A DNA stretch of 64,000 bases, taken from positions 96,001 through 160,000 of the forward strand of contig CAVTUQ010000007.1 of the NCBI GenBank assembly GCA_963737905.1. Reading direction: 5' to 3'. The notes beneath the pieces are model-generated. The model searched no databases. It saw only the letters and a list, made by a program, of their open reading frames with translations, and was not told the origin of the DNA. The translations under genes were made by a program, and so were the position numbers. Positions 1 to 64,000 of this stretch are shown in pieces. Source of the stretch: an uncultured delta proteobacterium. Lineage in GTDB: Bacteria > Desulfobacterota > Binatia > UBA9968. Position 1 is the stretch's first letter. Every line of letters begins with the position of its first letter.

Positions 1-180
1 GCCGTCATCGGTTAGAACAGGAACTTTTCCGTAAGGATTGAGCTTGAGGTACTCGGGCGTTTTTTGTTCCTGTTTCCGCAGGTCAATGGGCACGATTTCG
101 TAGGGTAGATTTTTTTCCGCCAGGACGATCTTTACGCGCTGGCAATTGGGCGAGGACTTGAAGTCATAAAGCTTGATCAT
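1..180 (-). CDS. Glutathione S-transferase family protein (N-terminal part, runs off window)
   Basis: Manual translation from ATG at 180: MIKLYDFKSSPNCQRVKIVLAEKNLPYE...EYLKLNPYGKVPVL, a typical GST N-domain (SP-x-C, NP-x-GKVP); AGGAG RBS upstream. Confidence 0.9.
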   Translation of the reverse strand, partial: MIKLYDFKSSPNCQRVKIVLAEKNLPYEIVPIDLRKQEQKTPEYLKLNPYGKVPVLTDDG

Positions 181-343
181 TCTTCGTCTCCTTTCTGAAT
201 CGATATCGAAATTCGGCAATCGCTCACCAGAAACCTTATACTAGGATTCACCGCAAAGGAAAAGCGCTCGACGCGGTGAAAGTGACTTGATCTAGTGTCG
301 GTTTGGTGTTAAGCGGGTTACTCGTTTGGATTGAAAAATTACC

Positions 344-865
344 GTGACTGCAGAAGACGCCGCAAAAACCATTTTCAACGGCTTGAAGGAGGCCGGCATC
401 AATCTGATCGTCACTTTACCGGATATTAATCTGGCACAGCTGCTTCATGAAGTTGAAGCGGATCGGGATGTCATGCACGTTCCGCTGTGCCGCGAGGAGG
501 AGGGGATCGGTATCTGCGCCGGCGCTTATTTAGTCGGAAAGAAATGCGCCGCGATTATGCAGAACGGGGGGTTCTTCAACAGCAATAACGCCATTGTAAC
601 GACGTTGTTGCAGTACCAGATCCCGCTATTACTTCTCATTTACTATGCCGGTGACATAGGTGATCGCACGTTCAGTACTTCCGGCCGCCTGACGGAGCCC
701 GTGCTCCAGGCGTTGGGGATTCGGCATTACGTCATGCGAGAACCCGGTGATGCTCCCGAGTTAATTAAACGAGCCCAGATTCTGGCTGAGGATTCCCGAT
801 GCCCTGTAGCCCTGCTATTGACGAAGGAAAGTCTCGGGCGTCGAACCTCCCTCAAGTCACTGTAG
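344..865 (+). CDS. TPP-dependent decarboxylase alpha subunit (sulfopyruvate decarboxylase ComD-like)
   Basis: LPD, REEEGIGICAGAYL and MQNGG motifs of the ComD / phosphonopyruvate decarboxylase N-domain. Confidence 0.85.
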   Translation: MTAEDAAKTIFNGLKEAGINLIVTLPDINLAQLLHEVEADRDVMHVPLCREEEGIGICAGAYLVGKKCAAIMQNGGFFNSNNAIVTTLLQYQIPLLLLIYYAGDIGDRTFSTSGRLTEPVLQALGIRHYVMREPGDAPELIKRAQILAEDSRCPVALLLTKESLGRRTSLKSL

Positions 866-906
866 AGCGCCGGCGCGATAAGCAGCGCTAATACACCGAA
901 CCACAG

Positions 907-1512
907 ATGAAAAGATTTGACTGTTTAAGAGCTATTGCTGAGAACGCCGCGAATGCTCTCGTCGTAACCTCCGCCGGAGCCGTCACGTTGGAGTGGAACG
1001 CGCTACGACCCAGCGACGGTAATTTTCGGGTGCGCACTTTGGGGCTTTGCTCCTCCATCGCTTTGGGCATGGCATTAGGCTTGCCGCGGCGGAAGGTTAT
1101 TGCTCTCGACGGCGATGGATCGTTGTTGATGAATTTGTGTTCGTTACCCACCCTCGCTCGTATGCGACCGAAGAACTTGGTTCACATTGTGTTCGACAAT
1201 GAGGTGTACGAGGCTTCGGGTAGTAAAAAAACGGCGACGTCGGCCGGTACGGATCTCGTTGGAATAGCTCGCGCCGCAGGGATTCGACAGGCGCTATGGG
1301 CGCATTCCCTGGATGACTTTGCCAAGGTCGCTTCGGACGCTATAAACGGTGATGAGCTTTTTTTCATCGGGGCCAAAGTGACGACGGACCGCACGGAAGT
1401 GCCGCCGTATCCGATGGATGAAGTCGAGAATAAGTATCGATTCATCAGGCATGTGGAAAAAACTGAAAAAATAGCGATTCTTAAAACCAACTTACCGGCC
1501 AGCTATAGTTAA
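907..1512 (+). CDS. TPP-dependent decarboxylase beta subunit (ComE-like)
   Basis: TPP-binding motif DGDGSLLMNL...DN; directly follows the alpha subunit. Confidence 0.85.
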   Translation: MKRFDCLRAIAENAANALVVTSAGAVTLEWNALRPSDGNFRVRTLGLCSSIALGMALGLPRRKVIALDGDGSLLMNLCSLPTLARMRPKNLVHIVFDNEVYEASGSKKTATSAGTDLVGIARAAGIRQALWAHSLDDFAKVASDAINGDELFFIGAKVTTDRTEVPPYPMDEVENKYRFIRHVEKTEKIAILKTNLPASYS

Positions 1513-1542
1513 CCTCTGCCTTAGGTCGACTCGGTGAGGTCC

Positions 1543-2574
1543 ATGAAGATTGATATTGAATTCAATTCCGGTGCTCAATTGCCCATGGATGCTATTCCGG
1601 AGCTCGCTCAGCTCGCGGAGAAGCATGGATTTGATTGCGCCTGGGGCGGCGAGGCAAACAATAAGGATCCCACGGTCATGCTTGCGGCCATCGCGGCTGT
1701 CACGACTCGGCTCAAGGTGGGTTCGGCGGTCTATCACATTCTGGGACGCACGCCTGCCACATTGGCACTCCAGGCAGCGGGCCTTGATGAGCTTTCGTCG
1801 GGGCGTTTTTTGCTGGGTATCGGTTCATCCAATCCGACGATCGCTAGCTGGCACGGGCAAACCCTCGATCACCCATTGGGCCGAGTTGAGGAATATCTGG
1901 AAATCGTTCGCGCCGCGATGCGCGGTGACAAAGTTAATTTTGATGGCAAGTTTTTTTCAGCCCGTAGCTTCAAAATGGCTTTTCTTCCCTCAGGGCGCAG
2001 CATTCCAATCTATCTGGCGGCGTTCGGCCCCAAAATGACCCGATTGGCTGGTAGAGTGACCGATGGTGTCTTGATAAACATGGCCAATCCGATGGAAGTA
2101 AGTCGAATTGTCGAAGAGGTTAGACGCGGCGCCGAAGAGACAGGTAAAGATCCTTCGGCCATGGAGATCATATGCAAAATCCGTTGTTCTGTCGCTAACA
2201 GCTATGGGGCTGCCCGGGAAGCGCTGAGTCACGCGCTTACTTATTATGCTCTCGCAGATTACTACAGAGATTTATTGACGCGAATGGGTTTCGGCGAGGA
2301 AATTGAACGTATGCGAGCAGCTTGGAAGTCGGGTGGTTTTCATGCAGCGCGGAGATTGATCACGGACCGGCTTTTCGAAGGATTGCCTCTGGTCGCGGCA
2401 ATGTCAGCGGAAGAAATAGTAGAACAGATAAAACCTTACCAGCGGGCGGGAGCAACCAGGATTATTCTTCCCTACGTTGCCGCATCCGACGACGTCGTGA
2501 GCGAGATGAGACATTTCATTACTTGTTGGAGCTCGGTCGCGAGTGAATTGACCCCCGCGCGAAAAGGAGATTGA
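1543..2574 (+). CDS. LLM-class (luciferase-like) flavin/F420-dependent oxidoreductase
   Basis: AELAE..GFD..W, DELSSGRFLLGIG, IPIYLAAFGPKM...AGRVTDG; ATG 1543 follows GAGGT. Confidence 0.9.
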   Translation: MKIDIEFNSGAQLPMDAIPELAQLAEKHGFDCAWGGEANNKDPTVMLAAIAAVTTRLKVGSAVYHILGRTPATLALQAAGLDELSSGRFLLGIGSSNPTIASWHGQTLDHPLGRVEEYLEIVRAAMRGDKVNFDGKFFSARSFKMAFLPSGRSIPIYLAAFGPKMTRLAGRVTDGVLINMANPMEVSRIVEEVRRGAEETGKDPSAMEIICKIRCSVANSYGAAREALSHALTYYALADYYRDLLTRMGFGEEIERMRAAWKSGGFHAARRLITDRLFEGLPLVAAMSAEEIVEQIKPYQRAGATRIILPYVAASDDVVSEMRHFITCWSSVASELTPARKGD

Positions 2575-2578
2575 CTTA

Positions 2579-2980
2579 ATGCCGTTCGAGCTGTTGAACC
2601 CTAAAGAACTGGAACCTCCCGTGGGCTACGCGCATGTGGCCAAAGTGACCGGAGGAAATATCGTTTACGTCGCCGGCCAAGCGCCTTTTGATGACAAAGG
2701 GCAAGTCGTGGGCAAGGGGGACTTCGTCGCGCAGTTCGCCCAGGTCGTAAGGAATCTAAAGACGGCGGTAGAAGCAGCCGGCGGTAGCCCGGACCAATAC
2801 GCTGTTTTGACGATCTATATCACTGACCTGCAGGCCTATCTTAACAATAAGAAAGCGTTGGGTGGGGCCTATCAAGGGGTGTTCGGAAAATATTTTCCCG
2901 CGATTACACTGGTTCAGGTGGGGAGCCTCTATAACCCAGACTGTATGGTCGAAATCTCTGGTGTCGCTGTGATTGGCTGA
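2579..2980 (+). CDS. RidA/YjgF family protein
   Basis: GYAH, YVAGQ, FPAITLV.V..L...MVEI motifs. Confidence 0.9.
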   Translation: MPFELLNPKELEPPVGYAHVAKVTGGNIVYVAGQAPFDDKGQVVGKGDFVAQFAQVVRNLKTAVEAAGGSPDQYAVLTIYITDLQAYLNNKKALGGAYQGVFGKYFPAITLVQVGSLYNPDCMVEISGVAVIG

Positions 2981-3127
2981 ACAATCCTTCACTAAGTTGG
3001 TCTGATAGCCATTTCACGACATAAATTGTCATAAAACTTCGACGATCCGGACAATATTCGCCTAAAAAGCGGGCGTCTAGAAATGAGAGAAAGAGCTAAC
3101 CTACGCTTTTTCAAAGAGTTGTGAAGC

Positions 3128-3142
3128 TGGCATTTAGTTTGC
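3128..3142 (+). promoter_or_regulatory. Putative sigma-54 (-24/-12) promoter
   Basis: TGGCATTTAGTTTGC fits GG-N10-GC, about 40 nt upstream of ORF 3183; GACA-N5-TGTC dyad at 3018-3030 could be an activator site. Confidence 0.6.
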
Positions 3143-3182
3143 GTCTGGGTATTGCGCAATATCGTGATGAGGACGGTGGTAA

Positions 3183-3395
3183 ATGTTTATGCGATTTAAC
3201 CCGGTTCCAGCACTAGATAGAGAGCGCGATCAGGATATTTTCGAAAGTGTTACGGAGGAAGAGATAATTTACCTGTGGCGTTCCATAAAGGGCAAGGGGC
3301 TCTCGGAGGACGAAGCCTGGCAGGCTATAGTCACAGGCATCGCATTGGACATGGCGTTTGCGAAAACTAAGACCACGAAACAGCTCGAACACTAA
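3183..3395 (+). CDS. Small hypothetical protein (70 aa)
   Basis: Isolated ATG ORF with upstream GAGGA and sigma-54-like promoter; helical, acidic composition. Confidence 0.6.
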   Translation: MFMRFNPVPALDRERDQDIFESVTEEEIIYLWRSIKGKGLSEDEAWQAIVTGIALDMAFAKTKTTKQLEH

Positions 3396-3524
3396 TCCAG
3401 CAGCACAAAACTTTCCAGAATACGTTTCTGCCCATTACTTAAGTTTAATCTAGAGATCTTCCCTTACAAAAGTCGCCGCCGCGCATTTTCGCGTAGGTCA
3501 CCTCGGGAGAACCCCGCAGGCAAG

Positions 3525-4019
3525 TCAAGTCTGGGTTGCCTGTGGGTCCGCCACAGCAATTAGCTGTGTCAGCGATCGCCGGTGCATCTCGTGGATAGTT
3601 TTAAGCTCTCGGAGAAGGCCGGCGCCTTCGGGAACCTCCCGGGTGAGAGTAGACTCATATCGAGACAACAGGTCGTCCAGCGCCTTCTGGTCTTCTAGGT
3701 CGCGAATAAGCCGTTGCCAATGATTTTTGCCTGTAGCGGAAGGTTGCGACACTTCTGTGATCGATCCATGAACGTTTTCGATGATTTCTTTCAAGCGGTT
3801 GCCAATGGCGCGCTTCTCACTCGCAATTACGCGGAGGCGCTCCGCCACCTGAGGATAAGGTGCGAGTGCGGCGTGTGATTCAATTTGCTGCGCCAATTGT
3901 GAAATCCGCTGATGGATTAGTTGCAACACATCCACCGGTTCCTGGTATCGCGCGCCATTTTCGGTCATCCGTTCCGGTAGTAGCAATTCTTCCAGCTTTT
4001 TAAAAAAATAGGAAAGCAT
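3525..4019 (-). CDS. Hypothetical all-helical protein, possibly ferritin-like four-helix bundle
   Basis: Long amphipathic helices, E/H residues near C-terminus; start chosen at ATG 4019. Confidence 0.6.
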   Translation of the reverse strand: MLSYFFKKLEELLLPERMTENGARYQEPVDVLQLIHQRISQLAQQIESHAALAPYPQVAERLRVIASEKRAIGNRLKEIIENVHGSITEVSQPSATGKNHWQRLIRDLEDQKALDDLLSRYESTLTREVPEGAGLLRELKTIHEMHRRSLTQLIAVADPQATQT

Positions 4020-4151
4020 TATCGTAATCTCTCTGTTTGAGCGCAAGATAGGGTTACGGCTTCATCTTGTCAAGGTGATTCCGTTTGGGAGCAGGTTGAC
4101 TGGATAGAAAGAATCTGGTTCAATCAAGTAAAAATTCTGCAGGAGATCCGG

Positions 4152-4346
4152 ATGTCGCGTATTACTGTTGAAGATTGTCTGAACCAAGTCCCCAGCCGTT
4201 TCGAGCTTGTGATGCTCGCCTCGAAGAGAGCAAGGCAGCTCTTCAAGGGGGCGAAGCCGCTCGTAGAGTCTGATAATCGTGAGGTTGTGGTTGCCCTGCG
4301 TGAGATAGCCGCCGCGAAAGTAAAGCGGAAACCGCAGGAATCCTAA
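4152..4346 (+). CDS. rpoZ: RNA polymerase omega subunit
   Basis: [10 protein letters not shown]...[16 protein letters not shown]...VVALREIA. Confidence 0.97.
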
Positions 4347-4485
4347 CCCGCTTTGTCCGCTCTCCTTTTTTCAAGAACCCGCACAACTGACTGTTTTTGC
4401 TAACGAGTTTTTCGTGGAGGCTGCTTGAAAACCTCCCGACAAACTTGTAGGTCTATTGATTGACGGTGAAGAGTTGGCCGTCGCT

Positions 4486-5448
4486 ATGTCCGAAGACGAA
4501 AAAGCAACGCTCAACGATATTCCTTTTCCTGAGATCGACTTCCCAAAAGAAGTCATCGATAGCGAAGAAGGTGGCGACGCAGACAAGGCGCTTGTCACTT
4601 TTGATCCCCTTCAACGATATCTCGCCGAAATTCGCCGATTCCCTTTACTCACTCGTGAAGAGGAGCACCGGCTTGCGGTTGACTATAAAGAGTACGGTAA
4701 TGTCGAGGCGGCCTATAAGCTGGTTACGGCTAATCTTCGTCTGGTTGTAATGATTGCGCGCGAGTACCAGAAAGCGTTTAAGAATTTGCTCGATCTAATC
4801 CAAGAAGGCAATATGGGGTTGATGGAGGCCGTAAAAAACTTTGATCCGTATCGTGGCGTACGGTTTCCTTCCTATGCAGTCTGGTGGATCCGGGCTTATA
4901 TGATTCGTCATATTATGAATGACTGGCGCATGGTGAAGATCGGTACGACCCAGGCGCAGCGAAAGCTTTTCTTCAATTTGCAGAAGGAAAAGGAAAAAAT
5001 TGAAGCGGAGGGCTTAACGCCTGGTCCGAAACTCCTGGCGCAGCGACTGAATGTTAAAGAAGATGAGGTCGTGGAAATGGAACAGCGGCTTGCCAGCCGT
5101 GACTTATCGGTTGATATGCCGATGGGTGATGATGAAGAGGCAACCTTGCTGCATTTCCTTCCGGATCAAAAGGAGTCGCCGGAAGAGCAAATCGCCGAAA
5201 CCCAATACCAAAGGCTGCTGCGCGAGAAGATGGAACAGTTCGCAGGGACACTCAAGGACAAAGAGCTGGTCATTTTTAGAGAACGCCTTCTTAACGAAGA
5301 GCCCTTGACCCTCAGAGAGATTGGCGAAAAATACGACATCAGCCGGGAAAGGGTTCGGCAGATTGAAGAGCGCGTCAAGCGGAAATTGAAAGCTTTTTTG
5401 AGCAAAGAGCTGAAGGATGTGAGAAGCCCGAGAACTGGAACCGGGTAG
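4486..5448 (+). CDS. rpoH: RNA polymerase sigma-32 family factor
   Basis: Sigma-70 regions 1.2-4 (DLIQEGN.GLM.AV..FDP, SRERVRQIE) plus RpoH box QRKLFFNL; start could be 4456. Confidence 0.9.
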   Translation: MSEDEKATLNDIPFPEIDFPKEVIDSEEGGDADKALVTFDPLQRYLAEIRRFPLLTREEEHRLAVDYKEYGNVEAAYKLVTANLRLVVMIAREYQKAFKNLLDLIQEGNMGLMEAVKNFDPYRGVRFPSYAVWWIRAYMIRHIMNDWRMVKIGTTQAQRKLFFNLQKEKEKIEAEGLTPGPKLLAQRLNVKEDEVVEMEQRLASRDLSVDMPMGDDEEATLLHFLPDQKESPEEQIAETQYQRLLREKMEQFAGTLKDKELVIFRERLLNEEPLTLREIGEKYDISRERVRQIEERVKRKLKAFLSKELKDVRSPRTGTG

Positions 5449-5625
5449 TGTTTCATGGTTTTTATTTGCTGCTGACGTTTATTTATTCACCGTAGCTCCG
5501 GAACGGTCGAAAAAACGCATTTTCATCTTCGCGGCTCGACGCAGGGAGTGTAAAACGCTTACCTAGTGTTGCGAGTTTCAACGACTTCTGATAGCAAAAA
5601 TAATTGCATCTGAGGGGGAAATTCT

Positions 5626-6078
5626 TTGGAGTTTGAAAAAGAAGTGGAGATCCTGGCCCCTAGGCAAAAGGTATGGGATTTTATCTGGGATGTGGATCGA
5701 TTCATCGCCTGTGTTCCAGGGTGCAAGGAAGCGAAAACCCTAGAAGCGGGTAAGCTCTATTCCGCAACTATGATCGAGAAGGTGGGACCCTTTCGTGTGG
5801 AGTTTCCAACCACCATTGAAGTTCTTGAACGGGAAGAGTTGACTTGGATCAAAGCGCGGGCCTCGGGAGCGGATAATAAAATTGGCAGCCGCATGAAGTT
5901 GTCCCTCGATGTGAAGTTACGGGAAGAAGGGGAAAAGACCGTGCTGGGTTTTGTCGCGGGCGTTGACATTTTAGGCAAGCTGGCGGCTTTAGGGCATGGC
6001 ATCATTAAGAGAAAGGCGGATCAGGTGTTGGACGAATTTGCCCAGGCCGTCAAGAAGCGATTGGAAGGAGATTCCTAG
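5626..6078 (+). CDS. coxG: CoxG / SRPBCC family protein
   Basis: APRQKVW...CVPGC...KVGP...GKLA.LG pattern; TTG start; upstream of FAD and 2Fe-2S subunits. Confidence 0.85.
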   Translation: MEFEKEVEILAPRQKVWDFIWDVDRFIACVPGCKEAKTLEAGKLYSATMIEKVGPFRVEFPTTIEVLEREELTWIKARASGADNKIGSRMKLSLDVKLREEGEKTVLGFVAGVDILGKLAALGHGIIKRKADQVLDEFAQAVKKRLEGDS

Positions 6079-6079
6079 G

Positions 6080-6943
6080 ATGCTGCGACCGTTTCGCCTG
6101 GAGGCGCCGGAAAGCATAAAGGAGGTCTCCGAATTGCTGGGCCGGTTTGGAGAATCGGCCAAGATCTATGCCGGAGGAACGGAGCTGCTCTTGGCGATGA
6201 AGGAGGGTTTGGTACACTACGAGCGTTTGATAAACGTCAAAAATGTGAAGGGTCTGAACGAAGTCACATCAGACAACGGAATTGTACGCATCGGCGCCCT
6301 TTGCACGCATCATCAATTGGAAACCTCGCCGGTATTACAGCAGAAACTTGCGGCGTTGATGCAATTGGAACAAAACGTCGCCAATGTTCGAGTTCGACAG
6401 GTTGGAACACTCGGTGGCAATCTTTGTTTCGCCGAGCCCCATGCCGATCCGGGAATACTGTTGCTCGCCCTCGGAGCCAGGATGGCTGCGGAGAGAGCCG
6501 GTGTGACGCGCGAAATGACGGCAGAGGAATTTTTTGTCGATGCGTATGAGACATGCTTGGAGGCGGATGAAGTGCTGACAGAGATTCGGGTGCCGGTGCC
6601 ACCAGACAAATCCGGTGTCGCCTACCTTAAGTTTGGCTATCTGGAAAGACCCAGCGTCGGAGTTGCCCTTGCGTTGCGTGTTGATGGGAATGGAAAGTCC
6701 ATTCACGGTGCAACGATTGCCGTGGGTTGCGCGGGTCCTGCACCTAAACGGGTGCCGGAAGCCGAGGAGCAGATCAAGGGAAAAAGTGTCGACGAGGCTA
6801 AAGTGAATATCTTGAAGGCCGGCGAAATCGCTGGGCGCGCCGCGCAAGCTATCAGTGATCTCCACGGCTCTCAGGAATACAAAGAGCATATCGTTGGAGT
6901 GTTGCTCAAACGCGCGTTTCAGAAGGCTTTAAGCCAGTGTTGA
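6080..6943 (+). CDS. Xanthine dehydrogenase/CO dehydrogenase family FAD-binding (medium) subunit
   Basis: AGGTEL, GTLGGNLCFAEPHAD, SDLHGSQEYK; true start ATG 6080. Confidence 0.92.
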   Translation: MLRPFRLEAPESIKEVSELLGRFGESAKIYAGGTELLLAMKEGLVHYERLINVKNVKGLNEVTSDNGIVRIGALCTHHQLETSPVLQQKLAALMQLEQNVANVRVRQVGTLGGNLCFAEPHADPGILLLALGARMAAERAGVTREMTAEEFFVDAYETCLEADEVLTEIRVPVPPDKSGVAYLKFGYLERPSVGVALALRVDGNGKSIHGATIAVGCAGPAPKRVPEAEEQIKGKSVDEAKVNILKAGEIAGRAAQAISDLHGSQEYKEHIVGVLLKRAFQKALSQC

Positions 6944-6971
6944 GGGAGCGGTCCAAGGGCAGGGAGGATTG

Positions 6972-7484
6972 ATGTCCAAGGCAATGTCGAGACGTGCAGA
7001 TGCGCAAACCATTCCGATCTCGTTTACACTGAACGGACGGCACCAGGATCTCACGGTAGAGCCTCACGACCTATTGCTGGATGTTGTGCGGGAGCGTTTG
7101 GGCTTGACCGGTGCGAAGCGTTCTTGTGATGTCGAAGTGTGCGGCGCCTGCACGTTGTTGGTGGACGGGCGTCCCGTGAGCGCTTGTACGACCTTAGCGT
7201 TCGAGGTTAGAGATCGTTCGGTGATGACCATCGAAGGCTTGGCCGATAATGGCAAGCTCCATCCTTTGCAGGAAGCTTTCATTGAACACGGTGGATTTCA
7301 GTGTGGATTTTGCACGCCGGGAATGATTCTCGCGGCCAAAGCCTTGCTGGACGAGAACCCCAATCCGACGGAGGACGAATTAAAGCATTTTATGCACGGC
7401 AACATCTGTCGCTGTACCGGCTACAAGAAGATCATCGAGTCGATCATGGCCGCGGCAAAGCTTATGCGCGAAAATCGCACATAA
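6972..7484 (+). CDS. Xanthine dehydrogenase family 2Fe-2S (small) subunit
   Basis: C-x4-CGAC, QCGFCTPG and GNICRCTGY cysteine motifs. Confidence 0.95.
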   Translation: MSKAMSRRADAQTIPISFTLNGRHQDLTVEPHDLLLDVVRERLGLTGAKRSCDVEVCGACTLLVDGRPVSACTTLAFEVRDRSVMTIEGLADNGKLHPLQEAFIEHGGFQCGFCTPGMILAAKALLDENPNPTEDELKHFMHGNICRCTGYKKIIESIMAAAKLMRENRT

Positions 7485-7584
7485 CCGTTCAAGTAGTTTC
7501 AGTCGTTCAAAATGTTCAAAACGTCGGAACTATGACCTTCAACTACGGCTTGAACTTTTTGAACGGCTTGAACGGTTTGAACCC
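7485..7584. repeat. Inverted array of 9-bp-period GTTCAA / TTGAAC units between convergent genes
   Basis: Left arm ccGTTCAAg tagtttcag tcGTTCAAa atGTTCAAa; right arm TTGAACttt TTGAACggc TTGAACggt TTGAACcc. Confidence 0.8.
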
Positions 7585-9006
7585 TTAGTCTTCGATCCCA
7601 TACTCCTTCCATCTGCTCGCAACAAGATCCAAATGCTCCTGCGGCGGCAACGACACCGCCGGATATTGGTGTTTTCTGGTAGCGTCGATGCCGATGCGGC
7701 AGCCAACGTTCCGGCTCGGATCATGCTGCAGCACACCGGCAGGCGCCTGGGACGGATCAAGGCCCACGGCCTGAACATCGCGTTCAATATAGATGTCTTT
7801 GTCGGGTCGTACGCGCCAGCTAAGCGCCCAATCCACCGCAAAGTCATCCCAGACATCGATATCGTCATCGACCACGACAGTGATCTTGCCAAAACCCGTG
7901 CGCAGCGACCAGGCGCCGTACATGAGCTGGCGTACCTGGCCAACGAACTGTTTTTTTAGGGAGATCACTAGAAACGCGCCACTGCCGCCGGCTTCCTTCA
8001 GGCGCAGATCTTTGATCGGAATATGCAGTGTGTCTCTTAAATGTTTGAACAGCGGCCACTCACGGCCGATGCCGCGAATACAGCTCGATTCCGACGGCGG
8101 CATCTGGCTGATGAACGCTTGATACAGGGGCTTGTTGCGAAATGTCATGCACTTGATGTTGAAGAACGGCTCATTGCCCGCCGGACCCATATAGCCGGTG
8201 TACTCGCCGAAAGGGCCTTCCGGTTCGACGGCGTTGGGTGGAATTTCCCCTTCGAGAACGATTTCCGCGGTTGCCGGTACTTCCAACGGCACGGTTTCGC
8301 AAGGCACAAGATCGACGGGCTCGCCGCGCAGTGCGCCGGCAACGGCGAATTCGTCCAGCGCCTCCGACATCTTTGATACGGACACGTAGCCGATGGACGG
8401 ATCGGCTCCGATCACCACGGCGAGCGGCGTGGGTTTGTTCTGCGCGTTGTTCTTGCGAATATGCAACGCTGCGTCTTGACGAATACCGATCAACAGCCCG
8501 GTCTTATTCGGGCCCTTGACCTGCATCCGATAAGTACCGACGTTGCGCACGCCGGTTTCAGGATCTTTGGTAATGAGGTAAGGCGAAGTAAAGAACGGCG
8601 CTGGATCTTCGCCCACCGTCCACGTCGGGATCGGCAGTTTGGTGATATCGACGTCTTTGCCGTGCAGAGTGTTTTCCTTGCAAGGCGCTTGTTTAACCAA
8701 CCGCGGTGGAATTGGATTGCTCAACGCATAATCCCACTTGCGGTTGATGCCTTCGACCGTTTCCGTTTGCAGGCCGAGGGCATATATTTCCCGCGAAGCG
8801 CCGAGCACGCCGGCGACCACGGGGATGTTGAACCCTTTGACGTTTTCAAACATCACTGCCGGTCGTTTGGACGGTGGAATCTTTTTGAACACCTGCCGGC
8901 AGACTGCGGCGATTTCCCAGTCCTTGTCAACTTCCTTGGTTACGCGCTTGAGCTTTCCGTGTTTCTCAAGGGTAGCGACGTATTCTCGTAGATCGCGATA
9001 AGCCAT
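7585..9006 (-). CDS. UbiD family (prFMN-dependent) decarboxylase
   Basis: DLR.Y, RNVGTYR.Q, EGPFGEYTGY, VVDDDIDV, LDPS motifs. Confidence 0.95.
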   Translation of the reverse strand: MAYRDLREYVATLEKHGKLKRVTKEVDKDWEIAAVCRQVFKKIPPSKRPAVMFENVKGFNIPVVAGVLGASREIYALGLQTETVEGINRKWDYALSNPIPPRLVKQAPCKENTLHGKDVDITKLPIPTWTVGEDPAPFFTSPYLITKDPETGVRNVGTYRMQVKGPNKTGLLIGIRQDAALHIRKNNAQNKPTPLAVVIGADPSIGYVSVSKMSEALDEFAVAGALRGEPVDLVPCETVPLEVPATAEIVLEGEIPPNAVEPEGPFGEYTGYMGPAGNEPFFNIKCMTFRNKPLYQAFISQMPPSESSCIRGIGREWPLFKHLRDTLHIPIKDLRLKEAGGSGAFLVISLKKQFVGQVRQLMYGAWSLRTGFGKITVVVDDDIDVWDDFAVDWALSWRVRPDKDIYIERDVQAVGLDPSQAPAGVLQHDPSRNVGCRIGIDATRKHQYPAVSLPPQEHLDLVASRWKEYGIED

Positions 9007-9212
9007 GAATCCTCCTGGAAGGGGGGCGAGAAGTTTTTTCGTATACTAGTCACAAATCGTTTATATATCAACAATCACAATTGAAATTATCTCGGTAGAC
9101 ATGCTCATGCGAGCAATAACGTTATCGGACCGAGAAGCTTGAACGCGACCGTTTGAAAATACCGAGGAAGACTGAACGGGACGATTAAAAGTGAAATGGC
9201 GGCGTGGGAATA

Positions 9213-10136
9213 CTAGGCACGGATTTCAGCACGCATGAAGATGATATAGGAGATACCGAAGCATACTGCCACCAAGCCAAACAGCGTTGTGATGTGTGGC
9301 CAGATCAGGTTGAGGCTCTGGCCAAGCGCCAATGGAGTGGGCAAGATCCCCTCGGCCTGGCTTTGCAGAGCCATGCCGAAGACGCGAGCCGCCGGATTGA
9401 GCAGGATACTGACGCTTTCAGAAAAAAGCGTCGTCGGAGAAATTCGGCTGACGATATTCTCGACATCGGTTCTCCGGGCCAGCTGTTCCGGCGTAGACGG
9501 ATCGGGGACGATTATTCCGCCAATGGCTTGACTTATGATGACGACGAAGAGCGTCATGAAGAGCCATACTGCGATGGAGGCAAGGGCCGCGGTCACGGTC
9601 TTCTGAAAGAGCAATGAAAAGAGCATGGCGAGCGCAAGCCAAAAGCCGACATAGAAGACGCCCACCGCGGTAAAAATAAGCATACGCCAGAGCTCTTCAG
9701 CGTTGGGAGGAAAGCCCAGCAGCGTGATCCCCAAGCCGATCACCAGCAAGAGAATCGAGCCCCACAGAATCCCCACCGTTGCCAAGCCGGCAAAAAATTT
9801 TCCATTGATCAGACTGTCACGGTAGATGGGTTGCGAAAGGACGCGACTCAAAGTTCCGCTCGCATACTCCCCGCTGATGGAATCGAACCCCAGCGTTATA
9901 CCGACCAGGGGGCCGAAGAAGCCTAAAAAAGTCGCCAGCGAAAACACCGTGCCGGTACCCGACGTCAGCAAGAACAGGAAGACATATTGTACCGGGGCGT
10001 TTTCGGTGTCTTGACGGATGGCTTGGCCGGACGCGTAGGTGGCCCACAGCCCGATCAAGACGATGAGGGCAAGCAATATCATGAAACGACGGCTGCTGAA
10101 GTGATCGGCTAATTCCTTCCAGAAAACGACACCCAT
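9213..10136 (-). CDS. ABC-2 type exporter permease
   Basis: Multiple TM helices; LGFDSISGE...GTLSRVLSQPIYR...GKF motif. Confidence 0.9.
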   Translation of the reverse strand: MGVVFWKELADHFSSRRFMILLALIVLIGLWATYASGQAIRQDTENAPVQYVFLFLLTSGTGTVFSLATFLGFFGPLVGITLGFDSISGEYASGTLSRVLSQPIYRDSLINGKFFAGLATVGILWGSILLLVIGLGITLLGFPPNAEELWRMLIFTAVGVFYVGFWLALAMLFSLLFQKTVTAALASIAVWLFMTLFVVIISQAIGGIIVPDPSTPEQLARRTDVENIVSRISPTTLFSESVSILLNPAARVFGMALQSQAEGILPTPLALGQSLNLIWPHITTLFGLVAVCFGISYIIFMRAEIRA

Positions 10137-10138
10137 CT

Positions 10139-11071
10139 TTATGCCTCGCGGAAATATTTCAGATAGATTTCTTCTAGGGTCGGGTCTTCAGAACGGAGTT
10201 GCAGGAGCGAAATGTTTTTTCTTGCCAGTAACGATACAATTTCAGGACGAACGTCTCTGGTACAGCGGAGAAACAGGCCATGAGCCCGTTTCTCTATTTC
10301 ATCAATTCCATTAATGGCCCGCAGGTCGGTTTCTAGGCCATTGGCGCCACTCCCAACCTCCAATAGAAAGTTCCACTGCCGTTCCTTGAGAATCGCCCGC
10401 CCCAGGTCGTCCATTTTTCCCTGGACAATAAGTCGTCCTTTGACAATGATACCGATGCGACTGCAAATTGCTTGTACCTGCTCGAGCTGATGCGAAGAAA
10501 GCATCACCGTCAGATTTCGGTCGCGATTCAGCCCCTTGATTAACTCCAGGATTCGGATCGCCCCGTCCGGATCTATGCCGAGCGTCGGCTCATCGAGGAA
10601 GACGGCTCGGGGATTTTTAACCAGGACTTCGGCGATGCCTAAGCGTTGCTTCATGCCACGGGAGAACTCGCGAACGAGCCGGCGGCCGTCATCGCTCAAG
10701 CCCACCTGTTCTAAAACTTCCGTTGTCCTCCGACGAGCCTCGTCTTCCGGAATACGATTCAAACGGGCCATATAGAGGAGGTTCTCGCGAGCGCTCATGT
10801 CTCCATAAAACCCGGGATTTTCCGGTAGGTAGCCGACGCGGCGCTTTACTTCAAGAGATTCCCGCGTGGGATCGAAGCCGCAAACAGAAGCGCGTCCAGA
10901 GGTGGCCTCGGTGAGCCCAAGCAGCATCAGGATCGTAGTTGTCTTCCCGGCGCCATTGGGACCGAGGAAACCGAATATCTCGCCTTCCTGAACCGTGAGA
11001 TTGAGCGCGTTGACGGCGAGCTTGTCGTGGTAGCGCTTCGTAAGGTTCTGGGTTTCAACAACAGCGCTCAT
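10139..11071 (-). CDS. ABC transporter ATP-binding protein
   Basis: Walker A GPNGAGKTT, signature FSRGMKQR, Walker B FLDEP; ATG 11071 overlaps upstream stop (ATGA). Confidence 0.95.
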   Translation of the reverse strand: MSAVVETQNLTKRYHDKLAVNALNLTVQEGEIFGFLGPNGAGKTTTILMLLGLTEATSGRASVCGFDPTRESLEVKRRVGYLPENPGFYGDMSARENLLYMARLNRIPEDEARRRTTEVLEQVGLSDDGRRLVREFSRGMKQRLGIAEVLVKNPRAVFLDEPTLGIDPDGAIRILELIKGLNRDRNLTVMLSSHQLEQVQAICSRIGIIVKGRLIVQGKMDDLGRAILKERQWNFLLEVGSGANGLETDLRAINGIDEIEKRAHGLFLRCTRDVRPEIVSLLARKNISLLQLRSEDPTLEEIYLKYFREA

Positions 11072-12324
11072 CGGCGTCCTAGACGGAAAAATACCAAGGC
11101 CAGTCCCAAAACTACCAAGGCAACGATGCCGAAGCCGACCCAGCCCCATAGGGTCGGTGTGGAAACCGTGACCCTGAACTCCACAGATTTGTTGACTTCC
11201 GGGGCGTTGGCGGTGAGGGTCAAAAGATAATCCCCGGCGATGGTTCGATCCGGCGCGAGAATTTCCATCTTGATCTCCTTCACCTCGCCGGAGTTGAGTG
11301 CATCGATCTTGTCGGGCCTGAACTCGACCGTCCACTTATCATTAGGCTTTTTGCTGAGAAAGGATAGGTTGCGGATAGGTGCGGTGCCGGCGTTGCCGAC
11401 GAGAAAATCTACAGGCGTCTTCTTGCCGGCGGTCAGGGACGTATTAAGAGTGCCGGCAGCCGAGCCCATCTTGAGGTCCTGGGTGCCTTTGAGACTGACC
11501 TTCAAAGTGGTAGTCGCTTCAAAGGCTCCGGCGCGGGCGCGGATCGTCACCGGACTCTCCGCCGCTTCGGCTCGGGCGGGAGTGTCGATTTCGACGCTCA
11601 AGGTCTCGGTGGCGTTTTCCTTGAGCTGGATAGAGGAGATTTGGGTGTCACCGAACTGCGGCTTGAACCGCACCGTCCAGCCCGGCGGCGGCTGCGCAAC
11701 CAAGGAAACGGTCAGAGGCTTAGGGGTCTCGTTCTTGAGATCCACCGTGAACTTCAGTGTTTGACCCGACGCCGTGCTGAGCACGGGATACTGGCTTGTA
11801 AGCTTCAAACCGCCGGTCTCGACTTTTTTCGATGTTACACGAAAATTGACAGTCTCAGCATATTGCGTGGCCCCCCCCGTGTCCTTGGCAGTGACTTTGA
11901 CCTGGTAATTTCCGGGCTTGGTGGCTTCGGGAACTTTAGCTTTGAACTCGATCGTCGTAGATTTCGTTGCGGATTGGTCGCTCCCGGCCCCCGCCACCGT
12001 AACCGACCGAACCGGGTAGCTTGGATAACGCGAGTTGAAATTAACGTCCCACCCCTTGGGCACACCATCGATCGACAGACTTACTTCAACTGGATCCTTC
12101 GTCCGGTTCACGACCTCTGCGTCCATCGTGACTTCTTGACCTTGGCCGACGGTCAGATCCTTGAACGGCAGAATCAAATTGAACGTTTCTTTCGATTGAG
12201 CGATGCTCTGTTCGGTTTTTTCAGCGGCCAAGGCCAGGGAACCGCTAGCGACCGATGAGATAAGACAACAGGCTAAAACATAGCATGACGTTTGCGGGCG
12301 AAGTCGTTCAACCCCAATCCTCAT
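11068..12324 (-). CDS. Secreted, C-terminally anchored NEW3-like Ig-domain repeat protein
   Basis: Signal-like N-terminus, three repeats with P.GW.V.F, C-terminal TM helix ending FRLGRR; operonic with ABC genes. Confidence 0.8.
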   Translation of the reverse strand: MRIGVERLRPQTSCYVLACCLISSVASGSLALAAEKTEQSIAQSKETFNLILPFKDLTVGQGQEVTMDAEVVNRTKDPVEVSLSIDGVPKGWDVNFNSRYPSYPVRSVTVAGAGSDQSATKSTTIEFKAKVPEATKPGNYQVKVTAKDTGGATQYAETVNFRVTSKKVETGGLKLTSQYPVLSTASGQTLKFTVDLKNETPKPLTVSLVAQPPPGWTVRFKPQFGDTQISSIQLKENATETLSVEIDTPARAEAAESPVTIRARAGAFEATTTLKVSLKGTQDLKMGSAAGTLNTSLTAGKKTPVDFLVGNAGTAPIRNLSFLSKKPNDKWTVEFRPDKIDALNSGEVKEIKMEILAPDRTIAGDYLLTLTANAPEVNKSVEFRVTVSTPTLWGWVGFGIVALVVLGLALVFFRLGRR

Positions 12325-12645
12325 AGGAACTCCCTCCAGGGTGAATTTGTAGCAGATAAATAACCATAATAAATCCTACGGTCAAGGCCTATCAGATTAG
12401 ACTTTGATTAGATTTGAACGGAGGCCCAAATTTGGACCCGCAATCGAAGGGTTGGTTTCTACCCTCGAGTTGTTGTACTGAGTCGAAGCAAGGCAGCGAG
12501 CACCATTTCACAGGATAGTCATTCTTGCCTCTGGTTTTCAGATAGCGCAGGACCGCTTTCGCGTCAAGAGCTGGAGTGAGCTGCTTTCGGAAAAGTCCAA
12601 GCTAAAGCTCGAATAGCTAAATTATGAAAGGACAATACCGCACCG

Positions 12646-13687
12646 ATGAACGAAAGAGACTTCCCTGGCAAGGCTAAGGTTACCTTCGGTATTAGAGTAC
12701 CCAACTCCGGCCCCCTGGCATCGCCGGAGTCGATTGTGCAAGTTGCGCGGGAAGCCGAGTCGCTCGGCTACGATTCTATCTGGGTCCACGACCACCTAAC
12801 GTGGACGGAAGAGATTCACCGCACTCACATCTCTTCAGGATCCGAAGATTCGAAGTCCGACAACAGTCCGGATTTTTACGAAGCGATAACGACCCTTGCG
12901 TATCTTGCCGGACTCGTGCGGTCGGTTCGCCTCGGGATCGCCTGCCTGGTGGTTCCGTGCAGAAATCCGCTGCTCGCCGCCAAGCAAATCGGCATCCCTT
13001 GATCTGTTCTGTGACGGCCGGCTGGATATAGGTCTGGGCATCGGCTCGCCGTCAACGCTTAAATCGAGAGAGTACGAAGTGCTCGGGGTCAACAGAAAAC
13101 TCAGAGGGAAAATCGCCGATGATTACATCCGGGCGATGAAAACTATTTGGACGAGCCAGCCATCGACCTATGAAGGCAAGTTTGTCACGTTCAAGAACGC
13201 TGAGATCTGTCCCAAGCCGCGTCAGAAACCACATCCGCCCCTCTGGGTAGGAGGGTGGACCGAGGCGGCGATGAAACGAGCTGCGACTCTTGGCGACGGC
13301 TGGTTGCCCGCCTGGCTTTTGCCTGAGGATATCGAGAAAAGATTCCGGGAGCTCAAAGAGATGGCCGCAAACCTGGGCAGGAACCCGGAGGGTATCCATC
13401 TCGGCATCGAAGTGTATGGATGTGTGGATGAGGACTCAAAAAAGGCGCGGGAAGGTGGTCTCGGCACCCTCGCCATCGGACGCAGCACCTTTGAAAGACT
13501 TATGACAGTGGATCAGCTGGCGGACGTGAGCCTCATCGGATCCCCGGAAGAAATCCGCAGGACGATTCGTGCTTACGCCGATGCTGGCGTCTCGCACTTT
13601 GAAATCAAGTTCATTTACTCCACGCTCGAACGACATTCGGAAATGCTGCACCTTTTTGCGAAAGAAGTCTTGCCGGCGTTCCGCTGA
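12646..13687 (+). CDS. LLM-class oxidoreductase, split by a +1 frameshift near 12991 (probable consensus error)
   Basis: ORF 12646 gives AESLGYDSIWVHDH...RNPLLAAKQI; ORF ending 13687 continues ASLDLFCDGRL...PKPRQKPHPPLWVGG; one extra G at 12991-12992 separates them. Confidence 0.85.
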
Positions 13688-13739
13688 CCCAACAATGAAG
13701 CTCCGTTGGATTTCCCGTGAAAACCAATTCGGGCCTCGA

Positions 13740-14450
13740 TCAATTGCCGTCGCTCAAAAGGCGGCCGTACCCCGGCATGGGTTGTTTCATTCCCAGGGTC
13801 CGCAGCGCTTCCCAGACCCACGCCTGCGTGTTGGTTACCACCGGCTTGCCAGTTTGTTTTTCGATGCGGTCGATGACGGAAACGGTGCGCCACTTATTGC
13901 AAGGCATGTAGACGCCGTCGACGTCGGGGTGCTCGCGCAAGAGAGCCGTTGCCAAGTCATAGCCGGTTTCCGGAGGAAGCGCCCAGATCACATCGGAATT
14001 CGGACAGCCCAGGCCGCGAAAGCCCACGACATCGATGCCGTCGTGAGCCAGAAAGCGAACCAGACGTTCGTCCTGGTCTTCGGGAAACGGACTCGCCATC
14101 ACCACCCGCTTGAACCTAAGCGCTTGACATCCTCGGACGACCGCGGTGAGCACTGTCGAAGCGGGCGTCGGCGTGATCTCTTTGACCAGGTTGAGAATCG
14201 GTCGATCCGAGCCGGGACCCTTATAAGAAAGAAACAGCTCACCCGTCACCATGAGAAAATCCAACGGAAGGCGAGCCAGATCGCGGACGAGATCCGCGAA
14301 CGCTTGCTCGGCTCTATTGAACTCGTCGTCGGTGTATTTGCCCACATTGAGTGCCCGTCCCTCGATGCGAATTCCCTCCGGTAGAATCCTGTACACATCC
14401 ACCAAAGTGTCCTCGCTGAGATTGGGCGAGATGAGTCCGATCAGTTTCAT
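13740..14450 (-). CDS. Asp/Glu racemase superfamily protein (maleate isomerase / arylmalonate decarboxylase-like)
   Basis: IGLISP, SPF, YMPCNKW, IEKQTGKPVVTNTQA..WEALR. Confidence 0.88.
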   Translation of the reverse strand: MKLIGLISPNLSEDTLVDVYRILPEGIRIEGRALNVGKYTDDEFNRAEQAFADLVRDLARLPLDFLMVTGELFLSYKGPGSDRPILNLVKEITPTPASTVLTAVVRGCQALRFKRVVMASPFPEDQDERLVRFLAHDGIDVVGFRGLGCPNSDVIWALPPETGYDLATALLREHPDVDGVYMPCNKWRTVSVIDRIEKQTGKPVVTNTQAWVWEALRTLGMKQPMPGYGRLLSDGN

Positions 14451-14467
14451 TGCAGACCTCCAAGATG

Positions 14468-14836
14468 TTAGCGTTTGGGGGATGCTTCGACGATCTTTAG
14501 TGCTTCTTGCGCCGCTTTGGCGACCTCCGGATTCCGGTCGTTGGTGAATTGTCTGAGTTGAGGGATAAGTGCCGGATCTCCGATCGATCCCAGAACCGTC
14601 AGTACGATTGGAAGGTTCTCTCGCCTATTCAAAGACTCTTGTAACAAAGGCTCAGCCCGTGTCCCGCTCTTTGCGAGTAATATACCGGCAATACTCCGAA
14701 TGTTCTCATCTGGCGATCCTAGGGCCCTAACCAAAGCGCGGCCAGCTGAAGTCATACCCAGCCAATACCAAAGTGCGCGGTAAACGAACAGGCGTAGCGC
14801 ACCTAAGAACAACCGCATTGATCGCGATCCTAGCAC
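14468..14836 (-). CDS. Small HEAT/PBS-lyase repeat protein
   Basis: LGSPDENIRSIAGILL, LGSIGDPALIP.L...DRNPEVAKAAQEAL; alternative start 14818. Confidence 0.75.
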   Translation of the reverse strand: MLGSRSMRLFLGALRLFVYRALWYWLGMTSAGRALVRALGSPDENIRSIAGILLAKSGTRAEPLLQESLNRRENLPIVLTVLGSIGDPALIPQLRQFTNDRNPEVAKAAQEALKIVEASPKR

Positions 14837-14839
14837 GGG

Positions 14840-15937
14840 CTATGGCGGGATCACAGAAGGGAGATTGTATCTTTGCCAAACAACAGGGTCATGCGTTGCA
14901 GAATGATCAAACCAGATCGGCAGAATCTTTTCTCTAATTCTTGGATCGCTAAATTTCTGACCGCCGCCATCTGCCAGGATCACGAGGTCGAGTTTGACTC
15001 TTATGGACACGACGGGGCCTGTCCTTGAGAAGTCGGGCATATAGATAGGGTGCACGGGGCAGCTCAGCAAGACCAACGGTCCGGTATCGAGACCATTCTG
15101 AGTGGCAAGCATGGCGACACTACCGCCATGGCTATGGGTTAACAAGTACGGATTTTGAATGGCGTGCGCCGCCAACCACGCCTGAAGCTCGATAGCCGCG
15201 ATCGCTCGCGCGGCTTCGCTATACGCGCCCGACCAGGAAAACGCATCTGCATTCGCATACAGGTCAGGACGAATCCCGTTCAGCAGGTAGGAATGAAAAT
15301 CTCCGCCGGGCTTCCACCATTGCTCGTTTGCCGCCCACGTCCCATGAACGAGCAGTGACGTGTGGGCCGAAGAACCTCGCCTCCGACGCGGCGGTGCTTT
15401 TCTGAGCTCCAGAAGACGCGGACTTTCCGGTGCCAGCCGGGCCAAACCGGTCGCCGCAACAGCTCGGACAAGTTCATCTTCGCTACGAGTGCAGTCTTCC
15501 AAGATCCCGATCAGACGGCTCGGTTCTGACGTGAGTCCAAAATAAGAAATGGCCGCAGCCGATCTGACAAGCGGGTGTGGATGCCGAAGGCATGCCTCCA
15601 TCAAGCTAGCGGCCGCCACTAGATCGGGCTTTGTCCCGAAGGCGCTGGCGAGGCGCCGAAACCTTGTTGCCGGAAGCGACTGCCTTTCAGAACCTAGTGG
15701 TCCTAGCCGAAGTTGAGATTCCACCTCCTCGAGTTTGACTCGTCGACCGGCTGCGGAAACAGAGGGCACTCTAAGGGTCCTTCTTGCACTTTGGTATTGA
15801 GACAACATGGCCCGGTTTCGACGCAGTCCTGGCTCCATCAGCAATAAAATAGCCGCCTGCGATAATATTGCCGCGTCGCTGGTCGCTCCAAAGGCTCTCG
15901 GAAATGCAATTGGTTTTGTGACGGCTCTGTACGGCAT
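14840..15937 (-). CDS. HEAT-repeat plus alpha/beta-hydrolase-like protein
   Basis: HEAT motifs HPLVRSAAA and DELVRAVAA; hydrolase motifs LLVHGTW, THSHGG, LVLLSCP; AAAGGAG RBS before ATG 15937. Confidence 0.7.
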   Translation of the reverse strand: MPYRAVTKPIAFPRAFGATSDAAILSQAAILLLMEPGLRRNRAMLSQYQSARRTLRVPSVSAAGRRVKLEEVESQLRLGPLGSERQSLPATRFRRLASAFGTKPDLVAAASLMEACLRHPHPLVRSAAAISYFGLTSEPSRLIGILEDCTRSEDELVRAVAATGLARLAPESPRLLELRKAPPRRRRGSSAHTSLLVHGTWAANEQWWKPGGDFHSYLLNGIRPDLYANADAFSWSGAYSEAARAIAAIELQAWLAAHAIQNPYLLTHSHGGSVAMLATQNGLDTGPLVLLSCPVHPIYMPDFSRTGPVVSIRVKLDLVILADGGGQKFSDPRIREKILPIWFDHSATHDPVVWQRYNLPSVIPP

Positions 15938-15974
15938 CGTCGCTCCTTTCAAACTCTCAGCATTCGTTGGGCGG

Positions 15975-16664
15975 TCACAGAATGTTGATGGCGCGCGCGG
16001 CTAGGAGCGCAATGATCAACAACGAGAGCAGCGATTGCAGCATCATCAGGATCTTAGCCCATCTCGCAAGCGCCGGTACGTCGGTCGGCGAAAAGGCGGT
16101 GCTGGTGTTGAAGGCCAGAAACAAATAATCAATGAAATTCGGTGACCAGTTCTGCTGGCCTGCTTCTCTCAACGCTTCTTTGCTCATCGTCATCTGCGGA
16201 AAAAGGAACGCCCCGTCGGAGTGTCCCGGAACTTTATCCCGTTGATACGGTCCTCCGGCGTCCAATCGCCAATACCATAGAGCAAAAACTAAGATATTTG
16301 TGATCCAAAGCGATGCTGCTGAGAGCAAAAGTTGTTGTGGCGTCTCTTTCTTAGTGGGCAGTGCGGCAATCAGGAGGATCACAGAGATGATCAGTCCAAC
16401 GGTGAGTACCCCATCCACTGTAAAGCCAAATACGGCATTCAGACGATGCCTGCCGGTATGATAGGAGACGACGCTCGGAATCAGCAAAGCCAGAACGACG
16501 GAAAGGAAGAGCCAGCGCGGTCCGAAAGTAAGCGCCTCTGGTAACGCTGTATAGAGCCCGCCGACTGCCAGAACCGCAACAACAGCGGGCCAGCGCGGTT
16601 CCCGATCAGGCTCTTCAGCGGGATCTTCCGCACGCCTCGGCGTCTTCAGGCTCTCCATCACCAT
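15975..16664 (-). CDS. Integral membrane protein (DUF1345-like)
   Basis: TM helices with FALWYWRLD.GGP, FLFPQ, PNFIDYLFLAFNTSTAFSPTD. Confidence 0.8.
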   Translation of the reverse strand: MVMESLKTPRRAEDPAEEPDREPRWPAVVAVLAVGGLYTALPEALTFGPRWLFLSVVLALLIPSVVSYHTGRHRLNAVFGFTVDGVLTVGLIISVILLIAALPTKKETPQQLLLSAASLWITNILVFALWYWRLDAGGPYQRDKVPGHSDGAFLFPQMTMSKEALREAGQQNWSPNFIDYLFLAFNTSTAFSPTDVPALARWAKILMMLQSLLSLLIIALLAARAINIL

Positions 16665-16843
16665 GATTGCAATAATGCCTTAGATCGGATCGCTTGGCTA
16701 GTCGTGCAAATAGAGTGGGTGGCTCCCTGTGTACCGTTAGTTAAAGACTACCACGATGCTATTCCCGATCGAGCTCGATCCGCTCAGTGTTGCCGGTCCC
16801 GGTCTAGAGCCGCTGAAGCGGCCTTAGAGTGGAAAATGAACAG

Positions 16844-17060
16844 CATTGGTTCTAAAGATAAGTATTAGACAATTGCGGTTCCTAAGAAACCGAGGGTCAA
16901 GCTCGTCCAAGCGCGGGCAATGGGTCTGTGCCTTGTCGGCCACCACCCGATCCATCCCAGAGGTGGTTATTCCAACGGCTCGGGCCTGAACGCTTGCTTT
17001 AGGTTCGGTGCCCGCGCTTCCACGACTCGTCCCTTCGTTTCTTATGTCTATTAACCAATG
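16844..17060 (+). ncRNA. Candidate structured RNA or palindromic element (copy A of a two-member family)
   Basis: Nested inverted repeats CATTGGTT/AACCAATG, TAGACA/TGTCTA, TAAGAAAC/GTTTCTTA, AAGCGCGGGCA(16909-16919)/TGCCCGCGCTT(17009-17019); core similar to element at 29660-29911; strand inferred only from alignment with copy B. Confidence 0.55.
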
Positions 17061-17113
17061 AACTCCTTGGTAAGTGCACGAGCCCCTTTGTGGCTCGCGC
17101 AAAGAGATTGCGT

Positions 17114-18019
17114 ATGGGATACTATCTGAAATCCGGAAAAAGTGTCTGTTGGCCGGTTCTGCTCATCGCGTTGTTATTGCCGATCAGAGTACATGCGCAA
17201 ACCGATAATCAAGAACAGGTGGCAAAAGGCGATTATATTTTCTCCCTCGCGGGTGGTTGTGCTTGCCACAGCGATCCGAAGGGGACGCCACACGCTGGCG
17301 GAAGACCATTTCCCATCCCCTTCGGCACCGTTTACAGCACCAACCTCACCGCGGACGTAGACACGGGCCTTGGCGGCTGGACGGATCAACAGATTTTTGA
17401 CGCTGTAACCAAAGGGGTGACTCGCAACGGAGGTAGAACCTTGCCGCTCATGCCGTACGGTCCGTATTCGGGTATGGCCCGGGACGATCTCAGGGCGTTG
17501 ATCGCATTCCTGCGCACTCTTAAGCCGGTCAGAAAGCCGACGCCGGAATTGCAGACATCGGTTCCCATGCTTCGCAGCATTGCCGCCGAAGGATGGTTAA
17601 AGGCCTTTGGGCAGTTTTTTACTTCGCCTCCGACAGCGCCGAAGAGCGGTATTGAACGCGGCAAATATTTGACCGAGCATGTCGCGATCTGTGGCGATTG
17701 TCATACGCCGAGAAGCTCCATCGGTGTTCCAAACCGGTCGATGTACATGGCGGGAGCGGGCAAAGACATCGGTCCTCTAGGTGAGCTTGTTCCCAACATC
17801 ACCCCCGACAAAGAGACGGGAATCGGCGCCTGGAAGCGTGAAGAGATCGCCAACTTGCTAGTCACCGGCACGAAACCTGACTTGGATTACGTGCGCGGGC
17901 TCATGTACGATGCGATCCAGGGCACGTCCCATGGCTATCGCAATATGACTCGTGAAGATGCTCTGGCGATCGCGGATTACATCAAGTCGATCCCTGCGAT
18001 CAAGAATAAGGTTAAGTAA
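17114..18019 (+). CDS. Periplasmic diheme cytochrome c
   Basis: Signal peptide, two CxxCH motifs (CACH variant and CGDCH), NLT/NITPD.ETGIG.W repeats. Confidence 0.88.
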   Translation: MGYYLKSGKSVCWPVLLIALLLPIRVHAQTDNQEQVAKGDYIFSLAGGCACHSDPKGTPHAGGRPFPIPFGTVYSTNLTADVDTGLGGWTDQQIFDAVTKGVTRNGGRTLPLMPYGPYSGMARDDLRALIAFLRTLKPVRKPTPELQTSVPMLRSIAAEGWLKAFGQFFTSPPTAPKSGIERGKYLTEHVAICGDCHTPRSSIGVPNRSMYMAGAGKDIGPLGELVPNITPDKETGIGAWKREEIANLLVTGTKPDLDYVRGLMYDAIQGTSHGYRNMTREDALAIADYIKSIPAIKNKVK

Positions 18020-18090
18020 ATCTCCTTAGTGAATCCGGTGATCGGCTGTCTGAGATTCACGCAAAGCCGAAAAAATATTCGGAGGCGACA

Positions 18091-18621
18091 ATGGCGAATG
18101 TTATAGGCCTCGGTCACGTTGGGATCTATGTTCGGGACTTGGAGCGGATGGTTGGGTTTTACCGAGACACTCTTGGAATGCGTGTCACCAAGCAGAACTG
18201 GCGAGCGGGGATTGTATTCTTGACCGCGGATCCCGACGCCGCCGATCACGAGATCGCACTTTTTCGCGGGCGCCCGGAAGACGCCGATTCGCAACTAATC
18301 AATCAGATCTCGCTCCGTGTCGTGACCCTCGATGATCTGCGGAGCTTTCATCGGAAATTGGTTGTCGAGGGCTATCGCATCGACGCGGTGGTCAACCACG
18401 TGAGTGCGCTCGGCTGCTACTACTTCGACCCGGAAGGCAATCGTTCAGAAGTATTTTGGGTTACCGGGCGAGCTTGTTGGGTGCCGATTGCGCATTTGAT
18501 TGATATTGAACAGCCGGACGAAGCCGTATTCGCCGAGGTCGATCAGATATGGGCAAGACTGCAGCACGTCGGTATGGGTGAGCGAATGGCAAATGAACCC
18601 GCCACCTTGCAGCTTGATTAG
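18091..18621 (+). CDS. VOC / glyoxalase-like family protein
   Basis: LGHVGIYVRDLERM..FY...LG, YYFDPEGNRSE. Confidence 0.9.
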   Translation: MANVIGLGHVGIYVRDLERMVGFYRDTLGMRVTKQNWRAGIVFLTADPDAADHEIALFRGRPEDADSQLINQISLRVVTLDDLRSFHRKLVVEGYRIDAVVNHVSALGCYYFDPEGNRSEVFWVTGRACWVPIAHLIDIEQPDEAVFAEVDQIWARLQHVGMGERMANEPATLQLD

Positions 18622-18646
18622 CCTGAAGCGAAGAGATCTTCGCCCG

Positions 18647-18860
18647 CAAACCCTCACGCAGGTGTACGAGGCAGCGGTGCGAGCACCGACTTGTCGAGGA
18701 TTTTTACACAACAGCTAAGAGCTCTAGCGAGCGCTCCCAGACCGCTGAGGCCGACGCCCAGCACGCGGCTCGGGAGATCGCGAAGCAGCTCGCAAAGTTT
18801 TTCGTCGAACAGCGCTGGATCACCCAGGATCAGGCCGACAAACTTTTCTGGGATCGCTAG
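18647..18860 (+). pseudogene. Degraded 3' remnant of a lipoprotein gene (DUF4410-like, tentative)
   Basis: Start-less frame VEDFYTTAKSS...TAEADAQHAAREIAKQLAKFFVEQRWITQDQADKLFWDR*; family assignment from recalled similarity only. Confidence 0.4.
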
Positions 18861-18987
18861 CCTCTGCCAAGTTCATTTTTTTGGCGGGTGGAAAAAAAGG
18901 CTCGGCAAAGCCGAGACGAAAAAGCATGCCGATGAAGATACGGAAGGAGAGAATTGGTCTCGTGGAAGAGGAGACCGAAAAACGGCG

Positions 18988-20040
18988 TTAGTCCTTAAAT
19001 ATTTTCTTCACTCTTTCGATCACCTCGGCTGGCTGGTTCAGAATCTCATTAAGTACTGCTTGAAGTTCTTCTCCTGTGGAAGGGTCGACATCCATCCGGC
19101 TTTTTTTCGCCTCTGCCAATAGCTCAGGGTCTTTGATGGATTGCACGTATGCGTCCCGAAGCATTTTCACTCGATCCGCAGGCGTTCCGGGTGTCACCAG
19201 CATGAGGCGGCCGAACTCCGCGCCGCCGAGAAGTACGTAGGCGACACGGCGATTGGTTTCACTCGTCTTGTACTGGTCCATCAGTTCGTAAATGGTCGGC
19301 GCGTCGGGGACCAACGCGTCGCGTTTTCTTGTGGTTTGAACCAGATGGCGGTCGAACCCCTTTTTGTGCCAGCTATCGAATGGCTCGCGGCCATAATGAG
19401 GGTTGATCGTGTTGCCGCGGCACTGAATCTCTCCTTTCTCCACGGCCAGATCGATCTCGTTGCCGCCCGGGTAACCCATGACGGTGTTGATCTTGGCGCC
19501 GAAAGCCAGCTCGAGAACACGGTCGAGGACATAGCCCGCGCTCGATACCCCGGCGGTGCCACACTTGGGAGGCTCTTTAGCGTTGATGATGTCGCCGATC
19601 GTCTTATAGGGAGCATCGGCGCGCATATAGAGCAGCATGAAATTTTTCTCCTGCGAGCCGATGACCGAAAACTTGCGCAGATCGAACCGAACTTCGCTGT
19701 GGCCCGAGAGTTGTTCCAAATAGGTGTTGCTGTTGGGCATGAGCACGGTGAGACCGTCGGGCTTGGCCAAGCCGTAGACGTAGTTGGTTGCCACGAGCGA
19801 TCCCGCCCCCGGCATGGTTTGCACGATCATGCCCGGATTTCCGGGAAGATATTTAGGGATGAACCGGGCCAACAGTCGCGCCCAGCGGTCATAAAATCCC
19901 CCCGCTGACGCACCGACGATGATGCGAATCTGTTTTCCCTGGTAAAAGGGCTCGGTTTGTGCGTCGATTAAAGGCGGACTTGCCAGTAAGCAACCGAGCA
20001 AACCTAAAGTGAAAATTGACGTTCTGCAGTGGATTGCCAT
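18988..20040 (-). CDS. Tripartite tricarboxylate transporter substrate-binding protein (TctC/Bug-like)
   Basis: FY.GK.IRIIVG.SAGG.YD, MPGAGSL.A.NY.Y..AKPDGLT, GYPGG.EIDLAVEKGE. Confidence 0.9.
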   Translation of the reverse strand: MAIHCRTSIFTLGLLGCLLASPPLIDAQTEPFYQGKQIRIIVGASAGGFYDRWARLLARFIPKYLPGNPGMIVQTMPGAGSLVATNYVYGLAKPDGLTVLMPNSNTYLEQLSGHSEVRFDLRKFSVIGSQEKNFMLLYMRADAPYKTIGDIINAKEPPKCGTAGVSSAGYVLDRVLELAFGAKINTVMGYPGGNEIDLAVEKGEIQCRGNTINPHYGREPFDSWHKKGFDRHLVQTTRKRDALVPDAPTIYELMDQYKTSETNRRVAYVLLGGAEFGRLMLVTPGTPADRVKMLRDAYVQSIKDPELLAEAKKSRMDVDPSTGEELQAVLNEILNQPAEVIERVKKIFKD

Positions 20041-20057
20041 GCTCCCTCCACAATAAC

Positions 20058-21173
20058 TTACCAGGCAGATCCTGATCCGTGCGCTTCATGAGAAACCGGC
20101 GCGAGCACCTTGTAAGGATCGCCAAACCCAGACGCTACGTCGAGTACTTCCGGATGATGCAGCAGGGAGCGATCGAGCATGCCATGGGTGTCGACGACTA
20201 GACGATCGTCGATGTAGAGGCGTGCATTAAACACTGAGCCATCCATGTGCCTGAAGTTCGGGTGCCTGCGCGGTGTTCCGAGACCCGCCCAGGGCATCTT
20301 ACTGATTAGCTCCCAATGCATCGGATCGTCGACGCCATGCTGCGCCGAGGCTTTGGGGTGATAGCCGAACATGATTTCGATCAGACGATTGGACTCGGGA
20401 ACTTCTTTGAACAATCGCTTGCACTCTTCGCCGACTTCACCACCGCCGTCGACATCGGTAATGAGGTTGTCCTTTACTTTCCAGCGCATCGGTTTTGCTA
20501 GCTTCCCCGCGACGCCTTGGACGCAACTTAAATAAACTTCACCGTTCGACTCGCCGTCGCCGTTGAACACGCCGCACCGGCCCCAGGGGAAATGGCAGCG
20601 GCCGGGAGGGTCGCCGGCGCGGAACTGCATGCCATAAAGTCTTTTGCCGTCATACGTCGCTGTCAGATTGGTTCCCAGCGAATCTTCTATGCGAACAACT
20701 TTTCCCGCGGCGACCACGTCGCGAACTTTCTCGGCTAATTTCCAAAGGACTTTGTTGGGAAACTTTGCATAATCACGGGCCAACAGTCCGGCATTGCCTT
20801 CGAAGTAAACATGGTAGGGTTTCATTCTCTGTTCGCGTAGCTGGGTGCCGCTTTCCTCTCGCTTGCGGCCCATGGCGCGATGGGCCGGTGTGAAGGTGAT
20901 GAACACCGGCCACACCCAGATGACCACATCCGACGCCTGCATGGCCTCGAGGACCGGCTGCGGCACGCTGCCGTAACGCGCAATCGGTTCAGTAACGAGG
21001 GTCATCGGTTCGGCGCCGAAAAAGCGCACGCCCGCCGTCAGCGCTTCCAGGGTGGTTTTGTCGCTCCGCGTGTCGGCTAAAAGTAGTACCTGGTCACCCT
21101 GGCGGAGATCCGCGGCTTCGATCATATTGCGGACGCCGATCATCATATCGGCGATTGGGTAGGTCGTGGTCAT
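20058..21173 (-). CDS. M29-aminopeptidase-fold protein (NicX-like metalloenzyme candidate)
   Basis: GDQVLLLAD N-domain, GTNLTA, GEVY...G, EIMFG.HP and C-terminal H-x-D (RHMDG). Confidence 0.6.
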   Translation of the reverse strand: MTTTYPIADMMIGVRNMIEAADLRQGDQVLLLADTRSDKTTLEALTAGVRFFGAEPMTLVTEPIARYGSVPQPVLEAMQASDVVIWVWPVFITFTPAHRAMGRKREESGTQLREQRMKPYHVYFEGNAGLLARDYAKFPNKVLWKLAEKVRDVVAAGKVVRIEDSLGTNLTATYDGKRLYGMQFRAGDPPGRCHFPWGRCGVFNGDGESNGEVYLSCVQGVAGKLAKPMRWKVKDNLITDVDGGGEVGEECKRLFKEVPESNRLIEIMFGYHPKASAQHGVDDPMHWELISKMPWAGLGTPRRHPNFRHMDGSVFNARLYIDDRLVVDTHGMLDRSLLHHPEVLDVASGFGDPYKVLAPVSHEAHGSGSAW

Positions 21174-21194
21174 GCTTTCTCCTTCATCGCTCTA

Positions 21195-22199
21195 CTACGG
21201 GGTTGGTTCCCATCCGGCCGTTTTTAGCTCGCGGTAGATTTTCTTAGCGATGCTGTAATCGAAAAACTTACCGACATCCGCCGGCACCGGCACGCCGACC
21301 AGCTCCGCACGCATAGCCACGTCTTCCTTTAATACATCGTCGGGCACCCAGCCTTCGGCGGTCAAAACCGGACGTGTTGAATCGTAATCAAATTCATTGA
21401 ATTCAGGCTTGCGCTGGGTGTACTTGCCGATAATCGGAATCGTCTGCTCCCGGTAACGCCGCGCGTATTCTCTGCCTTTGATAACGCCGCGTAGAAAGCG
21501 TTCTACCAGATTCGGCTGGCGCGCCAACAATAGATTGGGAACCGCCAAACCGACGTAGGCGAAACGAATCTCTTTTTGCGTGTCGCCAAGCATGTGTCCT
21601 TTGGGCTGCTTGAGTTGGACAAAATCACCGGCACCCAATGGCACGGCGTCGACGGTGCCCGTTTGCAGAGCAGCGAGTCTCGCCCCGCCGAAGCCCACTG
21701 CAATATAAACAACGGAATTGGCGTCTATGCCGTGCTTGCGCAGGAGCAGGCGCACCGACAGCTCCTGCGTATCACCGCGGCTGGTGACGCCCACGCGCTT
21801 GCCAATCAAATCCTTCAGATTCTTGATCTCGGGTCGCGCGGACCAGAGTTGATACCCGGGACGGTCGATATTGGTGTAAATCACCTTATCTCCGCGCCAC
21901 GCAACATCGCGGTGAGCGCGGACCCGGCCGAGGTGCTGAAATGAAGGTCGCCGGCGATCAGCGCCTGGGTAGCAATGCCGCCACCTGCCCGGATCATCTC
22001 CACCGTGAAACCCTCGCCGCGGTGATAACCTTTTTCGATGGCGACGAATTCGTCCATGTAGCTGGCGGTGATCGCGGCGACGGAAAACCTTACCTTTTCT
22101 TCCACGCTCGCCGCATGAACAAATTCGTATTGGCAACCAAGAAATGCCGAAAATGAGCGATAGCGGAAGTAGGACTCGGGACGAGAACATCACAAGCAT
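21195..22199 (-). CDS. NMT1/THI5-SsuA-type solute-binding protein with internal frameshifts
   Basis: Segment 21881-22105 in another frame (VRFSVAAITASYMD...KGY) aligns with paralog 25391-26389; C-terminal part in the main ORF. Confidence 0.8.
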   Translation of the reverse strand: MLVMFSSRVLLPLSLIFGISWLPIRICSCGERGRKGKVFRRRDHRQLHGRIRRHRKRLSPRRGFHGGDDPGRWRHCYPGADRRRPSFQHLGRVRAHRDVAWRGDKVIYTNIDRPGYQLWSARPEIKNLKDLIGKRVGVTSRGDTQELSVRLLLRKHGIDANSVVYIAVGFGGARLAALQTGTVDAVPLGAGDFVQLKQPKGHMLGDTQKEIRFAYVGLAVPNLLLARQPNLVERFLRGVIKGREYARRYREQTIPIIGKYTQRKPEFNEFDYDSTRPVLTAEGWVPDDVLKEDVAMRAELVGVPVPADVGKFFDYSIAKKIYRELKTAGWEPTP

Positions 22200-22463
22200 G
22201 CCCGCCCCAGATCGTTGGAGGGAAGAACTCCGTGCTCGATACGCTCCAACCCAACAACTCTGTTTTCGATGGACATGCCAATGACTCCTCAACTGGACTC
22301 TATATATTAGGCAAGGAAGTCAGACAAGCTGTAAGTCAAGCTGCAGGCGCTTGCGTTTTGTCGCCCCGAAAGGTTATGCAAAATGAACGGTGCGCGGGAT
22401 AACGGATGGGACAGCGGCCTCCAAGCGAGGCGAGCTCTGAAATTCCGAGTTGAGTAACCAACA

Positions 22464-23414
22464 ATGGAGATTGGACTGCTGTTGCATACGCGTCAGATGA
22501 TCCGGCAGGAGGACGCGGCGAAGAGTTTCGAGCAACTCTGGTCGGATGCGGCTCAGGCGGAGGAGCTAGGCTTCGACCATATCTGGTTGGGTGACAGCGT
22601 TACGGTTTTGGACAAAGCTCGCGGCGATTGCCTGACCACTATGGCCGCACTGGCGGCGCGGACGAGTAGAATGAGAATCGGTGCGGTACCGATGCTCCCC
22701 GCGTTAAGAAATCCGGTCTTGTTAGCCCATGCGCTTGCAACGCTGGATGTGATCTCGAAAGGCCGGATTGTTCTCGGCGTCAGTGTGGGGCCCGTCAGGG
22801 ATTACATCCAGCGACAATTCGCTGCTTGCGGTGTCCCGCCCCAGGAAAAAGCGGGACGCTTGAGTGAGTCCATCGAGATCATGCGCCGGCTTTGGAGCGA
22901 AACAACCGTCAACTACGACGGGCGTTACTATCAATTAAAGGACGTCGGGATTCTGCCTCATCCCGCGCAAAAGCAGGGGATACCCATCTGGATCGCCGCG
23001 GACAGAAACGAAAACGGTTTCAAGCGGGTAGGGCGCTTGGGAGACGGTTGGGTCACCTTGGCGCCGACAGTGGAGAGGTTTGCCGCGGCACGGCAGAAGA
23101 TCGATCGGTATGCCCAAGAGCATGGCCGCGTTGGAAAATGCTGGCCCAGCGCGTTATTTGCGGCTTTCAATATTCAAGCCGATGGCGATCGCGCTAGAAA
23201 TGAGGGTTGGCAGTGGATGGAACGGTTCTTCGGGCAACCCAAAGAAAGGCTCGGCCACTTCTTCGCTATTTTCGGCACGCCAGAGGAATGTAGCTCCTTG
23301 TTGAAAGGATACGCCGAAGCGGGGTTGACCGCGATTATCGCGCGGATCGCGTCGGACGACGTACGCGGTCAAGAGAGTCTATTGCTTAACGAGATCAAGC
23401 CCCGTCTCGCATGA
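22464..23414 (+). CDS. LLM-class oxidoreductase
   Basis: AEELGFDHIWLGDS, LRNPVLLA..LATLD.ISKGR, P.P.Q..GIPIWIA. Confidence 0.92.
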   Translation: MEIGLLLHTRQMIRQEDAAKSFEQLWSDAAQAEELGFDHIWLGDSVTVLDKARGDCLTTMAALAARTSRMRIGAVPMLPALRNPVLLAHALATLDVISKGRIVLGVSVGPVRDYIQRQFAACGVPPQEKAGRLSESIEIMRRLWSETTVNYDGRYYQLKDVGILPHPAQKQGIPIWIAADRNENGFKRVGRLGDGWVTLAPTVERFAAARQKIDRYAQEHGRVGKCWPSALFAAFNIQADGDRARNEGWQWMERFFGQPKERLGHFFAIFGTPEECSSLLKGYAEAGLTAIIARIASDDVRGQESLLLNEIKPRLA

Positions 23415-23418
23415 TGGT

Positions 23419-24387
23419 ATGGAACGACTGCGTCTCAGTTTGTCCTGCAACGAATATGACCGAACACGTTTTTTGGTGGACGGCAGAGTGCAAGCCGAAG
23501 GTATCGATTTGGACGTCGTCGCGTTGCCGTCGGAAGAGCGTCATCGAAGGTTTTCCCGCGATCTGGAATTCGACGTGTGCGAGCTCCAGATGGGCGTCTT
23601 TCTCGGTTGGATGGGTCGCGGCGCGCCGTTCACCGCGATCCCCGTGTTTCCTCATCGTAAGTTTTGTCACGGCAACGTGCTCATCAACATCGCCAGCGGT
23701 ATTCAAAGACCCGAGGAGCTTGCCGGCAAGATTATCGGCATGCGTGCCCACTTCAATCCGGTATCGCTCTGGATGCGTGGCGTACTCCAGGAAGAATACG
23801 GCGTGGCGGTGCGATCACTCAAGATTCGGACGAATCAGCAGGAGCAGGTCCCGGGCTGGCAGCCACCGGATTGGATGAAAATCGAGCGCCTACCGAAGGG
23901 ACAAAAAGTGGAAGATGGATTGATCAGCGGTGCAATCGACGCCTGCATGCTGCCGGAGATAAATCCGAAGCTGGCCAGCCATACGGCCGGAGTGAAGCGC
24001 TTATGGCCCAATTTTCGCGAAACGGAAAAAGACTATTATTTGCGCACCAAGATCTTTCCGATTCGCCACGTCGTCGTTGTGAAAAATTCAGTTCTGGAAC
24101 GTTATCCGTGGGCGGCGCAGAGTCTCGTCGAAGCCTTTGCCAAAGCCAAGGAGATAGGGATCAAGCATGTGAGCGATACGCGGCGATCTTTTCTGGCTTG
24201 GTATGGCGCAGAACTGGAAGAAGAGAGGGAGCTTTTTGGCGAAGATCCGTGGCCCTACAATATCAAAGATAATCGAATCGTGCTGGAAACGATGACGCGC
24301 TACGCTCAGATGGTTGGGATTACGGACCGCAAGTTGGAGATTAAAGAGCTGTTCGCCGAGAGCGCGTTGGACGGCGAGTCCGTTTGA
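23419..24387 (+). CDS. 4,5-dihydroxyphthalate decarboxylase-like protein (SBP fold)
   Basis: YDRT..L.DGRV..EGIDL, FDVCE, IPVFPHRKF.H, IFPIRHVVVVK, GEDPWPY. Confidence 0.85.
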   Translation: MERLRLSLSCNEYDRTRFLVDGRVQAEGIDLDVVALPSEERHRRFSRDLEFDVCELQMGVFLGWMGRGAPFTAIPVFPHRKFCHGNVLINIASGIQRPEELAGKIIGMRAHFNPVSLWMRGVLQEEYGVAVRSLKIRTNQQEQVPGWQPPDWMKIERLPKGQKVEDGLISGAIDACMLPEINPKLASHTAGVKRLWPNFRETEKDYYLRTKIFPIRHVVVVKNSVLERYPWAAQSLVEAFAKAKEIGIKHVSDTRRSFLAWYGAELEEERELFGEDPWPYNIKDNRIVLETMTRYAQMVGITDRKLEIKELFAESALDGESV

Positions 24388-24460
24388 AAAGCTGAAGGAC
24401 TCTTGGATCTAATCCGAAGGTTTGAATTTTGTGACTGGGAATCGGCCGTTGCTCACCGTT

Positions 24461-24540
24461 GTCATTCCCGCGCAAGCGGGAATCCAGGTCTTTTTCTAAA
24501 GCGCACCACGAACCTGGATGCCCGCTTTCGCGAGCATGAC
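24461..24540. repeat. REP-like double-hairpin element of the GTCATTCCCGCG-N-GCGGGAATCCAG class
   Basis: GTCATTCCCGCGCAAGCGGGAATCCAGG followed by an inverted degenerate copy CCTGGATGCCCGCTTTCGCGAGCATGAC, between convergent genes. Confidence 0.8.
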
Positions 24541-24594
24541 GAACCATCATCTAGCCTGAACACAAGAGGATCTATATTGTCCCTGAACAAGCAA

Positions 24595-25386
24595 CTATTT
24601 ATTTTCCTCCGCTCCCGCCCGGGCCCACTCCGGACGATAACGGTCATCGGTGACTCCGGCCACGGTGTAACCGCCGTCGACGTAGAGGATCGTTCCCGTT
24701 ATATAACTGGCCCCGTCGGAAGCGAGGAAGACGCAGGGCTCAACCATGTCTTCCGGCGTCTCGGTTCGGCCCAGCGGCAGCCGGCGGACGCGTTCGAGAA
24801 CACCGGGGTTGTAAGGCTTTCGCGCCGTGTTGCCCCGAGCTACCGCATTCACGTTGATGCCGTAAAATCCCAGCGCGTGCGCCGCCGCGCGTGTAAGGCC
24901 GTTGACCGCGCCGCGATCCGCTGTCCATGAGGCCGCTTGGCCGGGCCCCAATACACCGACGATGGAGCTTAGATTGATGATTTTCCCGTAGCGCTGTTTC
25001 ACCATCTGCCGGGCGGCCGCTTGGCAGGTGAGAAAATAGCTCTTCACGCCTCGGCTTAACGAATCGTCGAAGTCTTCTTCCTTAAAATTCAGAAACTCTT
25101 GGTTGTGGGAAGCCATGGTGGTGTTGACGAGGATGTCGATGCGGCCGAATGTCTGGATGACTTGATCCACCATCGCATCGACTTCGGCGCGCTGGCGCAG
25201 ATCGACGGCGAGCGCCAAAGCACGCCGGCCCCGTTGCCGCACTTTGTCCGCCGCGGTGTCGGCGTCGGCCTGTTTGAAATCGGCACAAACAATGTCGCAG
25301 CCCTCAGCGGCAAATCCGGGCACGATGGCCGAGCCAAATTCGCCGTTGCAACCCGTGACGATGGCTATTTTTCCTTGAAGTCTCAT
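24595..25386 (-). CDS. SDR family oxidoreductase (atypical active site)
   Basis: LQGKIAIVTG, FGRIDILVN, IINLSS, YITG..LYVDGG; YxxxK replaced by WTADR. Confidence 0.9.
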   Translation of the reverse strand: MRLQGKIAIVTGCNGEFGSAIVPGFAAEGCDIVCADFKQADADTAADKVRQRGRRALALAVDLRQRAEVDAMVDQVIQTFGRIDILVNTTMASHNQEFLNFKEEDFDDSLSRGVKSYFLTCQAAARQMVKQRYGKIINLSSIVGVLGPGQAASWTADRGAVNGLTRAAAHALGFYGINVNAVARGNTARKPYNPGVLERVRRLPLGRTETPEDMVEPCVFLASDGASYITGTILYVDGGYTVAGVTDDRYRPEWARAGAEENK

Positions 25387-25390
25387 GATC

Positions 25391-26389
25391 TTATCGAACC
25401 GGCTGCCAGCCGGTCGCTTTGAGCTGAGCGTAGTTTTTTTTGGTAATGCTGTAATCGAACACGGCCGATATGTTAGGCGGATTGGCGGCTTTGGTCAGCT
25501 CTGCGCGAGTTGCGATTTCCTCCCTTAGAACATCGTCAGGCAACGACCCGTCTTCGGTCATGCTCGCTCTGGTCACTTCGTAATCGACCTTGATGGCATC
25601 CAGAGGAGAAGGATCGCGCTTGCTGATGAGCGCAATCGTCTCGTCCCGATAACGTCGTGCGAACTCCCGGCCCTTGGCCAGGCCGCGCAGAAATCGCTCT
25701 ACCAGTTGCGGGTTTTCGGCCAAAAGCTTGCTGGACACGGCAACGCCATTCCAAACCAATTGGATCTCCTTGCCTAAATCCGCAAGCACGATATGTTTTT
25801 GCTCTTTCAAAACGACCATGTCGCGGGGCACCAGTGGCGCGGCGTCGATGGCACCGGAACGTAGCGCGGGAAAACGGACTTCATTTCTCCCAACGGCGAT
25901 GAAAAGCACGGACGACGGATTGACGCCCATTTTTTTGAGATAGAGAATCGTCGATAGATGGCCGGTATCGCCAAAACTATTAATCGCGATTTTTCTTCCA
26001 ACCAGATCTTTCGCTGACGTGATATCCGGTTTTATCGAAACCAGGCTATAGCTCGGCCGCGAAAGATTGGTATAGACGATTTTCACCGGCCCGCCGCGCA
26101 CCGCGGCGCTGACCGCCGAACTTGCCGAGCTGCTGAATTGAAACTGCCCCGACAATAGACCTGGAGTCGCGACGCCGCCCGGAGCGCGGATGACTTCGAT
26201 ATTCAGTCCATCTTCGCGAAAGTATCCTTTGTCCATCGCGCAAATATGGTCCATATAGGCCGCGCTGAGCGTGGCGTAAGATACGCGTATGCTGTCCGCC
26301 GCGGTGGCGGAAGATTCAATGACGAGCAACAGAACGAGGGACCACCACGCTCGCCTTCTGGCCATTGCTTTGTCAAAAGGCCCGTCCAT
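25391..26389 (-). CDS. NMT1/THI5-SsuA-type solute-binding protein
   Basis: Signal peptide, KGYFREDGL.IE, DLVGRKIAI, AL.SGAIDA; start may be 26365. Confidence 0.88.
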   Translation of the reverse strand: MDGPFDKAMARRRAWWSLVLLLVIESSATAADSIRVSYATLSAAYMDHICAMDKGYFREDGLNIEVIRAPGGVATPGLLSGQFQFSSSASSAVSAAVRGGPVKIVYTNLSRPSYSLVSIKPDITSAKDLVGRKIAINSFGDTGHLSTILYLKKMGVNPSSVLFIAVGRNEVRFPALRSGAIDAAPLVPRDMVVLKEQKHIVLADLGKEIQLVWNGVAVSSKLLAENPQLVERFLRGLAKGREFARRYRDETIALISKRDPSPLDAIKVDYEVTRASMTEDGSLPDDVLREEIATRAELTKAANPPNISAVFDYSITKKNYAQLKATGWQPVR

Positions 26390-26397
26390 CTAGGTTC

Positions 26398-27273
26398 TCA
26401 AACCGGCTGACCGGCCCGTTTGGCGCGCTCGATGTATTCATCGGCCAGGCGCACCGGATTTCTGGTGTAGAGGATGATCCGGATGGTGGCCATGTCGCCG
26501 ATATTACGGTGCGAAGTTCCCGGAGGAATCAACAGGAAGTCACCGGTCTCGAGCATATATTCTCCCTGGTTGGTAAGGGTTGCGCGCCGGCCGGACAGTT
26601 GAAAAGCGACTTCGTCCTGTCCGAATCCCCGGTGATAGATTCTTTGCGCATCCGAACGGTAGGTGGTTTCGATCATGATGTCGGCGTTTTCAACCAGCTC
26701 GAAATGCTTGCCGCCGGAGCCTCCTTCTTCGACCTTATCGAGCACCGTCTTCGGCTTCAGCAAGGTACATTGCTTATTGGGCACAACGCTCTCTTTGACG
26801 GGGTAAGTTTGGGCGATCTGGACGGGACTGCGGGTATAAACGATGAGTCGCGTGGCGGGGGCTTCTCCCCGATTTTCGTGGCTGATGCTTGCCGGCACGA
26901 CGAGAACGTCGCCTTCGTCCAGCTCGAAGTCGCCTTCGGACGTCTTGGTGACGCGTCTATTCTGCACTTGAATCTGTGTCTCACAAAATCCCGCGGGCCT
27001 GCGGCCATCTTCACCTTTCGACGATCGGCAGTGCATCAGCTCAATCCGCACGTCATCGTTGATAAAGATCGGGATCTGTTTGGTATCGGTGTCGCCGGGA
27101 AGATCCTTGGCCAGCAAATTCAACGGGGCAATGAGTCGGCAGGCCCTCTCCGGTTTTTCCTTGCAGCCAACGATATCTACTTCTTCATCCACTTCCTTCC
27201 ATACCCGCTCGGTCTTGGGACCGATATTACCGATGAACGACAGCGTGTTAATTTCCTTGAATTTGGTTCCCAT
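26398..27273 (-). CDS. Bicupin protein, putative ring-cleaving dioxygenase-like
   Basis: Two internal repeats GD.L..P...SH.N.G....R.I.YTR.PV; second repeat has YHR...QDE...H metal motif. Confidence 0.7.
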   Translation of the reverse strand: MGTKFKEINTLSFIGNIGPKTERVWKEVDEEVDIVGCKEKPERACRLIAPLNLLAKDLPGDTDTKQIPIFINDDVRIELMHCRSSKGEDGRRPAGFCETQIQVQNRRVTKTSEGDFELDEGDVLVVPASISHENRGEAPATRLIVYTRSPVQIAQTYPVKESVVPNKQCTLLKPKTVLDKVEEGGSGGKHFELVENADIMIETTYRSDAQRIYHRGFGQDEVAFQLSGRRATLTNQGEYMLETGDFLLIPPGTSHRNIGDMATIRIILYTRNPVRLADEYIERAKRAGQPV

Positions 27274-27300
27274 GTAACCGCGCTCCTTGGAAACTCTGGG

Positions 27301-28110
27301 TTATTTGTTTTCGGATGGAACTTCGAATTTACCCCAAGTCCGGCCCCAGCTTGGGCGGAAACTGTCCTCGGTGACGGCTGCATTCGAATAGCCGGCATCG
27401 ACGTAGAGGCTCTCGCCGGCGACAAAATTCGAATCGTCCGTGGCCAAAAAAATCGCCGCGCCGACCAGATCTTCGGGTTTACCGAGCCGGCCCAAGGGAA
27501 TACGCCGCAGGCGCTCTCCCGCTTCCTCGCTAGTTCCCGAAAAACTCTCCATGGGTCCGCAGACGAGGGAATTCACGTTGACGCCATAAAATCCCAGCGC
27601 CTGTGCAATGGCCCGGGTCATGGACTCGATGCTCGAATAGGCGGCGCTGTTCCCGGTGGATTCGCCTGATGCAATCCTCCCATCGGTGGTCGAAAGATTG
27701 ATGATCTTGCCGGAGCGCTGCCCGGCCATCTGGCGGCCGACTGCCTGGCAAGCGAGGAAATAAGCTTTGGGCCCGCGATCGATGCACTGGTTAAATGCTT
27801 CTTCAGCAAGACTTAAAAAATCGCTCTCGTGCGTGATCCCTGAACAGTTAAGCAGCACGTCGATACGCCCGAACTCGGCAAGGGCACGCCGCACGGCCTC
27901 TTCGATTTCAGATTTTTTTGTGACGTCGCACTGGAGTGCTAGAGTTTCGCGGCCAAGCGCGCGCACTTCCGCTGCCAGCAGTTCCGCTTGCTTACGGTTT
28001 GCATCGATCACGACGCAATTGGCACCTTCGCGGGCGAATCCGATGGCGATTGCACGGGCGCACGGGTGCTGCGCGCTGGTTATGAAGACGATTTTATCTC
28101 TAAGTCTCAT
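27301..28110 (-). CDS. SDR family oxidoreductase (atypical)
   Basis: LRDKIVFIT, FGRIDVLLN, IINLST, GESLYVDAG; paralog of 24595-25386; lacks GxxxGxG and YxxxK. Confidence 0.85.
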   Translation of the reverse strand: MRLRDKIVFITSAQHPCARAIAIGFAREGANCVVIDANRKQAELLAAEVRALGRETLALQCDVTKKSEIEEAVRRALAEFGRIDVLLNCSGITHESDFLSLAEEAFNQCIDRGPKAYFLACQAVGRQMAGQRSGKIINLSTTDGRIASGESTGNSAAYSSIESMTRAIAQALGFYGVNVNSLVCGPMESFSGTSEEAGERLRRIPLGRLGKPEDLVGAAIFLATDDSNFVAGESLYVDAGYSNAAVTEDSFRPSWGRTWGKFEVPSENK

Positions 28111-28211
28111 CCAATGATTCTCGAGCGGACGAGGCGCCGACAAACAGTCTCTAACAGAAGGCGAATCTGACTGTCAAATCAACGGGCGCTCGGCGGCACC
28201 ACAAGTAAGAG

Positions 28212-29240
28212 TCACTTGTCGAGTAATCGTCTCACGCGCTCGACCACCTCTGGAGGTTGCGCTATGACGTCGCGGGCTAGTGCTTGCAGTTCCTCGCCGG
28301 CGACAGGGTCGATATCCAATTTCCGTTCTCTGGCTTGGGCTTGAAAATCGGGGTCGTTTAGAGTTTTTCTAAAAGCGCTCTGAAGAAGTTTCGCGCGGTC
28401 CGGCGGGAGTCCCGGTGAACTGATGTAGGGCCGGCCGAACGCCCCCACCGCAAGTATGACTGTCGCGAGGCGTTTCCCCGCCTCGGTTGTCTTATTTTCG
28501 TTCATGAGTTCCCAGATGGTCGGAACATCAGGCAACCTCGGGTCGCGCTTTTTGCCGGTTTGTATCAACACGCGGACAAAACCATTCTTAGACCAGCCGA
28601 TAAGTGGTTCGCGTCCGAACAGAGTTTCCAAAGAGATGCCGCGGCATTGGATCTCTCCCCGCTCTACGGCCAAGTCGACTTCAGGGCCATCCTTGTAGCC
28701 GGTGAGCGTATTGAATTTTGCTCCGAGGGTTTCCTCCAGAAGGTTTCCAACGTAGTAACCTGTCGAAGCTGTGCCGGTGGCGCCGCACTTGGGTGGAACG
28801 GCCGCTTTACGCACGTCGTCGAGCGTTTTGTAGGGAGTGTCGGCGCGGATGTAGATGATCTGTTCCACCTGGGTCGGAGTGCCGAGCCAAGTAAACTTTG
28901 GCCAATCAAACTGAACTTGGTTTCTCCCCACGAGCTGATCGAAATAGAGTCCGGCCCGAATTCCTCCCAGCGTTAGCCCATCGGGCTTGGCGACTTTGTA
29001 AACGTAGTTGGCCGCGATCATCGCACCGGCGCCGGGCATATTCTGGACGACGATATTTGGACTCCCGGGAATGTACTTGACCAGATATTGGGCGATCATC
29101 CGCGTCCATGCATCATCGACGCTACCCGCGCCGTAGCCGGCGACGATTCTCAAAGTTTTGTCTTGATAGAACGGCGCCTGGGCCAATGCGTTGACGGGTG
29201 AAACAAGGACGAGAGCGAGAACTAAAAGGAATTTGTTCAT
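28212..29240 (-). CDS. Tripartite tricarboxylate transporter substrate-binding protein (TctC/Bug-like)
   Basis: FY.DKT.RIV.GY.AG..DD, NMPGAG.MIAANYVY.VAKPDGLT; ATG 29240 with GGGAGGG RBS. Confidence 0.9.
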   Translation of the reverse strand: MNKFLLVLALVLVSPVNALAQAPFYQDKTLRIVAGYGAGSVDDAWTRMIAQYLVKYIPGSPNIVVQNMPGAGAMIAANYVYKVAKPDGLTLGGIRAGLYFDQLVGRNQVQFDWPKFTWLGTPTQVEQIIYIRADTPYKTLDDVRKAAVPPKCGATGTASTGYYVGNLLEETLGAKFNTLTGYKDGPEVDLAVERGEIQCRGISLETLFGREPLIGWSKNGFVRVLIQTGKKRDPRLPDVPTIWELMNENKTTEAGKRLATVILAVGAFGRPYISSPGLPPDRAKLLQSAFRKTLNDPDFQAQARERKLDIDPVAGEELQALARDVIAQPPEVVERVRRLLDK

Positions 29241-29349
29241 GGCAACCCTCCCCGTGCGTGATTTGTTGGCGCCGATCATACTCAATTTGCCGCAAAACAT
29301 ACAACAGAACCTTCCCATTAAACCGAGCTTTGTTTGGGCCGAAAAAAAC

Positions 29350-29642
29350 CATTCGTGCAAAGAGCGCGGGTAACGGCCGCGATCACCCCGGGTGTGGTTT
29401 GCTGCCAGCACGGCTGGTGGCAAGATTGTAAGGACCTCGACCTGCCGGGCTACGATTCTTACGGTAAGGGCTCAGCCAATCCCAGCCTGTTGATCGGCGC
29501 CGATGTGGCCGATCCGATCAGCGGCTCATTGCCGCATCGATCCTATCTTTGCCGCGTGCGGCCGGCCGCGGAGCAATCGCCAAAGAAGTCTGCCAGCCCG
29601 CATTCACCCGGCGACATCGACATGATTCAAAAATCTCCCTGA
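29350..29642 (+). pseudogene. 3' remnant of a molybdopterin oxidoreductase (dinucleotide-binding domain)
   Basis: RARVT..I.PGVV..QHGWW...AN...DPISGSLPHRSYLCRV with no upstream body. Confidence 0.75.
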
Positions 29643-29659
29643 TTGCCGCGACGGGGGAC

Positions 29660-29911
29660 CTAGCCCGGACTATTCATGCTCCCAGGAAAACCCACGACAC
29701 AGTGTCGATCAAGGGGCGAGCTTGGAGGAGCGAAGGCACAGAGGCGAACAGTTCCAATGACGATTAGGGTGTTTGGCCTTGCGCTCGAATTTTTTCCCAG
29801 GTATTCGCTTCAGAACTTAGGTTTGCAGGCCGCCTCCAGGTAGAGGCCCATTGCCTTCGCTCCTGAGAGCTCGCCCTTGATCATTGTTCGCCAGCGAATA
29901 GTCCGGGCTAG
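29660..29911. mobile_element. MITE-like element with perfect 16-bp terminal inverted repeats and internal long hairpin (copy B)
   Basis: CTAGCCCGGACTATTC (29660-29675) and GAATAGTCCGGGCTAG (29896-29911); inner IR 29707-29738 / 29852-29882; no transposase. Confidence 0.7.
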
Positions 29912-30987
29912 CGCAGCGCTGGAAGGATTTCCTTGCCCCAGAGATCGATCACCTCGGGAATATCGGGGCCGAGGGGAACGCCGATCGCAACCTGCGTGAA
30001 TCCATCGCGGGCCGCCAGCGAGAATAGTTCCGCGATCCGCTCGCTGCACTGCGCCGCTGTGCCGGCGATGATCAGACGATCGACGGCTTCGTCAGGCGTG
30101 AGAGAGGCGGCGTGGTCGACGCCGCGATTTTCCGCGTACGCTTGGCGCACCATTTGAATCGCCCGCGGGTCGATGCCTTTGGCCTCGAGAACCTCGTCCG
30201 GCCAGCCGGAGACGATATGGGAGACGAAACGTTTCGCGTGCTGTCTGGCGGCCTCGCCGTCGCGCGAAACCGAGGCGTTGAGCAGCATCACTTTGCGCAA
30301 CGGCTCTCGCAGCGGGGATTGCGACCGCGCGGAGTGAAGACGCGCAAGCGAGGCGCTCATGTCGGCAATCCCATAGAGAGTTTGGAGAATCACGCCGTCG
30401 AAGTGGCGCGCGATAAGGTCGAGCACGGCGGGCTTGAGCAGACTCGGACCATAGTAAAGACGGATGGGCGACTGGGTTTTGAAGCGCAGCGCGTATTGTT
30501 CCGCGTTCAAATGAAAATAGGAAGCCAGAATAGGAATATCGGCGCTTCGGAGCGCCTCGCCGGCGAACAGTTTCCGCAATCCCATGGCCAATTCGGCCAT
30601 GATGGCGAGCGGTTTCGCGCGTTCGACTTGATGCGTCAGGATCGACCTCGATCCAGGCCCCAGGCCGAGGGAGATTTCTCTCCCGTTGGTGAGCTCGGAT
30701 ATCGTCGCGAAGGCCATCGCTAGATCCACCGGGTTACGAAAGTAGGGAACCGTGACGGCGGTTCCGAGCTTGACCGGCAAGCGTGCCACGATCGCCGCCG
30801 AGCTTGCTAGCACGCTTCGATATTCCAGATTGTCGTTGGTCCAAACCTGGCTGAAACCGAGTTTCCTCAACGTCTGCCACGCCTGCTCGGCCAGCCCGAT
30901 CAAATCCGGGAGCGAGTAACGATTGAGAACGTGAAGCGGATAGTGTATCCCGATTTCTCCGGTAAATTCTTTTGCTTGGATGGCCAT
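29908..30987 (-). CDS. LLM-class oxidoreductase (Mer-like, divergent)
   Basis: GFSQVW.ND, LGTAVTVPYFRNPV, GREISLGLGPG, IAGT..QC.ERI. Confidence 0.85.
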   Translation of the reverse strand: MAIQAKEFTGEIGIHYPLHVLNRYSLPDLIGLAEQAWQTLRKLGFSQVWTNDNLEYRSVLASSAAIVARLPVKLGTAVTVPYFRNPVDLAMAFATISELTNGREISLGLGPGSRSILTHQVERAKPLAIMAELAMGLRKLFAGEALRSADIPILASYFHLNAEQYALRFKTQSPIRLYYGPSLLKPAVLDLIARHFDGVILQTLYGIADMSASLARLHSARSQSPLREPLRKVMLLNASVSRDGEAARQHAKRFVSHIVSGWPDEVLEAKGIDPRAIQMVRQAYAENRGVDHAASLTPDEAVDRLIIAGTAAQCSERIAELFSLAARDGFTQVAIGVPLGPDIPEVIDLWGKEILPALR

Positions 30988-31181
30988 ATGGGTGCAGCTA
31001 TCACAGCGCGCTGAACGAAGTCAAAGGTGGATTCCCTATTTCCGTTCATCGTTGGCGCGAACCCGCCATCCATATAAAAAACACCATGTGCAACGGGATC
31101 GCACCGGCCAACACGCCGAAAGCAAAAGCCGTCCGTGCTTGCGTCGTGCTCAGATTGACAACCGGAGAGATTGCTGGCGGC

Positions 31182-31772
31182 CTATCGTTCGATTTCGCGA
31201 CCTCGCTGGGATGAGGCGTGCTGTTTCAACCAGGAGAGAACCTCTTCGGCATTCTTATCTGGTGGGAAGACTGGATAGAAAACCTTTTTGATTTCTCCTG
31301 TTTCAATAATGAAGGTCAATCGTTTGTACAGCTCCAGCCCATGAACACGAAACGTCGGCAGGCGCAAAGCGCTCTTTAGCCGCAGGGAGCTGTCGCTGAG
31401 CAATTGAAAGGGAAGATGCAAGCGATCGCGGGCCTCTCGTTGGTACTCGGTTTCCTGAGCGCTTATTCCAAATACACCGCTGCCGAGGGCCTTTAGCTCC
31501 GTGTAGCGGTCGCGAAAATTGCAGGACTGGGGAGTACATCCGCGCGCACCGGGAATGGCATCCCAGCCGTCGGGCAATGGAACTCCTGGCCGTCCCGTCA
31601 TTGGATAAACGTAGATCACGAATAGGCCTGTTAGCGAACTCAGGTCGACTGTCGCGCCGTCGGTTGACGGGAGGGGGATTTTTACAAGCCTCATGCCTTT
31701 CAGGTGGGCGGCAGCTCCGTCATCCAAAGGTACAGGCAGGTCCGTTGGCAGCTCAAAGAAGGTATCGCTCAT
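31182..31772 (-). CDS. Peroxiredoxin (BCP/PrxQ-like)
   Basis: YVYP.TG, IPGARGCTPQSC.FRD, KVFYPVFPPD. Confidence 0.92.
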   Translation of the reverse strand: MSDTFFELPTDLPVPLDDGAAAHLKGMRLVKIPLPSTDGATVDLSSLTGLFVIYVYPMTGRPGVPLPDGWDAIPGARGCTPQSCNFRDRYTELKALGSGVFGISAQETEYQREARDRLHLPFQLLSDSSLRLKSALRLPTFRVHGLELYKRLTFIIETGEIKKVFYPVFPPDKNAEEVLSWLKQHASSQRGREIER

Positions 31773-31840
31773 ATTTCCCTATTCTTTAGCATACTATGGT
31801 TGAACCAAGAATGCTGCGGATCAAAGGCCACGGCGATCAC

Positions 31841-31903
31841 TCAGCTGGGCGCCTGCTGAAGCCCCGATCGCTGAGAGTACTCAGTCGCATTCCATTCTGT
31901 CAT
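31841..31903 (-). pseudogene. 5' remnant of a class I SAM methyltransferase-like gene
   Basis: GAGGAGG RBS then MTEWNATEYSQRSGLQQAPS*; W-N-A-x-x-Y...LQ resembles trans-aconitate methyltransferase-like N-termini. Confidence 0.45.
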
Positions 31904-32088
31904 GTGTGCCTCCTCGTCATCGGACGCTCCCACTTTATATTCTTAGCGCGTACGTAGCCAAGCGCAATCCAATTCAAAAGAAGACAAATTCCCGCTGCGG
32001 CCCGATAGATCGACAGCAAACACCGACTGCGGATGTGCAAGTTCCGGTCTTTACAGAGATGAATCCGCCTGATTACGGTGCATTTCAG

Positions 32089-32427
32089 CTAAGCGAAACG
32101 GACCAATAGAATCAACGAGGCGATGGCCATGATCAATCCAGCGATTTCATAATAGTTGAGAGATTCTCGGAAGAACACAACACCTATGGCGGTCAGCAAC
32201 AACACCATCGATACGGAATACACGACGCCAATGGTCGCCAGTTTTAAGTGCTTCATTACGAAGACCCAACCAAAAGCGGTCGAGGCGTAGAGAACAAATC
32301 CGATATAAAAACTCATCGTCTTTAACGAATGTTCATTTGCGCTGGCAAGCTTGAGAAAATAATCACCCACGACGCCCAATAGACTGAACGCGATCGTGAC
32401 AATAACAGCGAGTAAGTTTTTTTCCAT
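32089..32427 (-). CDS. SMR/DMT family small membrane transporter
   Basis: Four TM helices, GD..LK, IGVVFFRE.L; ATG 32427. Confidence 0.8.
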   Translation of the reverse strand: MEKNLLAVIVTIAFSLLGVVGDYFLKLASANEHSLKTMSFYIGFVLYASTAFGWVFVMKHLKLATIGVVYSVSMVLLLTAIGVVFFRESLNYYEIAGLIMAIASLILLVRFA

Positions 32428-32783
32428 CGGCAATCTGTAGCTTCTCAATCCGAGGTATATCAAACGTTGGTTCTGTCACGCCGGCCAAGGGATTTGGCTC
32501 ATCGGTGTGGATGCGTCCCGAGCCGCAAAATCGGTGAGCTTGAGAACATTTTTTCGAGGGTAGGTGACACGACCGAAAGTCGTGCGAGTTTTTCATCTCG
32601 GATCCCCTTTCTTGTTGACCTTTGCCGTCTATTACACTGGCCCTCAGCTGTCAATCTGAACCTAATTTTGTCCGCACGGGAATGCCGGAGAGTTTCTTTC
32701 TCTTGACTACGCGCTTCGATTTCCATTATTGGTACGGCGACCGGTCAAAGCAGCAGCTAAACGTGGAAAGGAGCGCAGTAGAA

Positions 32784-33197
32784 ATGGCTGAACTAACGCT
32801 TGAAATGGCAGAGAAGGCGGTCAAGGCGGCGCAGGCGAAGGCACGGGAGCTAGGAACCCCGATGACGGCCACTGTGGTCGATGATGCGGGTCGCTTGGTC
32901 TTGTCCGCTCGCGGTGATGGCACCGGATTTTTTACTCCTGAAACTTCGCGTGGGAAAGCTGTTGCCGCGGCGGCGTTTAAGCGCCCGACCAAAGACATGG
33001 CGCAACTCAGAGAATCGTCGCCGGCTTTTTGGGGTAATGTGACTACGGTCCTGGGTGGGGAGGCTCTTCCAAGCATTGGAGGCGTCCCGGTTGTCTCAGG
33101 TGGAAAACTGATCGGAGCTGTCGGTTGTGGTGGTGGCACGGGCGAACAGGATCACCAGTGTGCCGAAGCTGGAGCGGCGGCGATCAGCAGCAAGTAG
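32784..33197 (+). CDS. GlcG/HbpS-like heme-binding protein
   Basis: VVDDAGRL...R.DG...GKA.AA, GGVPV...GAVG.GG.T.EQD..CA.AG; AAAGGAG RBS. Confidence 0.9.
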   Translation: MAELTLEMAEKAVKAAQAKARELGTPMTATVVDDAGRLVLSARGDGTGFFTPETSRGKAVAAAAFKRPTKDMAQLRESSPAFWGNVTTVLGGEALPSIGGVPVVSGGKLIGAVGCGGGTGEQDHQCAEAGAAAISSK

Positions 33198-33311
33198 CGT
33201 CCGCTCAAACGGGAACACACTCGGCTTTCCGCACGTTCTTTCTCCAACACGATCACGAGCCACGAATACGGCTTTCCTCACCGTTCCCGACCTTTCGCAA
33301 AGTCTGGCTTT

Positions 33312-33470
33312 CTATTTCGGCTCGGTTAGGAAATAGGTGCGATGACCGAGGCTGCATTCATAGGTCGCTAAGGCGTATCTCGCTATTTTTTTGTCTTCGA
33401 GATCGACCAGGGTCAGCGGGAGGCCGCACTCTTTACCGTCAACAAACACTGGGCACCTCTTGTCTTCCAT
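33312..33470 (-). CDS. 52-aa Cys/His microprotein, putative zinc-binding
   Basis: Manual translation MEDKRCPVFVDGKECGLPLTLVDLEDKKIARYALATYECSLGHRTYFLTEPK*; C-x8-C ... C-x3-H; below ORF-track cutoff. Confidence 0.6.
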   Translation of the reverse strand: MEDKRCPVFVDGKECGLPLTLVDLEDKKIARYALATYECSLGHRTYFLTEPK

Positions 33471-33612
33471 GGGTCGTACCCCCATCGTGTCAGTTGTCAG
33501 CTGCTGGTTTTATTGTCGCGCCCGAAATGCGGTCGGTCAACGAGGTTGGAAAAGAAATATGCTCGCGAGAGGCCGAGCGGAACCGCCTTTAATCGACACA
33601 AACCGCCATGGC

Positions 33613-33720
33613 TTATCGAGGGGCAATTTCTTCCTTAACTTTCATGCCGTGACGCGCAGCGAACTGGCGCTGCAGCGCGTCCATACACTTTCTGAGAAGG
33701 TCTTTAACTGAATCGCGGAT
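33613..33720 (-). pseudogene. Degenerate paralog of the 44-aa microprotein at 35594-35728
   Basis: Frame reads LRKCMDALQRQFAARHGMKVKEEI; 10/24 ungapped identities to LEKRLDELAREFAKTHDKEVEAEL. Confidence 0.45.
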
Positions 33721-33963
33721 GTCTTTAAGTCTCGGAGAGGAGAATTGGAGTCACGCCTGATATATAATATTTGCGCGGCAGGATCTTCTGTTCGTGGGAG
33801 GAGGCAGGGGATGATCGGGCTTTGCATAGAAATAAACGGGAAGATCGGAGAAAATAGGGAACGTCCGTAAACATGGTCGTGTTCGGGCATTAGCGCTGAA
33901 AGTAATAAGGTTAGGCAAGTCTGACATGAGTAAACATGAGTAAGCAGACAGGAGGAATTGAAC

Positions 33964-34299
33964 ATGCCGATCTACGAATACCTGTGTCTCAATTGTAACA
34001 AGCCCTTTTCGTTTCTCGTGGGGGTCGTGGCCGACTCGGGAGAGCCCCAGTGTGCGCGCTGCGGCGGAAAGAAACTTCGCAAGCTCATTTCTCGAGTAGC
34101 GCGGGTGCGCTCTAAGGAATCATCTCTCGAAGACCTTGCCGATCCGAGCAAATTGGGCGACATGGACGATCCAAAGGCGATGGCCCGCTGGGCCAAAGAG
34201 ATGGGAAAAAGCATGGCCGACGAAACCGGGGAGGAACTCCCCGAAGATTTCGATGAGATGATGGAGAACGGGCTGAAAGGAGAAGCGGACGAGGAATGA
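33964..34299 (+). CDS. FmdB family zinc-ribbon protein
   Basis: MPIYEY.C..C...F...C..CG....KLISR; GGAGG RBS. Confidence 0.92.
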   Translation: MPIYEYLCLNCNKPFSFLVGVVADSGEPQCARCGGKKLRKLISRVARVRSKESSLEDLADPSKLGDMDDPKAMARWAKEMGKSMADETGEELPEDFDEMMENGLKGEADEE

Positions 34300-34483
34300 G
34301 AACCACGACCGCGGGCGCAATGACCGCCCGCTTTCTTTGCCCACAAGCCAGCTCGCTTATCACGTTTTCGCAATGGCGAGAACAAGAAAAAAACCGGTGC
34401 CTTGCCGGAACCTTTTTTATTGACTCGTAACGACCTGAGTGTTAACCGGGGCGTATCGCCGTCAGGGTGTCGAAGGAGGACCT

Positions 34484-35488
34484 ATGACCGCAAAGAAACG
34501 TTGGATCGTTGTCAATCTCATCATTGGCTGGATTGCTCATGCGTCCCCGGCGCTGGCCGCGGCTCAGCTCGAGACCGTCACCGTCGGCTTCTCGTCATTC
34601 TCAGGTTTCTACGGACCCCTATGGCTCGCGGTAGAAGATGGGTTAGGCAAAAAGTATGGGCTCGATCTCAAGGCCATTTACGCCGGCAGGGTGCGACCGC
34701 AGCAACTGCTGGCTAGCGGGGAGGTACCCCTAGTCATAGCTTCGGGAAGCGGCGCTGTGACCTCCCACGTCCTCGGAGTCAAGGACCAGGTCATCGTTGC
34801 ATTGATGTCGAATAAAGTCGGCGGAGGAATTTTCGCCAAGACTGAAATCAAAAAGCCCGAAGATCTGAAGGGCAAGCTTATGGCCACGGGGCGGCCCGGG
34901 GCTCTCAACGACATTATGACGCGTCACGTGCTAACGCGTAAATGGGAGCTCGTACCTGATCGAGATGTCAAGCTCATGCCGGTTGGAGAGCCGGCTCTCA
35001 TGCTCCAGGCTTTGGAGCGAGGAGTGGTGGACGCGAGTTCGTTGACGATTCCGGCCATGTTCGTGGCCAGGAACAGAGGGTTTCGAGAACTGGTCAATTA
35101 CGACAAACTCGGATTGACGTATCCGATGCACGCGGTAACAACGCTCAGATCGACCGTGACCAAGAATCCGCAGCTGATAGAGAAGGTTTTAAAATCCCTC
35201 ATCGAAGCGATTTCTGTTTTTAAAACCAACAAGGAGAAGAGCTTCGCTGTCTGGCGGAAATACATGAGGGGAGCGAGCGAAGAATTTTTGGAGGAAACCT
35301 ATCAATACACCAGTGCCGGGTTGGAAGCGGTCCCGACGCCGTCGGTGGAAGTCATCAAGAGCGCTTTGGACATTGTTTCGGCTCAGTACCCCCAAGCGAA
35401 ACAGACCGATCCGAATCTAATTGTCGATCCGTTCTTTGTCAACCAGATCGAACAGAGCGGTTTCATTGCCACGCTCTACAGAAAATAA
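34484..35488 (+). CDS. NMT1/THI5-SsuA-type solute-binding protein
   Basis: Signal peptide, PLWLA...G..KKYGLD, DLKGK, AL..GVVDA; AAGGAGG RBS. Confidence 0.9.
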   Translation: MTAKKRWIVVNLIIGWIAHASPALAAAQLETVTVGFSSFSGFYGPLWLAVEDGLGKKYGLDLKAIYAGRVRPQQLLASGEVPLVIASGSGAVTSHVLGVKDQVIVALMSNKVGGGIFAKTEIKKPEDLKGKLMATGRPGALNDIMTRHVLTRKWELVPDRDVKLMPVGEPALMLQALERGVVDASSLTIPAMFVARNRGFRELVNYDKLGLTYPMHAVTTLRSTVTKNPQLIEKVLKSLIEAISVFKTNKEKSFAVWRKYMRGASEEFLEETYQYTSAGLEAVPTPSVEVIKSALDIVSAQYPQAKQTDPNLIVDPFFVNQIEQSGFIATLYRK

Positions 35489-35593
35489 ACGCGGCTTGCC
35501 GCTGCAGAGTGTGAGGAGCGTAAAACGAGGATCGATGCTGCCGATGAGGATCAAGTCAGAGTGTCAGAAATATGACAGTGTGACGACAGCGAC

Positions 35594-35728
35594 CTAAATC
35601 AGTCGGCTCTTCATTGCGGCAACACGCCCTCTCAATGCTTCGAGCTCCGCTTCAACTTCCTTGTCATGAGTCTTTGCGAACTCACGAGCTAATTCATCCA
35701 AGCGTTTTTCGAGTTCTTCGGTAGTCAT
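35594..35728 (-). CDS. 44-aa helical microprotein
   Basis: MTTEELEKRLDELAREFAKTHDKEVEAELEALRGRVAAMKSRLI*; TTGTTA-N17-CATACT promoter-like motif ends 12 nt upstream; paralog at 33613. Confidence 0.6.
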   Translation of the reverse strand: MTTEELEKRLDELAREFAKTHDKEVEAELEALRGRVAAMKSRLI

Positions 35729-36003
35729 TGTGGGTGGCGTAGTATGTTCCCGTCCAGCGCTAATAACAAGAGGGAGGGACTGAGCGCGTGAATCCGGGCC
35801 TCGTACTTACTTCCTATCCTGTCAGAGATCGACACGGTCATATCGAAGAACTACGTTTCGTGCAAAGAAACGGCCAAGGCTTTGAATCTGCGGTACAGCG
35901 CGTGTGCCGAGGCAGCTGTAGTCACCCACAAGATCGAAGAACCGGGCGGGACAGTCTTCTATCAGTCGGGTTCTTTAATTGCTCTTATTGGCAGCTACAG
36001 CGA

Positions 36004-36084
36004 TCACCGATGCGAGCTCCCCAAAAATATGACGAATCCAACAGAGGCAACGGCCAGAGCTGCAATGACGATTAAATCTACCAT
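36004..36084 (-). CDS. Possible 26-aa single-pass membrane peptide
   Basis: MVDLIVIAALAVASVGFVIFLGSSHR*; hydrophobic, no clear RBS. Confidence 0.3.
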   Translation of the reverse strand: MVDLIVIAALAVASVGFVIFLGSSHR

Positions 36085-36185
36085 CGGCGTGGCTTTAATC
36101 ACACAAAGGTACCCTTGTCAACGGGGGTGCAATGACTGACGCGTTGGGGGGGCTTGGGGTTAGGCCTGAGTTGGTACTCTATTAG

Positions 36186-36815
36186 CTATGATGTCGAAAC
36201 GTTCTGCTCGCTCTCGACAGTTTTTCGCACCGTCGGCCGCTTCATCATACGGTCCTGCCATGCCGTGTAGGCGCCGAGTTCCTTCATGGGAAATCCGCCA
36301 CGCGCCCCCCAGCCATAGAAAACCAGCGCGTAAGGGTCGACGAGCGTGTACTCACTGCCCATGATCCAGTCGTTTCCTTGCAACATGGAGTCGATTTCCT
36401 GGCAATTGGCCCAGAACGATTTTCGACCCGTTTCCCTTACCGCGGATTGCGCCGCTTCGCCTTCGGCAAAACGTTCGGGCCGATGGGAGCGCTGGTACGA
36501 GGGATGCACGATACTGGAGAACCAACACATGGTCCCGATGCAGCGTGCCTCCTCGGCCGGATCGGCCGGCATCAGTTTTTTTTCCGGAAATCGCCTTGCG
36601 AGGTAAGTGAGTATCGCCGTGTTCTCGACAAGGATCTTGTCGTCGACGCTGAGCGCCGGTACTTTACCGCGCGGGTTGATCTTCAGATAAGCCTCGGTCC
36701 TCTGCTGCTGCTTGGCAAGCAGGATCGGCTTCGCCTCGTAAGGTGCGCCGGTTTCTTCGAGACCGATATGAGAGGCCAAAGAACAAGCGCCGGGACTGAA
36801 ATAGAGCGTCAGCAT
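36186..36815 (-). CDS. Glutathione S-transferase (beta class-like)
   Basis: LYFSPGACSLASHI.LEE, INPRGKVPAL, EN.AI..YL. Confidence 0.95.
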   Translation of the reverse strand: MLTLYFSPGACSLASHIGLEETGAPYEAKPILLAKQQQRTEAYLKINPRGKVPALSVDDKILVENTAILTYLARRFPEKKLMPADPAEEARCIGTMCWFSSIVHPSYQRSHRPERFAEGEAAQSAVRETGRKSFWANCQEIDSMLQGNDWIMGSEYTLVDPYALVFYGWGARGGFPMKELGAYTAWQDRMMKRPTVRKTVESEQNVSTS

Positions 36816-37244
36816 GGGAACAACTCCTTACTTGTCGAATTGAATTGGAGCGCGCCCATGGGCGTATGACCCGGGCGTCGCTTCCGTTTGTGGAGGAGAC
36901 TATGCGCTAACGAGCCACTATGTCAACCCGACGTCGAAGATTGGGTTAGAGTGTTTGAGAGTATTGCGATCGTACGCGGTAGTACGATAGTTCTCTCCTC
37001 ATGCCAAGGATCCGCGCGGGCTGGCTAACATGTGCCATAAAACTCACGACTGCCGATCGTTTGTCTTTGCGGCGGGAGTTTTTTCGTCTCCACCAGGATG
37101 ACCAGCGTCCGACTTCAAACCATCACCCAAACTACGAATAGCTTGACACAACGAGCGGTCATTGACTACGCTCTGTCTTGACTTGGATATTTGCGGACTC
37201 CGCCAGATGAGCGGCGAAGCCGCGGAGAAGGGAGAGAGTGCGAA

Positions 37245-38267
37245 ATGTCACATCTATACGTGGCGACCAACGGGCTCTCGGTGTGGAGCAGCAGGGACCT
37301 GGGCGAGACGCTGTCGCGTATGTCGACCGGCACGGGGATGTACAGCGGCAGCCAGGTCTGGGCTCTGGCGCGCCATCCGTCGCAACCGCACACGCTTCTC
37401 GCCGGCACGAATACCGGGATCTACCGGTTGAACCAAGACGAAAATGACTGGACCCATATGCCGTCGCCGATGGACGATGTGATGCTGGTTACCGCGCTGG
37501 CCTACGCGCCGGACAACCCCAACGTCATCCTGGCCGGGACGCAGCCTGCGGGGCTCTACCGCTCCGAAGACGCGGGCAAGAGCTGGCAAAACCTGGGCGT
37601 GCCGATGAAGCCCTATGCCCTGACCGGTTACTATCTAGGTGACAACCCATTTCCCGAGGGCCACCCAGGCGCTTACGGCCGGAAGCACTGGACAAGGGTG
37701 ACGCAGATCGTGTTTGACCCTGCAGATTCCTCGTTTGTCTGGGCCGGAGTGGAAATCGACGGCGCGTGGCGGAGCATCGACGGCGGCGAACGATGGGAAA
37801 GGAGCGACCAGGGAATGAAGTCGCAGGATATTCACGGCTTTCTCGTGGTGCGCAACGGCAGGCGAGTTCTTTTCGCGACCACGGACGCCGGCCTCCATGT
37901 CAGCCACGACGACGGGGCGAACTGGACGATGCGCTCGATCGATTCGCAGTGGCAATACACCCGCTCCATCGCCGAGCGTCCGGACGCGACCGGCGTCATG
38001 TTCATGACTAACGGCAACGGCCCGCCGGGCACTGCCGGCCGGCTGTTCCGCAGCCACAATTACGGCGTCGACTGGGAGGATGCGGGGTTGCCCGGCGAGG
38101 TCGAAAGCTCGGCGTATTTTCTGGCCGTCAACCCGGCGGACCCGAAGCTCATCTACGCCGCTGCAACGCTCGGCCAGATCTACCGCAGCACGGACGGCGG
38201 CGAGAGTTGGACGGCCTTGAAGCGCCGGCTCGGCGAAATCCGCGCCCTTGCGTGGTTGCCCGACTGA
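37245..38267 (+). CDS. BNR/Asp-box beta-propeller protein
   Basis: Repeated S-x-D-x-G-x-(S/T)-W Asp boxes (SEDAGKSW, SIDGGERW, SHDDGANW, STDGGESW); no signal peptide. Confidence 0.88.
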   Translation: MSHLYVATNGLSVWSSRDLGETLSRMSTGTGMYSGSQVWALARHPSQPHTLLAGTNTGIYRLNQDENDWTHMPSPMDDVMLVTALAYAPDNPNVILAGTQPAGLYRSEDAGKSWQNLGVPMKPYALTGYYLGDNPFPEGHPGAYGRKHWTRVTQIVFDPADSSFVWAGVEIDGAWRSIDGGERWERSDQGMKSQDIHGFLVVRNGRRVLFATTDAGLHVSHDDGANWTMRSIDSQWQYTRSIAERPDATGVMFMTNGNGPPGTAGRLFRSHNYGVDWEDAGLPGEVESSAYFLAVNPADPKLIYAAATLGQIYRSTDGGESWTALKRRLGEIRALAWLPD

Positions 38268-38284
38268 TGGGGCTGAAGCTTGGC

Positions 38285-38480
38285 GGAACAAATCCGAAAT
38301 CCGAGATCGAGATGTTTGGGATTAAAAGATAAATCGGAAAAACCGTGTCTCGCGCAAAGACGCAAAGTACGCCAAGTATTAACAAACCTGCAAAATTCGC
38401 AACTCGAAATCCGAAACGACTTCAAATCGCCAAAAATCAGAAAGCTGCAAACAAGCTCGTTTTGGATTTCGCAATATTTG
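38285..38480. repeat. Composite low-complexity element of 7-bp (AAATCCG-like) and 8-9-bp (CGCAAAG-like) units
   Basis: acAAATCCGAAATCCGagatcg, ctcgCGCAAAGaCGCAAAGtaCGCCAAG, AAATTCGcaactcGAAATCCGAAAc, inverted tttGGATTTCG. Confidence 0.65.
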
Positions 38481-38537
38481 TGGATAGCTTTGACCTTCAA
38501 GATCGTTCTCAAGATTACTTAACGTTATCATAACGCG

Positions 38538-39527
38538 ATGAGTGAGAGATGGCAGGTTAAGAAGGCCGGTCCCAGCCTGGCCATCGAAGAGATGATCGCG
38601 CGCATGCTCGGGCCCGAGTTCGTGATCGAGGAGTTCGCTCCGGGGCAGTCGCTTGCGCAACAGGTGGATAAGGCGCACGTGCTCTTGGTCCGAAGCCTGC
38701 CGGTAACGCGAGAAGTGATCGACGCAGCGCCGCTCCTGCGTTTGATTCAGCGGCCGGGCGTGCATTTAGAGGCGGTCGATATCGGATGTGCTAGCGCGAG
38801 AGGAATTCCCGTGTGCAACGTGCCGGCGGGACTGACCCACGGCGGTGAGGACGTCGCAGAACATGTTATGTTCCTGGCGTTGGCCCTGGCCAAGAGATAT
38901 CGAGAAGCGGTGATCTCGCTCGGCGCACGGCGCATCGGGATACCCAGTACCCAGGTTCTCCGGGGAAAAATCTTTGGCCTGGTCGGGTTCGGGCGAACCG
39001 GAAGCGCCGTGGTTGGAATGGCCCGCGGGTTTGGAATGCGAGTCTGGGCGGTTAAGCGTACCGTGAGCGAGGGGATGCGTCAGGCGATGGGGCTGGAGTG
39101 GTTGAAGACTCACGACCATCTTCCCGAACTGTTACGGGAGAGCGATTTCGTCTCCCTCCATGTGCCGCTTAACAAAGAGACCGAAGGGTTGATCGGGCCG
39201 GCTGAGATCGCTCTGATGAAGCCTGGCGCTTTTCTCATCAACGTTGCGCGCGGCCGCGTCGTAGATCGCGCAGCGCTACTTGCGGCGCTCCGTGAGCAGC
39301 GGCTGGCCGGAGCCGGACTGGACGTCTATTGGAATGAGCCGGTCGATCCGAACGATGCGTTGCTGGCGCTGCCAAACGTGATCGCCACACCCCACGTCGC
39401 TAATATGACCGTGGAAACCATAGAGACGATCGCAAGGGAATCGGCAGACAATATCCGGCGGGTGCAGGCGGGACTGCCCCCGATGCATCAAATTCTGAAC
39501 TCTTCTCACGTTAGCAATTCGTCCTAA
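38538..39527 (+). CDS. D-isomer-specific 2-hydroxyacid dehydrogenase
   Basis: GLVGFGRTG, SDFVSLHVPL, INVARG, GLDV...EP, TPHVA. Confidence 0.95.
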   Translation: MSERWQVKKAGPSLAIEEMIARMLGPEFVIEEFAPGQSLAQQVDKAHVLLVRSLPVTREVIDAAPLLRLIQRPGVHLEAVDIGCASARGIPVCNVPAGLTHGGEDVAEHVMFLALALAKRYREAVISLGARRIGIPSTQVLRGKIFGLVGFGRTGSAVVGMARGFGMRVWAVKRTVSEGMRQAMGLEWLKTHDHLPELLRESDFVSLHVPLNKETEGLIGPAEIALMKPGAFLINVARGRVVDRAALLAALREQRLAGAGLDVYWNEPVDPNDALLALPNVIATPHVANMTVETIETIARESADNIRRVQAGLPPMHQILNSSHVSNSS

Positions 39528-39563
39528 ATCTTTTTGCTCCGACCGTTCCTACAGGGAGGCGTC

Positions 39564-40538
39564 ATGATTCACACGCGCATTTGCGATCTGCTTGGTATCG
39601 TTTATCCGATTGTCTTAGGAGGCATGGGCACCGCCACCACGGCACCGCTGGTCGCGGCCGTATCCAACGCCGGCGGTTTTGGTACCCTTGGCACATCGGC
39701 ATTCAATGCCTCGACGCTGGAGCGCGAGGTCGCTTCGATCCGTGAGCGAACCGAAAAGCCTTTCGGCATCAATCATCTGTTGTTTCAGATCCAGGAGGAT
39801 ATGTTCGCGGTCACCTTGCGCGCTCGGCCGACGGTCGCCGCCTTTGCGTGGGCGCGCAAGGATCAGGATCTGCGCGAATATTTTCAGCGCGCTCATGATG
39901 CCGGCTGCAAAGTCATGTATATGGCCGGCGAAGTTCCTGAGGCTATTCGCGCGGCGGAAGCCGGGGCTGACGTCATCGTGGCGCAAGGCACGGAAGCTGG
40001 AGGCCATGTGGGTTGGATGGCGTCGTTGCCGCTGGTGCCAATGATGGTGAAAGCCGTGTCGCCGCTGCCGGTGCTCTCCGCGGGCGGTATCGCCGATGGC
40101 CGCGGCCTTGCGGCGGCGTTGGCTCTCGGTGCTGAAGGGGTGTTGCTCGGCACCCGTTTCATGGCCACGCCGGAAGCGCCGATTCATCCGAACTTCAAGC
40201 AAGCGATCGTTAAAAGCGACGGTCACGATACGGTGCTGACGGAGATTCCCGATCTCGCCACGCAACGCGTCTGGCCGGGCGCAATGTCGCGGGCGCAGCG
40301 CAATCAATTTATCGAACGCTGGTCGGGGCGCGAATGGGCTTTGCGCCAAAACGCTCGCGAGGTTGGCAAACAGGCTTTGGCGGCCCGTGCCGCCGGCGAT
40401 GTCGACAACGCCTCGCTTTCGTTCGGTCAAGACGCCGGCTTGATCGATTCCATCAAAAGCGTCAGGGAAGTGGTCCAAGACATAGTTAAGGAGACGGAGG
40501 CAATCATCAGAAGTCGCCTGCCGAGTTTTTTGCCGTAA
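39564..40538 (+). CDS. Nitronate monooxygenase / FabK-like flavoprotein
   Basis: PIVLGGM, AAVSNAGG.G, QGTEAGGH, AGGIADGRG, GTRF.AT.E. Confidence 0.93.
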   Translation: MIHTRICDLLGIVYPIVLGGMGTATTAPLVAAVSNAGGFGTLGTSAFNASTLEREVASIRERTEKPFGINHLLFQIQEDMFAVTLRARPTVAAFAWARKDQDLREYFQRAHDAGCKVMYMAGEVPEAIRAAEAGADVIVAQGTEAGGHVGWMASLPLVPMMVKAVSPLPVLSAGGIADGRGLAAALALGAEGVLLGTRFMATPEAPIHPNFKQAIVKSDGHDTVLTEIPDLATQRVWPGAMSRAQRNQFIERWSGREWALRQNAREVGKQALAARAAGDVDNASLSFGQDAGLIDSIKSVREVVQDIVKETEAIIRSRLPSFLP

Positions 40539-40862
40539 AGTCAAAGCAATGTGTGATTGCAAATTGCGCGATCGCAAAAATAACAAAATCGCCGCGACAT
40601 AGCTGCGGCATTGGTTTCGAATTCTGCGGCGCACATGAGGCGAGAGTCCAGCACGTCATTGCCTCTGGGAGCGTATAATTAACCCGCCTCGTAACGAGCG
40701 CAATCTTTCCTTCCAAAAAAAGCGAACTCGGTTTTGATAGCGTCAACCTAACTGCGGGATAGTGGTAGACAGATAGCAATATAAAAGACTATTTGTAAGT
40801 ATTTGGTGGTTTATTGCCTTTTGTTCTCAAAATAGCTAAAGAAGCGCTAGAGAGACGAGGTT

Positions 40863-41765
40863 ATGCCTGAGCGGATGAACACCCGAGAAGTGGCGCGTTA
40901 TTTAGGGATCAACGAAAAGAAAGTTTATTTCCTCGCCAAAACCGGAAAGATTCCCTGCACCAGGGTTACCGGCAAGTGGACTTTCCCAAAGAAATTGATT
41001 GACCAGTGGATTGACGATAGCGCTTCGGGCGTTGTTGAACGCAAAGCAAAAGCCGGAGAGCGGGCCTTCCTGTTGGCGGCGGGGAGCGATGATCCGAGCC
41101 TCGGAATCCTGCACGATCTTTACGAAGCGCAAACCCAACCAGCTTCTTTGTTTATGACGACCGTCGGTAGCAGCGCCGGTCTAGCCGCGATTCGAAGCGG
41201 CGTAGCGGATTTTGCCACCGCACACCTTTTGGAACCGGCGCGGGCCAGCTCCAATGAGAGATCGGCGCGAGAGTTATTACCACCCGGAGCGGTGGTGGTC
41301 GAGCTTTTTTATCGCGAGATGGGGCTCGTCCTGCCGCAAGGCAATCCTAAAGGGATCAAATCGCTCCGTGATCTCGCTCGCCCGAAGCTCCAAATCATCA
41401 ATCGCCAACCCGGCTCGGGAACGCGGATCTATCTGGACCAGGAGCTTTCGCGCGCCCGGTTGAATGCCAAAAAGATCTCTGGTTACGACACCGTAGTTTC
41501 AACGCACGTTGAGGTGGGCCTGAAGGTCCTTCGGGGCGCTGCAGATGTAGGCCCGGCAACGCGGACAACGGCTCGCTTGCTGGGCCTTGAGTTTATTCCT
41601 CTTTGCCGAGAGCGTTTCGACGCTGTGATACCCAGGGAACGTTTCTTGTCGCACGCCATACAAGTCTTACTTGGAACCCTCGGCTCTCGTGAGTTCCGCC
41701 AACAAGTTGAAGCGTTGGGGGGATACGACGCTTCGGAGTCGGGACGCATTATCGCTTCGAACTAA
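40863..41765 (+). CDS. Excisionase-type HTH plus periplasmic-binding-fold regulator (molybdate/tungstate-responsive type)
   Basis: N-terminal T.EVA.YL...IP..RVTGKW.F HTH; GSDD, GS..GL, INRQPGSGTR; heads the tup operon. Confidence 0.88.
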   Translation: MPERMNTREVARYLGINEKKVYFLAKTGKIPCTRVTGKWTFPKKLIDQWIDDSASGVVERKAKAGERAFLLAAGSDDPSLGILHDLYEAQTQPASLFMTTVGSSAGLAAIRSGVADFATAHLLEPARASSNERSARELLPPGAVVVELFYREMGLVLPQGNPKGIKSLRDLARPKLQIINRQPGSGTRIYLDQELSRARLNAKKISGYDTVVSTHVEVGLKVLRGAADVGPATRTTARLLGLEFIPLCRERFDAVIPRERFLSHAIQVLLGTLGSREFRQQVEALGGYDASESGRIIASN

Positions 41766-41787
41766 TTTACCGATAAAGGAGAAAGCT

Positions 41788-42642
41788 ATGCGGCAACAAA
41801 CCAAATTGCTAGTTCTCGCCGTTTTCCTCGGCTTGATGATCGGTCAGAGCGTAGAGGGAGCCGAATCGAAAGATAAGAACGTTATTCTTTCAACGACAAC
41901 GAGCACCCAGGACTCCGGCTTGCTCGACGTTCTGGTCCCGCTGTTTGAAAAGCAAACGGGATACTCCGTCAAAACGGTTTCCGTAGGGACGGGACAGGCG
42001 CTGGCCTTGGCGGCTAAAGGCGATGCCGATGTGGCGCTGGTCCATGCGCCGAGTCTGGAGAAAAAGTACGTCGCGGACGGAAAACTGCTCAACCGGCGCC
42101 TGGTGATGTACAACGATTTCGTGATCATCGGACCGAAGGAGGATCCAGCGAAGATCAAGTCGGCGAAAACGGCGCTTGGGGCGTTAAAGCTGATCGAGCA
42201 GTCCAAATCCCCCTTCGTGTCCCGGGGCGACAATTCGGGCACGCATAATCTCGAGAAGTCGCTTTGGAAACAAGCAGGGATCACGCCCAAGGGCGACTGG
42301 TACATCGAGACCGGCCAGGGAATGGGAGCGACCCTGGGCATCGCCAACGAACGGAACGCCTACACGATCACGGATCGTGGAACTTATCTGGCCTTGCGCG
42401 AGAAGCGGGTGACCTTGCCGATTTTGGTGGAAGGGGACAAGGTGCTTCTGAATATCTATTCGGTGATGGAGGTAAATCCTGCGAATGGCCCGAAAGTCAA
42501 CGCGGGCGGCGGCAAAGCCTTCGCTGACTTCATGGTCGCGCCGCAGACGCAAAACGTAATCAAAAGCTTCGGCGTGGAGAAATTCGGCCAACCGTTGTTT
42601 GTCCCGGTCGCTGGCAAGAAAGAGGAGGAGCTCGGAGCGTAG
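41788..42642 (+). CDS. tupA: Tungstate ABC transporter substrate-binding protein
   Basis: TupA signature TTTS.QDSGLL, GTGQAL, VHAP, SRGDNSGTH, GQGMG. Confidence 0.93.
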   Translation: MRQQTKLLVLAVFLGLMIGQSVEGAESKDKNVILSTTTSTQDSGLLDVLVPLFEKQTGYSVKTVSVGTGQALALAAKGDADVALVHAPSLEKKYVADGKLLNRRLVMYNDFVIIGPKEDPAKIKSAKTALGALKLIEQSKSPFVSRGDNSGTHNLEKSLWKQAGITPKGDWYIETGQGMGATLGIANERNAYTITDRGTYLALREKRVTLPILVEGDKVLLNIYSVMEVNPANGPKVNAGGGKAFADFMVAPQTQNVIKSFGVEKFGQPLFVPVAGKKEEELGA

Positions 42643-42643
42643 C

Positions 42644-43357
42644 GTGGAGCTGATCTGGCAGGGAATCGTCAAGGCGATTGAACTCGTAGTCGGTTTTGAT
42701 GCCGAAGTGTGGGCGATTACCTGGCTCTCGCTCAAGATCTCCGGCATTGCGACGCTAATCTCGCTTTTGGTCGGTGTTCCCTTGGGCATCGCGCTAGCGC
42801 TGATACGATTTCGTGGGCGCAATACGACAGTGGCCCTGATCAATACCGGGATGGGGCTACCGCCGGTGGTGGTGGGACTATTTGTATCGATTTTTCTCTG
42901 GCGGAGCGGGCCGCTAGGTTTTTTGAACTTGATCTATTCGCCGACGGCAATGGTGATCGCCCAGGTAATCATCGCATTTCCTATAGTGGCCGGCTTGACC
43001 ATGGCGAGTTTTCAGGCTCTCGATCCAAAACTCGCGCTACAATTGCTCGGCATCGGCGCGTCGAAACCGCAACTTTTGTGGCTTTTGTGCAAAGAGGCAA
43101 AACTGCCGTTGCTGGCAGCGGTGATGGCCGGCTTTGGTGGCGTTATTTCTGAAGTGGGCGCGTCCATGATGGTGGGCGGCAACATCCGTGGTCAAACCCG
43201 CGTTCTCACCACCGCGACTGTGCTTGAAACCGGCAAGGGGAACTTCGATATCGCCATCGCTTTGGGTCTTATCCTCTTGGCGCTCACTTTCGCGATCAAC
43301 TTTTTTCTCACCCGCATCCAGCAGCGGGAGCAGCTCCGGTGGCCGAAACTCTCCTGA
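42644..43357 (+). CDS. tupB: Tungstate ABC transporter permease
   Basis: GLPPVVVGL, SEVGA.MMVGGNIRGQTRVLTT. Confidence 0.92.
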   Translation: MELIWQGIVKAIELVVGFDAEVWAITWLSLKISGIATLISLLVGVPLGIALALIRFRGRNTTVALINTGMGLPPVVVGLFVSIFLWRSGPLGFLNLIYSPTAMVIAQVIIAFPIVAGLTMASFQALDPKLALQLLGIGASKPQLLWLLCKEAKLPLLAAVMAGFGGVISEVGASMMVGGNIRGQTRVLTTATVLETGKGNFDIAIALGLILLALTFAINFFLTRIQQREQLRWPKLS

Positions 43358-44436
43358 CCTTAGACGACGTTGCTGTCCATCACGGCGAACACGTCGCCCT
43401 GCAAGGTGCTTCCTTAGAAGTTCACACCGGTGACGTCTTGGCATTGATCGGTCCCAACGGAGCCGGCAAGTCGACCTTGCTTCGGGTGATGGGGATGCTC
43501 CAGCGTCCCGACCGCGGGGAGGTTCTATTTCGCGGTCAGAATGCATTCAATGGCAATCCACTCGAGCTCAGACGGCGCATCGCCACCGTGTTTCAGGAGC
43601 CTTTGTTGCTGAACGCAACGGTTTCTCAAAACGCCGCCCTTGGATTGAAACTTCGCGGTCTTGATCAAGTTGAGATTGATCGCCGCCTCGGCCCATGGCT
43701 GGAGCGGCTCGGCATCCCGCATCTGACCGCACGCTCCGCGCGCACGCTCTCGGGCGGCGAGGCGCAGCGTACGAGCTTGGCACGGGCGCTCGTGCTCGAA
43801 CCGGAGCTACTCCTTCTCGACGAACCCTTCTCCGCTCTAGATCCCGCGACTCGCGAGGCTTTGATCCGCGACTTTCAAGGAATTCTCCAAGAAACGGCGA
43901 TAACCGCAGTGTTTGTCACCCACGACCGCCACGAAGCCTTTGCTCTCGCCAATCGCGTCGGTGTGTTGGATCAAGGCTGCCTTCTGCAACTTGGCTTGCG
44001 TGAAAATGTTTTTCTTTCCCCCGAGACGGAATCTGTTGCCGAGATCGTCGGCATTGAAAACCGTCTAGTGGGTATGGTCGAAACTTCTGACGGGGATTAT
44101 GTAACGATCAAGATCAGCGATGGAAGAGTCCACGCCAAGGGACGCTTTAGCGCGGGGACGAGGGTCGTCGCTTGTATTCGCCCGGAAGAGATATCCCTGG
44201 GTCTGAGACACTCTGAAACGAAAGATTCAAACCGACTCACAGGGAAAGTCATCACGGTATCGCCAGGCATGACCCACCACCGGATAAGTCTGGATTGCAG
44301 GGGATTCCGTTTGGTCGCGCTGGTGGACCGCAAAGAATTCTTCGACCTCAATCTTTCTGAGGGTCACGAAGTAACCGCGGTGTTCAACCCCGCCACGGTG
44401 CATGTCATCGGCGATGAAAAAAGATCGATGAGTTAG
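43339..44436 (+). CDS. tupC: Tungstate ABC transporter ATP-binding protein with TOBE domain
   Basis: GPNGAGKST, LSGGE, LLDEPF; operonic with tupAB. Confidence 0.9.
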   Translation: MAETLLTLDDVAVHHGEHVALQGASLEVHTGDVLALIGPNGAGKSTLLRVMGMLQRPDRGEVLFRGQNAFNGNPLELRRRIATVFQEPLLLNATVSQNAALGLKLRGLDQVEIDRRLGPWLERLGIPHLTARSARTLSGGEAQRTSLARALVLEPELLLLDEPFSALDPATREALIRDFQGILQETAITAVFVTHDRHEAFALANRVGVLDQGCLLQLGLRENVFLSPETESVAEIVGIENRLVGMVETSDGDYVTIKISDGRVHAKGRFSAGTRVVACIRPEEISLGLRHSETKDSNRLTGKVITVSPGMTHHRISLDCRGFRLVALVDRKEFFDLNLSEGHEVTAVFNPATVHVIGDEKRSMS

Positions 44437-44461
44437 AAAGTTTGGTTTCTTGCGGGCTGCC

Positions 44462-45454
44462 TTACTGTAGGCCGGCCGCCTTGAGATATTGCAAGTCGAC
44501 GAAGCGCTCCGGCGGTGGCAGGGGCGGTTTCAGTTCGCCCGCTTCAGCCATAAACTGAATGACCTGCCCCAATCCTTTAATGTCCAGCTCGGCCTGCTTG
44601 GGTACGACGCCGCGATCAGGGTCGAAATAGAGCGCAAGAGTTTGGCGGGCAATTTCTTCAGACGAGCCCGTGACTTCGATAGCCATGCGGACGACTTCAT
44701 CGCGGTGGTTTGGGTCGCGCATGAAACGGTATGAAGACGCGAGGCCGCGGACGTAGCGCACCAGAGCATCTTTGTTTTTCTCACCCCAGGATTTCCGCAC
44801 GGCGCTCACCGTAAAGAGAAAATTGGGAACCGCGTCGGTGGAAACACCGAGCCGTTGGTAGCCTTGCTTCATGAGAACAAAGTCTTCAGGTTGGCCGAGC
44901 GGCACAGCATCGCATTCGCCTTTCCTCAAGCAGGCGGCACGCGCCGGTGTGCCGACAAGCTCTTTGACTTTAAAATCCCCCTCTTTGATACCGTTTTTCT
45001 CCATGAGCTTGCGGGTCGAGATCGAGATCGTATCGACGGCCAGAGAGAGACCGATGACTTTCCCTTTCAGATCGGCGAAGGTTTTGATCTCAGGTTTGGC
45101 GATCAAGCTATAGATAGGGGTCAGCGTTTCGCCGGCGATAGCGACGCCGTCGGAGCCCTTGAGCACGTCTTGAATCAAGTAAGGCGTTGCGGTGCGCGTG
45201 ATATCGACGACACCCTTGTTGAGGGCAACGACCATGTTGGCGGCACCCCCTTCGATGGGCATCATTTCCAAGGTAATGCCCTCCTGCGCGAAGAAGCCCT
45301 TGTGCTGGCCTATGAAAAACGAAAGCCCGGATATGCTCTTAATGGTAGATGGAATCTGTCCGTAGCGAAGTGAAACCGTCTGTGCGTCAACACTCCAAAA
45401 AGGTAACAGCAGAAAAAGAGCCCTTGCAAGCGCGGCGAAGGAAAATACTCTCAT
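44462..45454 (-). CDS. NMT1/THI5-SsuA-type solute-binding protein
   Basis: Signal peptide, KGFFAQEGI, DLKGK.IG; CAGGAGG RBS. Confidence 0.9.
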   Translation of the reverse strand: MRVFSFAALARALFLLLPFWSVDAQTVSLRYGQIPSTIKSISGLSFFIGQHKGFFAQEGITLEMMPIEGGAANMVVALNKGVVDITRTATPYLIQDVLKGSDGVAIAGETLTPIYSLIAKPEIKTFADLKGKVIGLSLAVDTISISTRKLMEKNGIKEGDFKVKELVGTPARAACLRKGECDAVPLGQPEDFVLMKQGYQRLGVSTDAVPNFLFTVSAVRKSWGEKNKDALVRYVRGLASSYRFMRDPNHRDEVVRMAIEVTGSSEEIARQTLALYFDPDRGVVPKQAELDIKGLGQVIQFMAEAGELKPPLPPPERFVDLQYLKAAGLQ

Positions 45455-45531
45455 TGGGCCTCCTGTGGGATGCAAGGCTAGATTTGTGACGGCTTATAAC
45501 TCACGGCTTTGCGATTTTCCAGAACAGCTTT

Positions 45532-45567
45532 GGGAGCCTCCTGGATTTGTTCCAGGAGGCTCCCTTT
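45532..45567. terminator. Strong hairpin, probable intrinsic terminator
   Basis: GGGAGCCTCCTGGA-TTTGT-TCCAGGAGGCTCCC 14-bp perfect stem just past the stop of the minus-strand gene at 45579. Confidence 0.7.
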
Positions 45568-45578
45568 ATGGAACAGCG

Positions 45579-46861
45579 TTAGTCGATCGGCAGCCGTAAT
45601 CCTGGAATTATCAGCTCCTGGTCCATGCAGGAAATTTTACCGATGTTCGGGTCCGGCTGGACTGATTTCGCCGGCTGTATTAGGGGAATTGTCTCGCCGG
45701 TTGCCGTCAGATTGGGATGTGCAGAAAAGTTTTCCGGTCAAGAAAGGGGCTCGTTGGGAATTCAAGAATGCGGGTGTTTCCTTCCGCAGTGATCAGCCGA
45801 GTTTCTCAACCCGCTCGCGTTCACCGGGTTACGGAAAACTTCAAAGACTTTTCCATGCCTTGTAACTATTGCCACCGCGTTCCGCTCGTTGGCATCCACC
45901 CAGATATTCCCAAACACATCGAGGGCGATGCCGTCGCCGCCTTCGAGAATCGGATGAGCGACGAAGACATTGCTTAGGCAGAGCGTGTTGGCTGTGAATG
46001 TGGTGTCACACCCGGTCGGACTCTTGAGATTTCCATACAGGTCGAATTCTATTTTCCATAATGCTCCGCGAGCGTATCAATAACAAACATATCTCCATCG
46101 CGATTGAAGGCAAATGCCGTTAGCGACAGGATTCAATGTGCGGTACCAGCGCGGAATGGTTGTCATGGTGCCCGTCCCACGCCGGGCAATGTCCGGCACG
46201 TCACGCCCACGCCACCGACGCGCTGGCGTCAAGATTTACAGTTTGACATCGGCTGTATCCGGAACACCTCTTCGACAGTTAACAGGCGGCGTAGCTGCGC
46301 AGTTGGCTCCGGGGCTAGTGATTTTCCAGACCCGTCCTAGGCCCGTGGTTCCGTCACCTGTCCAGAGGTTGCCGTGTCGGTCAAAAGCAATCCGTTGGTC
46401 CCCGGAACCCCCGTGGCGTAGATCGCGGCATCGGCGGATTCTTGAGCGTTGGGGTTAAAAAAATAAATGGTTCCCGCGTTTCCATCAGCGACATAGAGAT
46501 TGCCTGCTTCATCAAATGCAATGCCGCTGAAGCCGCAGTTTGCGGCGGCAGGCGGTGATGTAGGACCACGAATCCAACCGGAGTCAGGATGGGGTTCGTG
46601 GATGTTGATTCGCCAAACCGGGCAGGGAGGCGCGCCCGAACCACCGGTATACAGATTACGGTGATTGTCTCCGGTTAATCCCTCGATGGCGCGCGGTGTT
46701 GTGGTCAGGGTTGTAAAGGTAGCGTCTTTCGGGAACGGTAGTTTATCCTCGTCTCCCCAGGCTGACGCTCCGCCTAAATCTGGGACAGATTTCGGTGCCA
46801 GTAAAGAGAAGGTAGCGGTGACTGACAGGAAGACTACTAGACTAATCCATCGTGACTTCAT
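45579..46861 (-). CDS. Secreted SMP-30/gluconolactonase/NHL beta-propeller protein, multiply frameshifted
   Basis: Signal peptide; repeats GIAFDEAGNLYVAD, IAFDRHGNLW, DGIALDVFGNIWVDANERN across several frames, ending GLRLPID* at 45579. Confidence 0.7.
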
Positions 46862-47336
46862 GTTTTTATCCTCCGTGTTAGTGTGACGTTTCAGATGAAT
46901 CAGTTGGGTTGGTTCATTTCTACGTCCTGATGAGTTACGTCATGGCTTTCCTCCTTTCCGAACTATCAGAGTGGACTACGGTATTAGAGGGGCTAATGGA
47001 GGTTTGATGAAGATACCCCGACAGTCCTTTTGCCGAAGCAGCCTGGCTTTATCAGAGTGGCGGCGGGAAGGCAATGGTTTTTTTCAAGCCTTGAGATTGG
47101 CGGCGGCCGGTGGAAGGTCGAAGTAACTTTGCTTGACCTCAGCCGGTTCTTATGGTGTCTTGTTGGGAACCGGTTGTGGAAAAGGCCCATCTTTTCATGG
47201 CGTTTAACTGCTTCACTCCAATGTACTAAAGGAGTAAGTCTCCGCTCGTCGATTCGTCTGCGCCCGGAGCCAGGACTTTCTGAATAGCTGGACGTGTTAG
47301 CTTTTCAAAATCTTTAAGAAATACTGCAGGTATAGA

Positions 47337-48641
47337 ATGAAGATTACAGCCATCAAAGGCTTTTCGGATATCCTGCCGGGTGAGGTCGAAATCTGGCAAG
47401 CGGTTGAAGCCAAGGCGCGCCAAGTCTTCAGCGCCTACAACTTCGCAGAGATTCGGATCCCGATATTGGAAAAGACCGAGCTTTTCAGCCGGTCCATCGG
47501 TGAGACCACGGATATTGTAGAGAAGGAGATGTACACCTTCGAGGATCGCGATAGCCGGAGGGTCGACCGAAACCGGACGTCAGTCGTGTCCTGAAAGTAG
47601 CCGGGCTTACGCTGAGGCCGGAGGGAACGGCGGGCGTGGTGCGCGCCTATGTCGAATCCGAGATGTACAAGAGCGAGCCGGTGCGCAAGCTCTACTACAT
47701 GGGACCGATGTTCCGGCGTGAGCGGCCGCAAAAGGGCAGAATGCGCCAGTTTCATCAGATCGGCGCAGAAGCGTTAGGGCGGGGCGATCCGTTCATCGAT
47801 GCTGAAATTTTGCTGCTGCTCAGCGATCTTTTTGACGCGATGGGTTTGACCGAGCCGTCGCTGCAGATCAATTCGTTGGGCGATTGGGAGTGCCGGCCCA
47901 AATATCGGGAAACGCTTTTGGCGTTCTTGAAAGAGCGACAAGACTCATTATGCGACAACTGCCGGCGGCGCATCGACCGCAATCCATTGCGAGCTCTGGA
48001 CTGCAAAGACCCCGGTTGTATCCGCGCAACGCTGGACGCGCCGTCCATACTGGATTCGCTTTGCGCCAACTGCCAGGAGCACTTTCGGACGGTGCAGCGA
48101 TTATTGCGGGAGACCAACGTGAAGTTCATTCTTAACCCGCGCATGGTGCGAGGGCTCGATTACTACTGCCGCACAACGTTCGAATGGACGACCACACAGC
48201 TGGGTTCCCAAAGCGCGGTGGCAGCGGGCGGGCGATACGACGGTTTGGTTCAAGAGCTGGGGGGTCCGGCAATTCCGGGCATAGGGTTTGCCTATGGGCG
48301 TCGAGCGCCTAACCATGCTACTCAGGATCCAGGAAATCGCCGGAGCCAGTGGCCCGTCATGTTACGTTGTGTGGGTCGGGGAAAAGGCGCGGGACTGGGC
48401 CTTTCCCCTGGTTCACCGGCTGCGGCGGAAAGGCTTGTCCGTCGAGATGGAAGCCGAGTCGCGAAGCTTAAAGAGCCAGATGAGACGCGCCGATAAACTC
48501 AAAGCGGCTTCGGTATTGATCGTCGGCGACGACGAGTTGGCAAAAGGCAAAGCGGTGTGGCGCAACATGGCGAGCAAACAGCAGGAAGAAATCAGTATGG
48601 ATAGCATCGAGGCTGATTTGATAGCGAGGAAGGCAAGTTGA
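47337..48641 (+). CDS. hisS: Histidine--tRNA ligase, two frameshifts (near 47550-47600 and 48290), probable consensus errors
   Basis: [60 protein letters not shown]; upstream of aspS. Confidence 0.95.
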
Positions 48642-50449
48642 TGGCGACGGAGAGGATTTTTCCCGATCAGCTGGGGGATTGGAAGCGCAGTTGTTACTGC
48701 GGCGAGCCGCGAACAGACGCGGTGGACAAGGAGTTGACCCTTTTCGGTTGGGTCAGAACCCGGCGGGATCACGGGGGGGTCATTTTCGTCGATCTGCGCG
48801 ATCGGAGCGGCCTCTGCCAAATTGTTTTCAATCCGGAGGTCGACGCGGCGGCCCATGAAAAGGCAAAGCAACTGCGCTCCGAAGACGTGATTGCGGTTCG
48901 GGGTACTTTGTCTAAACGATCGCCGGAAACGATAAACCCCGATCTCGCCACGGGTGAAGTGGAGTTGATGGGAAAGGAGCTGCGCTTGCTCAATGCCGCA
49001 CAGGTGCCGCCGTTCATCATCGAAGATGAAACCGAGGCGAACGAAAACACACGTCTCAAGTACCGCTATCTCGATTTGCGACGGCCCCGGAGTCTTCGGC
49101 CTCTCGTGTTGCGCTATCGTATGACCAAGTTGATCCGCGACTATCTGGATGGTCTAGGATTTATCGACGTAGAGACGCCCGTGCTCACGAAGAGCACCCC
49201 CGAAGGGGCGCGCGACTACCTGGTTCCCAGCCGCATCTACCCGGGCAAATTTTACGCGCTGCCGCAGTCGCCACAGCTGTTCAAGCAGATTTTGATGGTG
49301 GGCGGGATCGACCGCTATTTTCAGATCGTCAAATGCTTCCGGGATGAGGATCTGCGGGCTGACCGACAGCCTGAATTTACTCAGCTCGACATGGAGATGT
49401 CTTTCGTCCAGCCGCAAGATGTGATGGAGGTGGTCGAAGGGATGATCTCTCTATTGTTCAAGGAACTTAAAGGTATCGAGCTTAAACGGCCCTTAGTCAA
49501 GTTGACGTATGAAGAGGCGATGAACCGTTTCGGCTCGGACAAACCGGACATGCGCTTCGGCCTGGAGCTTACGGATTTCACGGCTGCGCTGCGAAATTGC
49601 CAGGCGAGAGTCTTTGCAACGGCGATTCAAAAGGGCGGAGTCGTCAAAGGCATCCGTGTGCCTAACGGCGGAGAGCTATCACGCAAGGATCTGGACGATC
49701 TGACACCGTTTGTGGCGACGTTCGGCGCGAAAGGTATAGCGTGGACAAAGCTCACTGACGAAGGTTGGCAGTCGCCCATCGCGAAGTTTCTCTCCGAGAC
49801 CGAACAGAAAGGGGTTGAAAGGATCGCCGGCGCGACGATCGGCGATGTCATTTTATTTTCGGCGGACAGCGCAAAGATCGTACACGACGCCCTGGGGAAC
49901 TTGCGGCTCTACTTGGGCGAGAAATTGGGTCTCATTCCGGAAAATGAATACGCGCTCGTCTGGGTCGTCGACTTTCCTCTTATGGAATTTGACCCGGAAG
50001 AGAAGCGCTACGTGGCGTCGCATCATCCTTTCACCGCGCCTCACGACGAAGACTTGCCGCTACTGGATACGGAGCCCGTCAAAGTGCGCTCGAAGGCCTA
50101 CGATCTGGCTATCAACGGCATTGAGGCAGGCGGAGGAAGCGTCCGCATCCACCAGGTCGAGCTGCAGAAAAAAATTCTGGGCTTGATGGGTATCGGTCCG
50201 GAAGAGGCGGAAGCCAAGTTCGGGTTTTTTCTCGAGGCTTTGAGTTTCGGTGCGCCGCCCCATGGCGGCATTGCCTTTGGCATAGACCGGCTGGCGATGA
50301 TTCTGAGCGGCGCGCAATCCCTGAGGGATGTCATTGCTTTTCCCAAGAGCCAGCGTGCTGTGTGCATGTTGACGGACGCTCCATCAGCGGTCGATCCCAA
50401 ACAACTGCGTGAGTTGGGAATCAAAACCACCGGGACTATAAATAGATAA
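48641..50449 (+). CDS. aspS: Aspartate--tRNA ligase (RDHGG suggests non-discriminating type)
   Basis: RRDHGGVIFVDLRD, STPEGARDYLVPSR, LPQSPQLFKQ, GAPPHGGIAFGIDR. Confidence 0.97.
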   Translation: MATERIFPDQLGDWKRSCYCGEPRTDAVDKELTLFGWVRTRRDHGGVIFVDLRDRSGLCQIVFNPEVDAAAHEKAKQLRSEDVIAVRGTLSKRSPETINPDLATGEVELMGKELRLLNAAQVPPFIIEDETEANENTRLKYRYLDLRRPRSLRPLVLRYRMTKLIRDYLDGLGFIDVETPVLTKSTPEGARDYLVPSRIYPGKFYALPQSPQLFKQILMVGGIDRYFQIVKCFRDEDLRADRQPEFTQLDMEMSFVQPQDVMEVVEGMISLLFKELKGIELKRPLVKLTYEEAMNRFGSDKPDMRFGLELTDFTAALRNCQARVFATAIQKGGVVKGIRVPNGGELSRKDLDDLTPFVATFGAKGIAWTKLTDEGWQSPIAKFLSETEQKGVERIAGATIGDVILFSADSAKIVHDALGNLRLYLGEKLGLIPENEYALVWVVDFPLMEFDPEEKRYVASHHPFTAPHDEDLPLLDTEPVKVRSKAYDLAINGIEAGGGSVRIHQVELQKKILGLMGIGPEEAEAKFGFFLEALSFGAPPHGGIAFGIDRLAMILSGAQSLRDVIAFPKSQRAVCMLTDAPSAVDPKQLRELGIKTTGTINR

Positions 50450-50529
50450 TAGCGCGCCGGCTATTTTGACGTTTTTTATTTCGCACTTGAGCGGTATCCT
50501 CGCTTCTGTTATTTTGTAACCCATTCCGT

Positions 50530-51186
50530 ATGTTGAGATTTCTCCCCGTCATTTTTCTCTGTGTTAGCGCGTGTAGTACCTTTGCTCCTGCGACTATGCA
50601 AAGCAAGCGGTCGACGGATCTGGAGGCCCGTAAGATCAAAAGGATCGCTGTCCTTTTGCCCAGCGGAATGGGCTTTGAACCAAAATCGCAAGCGACCTAT
50701 ACCGCTCCCACGTCTTCTGAAAAAAACCTCTCGGAGCAAGAGCTTGCGGAGCTGCTGGCCAGGCTGGTCTATTCGGCCATGGCTTCGATGCCCGATTGGC
50801 AGATTGTCTCCGAAAGTGAAGTGAAAGATATAGCGCAAAGCGTTCCGGCCGGCAGCGATACCGAGAGACTACGGAAAATCGGCCAGATGGTTTATGCCGA
50901 TGGGGTGGTGGTCGGGCGAATGCAACGCTACCGTGAAAGAATAGGGAACGAGTGGGGCGCCAAGAGCCCAGCGTCGGTGGCCTTTGTCCTCGAACTCATC
51001 GATGTTCGCCGGGGCGATGTTGTCTGGTCTGCTCGTTTTGATGAAACACAGAAGCCATTGAGCGAGAATATTTTTGCGTTGGGTAATGTTGGCGACCGTG
51101 GCATCAGATGGTTAACCGCTGAACAGCTTGCCCAGGAAGGCGTGAGAAAGGCGGTCGGTGACTTGTATCGAATCTTGGTTTCGTAA
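50530..51186 (+). CDS. Hypothetical lipoprotein
   Basis: Lipobox VSAC; IAVL...ADGVVVG...ASVAF.L.L.D...G..VW pattern of CsgG/GNA1162-like lipoproteins. Confidence 0.75.
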   Translation: MLRFLPVIFLCVSACSTFAPATMQSKRSTDLEARKIKRIAVLLPSGMGFEPKSQATYTAPTSSEKNLSEQELAELLARLVYSAMASMPDWQIVSESEVKDIAQSVPAGSDTERLRKIGQMVYADGVVVGRMQRYRERIGNEWGAKSPASVAFVLELIDVRRGDVVWSARFDETQKPLSENIFALGNVGDRGIRWLTAEQLAQEGVRKAVGDLYRILVS

Positions 51187-51242
51187 CTGCGCTTTTTTCT
51201 ATTCTACGCGGTTGACGTAATTTCCCTTCCGATCAAACCCAG

Positions 51243-51836
51243 TTAGTGGTGGAGAAGCGGGTCGACTTCAAGCGGTGTATTTAGTCGGCTGCCAACCCGC
51301 CGACCCAACTCTTCTAGTCTCCGTAAACTGCCGCGGTCCAATAGAATCGACTCGCCTCCCATCGCGAATAAGCGAAGAGACGGCACGGGAAAAGCTTGTG
51401 CGGATGAGGAACCGGCGACGGCAAAACCACTGTATACCTGGTCAACCCCAAGCCTAAGCTTTTTGATTTCGAGGTACGCAACCGACAGTAAGGTTGTTTG
51501 GTAAAGGCTACGCTTCTTCAAGGTGACTTGTTGTGCTGAGTTGTCGATAACAATCGTCCGCCTCTGGGAGAGAAGATAAAGAGAGATGCCAAAAAGAATC
51601 ACGTTCATTAACGGAAAGTACCACAGCGAACCGGCGGCACCGACGAAGCCGTTAAGATAAATCGCATAGAGGATGGGAACGGATATGAAGAGCAGTAGGA
51701 GCGCGATACCGAGGCAAAGAAACGCGGGGAAGCGGGGCCCCTGCCAGACGAGGCGGAGTTCTTTGTCGGTTTCCTCGTCGATGCGAAAACCGAGTCGATT
51801 GCCGATCGCTTCGAACTGAGTTGGATTACCCTCCAT
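51243..51836 (-). CDS. Hypothetical membrane protein (2 TM)
   Basis: Two hydrophobic helices then a soluble domain. Confidence 0.7.
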   Translation of the reverse strand: MEGNPTQFEAIGNRLGFRIDEETDKELRLVWQGPRFPAFLCLGIALLLLFISVPILYAIYLNGFVGAAGSLWYFPLMNVILFGISLYLLSQRRTIVIDNSAQQVTLKKRSLYQTTLLSVAYLEIKKLRLGVDQVYSGFAVAGSSSAQAFPVPSLRLFAMGGESILLDRGSLRRLEELGRRVGSRLNTPLEVDPLLHH

Positions 51837-51882
51837 CTGTATTTGAAACGGCGACAATCCAGGGGATAGCTTCTGAAAAGGG

Positions 51883-53178
51883 CTATTGTTTTTGTTCTTT
51901 CTGTTCCCGGTAGAAGTCTTTGAATCGGTAGTCTCTCAAGCGTATGAGATTCTGATACGATCCGAACCGGGTTGTGGAATCGTCGACGTTATCGAGAAGA
52001 TCCACGGGATTATCCTCTGACTCGAAGACGCGTATTTTCTGGTAAGTCGTCGAGCGTTCGGCCGGAATACGGCCCATTTCACGGATGAGACTTCGAAATT
52101 GGGAAGGTTTCATGAGTTGTCCATAGCCGGCGCCGGCGGCTGTCGAAATGCTTTCATTGATCAGCGTTCCGCCGAAGTCGTTAGCACCCGCTAGCAGGGC
52201 GATTTGCGAAAGCTTGGGACCTTCTTTTACCCAGGAGACCTGCAGGTTCGGAATCCAGTTATTGAGCATGAGCCGAGATACCGCATATATTTTCATGACT
52301 TCGGCCCCAGTGGCTCCAGAGCGAAGTCCCCGGATGCTTTTGCGGTGGAACATGGGAGCTTCTTCGTACACGAAACTCAGGGGTACGAATTCGGTGATAC
52401 CGCCGGTCTTCTTTTGGATGTCACGCAGGATATCGAGATGAACCGCTTTGTGATGAGACGATTCGATATGGCCATACATAATGGTCGAGGTTGTCGGGAT
52501 GCCGATCTCGTGAGCGGTCTGGATCAAGTCAATCCACTGCGCGGTGCCGATTCGGCCGGGCGAAATGTGGTGGCGTATCTCATCTACCAGAACCTCTGCA
52601 GAAGTGCCCGGGAGACTTCCCACGCCGGCCTCCTTGAGAGCGAATAGATAGTCGCGAATCGAAACGCCGCTCAGGGTGGCGCCATATAAAACTTCTTCCG
52701 GCGAAAAGCCGTGGATGTGCAGCGCCGGCAGCGTCTCCTTCAAGATGCGACAGAGGTTTACGTAATGCCAGCCGTCGATACCGGGAGCAAGACCGGCCTG
52801 CACGCAGACCTCGGTCGCGCCCAGCTCGTGGGCTTCTCGCGCGCGCCGGAGGATTTCCTCGGTGGGCAAAAAGTAGCCTTCTTCGGCCAGGTGCCCTCTG
52901 CTGAAAGCGCAGAAACCACAGGCTTTGACACACACGTTGGTGAAGTTGATATTGCGATTGACGACGTAGGTAACCACATCGCCTACGGTCTTGGCGCGGA
53001 GGTAATCCGCGGCTGCGATCAATGCCGGCAGGTCGGAACCGCCAGCGTCGAAGAGACGGGTCGCCTCCTCAACCGTAATATCCGCGCCGGCCAAAGCACG
53101 ATCCAGGATGTGGGCCACGACGGAGCTGACGGTTGAGAGCGACCGCTCCAGCGCCGTTTGCAAGTGAGGCAGACTCAT
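51883..53178 (-). CDS. cofH: FO synthase subunit CofH (radical SAM)
   Basis: TYVVNRNINFTNVC...C.FCAFS, EVCVQAG, SLPGTSAE, EFVPLSF, QVSWVK.G, DFGGTL.NESIS.AAGA. Confidence 0.85.
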   Translation of the reverse strand: MSLPHLQTALERSLSTVSSVVAHILDRALAGADITVEEATRLFDAGGSDLPALIAAADYLRAKTVGDVVTYVVNRNINFTNVCVKACGFCAFSRGHLAEEGYFLPTEEILRRAREAHELGATEVCVQAGLAPGIDGWHYVNLCRILKETLPALHIHGFSPEEVLYGATLSGVSIRDYLFALKEAGVGSLPGTSAEVLVDEIRHHISPGRIGTAQWIDLIQTAHEIGIPTTSTIMYGHIESSHHKAVHLDILRDIQKKTGGITEFVPLSFVYEEAPMFHRKSIRGLRSGATGAEVMKIYAVSRLMLNNWIPNLQVSWVKEGPKLSQIALLAGANDFGGTLINESISTAAGAGYGQLMKPSQFRSLIREMGRIPAERSTTYQKIRVFESEDNPVDLLDNVDDSTTRFGSYQNLIRLRDYRFKDFYREQKEQKQ

Positions 53179-53233
53179 GCGGGGACTTTAGCCTTTCATT
53201 ACCACAAAGACAATGCGTAGAGCGGCGGCGGAT

Positions 53234-53767
53234 CTAGCGTTGCATCCAATAGCGAGCGAACTCGGTCAGAAAAGTAAGAGTGGAGAAATCGCTCATGCGG
53301 TCGAGATAGACTTTCCCGTTCAAATGGTCCCACTCATGCTGAATGACACGAGCGTGGAAATCGACGGCGATGAATTCCAATTGTTTGCCGTCTCGATCCC
53401 AAGCCCGCACCCGAATGCTCTTGTGGCGGGGGACTCGGCCGCGGATATCGGGAATGCTTAGGCAGCCTTCCCAATCCTCTTCCATTTCTTCCGTCAGGGG
53501 TTGGATCTCGGGGTTGATCAGAACGGTCAACGGAACGTTGGGCTTGTTGGGGTAACGCGGGTTCTCGGCCACTTCGATCACCGCAACTTGCTTCGATTCG
53601 TGCACCTGATCGGCCGCCAGCCCTACGCCATCGTACTCTTTCATGGTTTCAATCATGTCATCGATGAACTTTTGAAAACTCGGTGATCGGATCTCTCGGG
53701 GCGATAGGGGCGCCGCCATCTTGCGCAACACCGGATTCCCGAGGCGTGCAACCTTTAGAATCGCCAT
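53234..53767 (-). CDS. def: Peptide deformylase
   Basis: GVGLAA.Q, EGCLS, QHE.DHL.G. Confidence 0.97.
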   Translation of the reverse strand: MAILKVARLGNPVLRKMAAPLSPREIRSPSFQKFIDDMIETMKEYDGVGLAADQVHESKQVAVIEVAENPRYPNKPNVPLTVLINPEIQPLTEEMEEDWEGCLSIPDIRGRVPRHKSIRVRAWDRDGKQLEFIAVDFHARVIQHEWDHLNGKVYLDRMSDFSTLTFLTEFARYWMQR

Positions 53768-53842
53768 GGGTGTTTCATAGCACAGGGAAAGGAGCCATTG
53801 AAGCATACCTTGCGAGCAGAATCCTTATTATTTTAGCTTATA

Positions 53843-53872
53843 TTGACAAAGAAGACCTAGAGAGTCTATATT
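53843..53872 (+). promoter_or_regulatory. Sigma-70 promoter with overlapping AGAC-N7-GTCT dyad (candidate Rrf2/IscR operator)
   Basis: TTGACA-N18-TATATT with AGAC(53853)...GTCT(53867) in the spacer, upstream of rrf2-suf. Confidence 0.6.
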
Positions 53873-53883
53873 ACTTTTGAGAG

Positions 53884-54372
53884 ATGAAACGGTCGAAAAC
53901 CAGAACAGAGAGAAGTTCATTGATGAACGTCGGACGCCGTGTAGATTACGCTGTCCGAGCTCTTTCGTTTCTTGCTGGCCAACCCGCTGGGAAGATTGTT
54001 AGCCGTGCGGACATTGAAAAAAGTCAAGATATCCCATCTTTTTACCTGTCCAAGATCATGAAGGATCTGGTGGCGGGGGGATTAGTCCAGTCGCACATTG
54101 GTTCTAAAGGCGGGTTTTCGCTGGCCAAGCTCGCGGCGAGTATTAGCATCAAGGACGTCTATGAGACAGTGGAACGGCCGCTTGTGCTCATGGATTGTCT
54201 CGAGAAGGGTGCCGACTATTGCTCTTATTGTTCGGTTTGCACACAGAAGTCGATTTGGGAAGAGGCTCAGAAGGTTCTTGCGGAGTTCCTGGGAAGAATC
54301 TCCATCAACGATATCGCCGACAGGCAGGGATTGAAGGCACGATTAGTCGAAAGTCTGCAGAAGGTGGGTTGA
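53884..54372 (+). CDS. Rrf2 family (IscR-like) transcriptional regulator
   Basis: DYAVRAL, YLSKI...L...GLV.S..G.KGGF.LA, C-terminal Cys cluster; start may be 53923. Confidence 0.93.
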   Translation: MKRSKTRTERSSLMNVGRRVDYAVRALSFLAGQPAGKIVSRADIEKSQDIPSFYLSKIMKDLVAGGLVQSHIGSKGGFSLAKLAASISIKDVYETVERPLVLMDCLEKGADYCSYCSVCTQKSIWEEAQKVLAEFLGRISINDIADRQGLKARLVESLQKVG

Positions 54373-54392
54373 GGCTGATTCGGGAGTAGGCA

Positions 54393-55151
54393 ATGCTGGA
54401 AATAAAAAACTTACGGGCGCAGGTCGGAGAAAAGGAAATTTTACGCGGGATAGATCTACGGATCGGTGCCGGAGAAATTCACGCGATTATGGGGCCCAAC
54501 GGTTCGGGCAAAAGCACATTGGCCCATGTCCTCGCCGGACGGGAGAATTATCAGGTGACGGCTGGAGAAGTCATCTATGGCGGCAAGGATCTTTTGGCCA
54601 TGAGTCCCGAAGAGCGGGCGCGAGACGGGGTTTTCTTGGCGTTTCAGTATCCTGTGGAAATCCCGGGTATCAGCACAACCTACTTCCTCAAGGCTGCGGT
54701 CAATGCAGTGCGAAAGCACCGCGGACTCGAAGAGCTGGATGCCATGGAATTTCTTTCCCTTATCAAAGAAAAAATAAAAGTGGTTGAGATGGACGAGAAT
54801 CTCATCAACCGGCCGCTCAACGAAGGCTTTTCCGGGGGTGAAAAGAAGCGCAACGAAATTTTACAGATGGCGGTATTGGATCCGAAACTGGCCATTCTCG
54901 ACGAGACCGACTCCGGTCTCGATATCGATGCACTACGCATCGTTGCCAACGGCGTTAACGCGCTGCGCCGTCAGGACCGGGCGATGATCGTCATAACTCA
55001 CTATCAGCGATTGCTTAACTACATCGTCCCGGATTTTATCCACGTGCTCCACCAGGGGCGGATTGTCAGGTCGGGGACGAAAGAGCTCGCGCTGGAGCTC
55101 GAAGTCAAAGGCTACGACTGGATCAAGAGCGAAGCGAGCCAGCTCCAATAG
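54393..55151 (+). CDS. sufC: Fe-S assembly ATPase SufC
   Basis: GPNGSGKST, FQYPVEIPG, FSGGEKKRNEILQM, DETDSGLDIDAL. Confidence 0.97.
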   Translation: MLEIKNLRAQVGEKEILRGIDLRIGAGEIHAIMGPNGSGKSTLAHVLAGRENYQVTAGEVIYGGKDLLAMSPEERARDGVFLAFQYPVEIPGISTTYFLKAAVNAVRKHRGLEELDAMEFLSLIKEKIKVVEMDENLINRPLNEGFSGGEKKRNEILQMAVLDPKLAILDETDSGLDIDALRIVANGVNALRRQDRAMIVITHYQRLLNYIVPDFIHVLHQGRIVRSGTKELALELEVKGYDWIKSEASQLQ

Positions 55152-55169
55152 CGACAGGAAAGAGCCATC

Positions 55170-56504
55170 ATGGCACTGAATCGTCAGGAAACCGAACCCT
55201 ATCTCTCTGCCTTTGAGCATTACCAAAAGAACGGTGCCGGCAGGGGGCCTGCGTGGCTGAAAGAACTCCGGCAATCTGCAATCACCAGTTTTGAAAAGTT
55301 GGGATTTCCAACCAACCGCAACGAGGATTGGAAGTATACGAGTGTTGGTTCACTGGTCGCGACCGTCTTCGAGCGAGATGAACACGGCCGCAACGACACA
55401 AAATCCGTAGCGGAGGCCGCCATCCACGTGCTGTCGTTTGCCGACTCGGTCTACAATCGTTTGGTTTTTGTCAACGGCGTCTATTTGCCGGAGCTATCAG
55501 GAGTGCGTGGATTACCCGTAGGTGCCCGGGTGGAAAGCCTGGCCAACGCGCTGCGGCGCGACGACGACATTGTGCATGCTCACTTGTCTCGATATGTTCG
55601 TTACCAGGAGCATTCGTTTGCTGCCCTCAACACGGCTTTCATCGAGGATGGCGCTTTAGTTTTTATTCCCAAAGGCGAAGTGATTGAAGAGCCTATCTAT
55701 TTGGTCTTCGTTTCGACCGGTCCATATCGACCCGTGGTCTCCCACCCGCGAAATTTGATCGTTGCGGAGGAGGGAAGCCAAGGCCGCATTGTCGAGAGTC
55801 ATGTCGGGACCGGTAGCGGCGCTTATTTCGCCAATGCGGTGACGGAAATCTTCGGCGGTGAAGGCGCATCCATCGAACATTACCTTTTGCAGCGGGGGGG
55901 CGACGCGGGTTTTCATATCGGTACGCTCGAGGCGCAATTGAGTCGTCAATGCAACCTTTCCGCGCATTCCATCACGCTGGCAGGCTCATTGGTCCGCAAT
56001 GACGTGCACGTGGTTCTCAACGGTGAAGGCTCCGAGTGTAGCCTTAACGGCCTCTATTTAATGGACGGCAAGCAGCATGTCGATAACCATACGGAAATCG
56101 AGCATTGCATGCCGCGCGCACGGAGCCAGGAACTCTATAAGGGCATTTTGAGCGGGAGTGCACGGGGGGTGTTTAACGGGAAAATTCTCGTTCACAAAGA
56201 CGCACAAAAGAGCGATGCCCGCCAGACGAATAAGAATCTGGTGCTGTCTGAAAATGCGGTCATTAACACCCAACCCCAGTTGGAAATCCATGCGGACGAC
56301 GTCAAGTGCAGCCACGGATCTACGGTTGGACAGTTGGACCGTGACTCGCTGTTCTATTTGCGGTCGCGGGGAATTGGCTCAGCGGAGGCCCAAAGTCTCC
56401 TCTGTTATGCCTTTGCCAGCGAGGTTGTTAGCAGGGTCAAGATCGGGACCATGCGGGCACAGCTCGACAATTATTTACTTAGGAAATTCAGAAGCGATCT
56501 ATAA
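55170..56504 (+). CDS. sufD: Fe-S assembly protein SufD
   Basis: EDWKYT, FNGKI.V...AQK..A.Q, PQLEI.ADDVKCSHG. Confidence 0.95.
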   Translation: MALNRQETEPYLSAFEHYQKNGAGRGPAWLKELRQSAITSFEKLGFPTNRNEDWKYTSVGSLVATVFERDEHGRNDTKSVAEAAIHVLSFADSVYNRLVFVNGVYLPELSGVRGLPVGARVESLANALRRDDDIVHAHLSRYVRYQEHSFAALNTAFIEDGALVFIPKGEVIEEPIYLVFVSTGPYRPVVSHPRNLIVAEEGSQGRIVESHVGTGSGAYFANAVTEIFGGEGASIEHYLLQRGGDAGFHIGTLEAQLSRQCNLSAHSITLAGSLVRNDVHVVLNGEGSECSLNGLYLMDGKQHVDNHTEIEHCMPRARSQELYKGILSGSARGVFNGKILVHKDAQKSDARQTNKNLVLSENAVINTQPQLEIHADDVKCSHGSTVGQLDRDSLFYLRSRGIGSAEAQSLLCYAFASEVVSRVKIGTMRAQLDNYLLRKFRSDL

Positions 56505-56515
56505 GCGAGTCACCC

Positions 56516-57772
56516 ATGAAAGTCGCTCACGAAATTACCATCCCCGGCCCGTTGACATTGGACGTCAGCAAGATCCGGGCCGATTTTCCAATTCTAAAGC
56601 AGAAGGTCCACGGCAAGCCCTTAGTGTACCTCGACAACGGGGCCACGAGTCAAAAGCCACAGTGTGTCATCGACACATTGAATCGCTATTACAGTGAGGA
56701 AAATTCGAATATCCACCGCGGTGTTCATTGCTTGAGCGAGCGGGCAACGGCGGCTTACGAGGCGGCGCGCCAGAAAATGAAGAGCTTCGTCAATGCCCGG
56801 AGCGAACAGGAGATTATTTTCGTTCGTGGTACCACAGAGGCGATTAACCTGGTCGCACAAAGTTATGGGAGAACGTTTCTTAAAAAGGGAGACGAGATCA
56901 TTGTCTCGGCTATGGAACATCACTCCAATATTGTTCCATGGCAGATGCTCTGTGAACAGATCGGCGCGCGACTGCAGGTGATTCCTATCAATCACGACGG
57001 AGAGCTGGTTCTGGATGAGTACCGCCGCCTGCTCGGTGAGAAGACCAAGCTGGTCGCCGTGACCCATGTTTCCAACGCTTTGGGAACCATCGCTCCGGTA
57101 AAAGAGATAGTGCGCTTGGCGCACGAGCGGAAGGTTCCGGTTTTGTTGGACGGCGCGCAGGCGGCTCCGCATCTCAAAGTTGATGTCCAAGCACTCGGCT
57201 GTGACTTCTATGCGTTTTCCGGGCACAAGCTTTTCGGTCCGACGGGGGTCGGAATCCTCTACGGGCGGTCGGAATTGCTTGACGCCATGCCGCCTTATCA
57301 GGGAGGCGGCGACATGATCAGCCTGGTTACCTTTGAGAAGACCCATTACAACGTGCTCCCTTATAAGTTTGAGGCCGGAACGCCGCACATCGCGGGCGGG
57401 ATCGGGCTTGGGGCGGCGATCGATTACTTAGCCGGATTGGATTGGGAGCGGGTCGTGGCTCATGAGCATGACCTGCTCACCTACGCGACGTCTGCCTTGT
57501 CCGACATCGAGGGGCTTAGAATCATCGGTACCGCGAAGGAAAAAGTCGGCGTAATCTCCTTTGTGTTTGATCATATTCATGCCCACGACGTCGGTACGAT
57601 TCTCGATCAAGAAGGAGTGGCGGTTCGTGCAGGGCATCATTGCGCTATGCCGGTCATGCAGCGCTTTGGCGTCCCGGCGACAACCCGGGCGTCCTTTGCT
57701 CTGTACAATACCCGGGAGGAAATCGATGTTCTCGTCAGGGGAATTCATCGGGCGTTGAAGGTGTTTAAATAA
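56516..57772 (+). CDS. sufS: Cysteine desulfurase SufS
   Basis: YLDNGATSQKP, SGHK, FEAGTP, RAGHHCA. Confidence 0.97.
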   Translation: MKVAHEITIPGPLTLDVSKIRADFPILKQKVHGKPLVYLDNGATSQKPQCVIDTLNRYYSEENSNIHRGVHCLSERATAAYEAARQKMKSFVNARSEQEIIFVRGTTEAINLVAQSYGRTFLKKGDEIIVSAMEHHSNIVPWQMLCEQIGARLQVIPINHDGELVLDEYRRLLGEKTKLVAVTHVSNALGTIAPVKEIVRLAHERKVPVLLDGAQAAPHLKVDVQALGCDFYAFSGHKLFGPTGVGILYGRSELLDAMPPYQGGGDMISLVTFEKTHYNVLPYKFEAGTPHIAGGIGLGAAIDYLAGLDWERVVAHEHDLLTYATSALSDIEGLRIIGTAKEKVGVISFVFDHIHAHDVGTILDQEGVAVRAGHHCAMPVMQRFGVPATTRASFALYNTREEIDVLVRGIHRALKVFK

Positions 57773-58224
57773 TGTCGGAACTCGACGAACTCTACCAAGA
57801 AGTCATCCTCGACCATAACCGAAGTCCGCGTAACTACCGGGTGATGGCGAATGCTAACCGTAAAGCACAGGGATACAACCCGCTTTGCGGTGATCATGTG
57901 GCGGTCTACCTCGACCTGGAAGAAGGAGTGATCAAAGACATTAGTTTTCAAGGGTCGGGCTGCGCCATTTCCAAGGCCTCCGCATCGATGATGACGGCGG
58001 AATTGAAAGGTAAAACCGAAGCCGAAGCCAAAGAGCTTTTTGAGAATGTGCATAAAATGCTAACAGGTGAATCCAATGAGCAGGGAGGTCCAACAGGCGT
58101 CGGCAAGCTTAAGATTCTCTCCGGGGTGTGCAAGTTTCCCGCGCGGGTCAAGTGCGCGAGTCTCGCCTGGCATACGGTCAGTTCGGCCCTAAAAGGCGGA
58201 GAGGAAATGGCATCCACTGAATAA
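57772..58224 (+). CDS. sufU: SUF system NifU-like protein
   Basis: LYQEVILDH, NPLCGD, GCAISKASAS, RVKCA.LAWH. Confidence 0.95.
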   Translation: MSELDELYQEVILDHNRSPRNYRVMANANRKAQGYNPLCGDHVAVYLDLEEGVIKDISFQGSGCAISKASASMMTAELKGKTEAEAKELFENVHKMLTGESNEQGGPTGVGKLKILSGVCKFPARVKCASLAWHTVSSALKGGEEMASTE

Positions 58225-58253
58225 TTCACGGATCCGATGAAAGAGGGGCCCAT

Positions 58254-58811
58254 ATGAACCGCGAAAAGTCGATTATCGTTAGGCGCGATTGCCCGGCCGT
58301 TATGATTCCCAGCGGCGAGCGGACTACGCTGATCCCGGGCAGCTCCGTTTGGGTGACTCAATCTCTTGGCGGCATCTATACAGTTATGACGGACCGCGGC
58401 TACATGGTACGCATCGATGGCATGGATGGCGATGCCATCGGCATGGCGCGAGTCCCAGAGAGCCCGCATGAGGCCGCCGGGGCGGCGGATAGCGATGAAG
58501 AGATAGAGCGGCGCGTTTGGGAGCAATTAAAATCCTGCTTCGATCCCGAGATTCCGGTGAATATCGTTGATCTGGGCTTGATTTATCATTGCGCCGTCAC
58601 GCCTCTCTCCGGAGGCGGATACAAAGCAGCCGTGCGCTTTACTCTAACGGCTCAAGGTTGTGGCATGGGCCAGTTTCTAAAGGCAGATATACAAAAAAAA
58701 CTGTTAGGCGTTTCAGGTGTGCAGGAGGTTGATGTCGAGATCGTTTGGGACCCCCCTTGGAACCAAAGCATGATCTCCGGGGCTGCGAAACAGCAATTGG
58801 GAATTTCATGA
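58254..58811 (+). CDS. sufT: Fe-S assembly protein SufT (DUF59 with N-terminal extension)
   Basis: IPSG...TQSLGG.YTV...RIDG.D.DAIG; DPEIPVNIVDLGL, TLTAQGCGMG. Confidence 0.9.
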   Translation: MNREKSIIVRRDCPAVMIPSGERTTLIPGSSVWVTQSLGGIYTVMTDRGYMVRIDGMDGDAIGMARVPESPHEAAGAADSDEEIERRVWEQLKSCFDPEIPVNIVDLGLIYHCAVTPLSGGGYKAAVRFTLTAQGCGMGQFLKADIQKKLLGVSGVQEVDVEIVWDPPWNQSMISGAAKQQLGIS

Positions 58812-58841
58812 AGAGAGACGGCATTTCAAAAGGATAAGATC

Positions 58842-59162
58842 ATGAGTTCAATTAATAACCTTGTCATGGAAGCGCAAGTCTTGGATGCACTGCGCACCTG
58901 CTATGATCCTGAAATACCCGTTAACATCTACGAATTAGGACTCGTGTACGAGGTGAATGCTGACGATGCGGGTATTGTATCTATTAAGATGACGCTCACG
59001 TCCCCGCACTGTCCCGCTGTGCAGTCCTTGCCTGCGGAAATCGAAAATAAGGTGAGAACGGTTTCGGGTGTGACCGACGTGAAACTCGACCTCGTGTGGG
59101 ATCCTCCATGGGATCCTAGCAAGATGTCCGAAGCCGCCAGACTTCAACTCGGAATGATATAG
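58842..59162 (+). CDS. DUF59 / MIP18 family Fe-S assembly protein
   Basis: YDPEIPVNIYELGL, MTLTSPHCP, WDPPW..KMSEAARL.LG. Confidence 0.93.
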   Translation: MSSINNLVMEAQVLDALRTCYDPEIPVNIYELGLVYEVNADDAGIVSIKMTLTSPHCPAVQSLPAEIENKVRTVSGVTDVKLDLVWDPPWDPSKMSEAARLQLGMI

Positions 59163-59223
59163 TCACTCTTTGGCGACGATCCTTTCTGAGACAAGGAGTT
59201 CTATAAACTACTGAATTTAACCT

Positions 59224-59634
59224 ATGGATCAGACTTCTTTCGAGCAACTCGGAGGCGAGCAACAACTGAGACTGATCATTAACACCTTCATTGACCGCGT
59301 CTTCGATGATCGGATGATTGGCTTTTTCTTTCGCAAGGCAGATCGTCAGCGCATCAAAGATATGGAGTATCAATTGGCGGCTCATTTCCTCGGGGCTCAG
59401 GTGGAATATCAGGGTCGCCCATTGGACCAAGTCCACTCAAAACATCCCATTATGGGCGGCCATTTCGCCCGGCGACGGCAGATCCTAAAGGAGACACTGG
59501 ATTTCTACCATGTGCCTGCCCCCATCATACAGGATTGGTTAGCACACACGGATGCATTGAGACCCCTGATTACTTCCCAAAAAGACTCGGAATGCGATCC
59601 AAAGGCTCTGGGACAAAAGGTCAAATCGGGCTAA
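59224..59634 (+). CDS. Truncated hemoglobin (group I-like)
   Basis: FEQLGG...F.DRV..D..IG.FF, Y.GR.L..VH. Confidence 0.88.
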   Translation: MDQTSFEQLGGEQQLRLIINTFIDRVFDDRMIGFFFRKADRQRIKDMEYQLAAHFLGAQVEYQGRPLDQVHSKHPIMGGHFARRRQILKETLDFYHVPAPIIQDWLAHTDALRPLITSQKDSECDPKALGQKVKSG

Positions 59635-59740
59635 CGGTTTGTGAAGCCCCCTCTGAGGCTTCTATGACTGTTTGTGACCTAGGATAAAATTGTGTTATTA
59701 ATTAGTATCCACCGAAGGTTGTCATCAAGGATTCGCCTGC

Positions 59741-60604
59741 GTGAAATTAGCCGACCTGTATGCCCGGCCCGAGTTGACCCTATCGGTTGAATTCTTTCCT
59801 CCAAAGACGGACAAAGGCGAGGAAAACCTCTTTAGCGAAATCGAAATTATCAAGAGGCTGAATCCTGCCTTTTGCTCGGTCACGTACGGGGCGGGCGGAA
59901 GCACGCGCGAAAAAACCGTCGGGCTGGTCGATCGAATCCATCGCACATACGGCTTGGAGGTTATGTGCCATTTAACCGTTGTCGGCCAATCCAAAGACGA
60001 AGCCAGATCCGTACTCAGGACGCTAAAGGAAAAAGGTATCGAGAATATTATTGCGCTCGGCGGTGATCCGCCTCAGGGGACGATGGATTGGCAGCCGCAT
60101 CCGGACGGTTTTCAGCATGCGGCGGAACTTGTGCGCGAGGCGGTCGCGATCGGCGGGTTCTCCATTGCGGTGGCGGGCTTTCCTGAGGTTCACCCAAGGG
60201 CTGAGAGCCGGGCCTCCGATCATAGATATCTAAAGGAGAAAGTCGATGCAGGCGCGGCGGCGATTATTACGCAGCTCTTTTTCGACAACGACGAGTACTA
60301 TCGCTATGTGGAGGATGTGAGAAAACTGGGAATCCGCGTGCCGATCGTGCCGGGAGTTTTGCCGGTTCTTTCCGCGTCACAGATTCGCCGTTTCACGTCC
60401 CTCTGTTGCGCCAAGATCCCGGCAGAGTTGGAACGTGAGTTGGTCAAGGTCGAGAAGGATGACGAGGCCGCCGTGCAATTAGGGATCGACTATGCAACCC
60501 GTCAGTGTGAAGGATTGATCAAATTCGGCGTTCCCGGCCTGCACTTCTATTCTCTCAACAAATCGTATTCTATCCAGGCCCTTTGCAAAAACCTCAATTT
60601 ATAG
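59741..60604 (+). CDS. metF: 5,10-methylenetetrahydrofolate reductase
   Basis: SVEFFPPK, SVTYGAGGS, HLT, LGGDPP, AGFPE.HP, ITQLFFD, HFYSLN. Confidence 0.96.
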   Translation: MKLADLYARPELTLSVEFFPPKTDKGEENLFSEIEIIKRLNPAFCSVTYGAGGSTREKTVGLVDRIHRTYGLEVMCHLTVVGQSKDEARSVLRTLKEKGIENIIALGGDPPQGTMDWQPHPDGFQHAAELVREAVAIGGFSIAVAGFPEVHPRAESRASDHRYLKEKVDAGAAAIITQLFFDNDEYYRYVEDVRKLGIRVPIVPGVLPVLSASQIRRFTSLCCAKIPAELERELVKVEKDDEAAVQLGIDYATRQCEGLIKFGVPGLHFYSLNKSYSIQALCKNLNL

Positions 60605-60645
60605 GTTTCCGCTTCGGGGACCTATCGCGTCAATCACCAGCAACG

Positions 60646-62151
60646 ATGTCAAAGTCAGAAAAAAATCATCCGGAATCCTCTCTCGAGCAAGTCGAAGTGC
60701 GTCGACAAAAGCTCGCCAAGCTCAAAGAGACTGGCGGCTCTCTTTATCCCAACGATTTTCGGCCGAGCCATACGACCCGGGATATTCTCGCCGACTACGG
60801 AAGTTTGACCGACCAAGAGTTAGGCGACTTGTCGGTCGAGCCCCATGCAGCGGGCCGGATCATGGGAATCCGGAAAATGGGGAAAGCCGCATTTTTTCAT
60901 ATCCAGGATCGGCATGGACGGATCCAGATTTACGCACGAAAAGACCGGCTCGGAGATGAGGTTTATGCCCTGTTTCAGTCCCTAGATATAGGTGACATTG
61001 TCGGCGTTTGGGGTCATCTGTTCCGCACCAAGACGAAAGAATTGACGATCGAGGCCGTTGGATTGCGCCTGTTGACCAAGTGTCTGCGACCCCTGCCTGA
61101 AAAGTGGCACGGTCTTGCGGATGTCGAGGCGCGTTATCGCCAACGGTACGTCGATTTGATGGTAAATCCCGAAGTCAGAGATCTGTTCGAAAAACGTTCG
61201 CGCATCGTTCGTCTCGTTCGGCGCTTTTTCGAGGAGCGGGATTTTTTGGAGGTGGAGACGCCGATGATGCAGGCGATTCCCGGGGGGGCCGCGGCGCGAC
61301 CTTTCATTACGCACCACAACGCCCTGAACATGGATCTGTATCTTCGCGTGGCGCCGGAGCTTTTTTTGAAGCGCCTTCTGGTGGGCGGGTTCGAAAGAGT
61401 CTTTGAGCTGAATCGAAACTTTCGCAACGAAGGGGTCTCGGTGCGCCACAACCCGGAATTCACCATGTTGGAGTTCTATCAGGCCTATGCCACTTACGAC
61501 GATTTGATGCGTCTCACAGAAGAGCTTTTTATCGGCCTTGCCGAAGAAGTTGCGGGCACGCTGCAAGTGCCCTATGCGGATCACGTTATCGATCTCAAAG
61601 CGCCCTGGCAAAGGCTTACCCTCAAGGAGGCGGTGGTGAAACATGGCGGGGCCGACGAGCAAGAGATTGGAACACTTGAGGGGTTGCAGCGCTTGGCCAA
61701 GCGGGACGCCTTGCACGTCGACCTCAACGCCCCTTATGGCAATCTCCTGGTCGAGGTTTTCGAACAGGTTGCCGAGTCCCGATTAATCCAGCCGACGTTC
61801 ATCACCGGGTACCCGTTAGAGGTTTCACCGCTGGCAAGGAAGAGCGATGCGAATCCGGCCCTGGTGGACCGTTTCGAGCTCTACATCGGAGGTCGAGAGT
61901 TGGCCAATGCTTTCTCAGAGCTGAACGATCCGGCAGATCAACGTCAGCGGTTCCTCCAGCAAGTGGAGGCGAGAAAGGCCGGTGATGACACCGCCAACCC
62001 CATCGATGACGATTACGTCCGGGCTCTGGAGTATGGTATGCCTCCTGCGGCCGGCGAAGGGATCGGTATGGATCGGCTCATCATGTTTCTTACGGACTCG
62101 CCGTCTATTAGAGACGTCATTCTTTTTCCGCTGCTCCGGTCTCAACGCTGA
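60646..62151 (+). CDS. lysS: Lysine--tRNA ligase (class II)
   Basis: PLPEKWHGL, RYRQRYVDL, GGAAARPF.THHN, FRNEG, YGMPPAAG.GIG.DRL. Confidence 0.97.
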   Translation: MSKSEKNHPESSLEQVEVRRQKLAKLKETGGSLYPNDFRPSHTTRDILADYGSLTDQELGDLSVEPHAAGRIMGIRKMGKAAFFHIQDRHGRIQIYARKDRLGDEVYALFQSLDIGDIVGVWGHLFRTKTKELTIEAVGLRLLTKCLRPLPEKWHGLADVEARYRQRYVDLMVNPEVRDLFEKRSRIVRLVRRFFEERDFLEVETPMMQAIPGGAAARPFITHHNALNMDLYLRVAPELFLKRLLVGGFERVFELNRNFRNEGVSVRHNPEFTMLEFYQAYATYDDLMRLTEELFIGLAEEVAGTLQVPYADHVIDLKAPWQRLTLKEAVVKHGGADEQEIGTLEGLQRLAKRDALHVDLNAPYGNLLVEVFEQVAESRLIQPTFITGYPLEVSPLARKSDANPALVDRFELYIGGRELANAFSELNDPADQRQRFLQQVEARKAGDDTANPIDDDYVRALEYGMPPAAGEGIGMDRLIMFLTDSPSIRDVILFPLLRSQR

Positions 62152-62171
62152 AACTGCGGCGACACCCCTTT

Positions 62172-63422
62172 ATGCGATATGAACTTTTCATCGGCCTTAG
62201 ATATTTGCGCGCCCGCCGGCGCGAAACCTTTATCTCCCTAATTACCGTCATTTCAGTGCTGGGTGTCATGATTGGTGTCATGACTTTGAACGTCGTCATG
62301 GCGGTGATGACGGGTTTTGAAGAAACGTTGCGGGACCGGTTGCTTGGAATCAATGCACACGTGGCGCTGGTTAAATCCGGTGACCAGCTCAGGGACTACG
62401 AGAAACTTCTTGCGGAGGTGCAAAAAACAAAAGGGGTGGTTGCAGCTTCGCCGTCCATTTATGGACAGGTCATGCTGACTTCCGGACCCCGAGTCTCCGG
62501 GGTCGTTGTCCGTGGCGTTGATCCCGACAAAGTCAATCGAGTCGTGGATATCGAACGTTACATTAAACAGGGCAGCCTGCAAAACCTCAAGGAGCAACAA
62601 CCGCTTCAGGTCCAGGGTCGCACAATTCTGTTGCCGGGGGTTATCATAGGAACCCGGTTGGCCAATCAACTGGGTGTCTTTCTTGGGAGTCCCATCCAGG
62701 TGGTCTCTCCCCTCGGTAGTCCAACCGCCATCGGTGTCATCCCGAAAGTTCGCCGCTTTGTTGTTGTTGGGATTTTTGATTCCGGGATGAGCGAGATTGA
62801 CTCCACCTTGGTTTACATGAATTTGCAGGACGCGCAGAAGTTCTTTGAGCTTGGAGATGCGGTCACCAATATCGAAATTCGGGTGCAAGATGTCTACCGT
62901 GCTCAGAGCGTGGCCCAGGAGATTCAACGGCGATTGGGATTTCCCTACCTGACGGAAGACTGGTCCCGTCTTTGGCCCAACCTGTTTTCTGCTCTGAGAC
63001 TTGAGAAAACGGTTTATTTTTTGGTCTTGCTCCTGATGGTGCTGATCGGCGCATTTAATATTGTATCCACCTTGATCATGGTTGTGATGGAGAAGCGGAA
63101 GGACATTGCAATTCTTCAGTCGATGGGTGCGACTCGAGAGAGTATTCGAAGGATATTCCTCATCAAGGGCTGCGTCATCGGTGTGGTGGGAACCCTGCTC
63201 GGTGTACTTTTGGGACTGGCCATTTGCATATTGATTCAAAAATATAGCTTCATTGAGCTTCCCAAAGATGTCTTTCTCATTTCCACGGTCCCGGTGAGAA
63301 TTTACTTGAGCAATTTCCTGCTCGTGGGTTTGGCTTCGCTTCTTGTATGCCTGGTCGCCAGTATCTATCCGGCACGGCAGGCAGCAAAGCTGGATCCGGT
63401 TGAAATCATCCGGTATGAGTAA
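62172..63422 (+). CDS. lolE: Lipoprotein-releasing ABC permease LolC/E family
   Basis: FIGLRYLRA, V.AVMTGF, AFNIVSTL.M.V.EK..DIAIL, YPARQAA.LDP. Confidence 0.9.
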   Translation: MRYELFIGLRYLRARRRETFISLITVISVLGVMIGVMTLNVVMAVMTGFEETLRDRLLGINAHVALVKSGDQLRDYEKLLAEVQKTKGVVAASPSIYGQVMLTSGPRVSGVVVRGVDPDKVNRVVDIERYIKQGSLQNLKEQQPLQVQGRTILLPGVIIGTRLANQLGVFLGSPIQVVSPLGSPTAIGVIPKVRRFVVVGIFDSGMSEIDSTLVYMNLQDAQKFFELGDAVTNIEIRVQDVYRAQSVAQEIQRRLGFPYLTEDWSRLWPNLFSALRLEKTVYFLVLLLMVLIGAFNIVSTLIMVVMEKRKDIAILQSMGATRESIRRIFLIKGCVIGVVGTLLGVLLGLAICILIQKYSFIELPKDVFLISTVPVRIYLSNFLLVGLASLLVCLVASIYPARQAAKLDPVEIIRYE

Positions 63423-64000
63423 TCTCCTGACAGTAAGAGATCTTCACAAATCGTTTGTCGAGGGCGGCGAAGTGATAGAGGTTTTGCGAGGGTTAGACCT
63501 TGAATTAAAACCGGGCGAACGGCTCGCGGTGATTGGGGAGTCGGGAGTGGGGAAGAGTACATTGTTGCATGTTCTCGGGACCCTCGATCGGCCGACTGCG
63601 GGCCACATTCTATATCACGGCAAAGAAATTCCGCTGAATGACGAAGCCGCCTTATCCCATTTTCGGAATCGGGAACTCGGTTTTGTTTTTCAGTTTCATT
63701 ATCTGTTGCCGGATTTTACGGCATTGGAAAATGTTATGTTTCCGGCGCTGATTCAGGGAATCGAAACGCAACGTGCCAAGCGCGAGGCGGAACAATTGCT
63801 GGAAGCGGTTGGCCTGAAAGATCGCATAAATCATCGGCCGGGAAAATTATCGGGTGGGGAGCAGCAGCGGGTGGCGGTAGCGCGCTCGGTGATTTTACAA
63901 CCCAAGCTCATTTTAGCGGATGAGCCTACGGGTTCATTGGATCTAAGAATCGGCGAGGAAGTCCAGGATCTACTCTTTCGATTGAATGAGGAGAAAGGCA
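63415..64000 (+). CDS. lolD: Lipoprotein-releasing ABC ATP-binding protein (partial, runs off window)
   Basis: Manual translation MSNLL...GESGVGKSTLLH.LG.LD, GFVFQFHYLLPDF, LSGGEQQRVAVAR, ADEPTG. Confidence 0.92.
   Translation, partial: MSNLLTVRDLHKSFVEGGEVIEVLRGLDLELKPGERLAVIGESGVGKSTLLHVLGTLDRPTAGHILYHGKEIPLNDEAALSHFRNRELGFVFQFHYLLPDFTALENVMFPALIQGIETQRAKREAEQLLEAVGLKDRINHRPGKLSGGEQQRVAVARSVILQPKLILADEPTGSLDLRIGEEVQDLLFRLNEEKG

Follow-up and report, generated by a model that had tools for sequence, protein, structure and literature searches.

The two hairpin-forming intergenic elements of the 64-kb window (the whole stretch of DNA that was analysed, C7:96001-160000 of a 6.7 Mb, 87% complete genome assembly designated here as G000) were found to belong to a family of MITEs of Candidatus Binatia-type MAGs, which, judged from their ends and flanks, are very probably mobilised by IS1380-family transposases. 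They represent a commonplace type of repeat in bacteria rather than a new RNA gene. A previous sequence-only reading had proposed the pair as a candidate family of structured RNAs or palindromic elements. The hairpins, referred to as A and B, were located at the positions given there with the sequences as quoted, 25 of 35 positions agree between their 5′ cores when counted on the sequence, and the 11-bp stems are perfect in both copies, the three differences between them each being compensated on the opposite arm. The two dispersed elements are thus real, but they are not an isolated pair, as the genome harbours about 50 copies, and each extends beyond the hairpin first described (A, ~16851-17070; B, 29664-29907). 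A and B are the sole copies of the family within the window.

Copy A (about 16851..17070, + strand) is a MITE of ~220 bp of the A-type subfamily, as delimited by its profile match and by reading its ends. Its nhmmer match with a 247-position model corresponds to window positions 16884-17062, and the alignment with A-type copies of relatives spans 16858 to 17077. The left inverted repeat lacks a few bases, making that end degenerate, and the right end is intact, with an A-type terminal inverted repeat (17046..17070, +) that differs at one position from the TAYTAAGGAGTTCATWRGT motif of the opposite strand and is followed by TA. The 5′ core (16893-16927, +) was read in the sequence, and the inner stem, with AAGCGCGGGCA as its 5′ arm (16909..16919, +) and TGCCCGCGCTT as its 3′ arm (17009..17019, +), was supported by both sequence and fold. 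The neighbours of copy A are DUF1345-like and cytochrome c genes, which are unrelated to the TctC-family receptor and luciferase-like monooxygenase genes that neighbour copy B.

Copy B (29664..29907, − strand) is a complete B-type MITE of 244 bp without its flanks, a long imperfect palindrome with a full-length nhmmer match (model positions 2-246 of 247, E=2e-62). It is flanked on the left (29908..29911) and on the right (29660..29663) by CTAG, the putative target-site duplication, and the upstream luciferase-like monooxygenase gene (29908-30987) takes its stop codon from the TAG of the left flank. The left and right terminal inverted repeats, CCCGGACTATTCG (29895..29907) and TGAATAGTCCGGG (29664..29676), carry a motif that is also present at the ends of IS1380-family elements. 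Inward of these lie the 5′ core (29877-29844) and an inner stem, evident from sequence and fold, with a 13-nt 5′ arm (29852..29864) that contains the 11-nt arm first noted and a 3′ arm at 29726..29738. The right arm furthermore encompasses a small hairpin followed by a T-rich run (29695..29707), which is part of an extra ~18-20 nt; as the left arm is without these, the element is asymmetric. All features of copy B are given for the − strand.

A single extended hairpin was predicted for each region, at −73.8 kcal/mol (z −5.2) for A and −86.6 kcal/mol (z −4.8) for B, with 0 of 200 shuffles as stable in either case, and the RNA fold of full copy B reached −106 (+) or −111 (−) kcal/mol. The similarity between A and B is not due to chance, because a profile grown from B alone recovers A (E=1e-12) and one grown from A alone recovers B (E=3e-29). 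Iterative nhmmer searches of the genome yielded 6, 11, 39 and 47 matches when started from A, and 34, 46, 48 and 48 when started from B, both series converging on the same sites. With the 247-position model, which includes the ends, 56 matches were obtained on many contigs at a threshold of E≤1e-3, 41 of which cover at least 170 model positions. Full elements are long imperfect palindromes that measure ~245 bp in the B type and ~220 bp in the A type, ranging from 194 to 267 bp. Most of the 24 end-complete copies conform to N-CTAG-CCYGGATTATTCA ... TGAATAATCCRGG-CTAG-N, i.e. B-type ends, and the 13 pairs of the terminal inverted repeats were 70.6% paired over 35 copies. An inner hairpin core, consisting of the GGCAAT...TGCC stem and adjoining arms, is common to subfamilies with different outer ends (A versus B type). 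The elements are predicted from ORF calls to be non-coding and to lack a transposase gene: 28 of the 31 ORFs called over copies measure 80-152 aa, and the remaining three (264-484 aa) extend in from flanking sequence. All 41 copies whose context was assessed are intergenic, with 22 between tandem, 12 between convergent and 7 between divergent genes. Within the same taxonomic family, the elements occur in 16 of the 24 other genomes; in two sister families they occur in one of five and in none of 11 genomes, respectively. Exact core matches among 185,579 species genomes were confined to 33 contigs, all titled as Candidatus Binatia, Deltaproteobacteria or Thermodesulfobacteriota MAGs.

CTAG was observed on both sides of most complete copies. 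In five copies the left flank departs from CTAG at the fourth base, and in four of these the same base recurs on the right (left/right pairs CTAA/CTAA twice, CTAT/CTAT and CTAA/ATAA), while the first flank base differs between left and right in eight copies and matches in none. A target-site duplication of 4 bp is most likely on these flanks; a duplication of 3 bp (TAN) or 2 bp (TA) retains some probability because the varying first base never matches. According to ISfinder, IS1380-family duplications measure 4-5 bp, which a 4-bp duplication would fit. In A-type copies the flanks are constant only for TA, and a clear 4-bp repeat was not seen. Mobility is indicated by two sites that are filled in relatives and uninterrupted in this genome: that of L080 (genome G001), which corresponds to a single CTAG on C11, and that of L068 (genome G015), which corresponds to a single TTAG on C20. 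Two more syntenic empty sites were found, with junctions too diverged to be read. Contigs from public runs break at copy B, where word depth is 80 versus 8-11 in run X1, and the contigs of four public runs contained no joint across it. By their sequence, these elements have the hallmarks of MITEs: small size, terminal inverted repeats, flanking direct repeats, many dispersed copies, and filled versus empty sites.

Insertion sequences of the IS1380 family that bear the same ends and CTAG flanks were identified in this genome, in its genus and in its family. The sole IS1380 transposase gene of this genome, as determined by tblastn, is located at C15:30389-31735 (NF033539, 353 bits versus a cut-off of 180) and begins ~100 bp behind CTAG|CCTGAATTTTTCACC. 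Its product departs from that of its relative after about residue 423, and the right inverted repeat of this element was looked for and not found; an intact autonomous partner was not assembled in this genome, which is 87% complete and in which, as elsewhere, repeats often go unassembled. The relative, an 87%-identical transposase in a genome of the same genus (L092 in G002), belongs to an element bounded by CTAG|CCCGGATTTCTCACC ... GGTGAGAAATTCGGG|CTAG with its arms 1708 bp apart. A second IS1380 type, with a protein of 34% identity (E=3e-66), is present in G001 (same genus) and G065, spans ~1.6-1.67 kb and is bounded by CTAG|CCCGSATTATTCATGGTT ... AACCATGAATAATCCGGG|CTAG. In both types the motif is present at each terminus of the IS, next to CTAG, in several copies whose flanks differ. 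In total, the same 13-17 nt ends with CTAG flanks were found on IS1380 elements L044/L091, L092, L094, L095, L096 and L098. The exact 17-mer pattern CTAGCCYGRATTWTTCA was present at 18 of 98 loci examined, five of which are IS loci (two representing the same C15 element), with the match sitting at the IS end. The ends of a further IS1380 element, L093 of the unpublished genome G012, agree with this pattern of termini. Since the likeness between MITE and IS is confined to the terminal ~14-24 bp, and the MITE profile matched the C15 IS end at E=2.5 only, the MITE does not appear to have arisen simply by internal deletion from the IS copies found. For A-type ends, no IS1380 match as a partner was present in 14 loci (10 with a single A-type end and four others).

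The flanks would also suit a MITE of another DDE family, with a duplication of TA only inside CTAG (IS630/Tc1-like) or of 3 bp (IS5-like subgroups), its match to IS1380 ends being convergent or derived from nested insertions. CTAG flanks alone fit a duplication of TA, TAG or CTAG equally, and the constant TA of A-type copies and the eight unmatched first bases are consistent with the shorter forms; the genome furthermore contains five DDE_3 and 14 DDE_Tnp_1 matches. However, none of the 22 transposase loci besides the IS1380 one has a family-like end within 3 kb, and the same holds for the five DDE_3 loci relevant to the IS630/Tc1 reading; two IS1380 types bear the motif at both ends beside CTAG in several copies, and in four of five variant copies the left and right flanks vary together at their fourth base, favouring a duplication longer than TA. 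Mobilisation by another DDE family is accordingly graded as very improbable, and IS1380-family transposases are retained as the most likely agents.

Covariation of the arms was evident, with 33 of 47 pairs showing changes on both sides and 123 doubly changed cells; shuffles gave 47.7 ± 5.7 such cells (0/500) and slid controls 32-59. Of the 936 changed pairs between consensus sequences of six subfamilies, 187 (20%) had changed on both sides while remaining paired, as against 25 of 522 (4.8%) within subfamilies, in a comparison that employs MFE structures of the consensus sequences and HMM columns and is rough in the element interior. The arm covariation is real, and lies mainly between subfamilies. 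Private substitutions occurred at a rate of 9.2% in paired columns and 10.5% in unpaired ones. The sequence-only reading was right in seeing a dispersed palindromic element family with covarying arms, whereas its claim of structure under selection applies to the differences between subfamilies and not to resident copies, which mutate about equally in stems and loops. From the between-subfamily covariation and this similar mutation of stems and loops, we infer that any selection would bear on the ability of the element to spread, not on a host RNA. Compensated changes between subfamilies, set against neutral decay of residents, would represent a clean case of selection at the level of the element rather than of the host.

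A structured ncRNA or cis-regulatory (riboswitch-like) leader, with its hairpin kept for a host RNA function, might be expected to show the strong folds and significant covariation reported above, and several further observations agree with it: G-U cells are frequent and A-C cells scarce among the four innermost pairs when read in the orientation chosen, A and B each have a same-strand gene downstream, and pieces of the family occur in contigs of one soil metatranscriptome library, support that is weak because DNA carry-over is possible. Conversely, the genome carries about 50 copies with terminal inverted repeats and CTAG flanks, presence varies at syntenic sites of related genomes, and neighbouring genes are unrelated. 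Orientation relative to tandem genes was unbiased (13 same, nine opposite). Among 58 copies folded on both strands, 19 folded more stably as the + strand and 39 as the − strand, with a mean difference of 4.0 ± 7.6 kcal/mol on about −90 and a sign that varies by subfamily; neither strand folds consistently better. Stems accumulate private substitutions about as often as loops. No Rfam family matched the window at gathering score, and matches at E≤10 were at chance level only, e.g. a plant miRNA hairpin with 16.6 bits versus a threshold of 100. An ncRNA as the primary nature of the element is largely refuted, and this reading is held to be very improbable. The element is accordingly regarded as neither a new riboswitch nor a new sRNA, which removes a false lead.

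REP doublets are much smaller than the ~245-bp elements described here. A REPIN-like or IS200/IS605-type element, mobilised as ssDNA through recognition of the hairpin by a Y1 (RAYT/HUH) transposase, is extremely improbable: the genome has five PF01797 (Y1_Tnp) matches and the hairpin shows compensated changes as REPINs do in the available account (PMC3116915), but a 3-kb neighbourhood of these five loci is devoid of family members (best E=6.4), and the terminal inverted repeats of at least 13 nt with repeated CTAG are identical to the ends of DDE-type IS1380 insertion sequences. Of the earlier suggestions, a mobile unit goes in the right direction, while a REPIN/RAYT attribution and the ssDNA hairpin for a HUH or tyrosine enzyme are not supported.

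In the favoured scenario, i.e. mobilisation by IS1380-family elements, their DDE transposases would recognise in trans the terminal inverted repeats (CCYGGATTATTCA...) and insert the elements at CTAG, most likely duplicating those 4 bp. Copies would gather between genes, often directly behind a stop codon as with copy B, because the genome has few CTAG sites and these frequently include a TAG stop. The hairpin would merely consist of the two inverted arms, and the compensated differences between A and B may have arisen in lineages of ‘master’ copies that kept spawning copies, each inserted copy then decaying roughly neutrally. The likeness of the arms may be explained either by a need for it in transposase use or in hairpin formation during transposition, or by occasional copying of one arm onto the other. 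Excision of piggyBac elements is precise. It is conceivable, albeit unlikely, that the inner hairpin core is not filler but a functional transposition module, comprising symmetric sub-terminal transposase-binding sites or a cruciform/hairpin intermediate of a CTAG-specific IS1380 clade, as a bacterial counterpart of TTAA-specific piggyBac and possibly with precise excision; this is suggested because the core is common to A and B subfamilies, the arms co-evolve in proliferating lineages and the arms are asymmetric. If so, these MITEs would constitute a natural mutational map of IS1380/piggyBac-like transposase recognition beyond the terminal repeats.

The present assignment would connect CTAG-specific transposases of the IS1380 family with a MITE family, a link not found in the partly covered literature on IS1380 and MITEs, and annotates a repeat family at about 50 intergenic sites per genome in uncultured soil and freshwater Binatia, where such repeats break assemblies. 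The Binatia element shares its terminal inverted repeats and CTAG flanks with IS1380-family insertion sequences (NF033539) of this genome, genus and family, and differs from them in measuring 220-250 bp rather than 1.6-1.75 kb, in lacking a transposase gene and in having an unrelated interior.

Bacterial MITEs with a matching IS are described, in the available parts of the sources, for Nezha/ISNpu3 of cyanobacteria and Chunjie of Geobacter (PMC3184786) and for MITEPye1/IS1182 of Paracoccus (PMC11578231). The Binatia elements resemble these accounts in their small size, absence of a transposase gene, IS-like inverted repeats, flanking direct repeats, very stable predicted hairpin, intergenic location and filled versus empty sites in relatives. 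They differ from what is given there in that their associated IS is of the IS1380 family, the target is the palindromic CTAG, the host belongs to the uncultured Binatia lineage, the likeness to the IS spans only the terminal ~14-24 bp, and subfamilies share a core and differ in outer ends. Compensatory base-pair changes that keep a hairpin or cruciform are likewise reported in dispersed bcr1 repeats of Bacillus (PMC3184786), and hairpin-keeping changes in dispersed REPINs of Pseudomonas (PMC3116915); as presented in the accessible text of these sources, the direct repeats of bcr1 measure 5 bp and its cruciform comprises two stem-loops, REPINs are doublets of REP sequences associated with RAYT genes, and neither has IS1380-type ends. 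Finally, IS1380 transposases are placed as the prokaryotic outgroup of piggyBac transposases, and a conserved flanking TTAA tetranucleotide is retained by piggyBac elements, in the sections available of PMC10813416. Like piggyBac as outlined there, the Binatia elements are flanked by a palindromic tetranucleotide with a central TA, their target being CTAG rather than TTAA and their host bacterial.

The hairpin regions of copies A and B, the two elements noticed in the window by the sequence-only reading, were first compared with its description of them. The quoted sequences agreed exactly with the window, a manual count showed 25 of 35 positions of the 5' cores to be identical, and the three differences between the 11-bp stems of A and B were each accompanied by a complementary change on the opposite arm, all as claimed. 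The inner stem arms are located at 16909-16919 and 17009-17019 (+) in copy A and at 29864-29852 and 29738-29726 (-) in copy B. Both regions were predicted to fold into a single long hairpin (-73.8 kcal/mol, z -5.2 for A; -86.6 kcal/mol, z -4.8 for B), with none of 200 shuffles being as stable in either case.

BLAST-type searches of the host assembly (6.7 Mb, 46 contigs, GC 54.5%, 87% complete) revealed many relatives of both copies. Iterative nhmmer searches of the same genome returned 6, 11, 39 and 47 matches per round when seeded with A alone and 34, 46, 48 and 48 when seeded with B alone, and both runs ended on identical sites; the A-grown profile recovered B (E=3e-29) and the B-grown profile recovered A (E=1e-12). 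Copies A and B are members of one dispersed family, not an isolated pair. As the flanks of the first alignment were also conserved, the element was found to be longer than the hairpin originally described. A 247-position profile including the ends yielded 56 matches at E<=1e-3 in the host genome, 41 of which span at least 170 model positions, while within the window A and B were the sole family matches. One of the 41 duplicates another exactly: the copies at C25:358511-358754 and C46:7810-8053 are identical, as are their flanks over 110 bp or more on either side, which suggests that the assembly, whose estimated contamination is 6.7%, contains redundant contigs or a duplicated region.

Complete copies of the common types read N-CTAG-CCYGGATTATTCA ... 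TGAATAATCCRGG-CTAG-N and are 194-267 bp in length. Copy B occupies 29664-29907 (-), with ends and CTAG flanks (29908-29911 and 29660-29663) read from the sequence. Over its full length the element forms an imperfect palindrome, extended in the right arm by approximately 18-20 bases that include a small hairpin and a T-rich run. A terminator scan identified one small terminator-like hairpin in the right arm of B, at a frequency similar to that in shuffles, and a promoter scan detected no promoter-like site. The subfamily of copy A (about 16851 to 17070, +; right end intact to 17070, left end lacking a few bases) comprises six copies in the host genome, and has in common with the other copies an inner stretch of ~55 nt on the left and one of ~45 nt on the right. 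Its interior is different, as are its outer ends, TAYTAAGGAGTTCAT... and ...ATGAACTCCTTAGTA, followed by TA. A pattern search over 61 genomes of the bacterial family located the A-type end motif in 23, where it is usually paired with a second copy at a distance of 210-230 bp. At C10:27649-27871, C9:111790-112016 and the right flank of C9:144868, the outer arms of the family are kept around swapped interiors rich in short TTGAAC/GTTCAA-like repeats; these may represent mosaic MITEs (small non-autonomous DNA transposons) or another small repeat family nested within this one.

With copy B as query, the family was detected in 18 of 41 genomes, namely the host genome, 16 of the 24 further genomes of its family, and 1/5 and 0/11 genomes in two sister families; the unpublished genomes G006 and G012 contribute one match each to these tallies. 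In a 185,579-species collection, an exact 23-base core pattern was present on 33 contigs, all of them from metagenome-assembled genomes titled Candidatus Binatia, Deltaproteobacteria or Thermodesulfobacteriota.

Judged from their sequences, these elements are a MITE family, the ends and target of which match IS1380-family insertion sequences (ISs) of the same lineage. Their size, absence of a transposase gene, IS-like inverted repeats, direct repeats, many copies, and filled and empty sites correspond to usual MITE criteria listed in PMC3184786 and PMC11578231. A limited literature search, which is not proof of absence, retrieved no MITE assigned to IS1380 and nothing on Binatia repeats.

Transposase domain matches in the host genome consisted of 14 DDE_Tnp_1, 5 DDE_3 and 5 Y1_Tnp. 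When the family profile was compared with 22 transposase loci (+/-3 kb), one relevant match was obtained, a weak one (E=2.5) on contig C15. It marks the left end of an element there, reads CTAG-CCTGAATTTTTCACC and precedes a transposase gene by ~100 bp. The product of this gene belongs to the IS1380 family of transposases (353 bits with NF033539, cut-off 180). Used as a query against 61 genomes of the same bacterial family, it identified a relative with 87% identity in G002, a genome of the same genus, another with 88% identity in the unpublished G012, on which no conclusion rests, and a second IS1380 type with 39-41% identity over the aligned part. The second type was found in G065 (four copies; 34% identity to the C15 protein over 429 residues, E=3e-66) and in G001, of the same genus, where the copy carries three in-frame TGA codons. 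The boundaries of the G002 IS read CTAG-CCCGGATTTCTCACC ... GGTGAGAAATTCGGG-CTAG, with arms 1708 bp apart, and those of the second type CTAG-CCCGSATTATTCATGGTT ... AACCATGAATAATCCGGG-CTAG, about 1.6-1.67 kb in length and enclosing a 445-aa ORF. As both sets of IS ends match the MITE ends, two IS1380 lineages of this bacterial family carry the terminal 13-19 bases of the MITE together with the same CTAG flanks; past the ends, MITE and IS sequences are unrelated. The exact pattern CTAGCCYGRATTWTTCA was present in 18 of 98 loci examined, with a chance expectation of ~3e-6 per 3-kb locus by our estimate. Five of the 18 are IS loci (two being the same C15 element), and in these the match sits at the IS end.

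The C15 copy is the sole IS1380 gene detected by tblastn in the host assembly, which is 87% complete. The left end of this element (C15:30290-31735; loci L044 and L091) is intact and flanked by CTAG. From about residue 423 onwards its reading frame no longer follows that of its relative, and a right inverted repeat was not detected beyond it; truncation of the copy or a join made in assembly could account for this. A tRNA-like sequence behind the shortened gene was considered and dropped, as ARAGORN finds no tRNA. A 16-mer scan of the host genome for an autonomous element with B-type ends (up to 3 mismatches) gave 80 matches, and no pair at IS distance was apparent among the matches listed. 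For A-type ends, no IS1380 transposase was present in 14 loci (10 single-end and four others) from the pattern search of 61 genomes. At five loci in relatives (L185, L186, L192, L195 and L201), lone A-type end motifs of ~20 nt were observed, unaccompanied by an IS1380 gene or by a second end recognisable within 1.5 kb; these could be solo ends, strongly diverged MITEs or ends of a putative partner element.

Insertion was examined by comparing the flanks of MITE copies in relatives with the host genome, where four of six filled sites with both flanks on one contig were aligned. The filled site L080 of G001 corresponds to uninterrupted host sequence on C11 with a single CTAG, and L068 of G015 to uninterrupted sequence on C20 with a single TTAG; at the other two, the intergenic sequence was too diverged for the junction to be read. 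When empty sites for copies A and B were sought in G001, G002, G004, G010 and G023, the flanking genes lay on separate contigs or in other contexts, and these five genomes yielded no legible empty site. The IS1380 family is characterized by target duplications of 4-5 bp, as recorded in ISfinder. From row readings of the flanks, a duplication of 4 bp is favoured here, because in the five copies whose fourth left flank base is not G the same base recurs on the right in four (CTAA/CTAA twice, CTAT/CTAT and CTAA/ATAA), a match expected in ~1 in 4 cases by chance if the base belonged to the element. The first flank base, when variable, matched in 0 of 8 cases, and lengths of 3 or 2 bp would also be compatible.

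Of six palindromic tetranucleotides counted in the host genome, CTAG is the least frequent, with 7,367 sites (GATC, 46,748; TTAA, 12,291), or ~0.3 of the number expected from base composition by our calculation. This strong under-representation leaves few sites for an element specific to CTAG, and many of these sites coincide with stop codons. The stop codon of an ORF of at least 100 codons is provided by a terminal flank in 7 of 23 end-complete copies. Copy B is among them, since the TAG stop codon of the upstream gene (29908-30987) lies within its first CTAG (29908-29911).

The new structured RNA proposed as one option by the sequence-only reading was not borne out, the elements being assigned to a MITE family. 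In support of such an RNA are the stable hairpins and compensated stems, and an RNA library (X18) whose contigs contain family-member fragments, although DNA carry-over is possible and these contigs are uninformative on transcript ends and strand. Parts of the copy B locus were found in 20 public runs (soil and freshwater metagenomes); contigs of X1, X5 and X7 (DNA) and of X18 break at copy B, where word depth rises, and none spans the element or shows a joint across it. On a crude gene map based on longest ORFs, all 41 host copies are intergenic (22 tandem, 12 convergent and 7 divergent), with 13 of the tandem copies oriented with the genes and nine opposite. Among 58 distinct end-complete copies from the host and relatives (59 before removal of one identical sequence), the better-folding strand was + in 19 and - in 39, with a mean difference of 4.0 +/- 7.6 kcal/mol on about -90; no strand preference was consistent across the copies, and its sign varied by subfamily. 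For this reason, the predominance of G-U relative to A-C cells seen at the innermost four pairs is not a family-wide strand signal. Identity with an Rfam RNA was rejected, as the entire window gave no match at gathering score and searches around A and B at E up to 10 gave chance-level matches only. A REPIN/RAYT system and an IS630-type element were likewise rejected, as +/-3 kb profile scans found no family match near Y1_Tnp loci and no family-like end near DDE_3 loci.

A look at neighbouring genes had been suggested as a way of finding a recurring transposase, nuclease or reverse transcriptase; those beside A (a cytochrome c and, below cut-off, a DUF1345-like protein) proved unrelated to those beside B (a TctC-family receptor and a luciferase-like monooxygenase). 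The TctC-family gene (tripartite tricarboxylate transporter receptor; 28212-29423, -), downstream of copy B, is one of a very large group of paralogues: in each of the five relatives searched, its first 600 bases match dozens of sites at 66-70% DNA identity.

Covariation was assessed in 35 of the 41 copies, excluding the duplicate and five whose interiors are replaced or highly divergent, using a structure of 47 pairs (13 terminal repeat, 30 arm and 4 inner) derived from the same alignment. Shuffles gave 71.4% pairing cells and slid controls 33-42%, compared with 77.5% in the actual alignment; 33 pairs were changed on both sides (21.8 +/- 2.4 in shuffles, 14-23 in slid controls), and doubly changed cells numbered 123 (47.7 +/- 5.7 in shuffles, 0/500; 32-59 in slid controls), counts that are inflated by the relatedness of the copies, the structure also having been drawn from the same sequences. 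The arms thus covary beyond both controls, as had been suspected from the two window copies, and the lower values in the slid controls argue for a real signal. RNAalifold on its own predicted 18 pairs, of which 12 show compensated changes. When the 58 copies were clustered and the six clusters with at least three members (42 copies) were retained, 187 of 936 changed pairs (20%) between cluster consensus sequences were altered on both sides and still paired, compared with 25 of 522 (4.8%) within clusters; pairing was retained in 187 of 297 double changes between clusters. Private substitutions affected 9.2% of paired versus 10.5% of unpaired columns. The picture is one of arms co-evolving in copy-producing lineages and of inserted copies decaying about neutrally, and therefore of the element, not the host, as the level at which selection, or copying from arm to arm, operates.

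Recognition of this MITE family is of use in annotation. Compensatory changes have been described in other dispersed bacterial repeats, namely bcr1 (PMC3184786) and REPINs (PMC3116915). As a CTAG-targeting MITE, the element is also of mild interest for piggyBac-like target logic, IS1380 transposases being reported as the prokaryotic outgroup of piggyBac, at the flanks of which TTAA is kept (PMC10813416).
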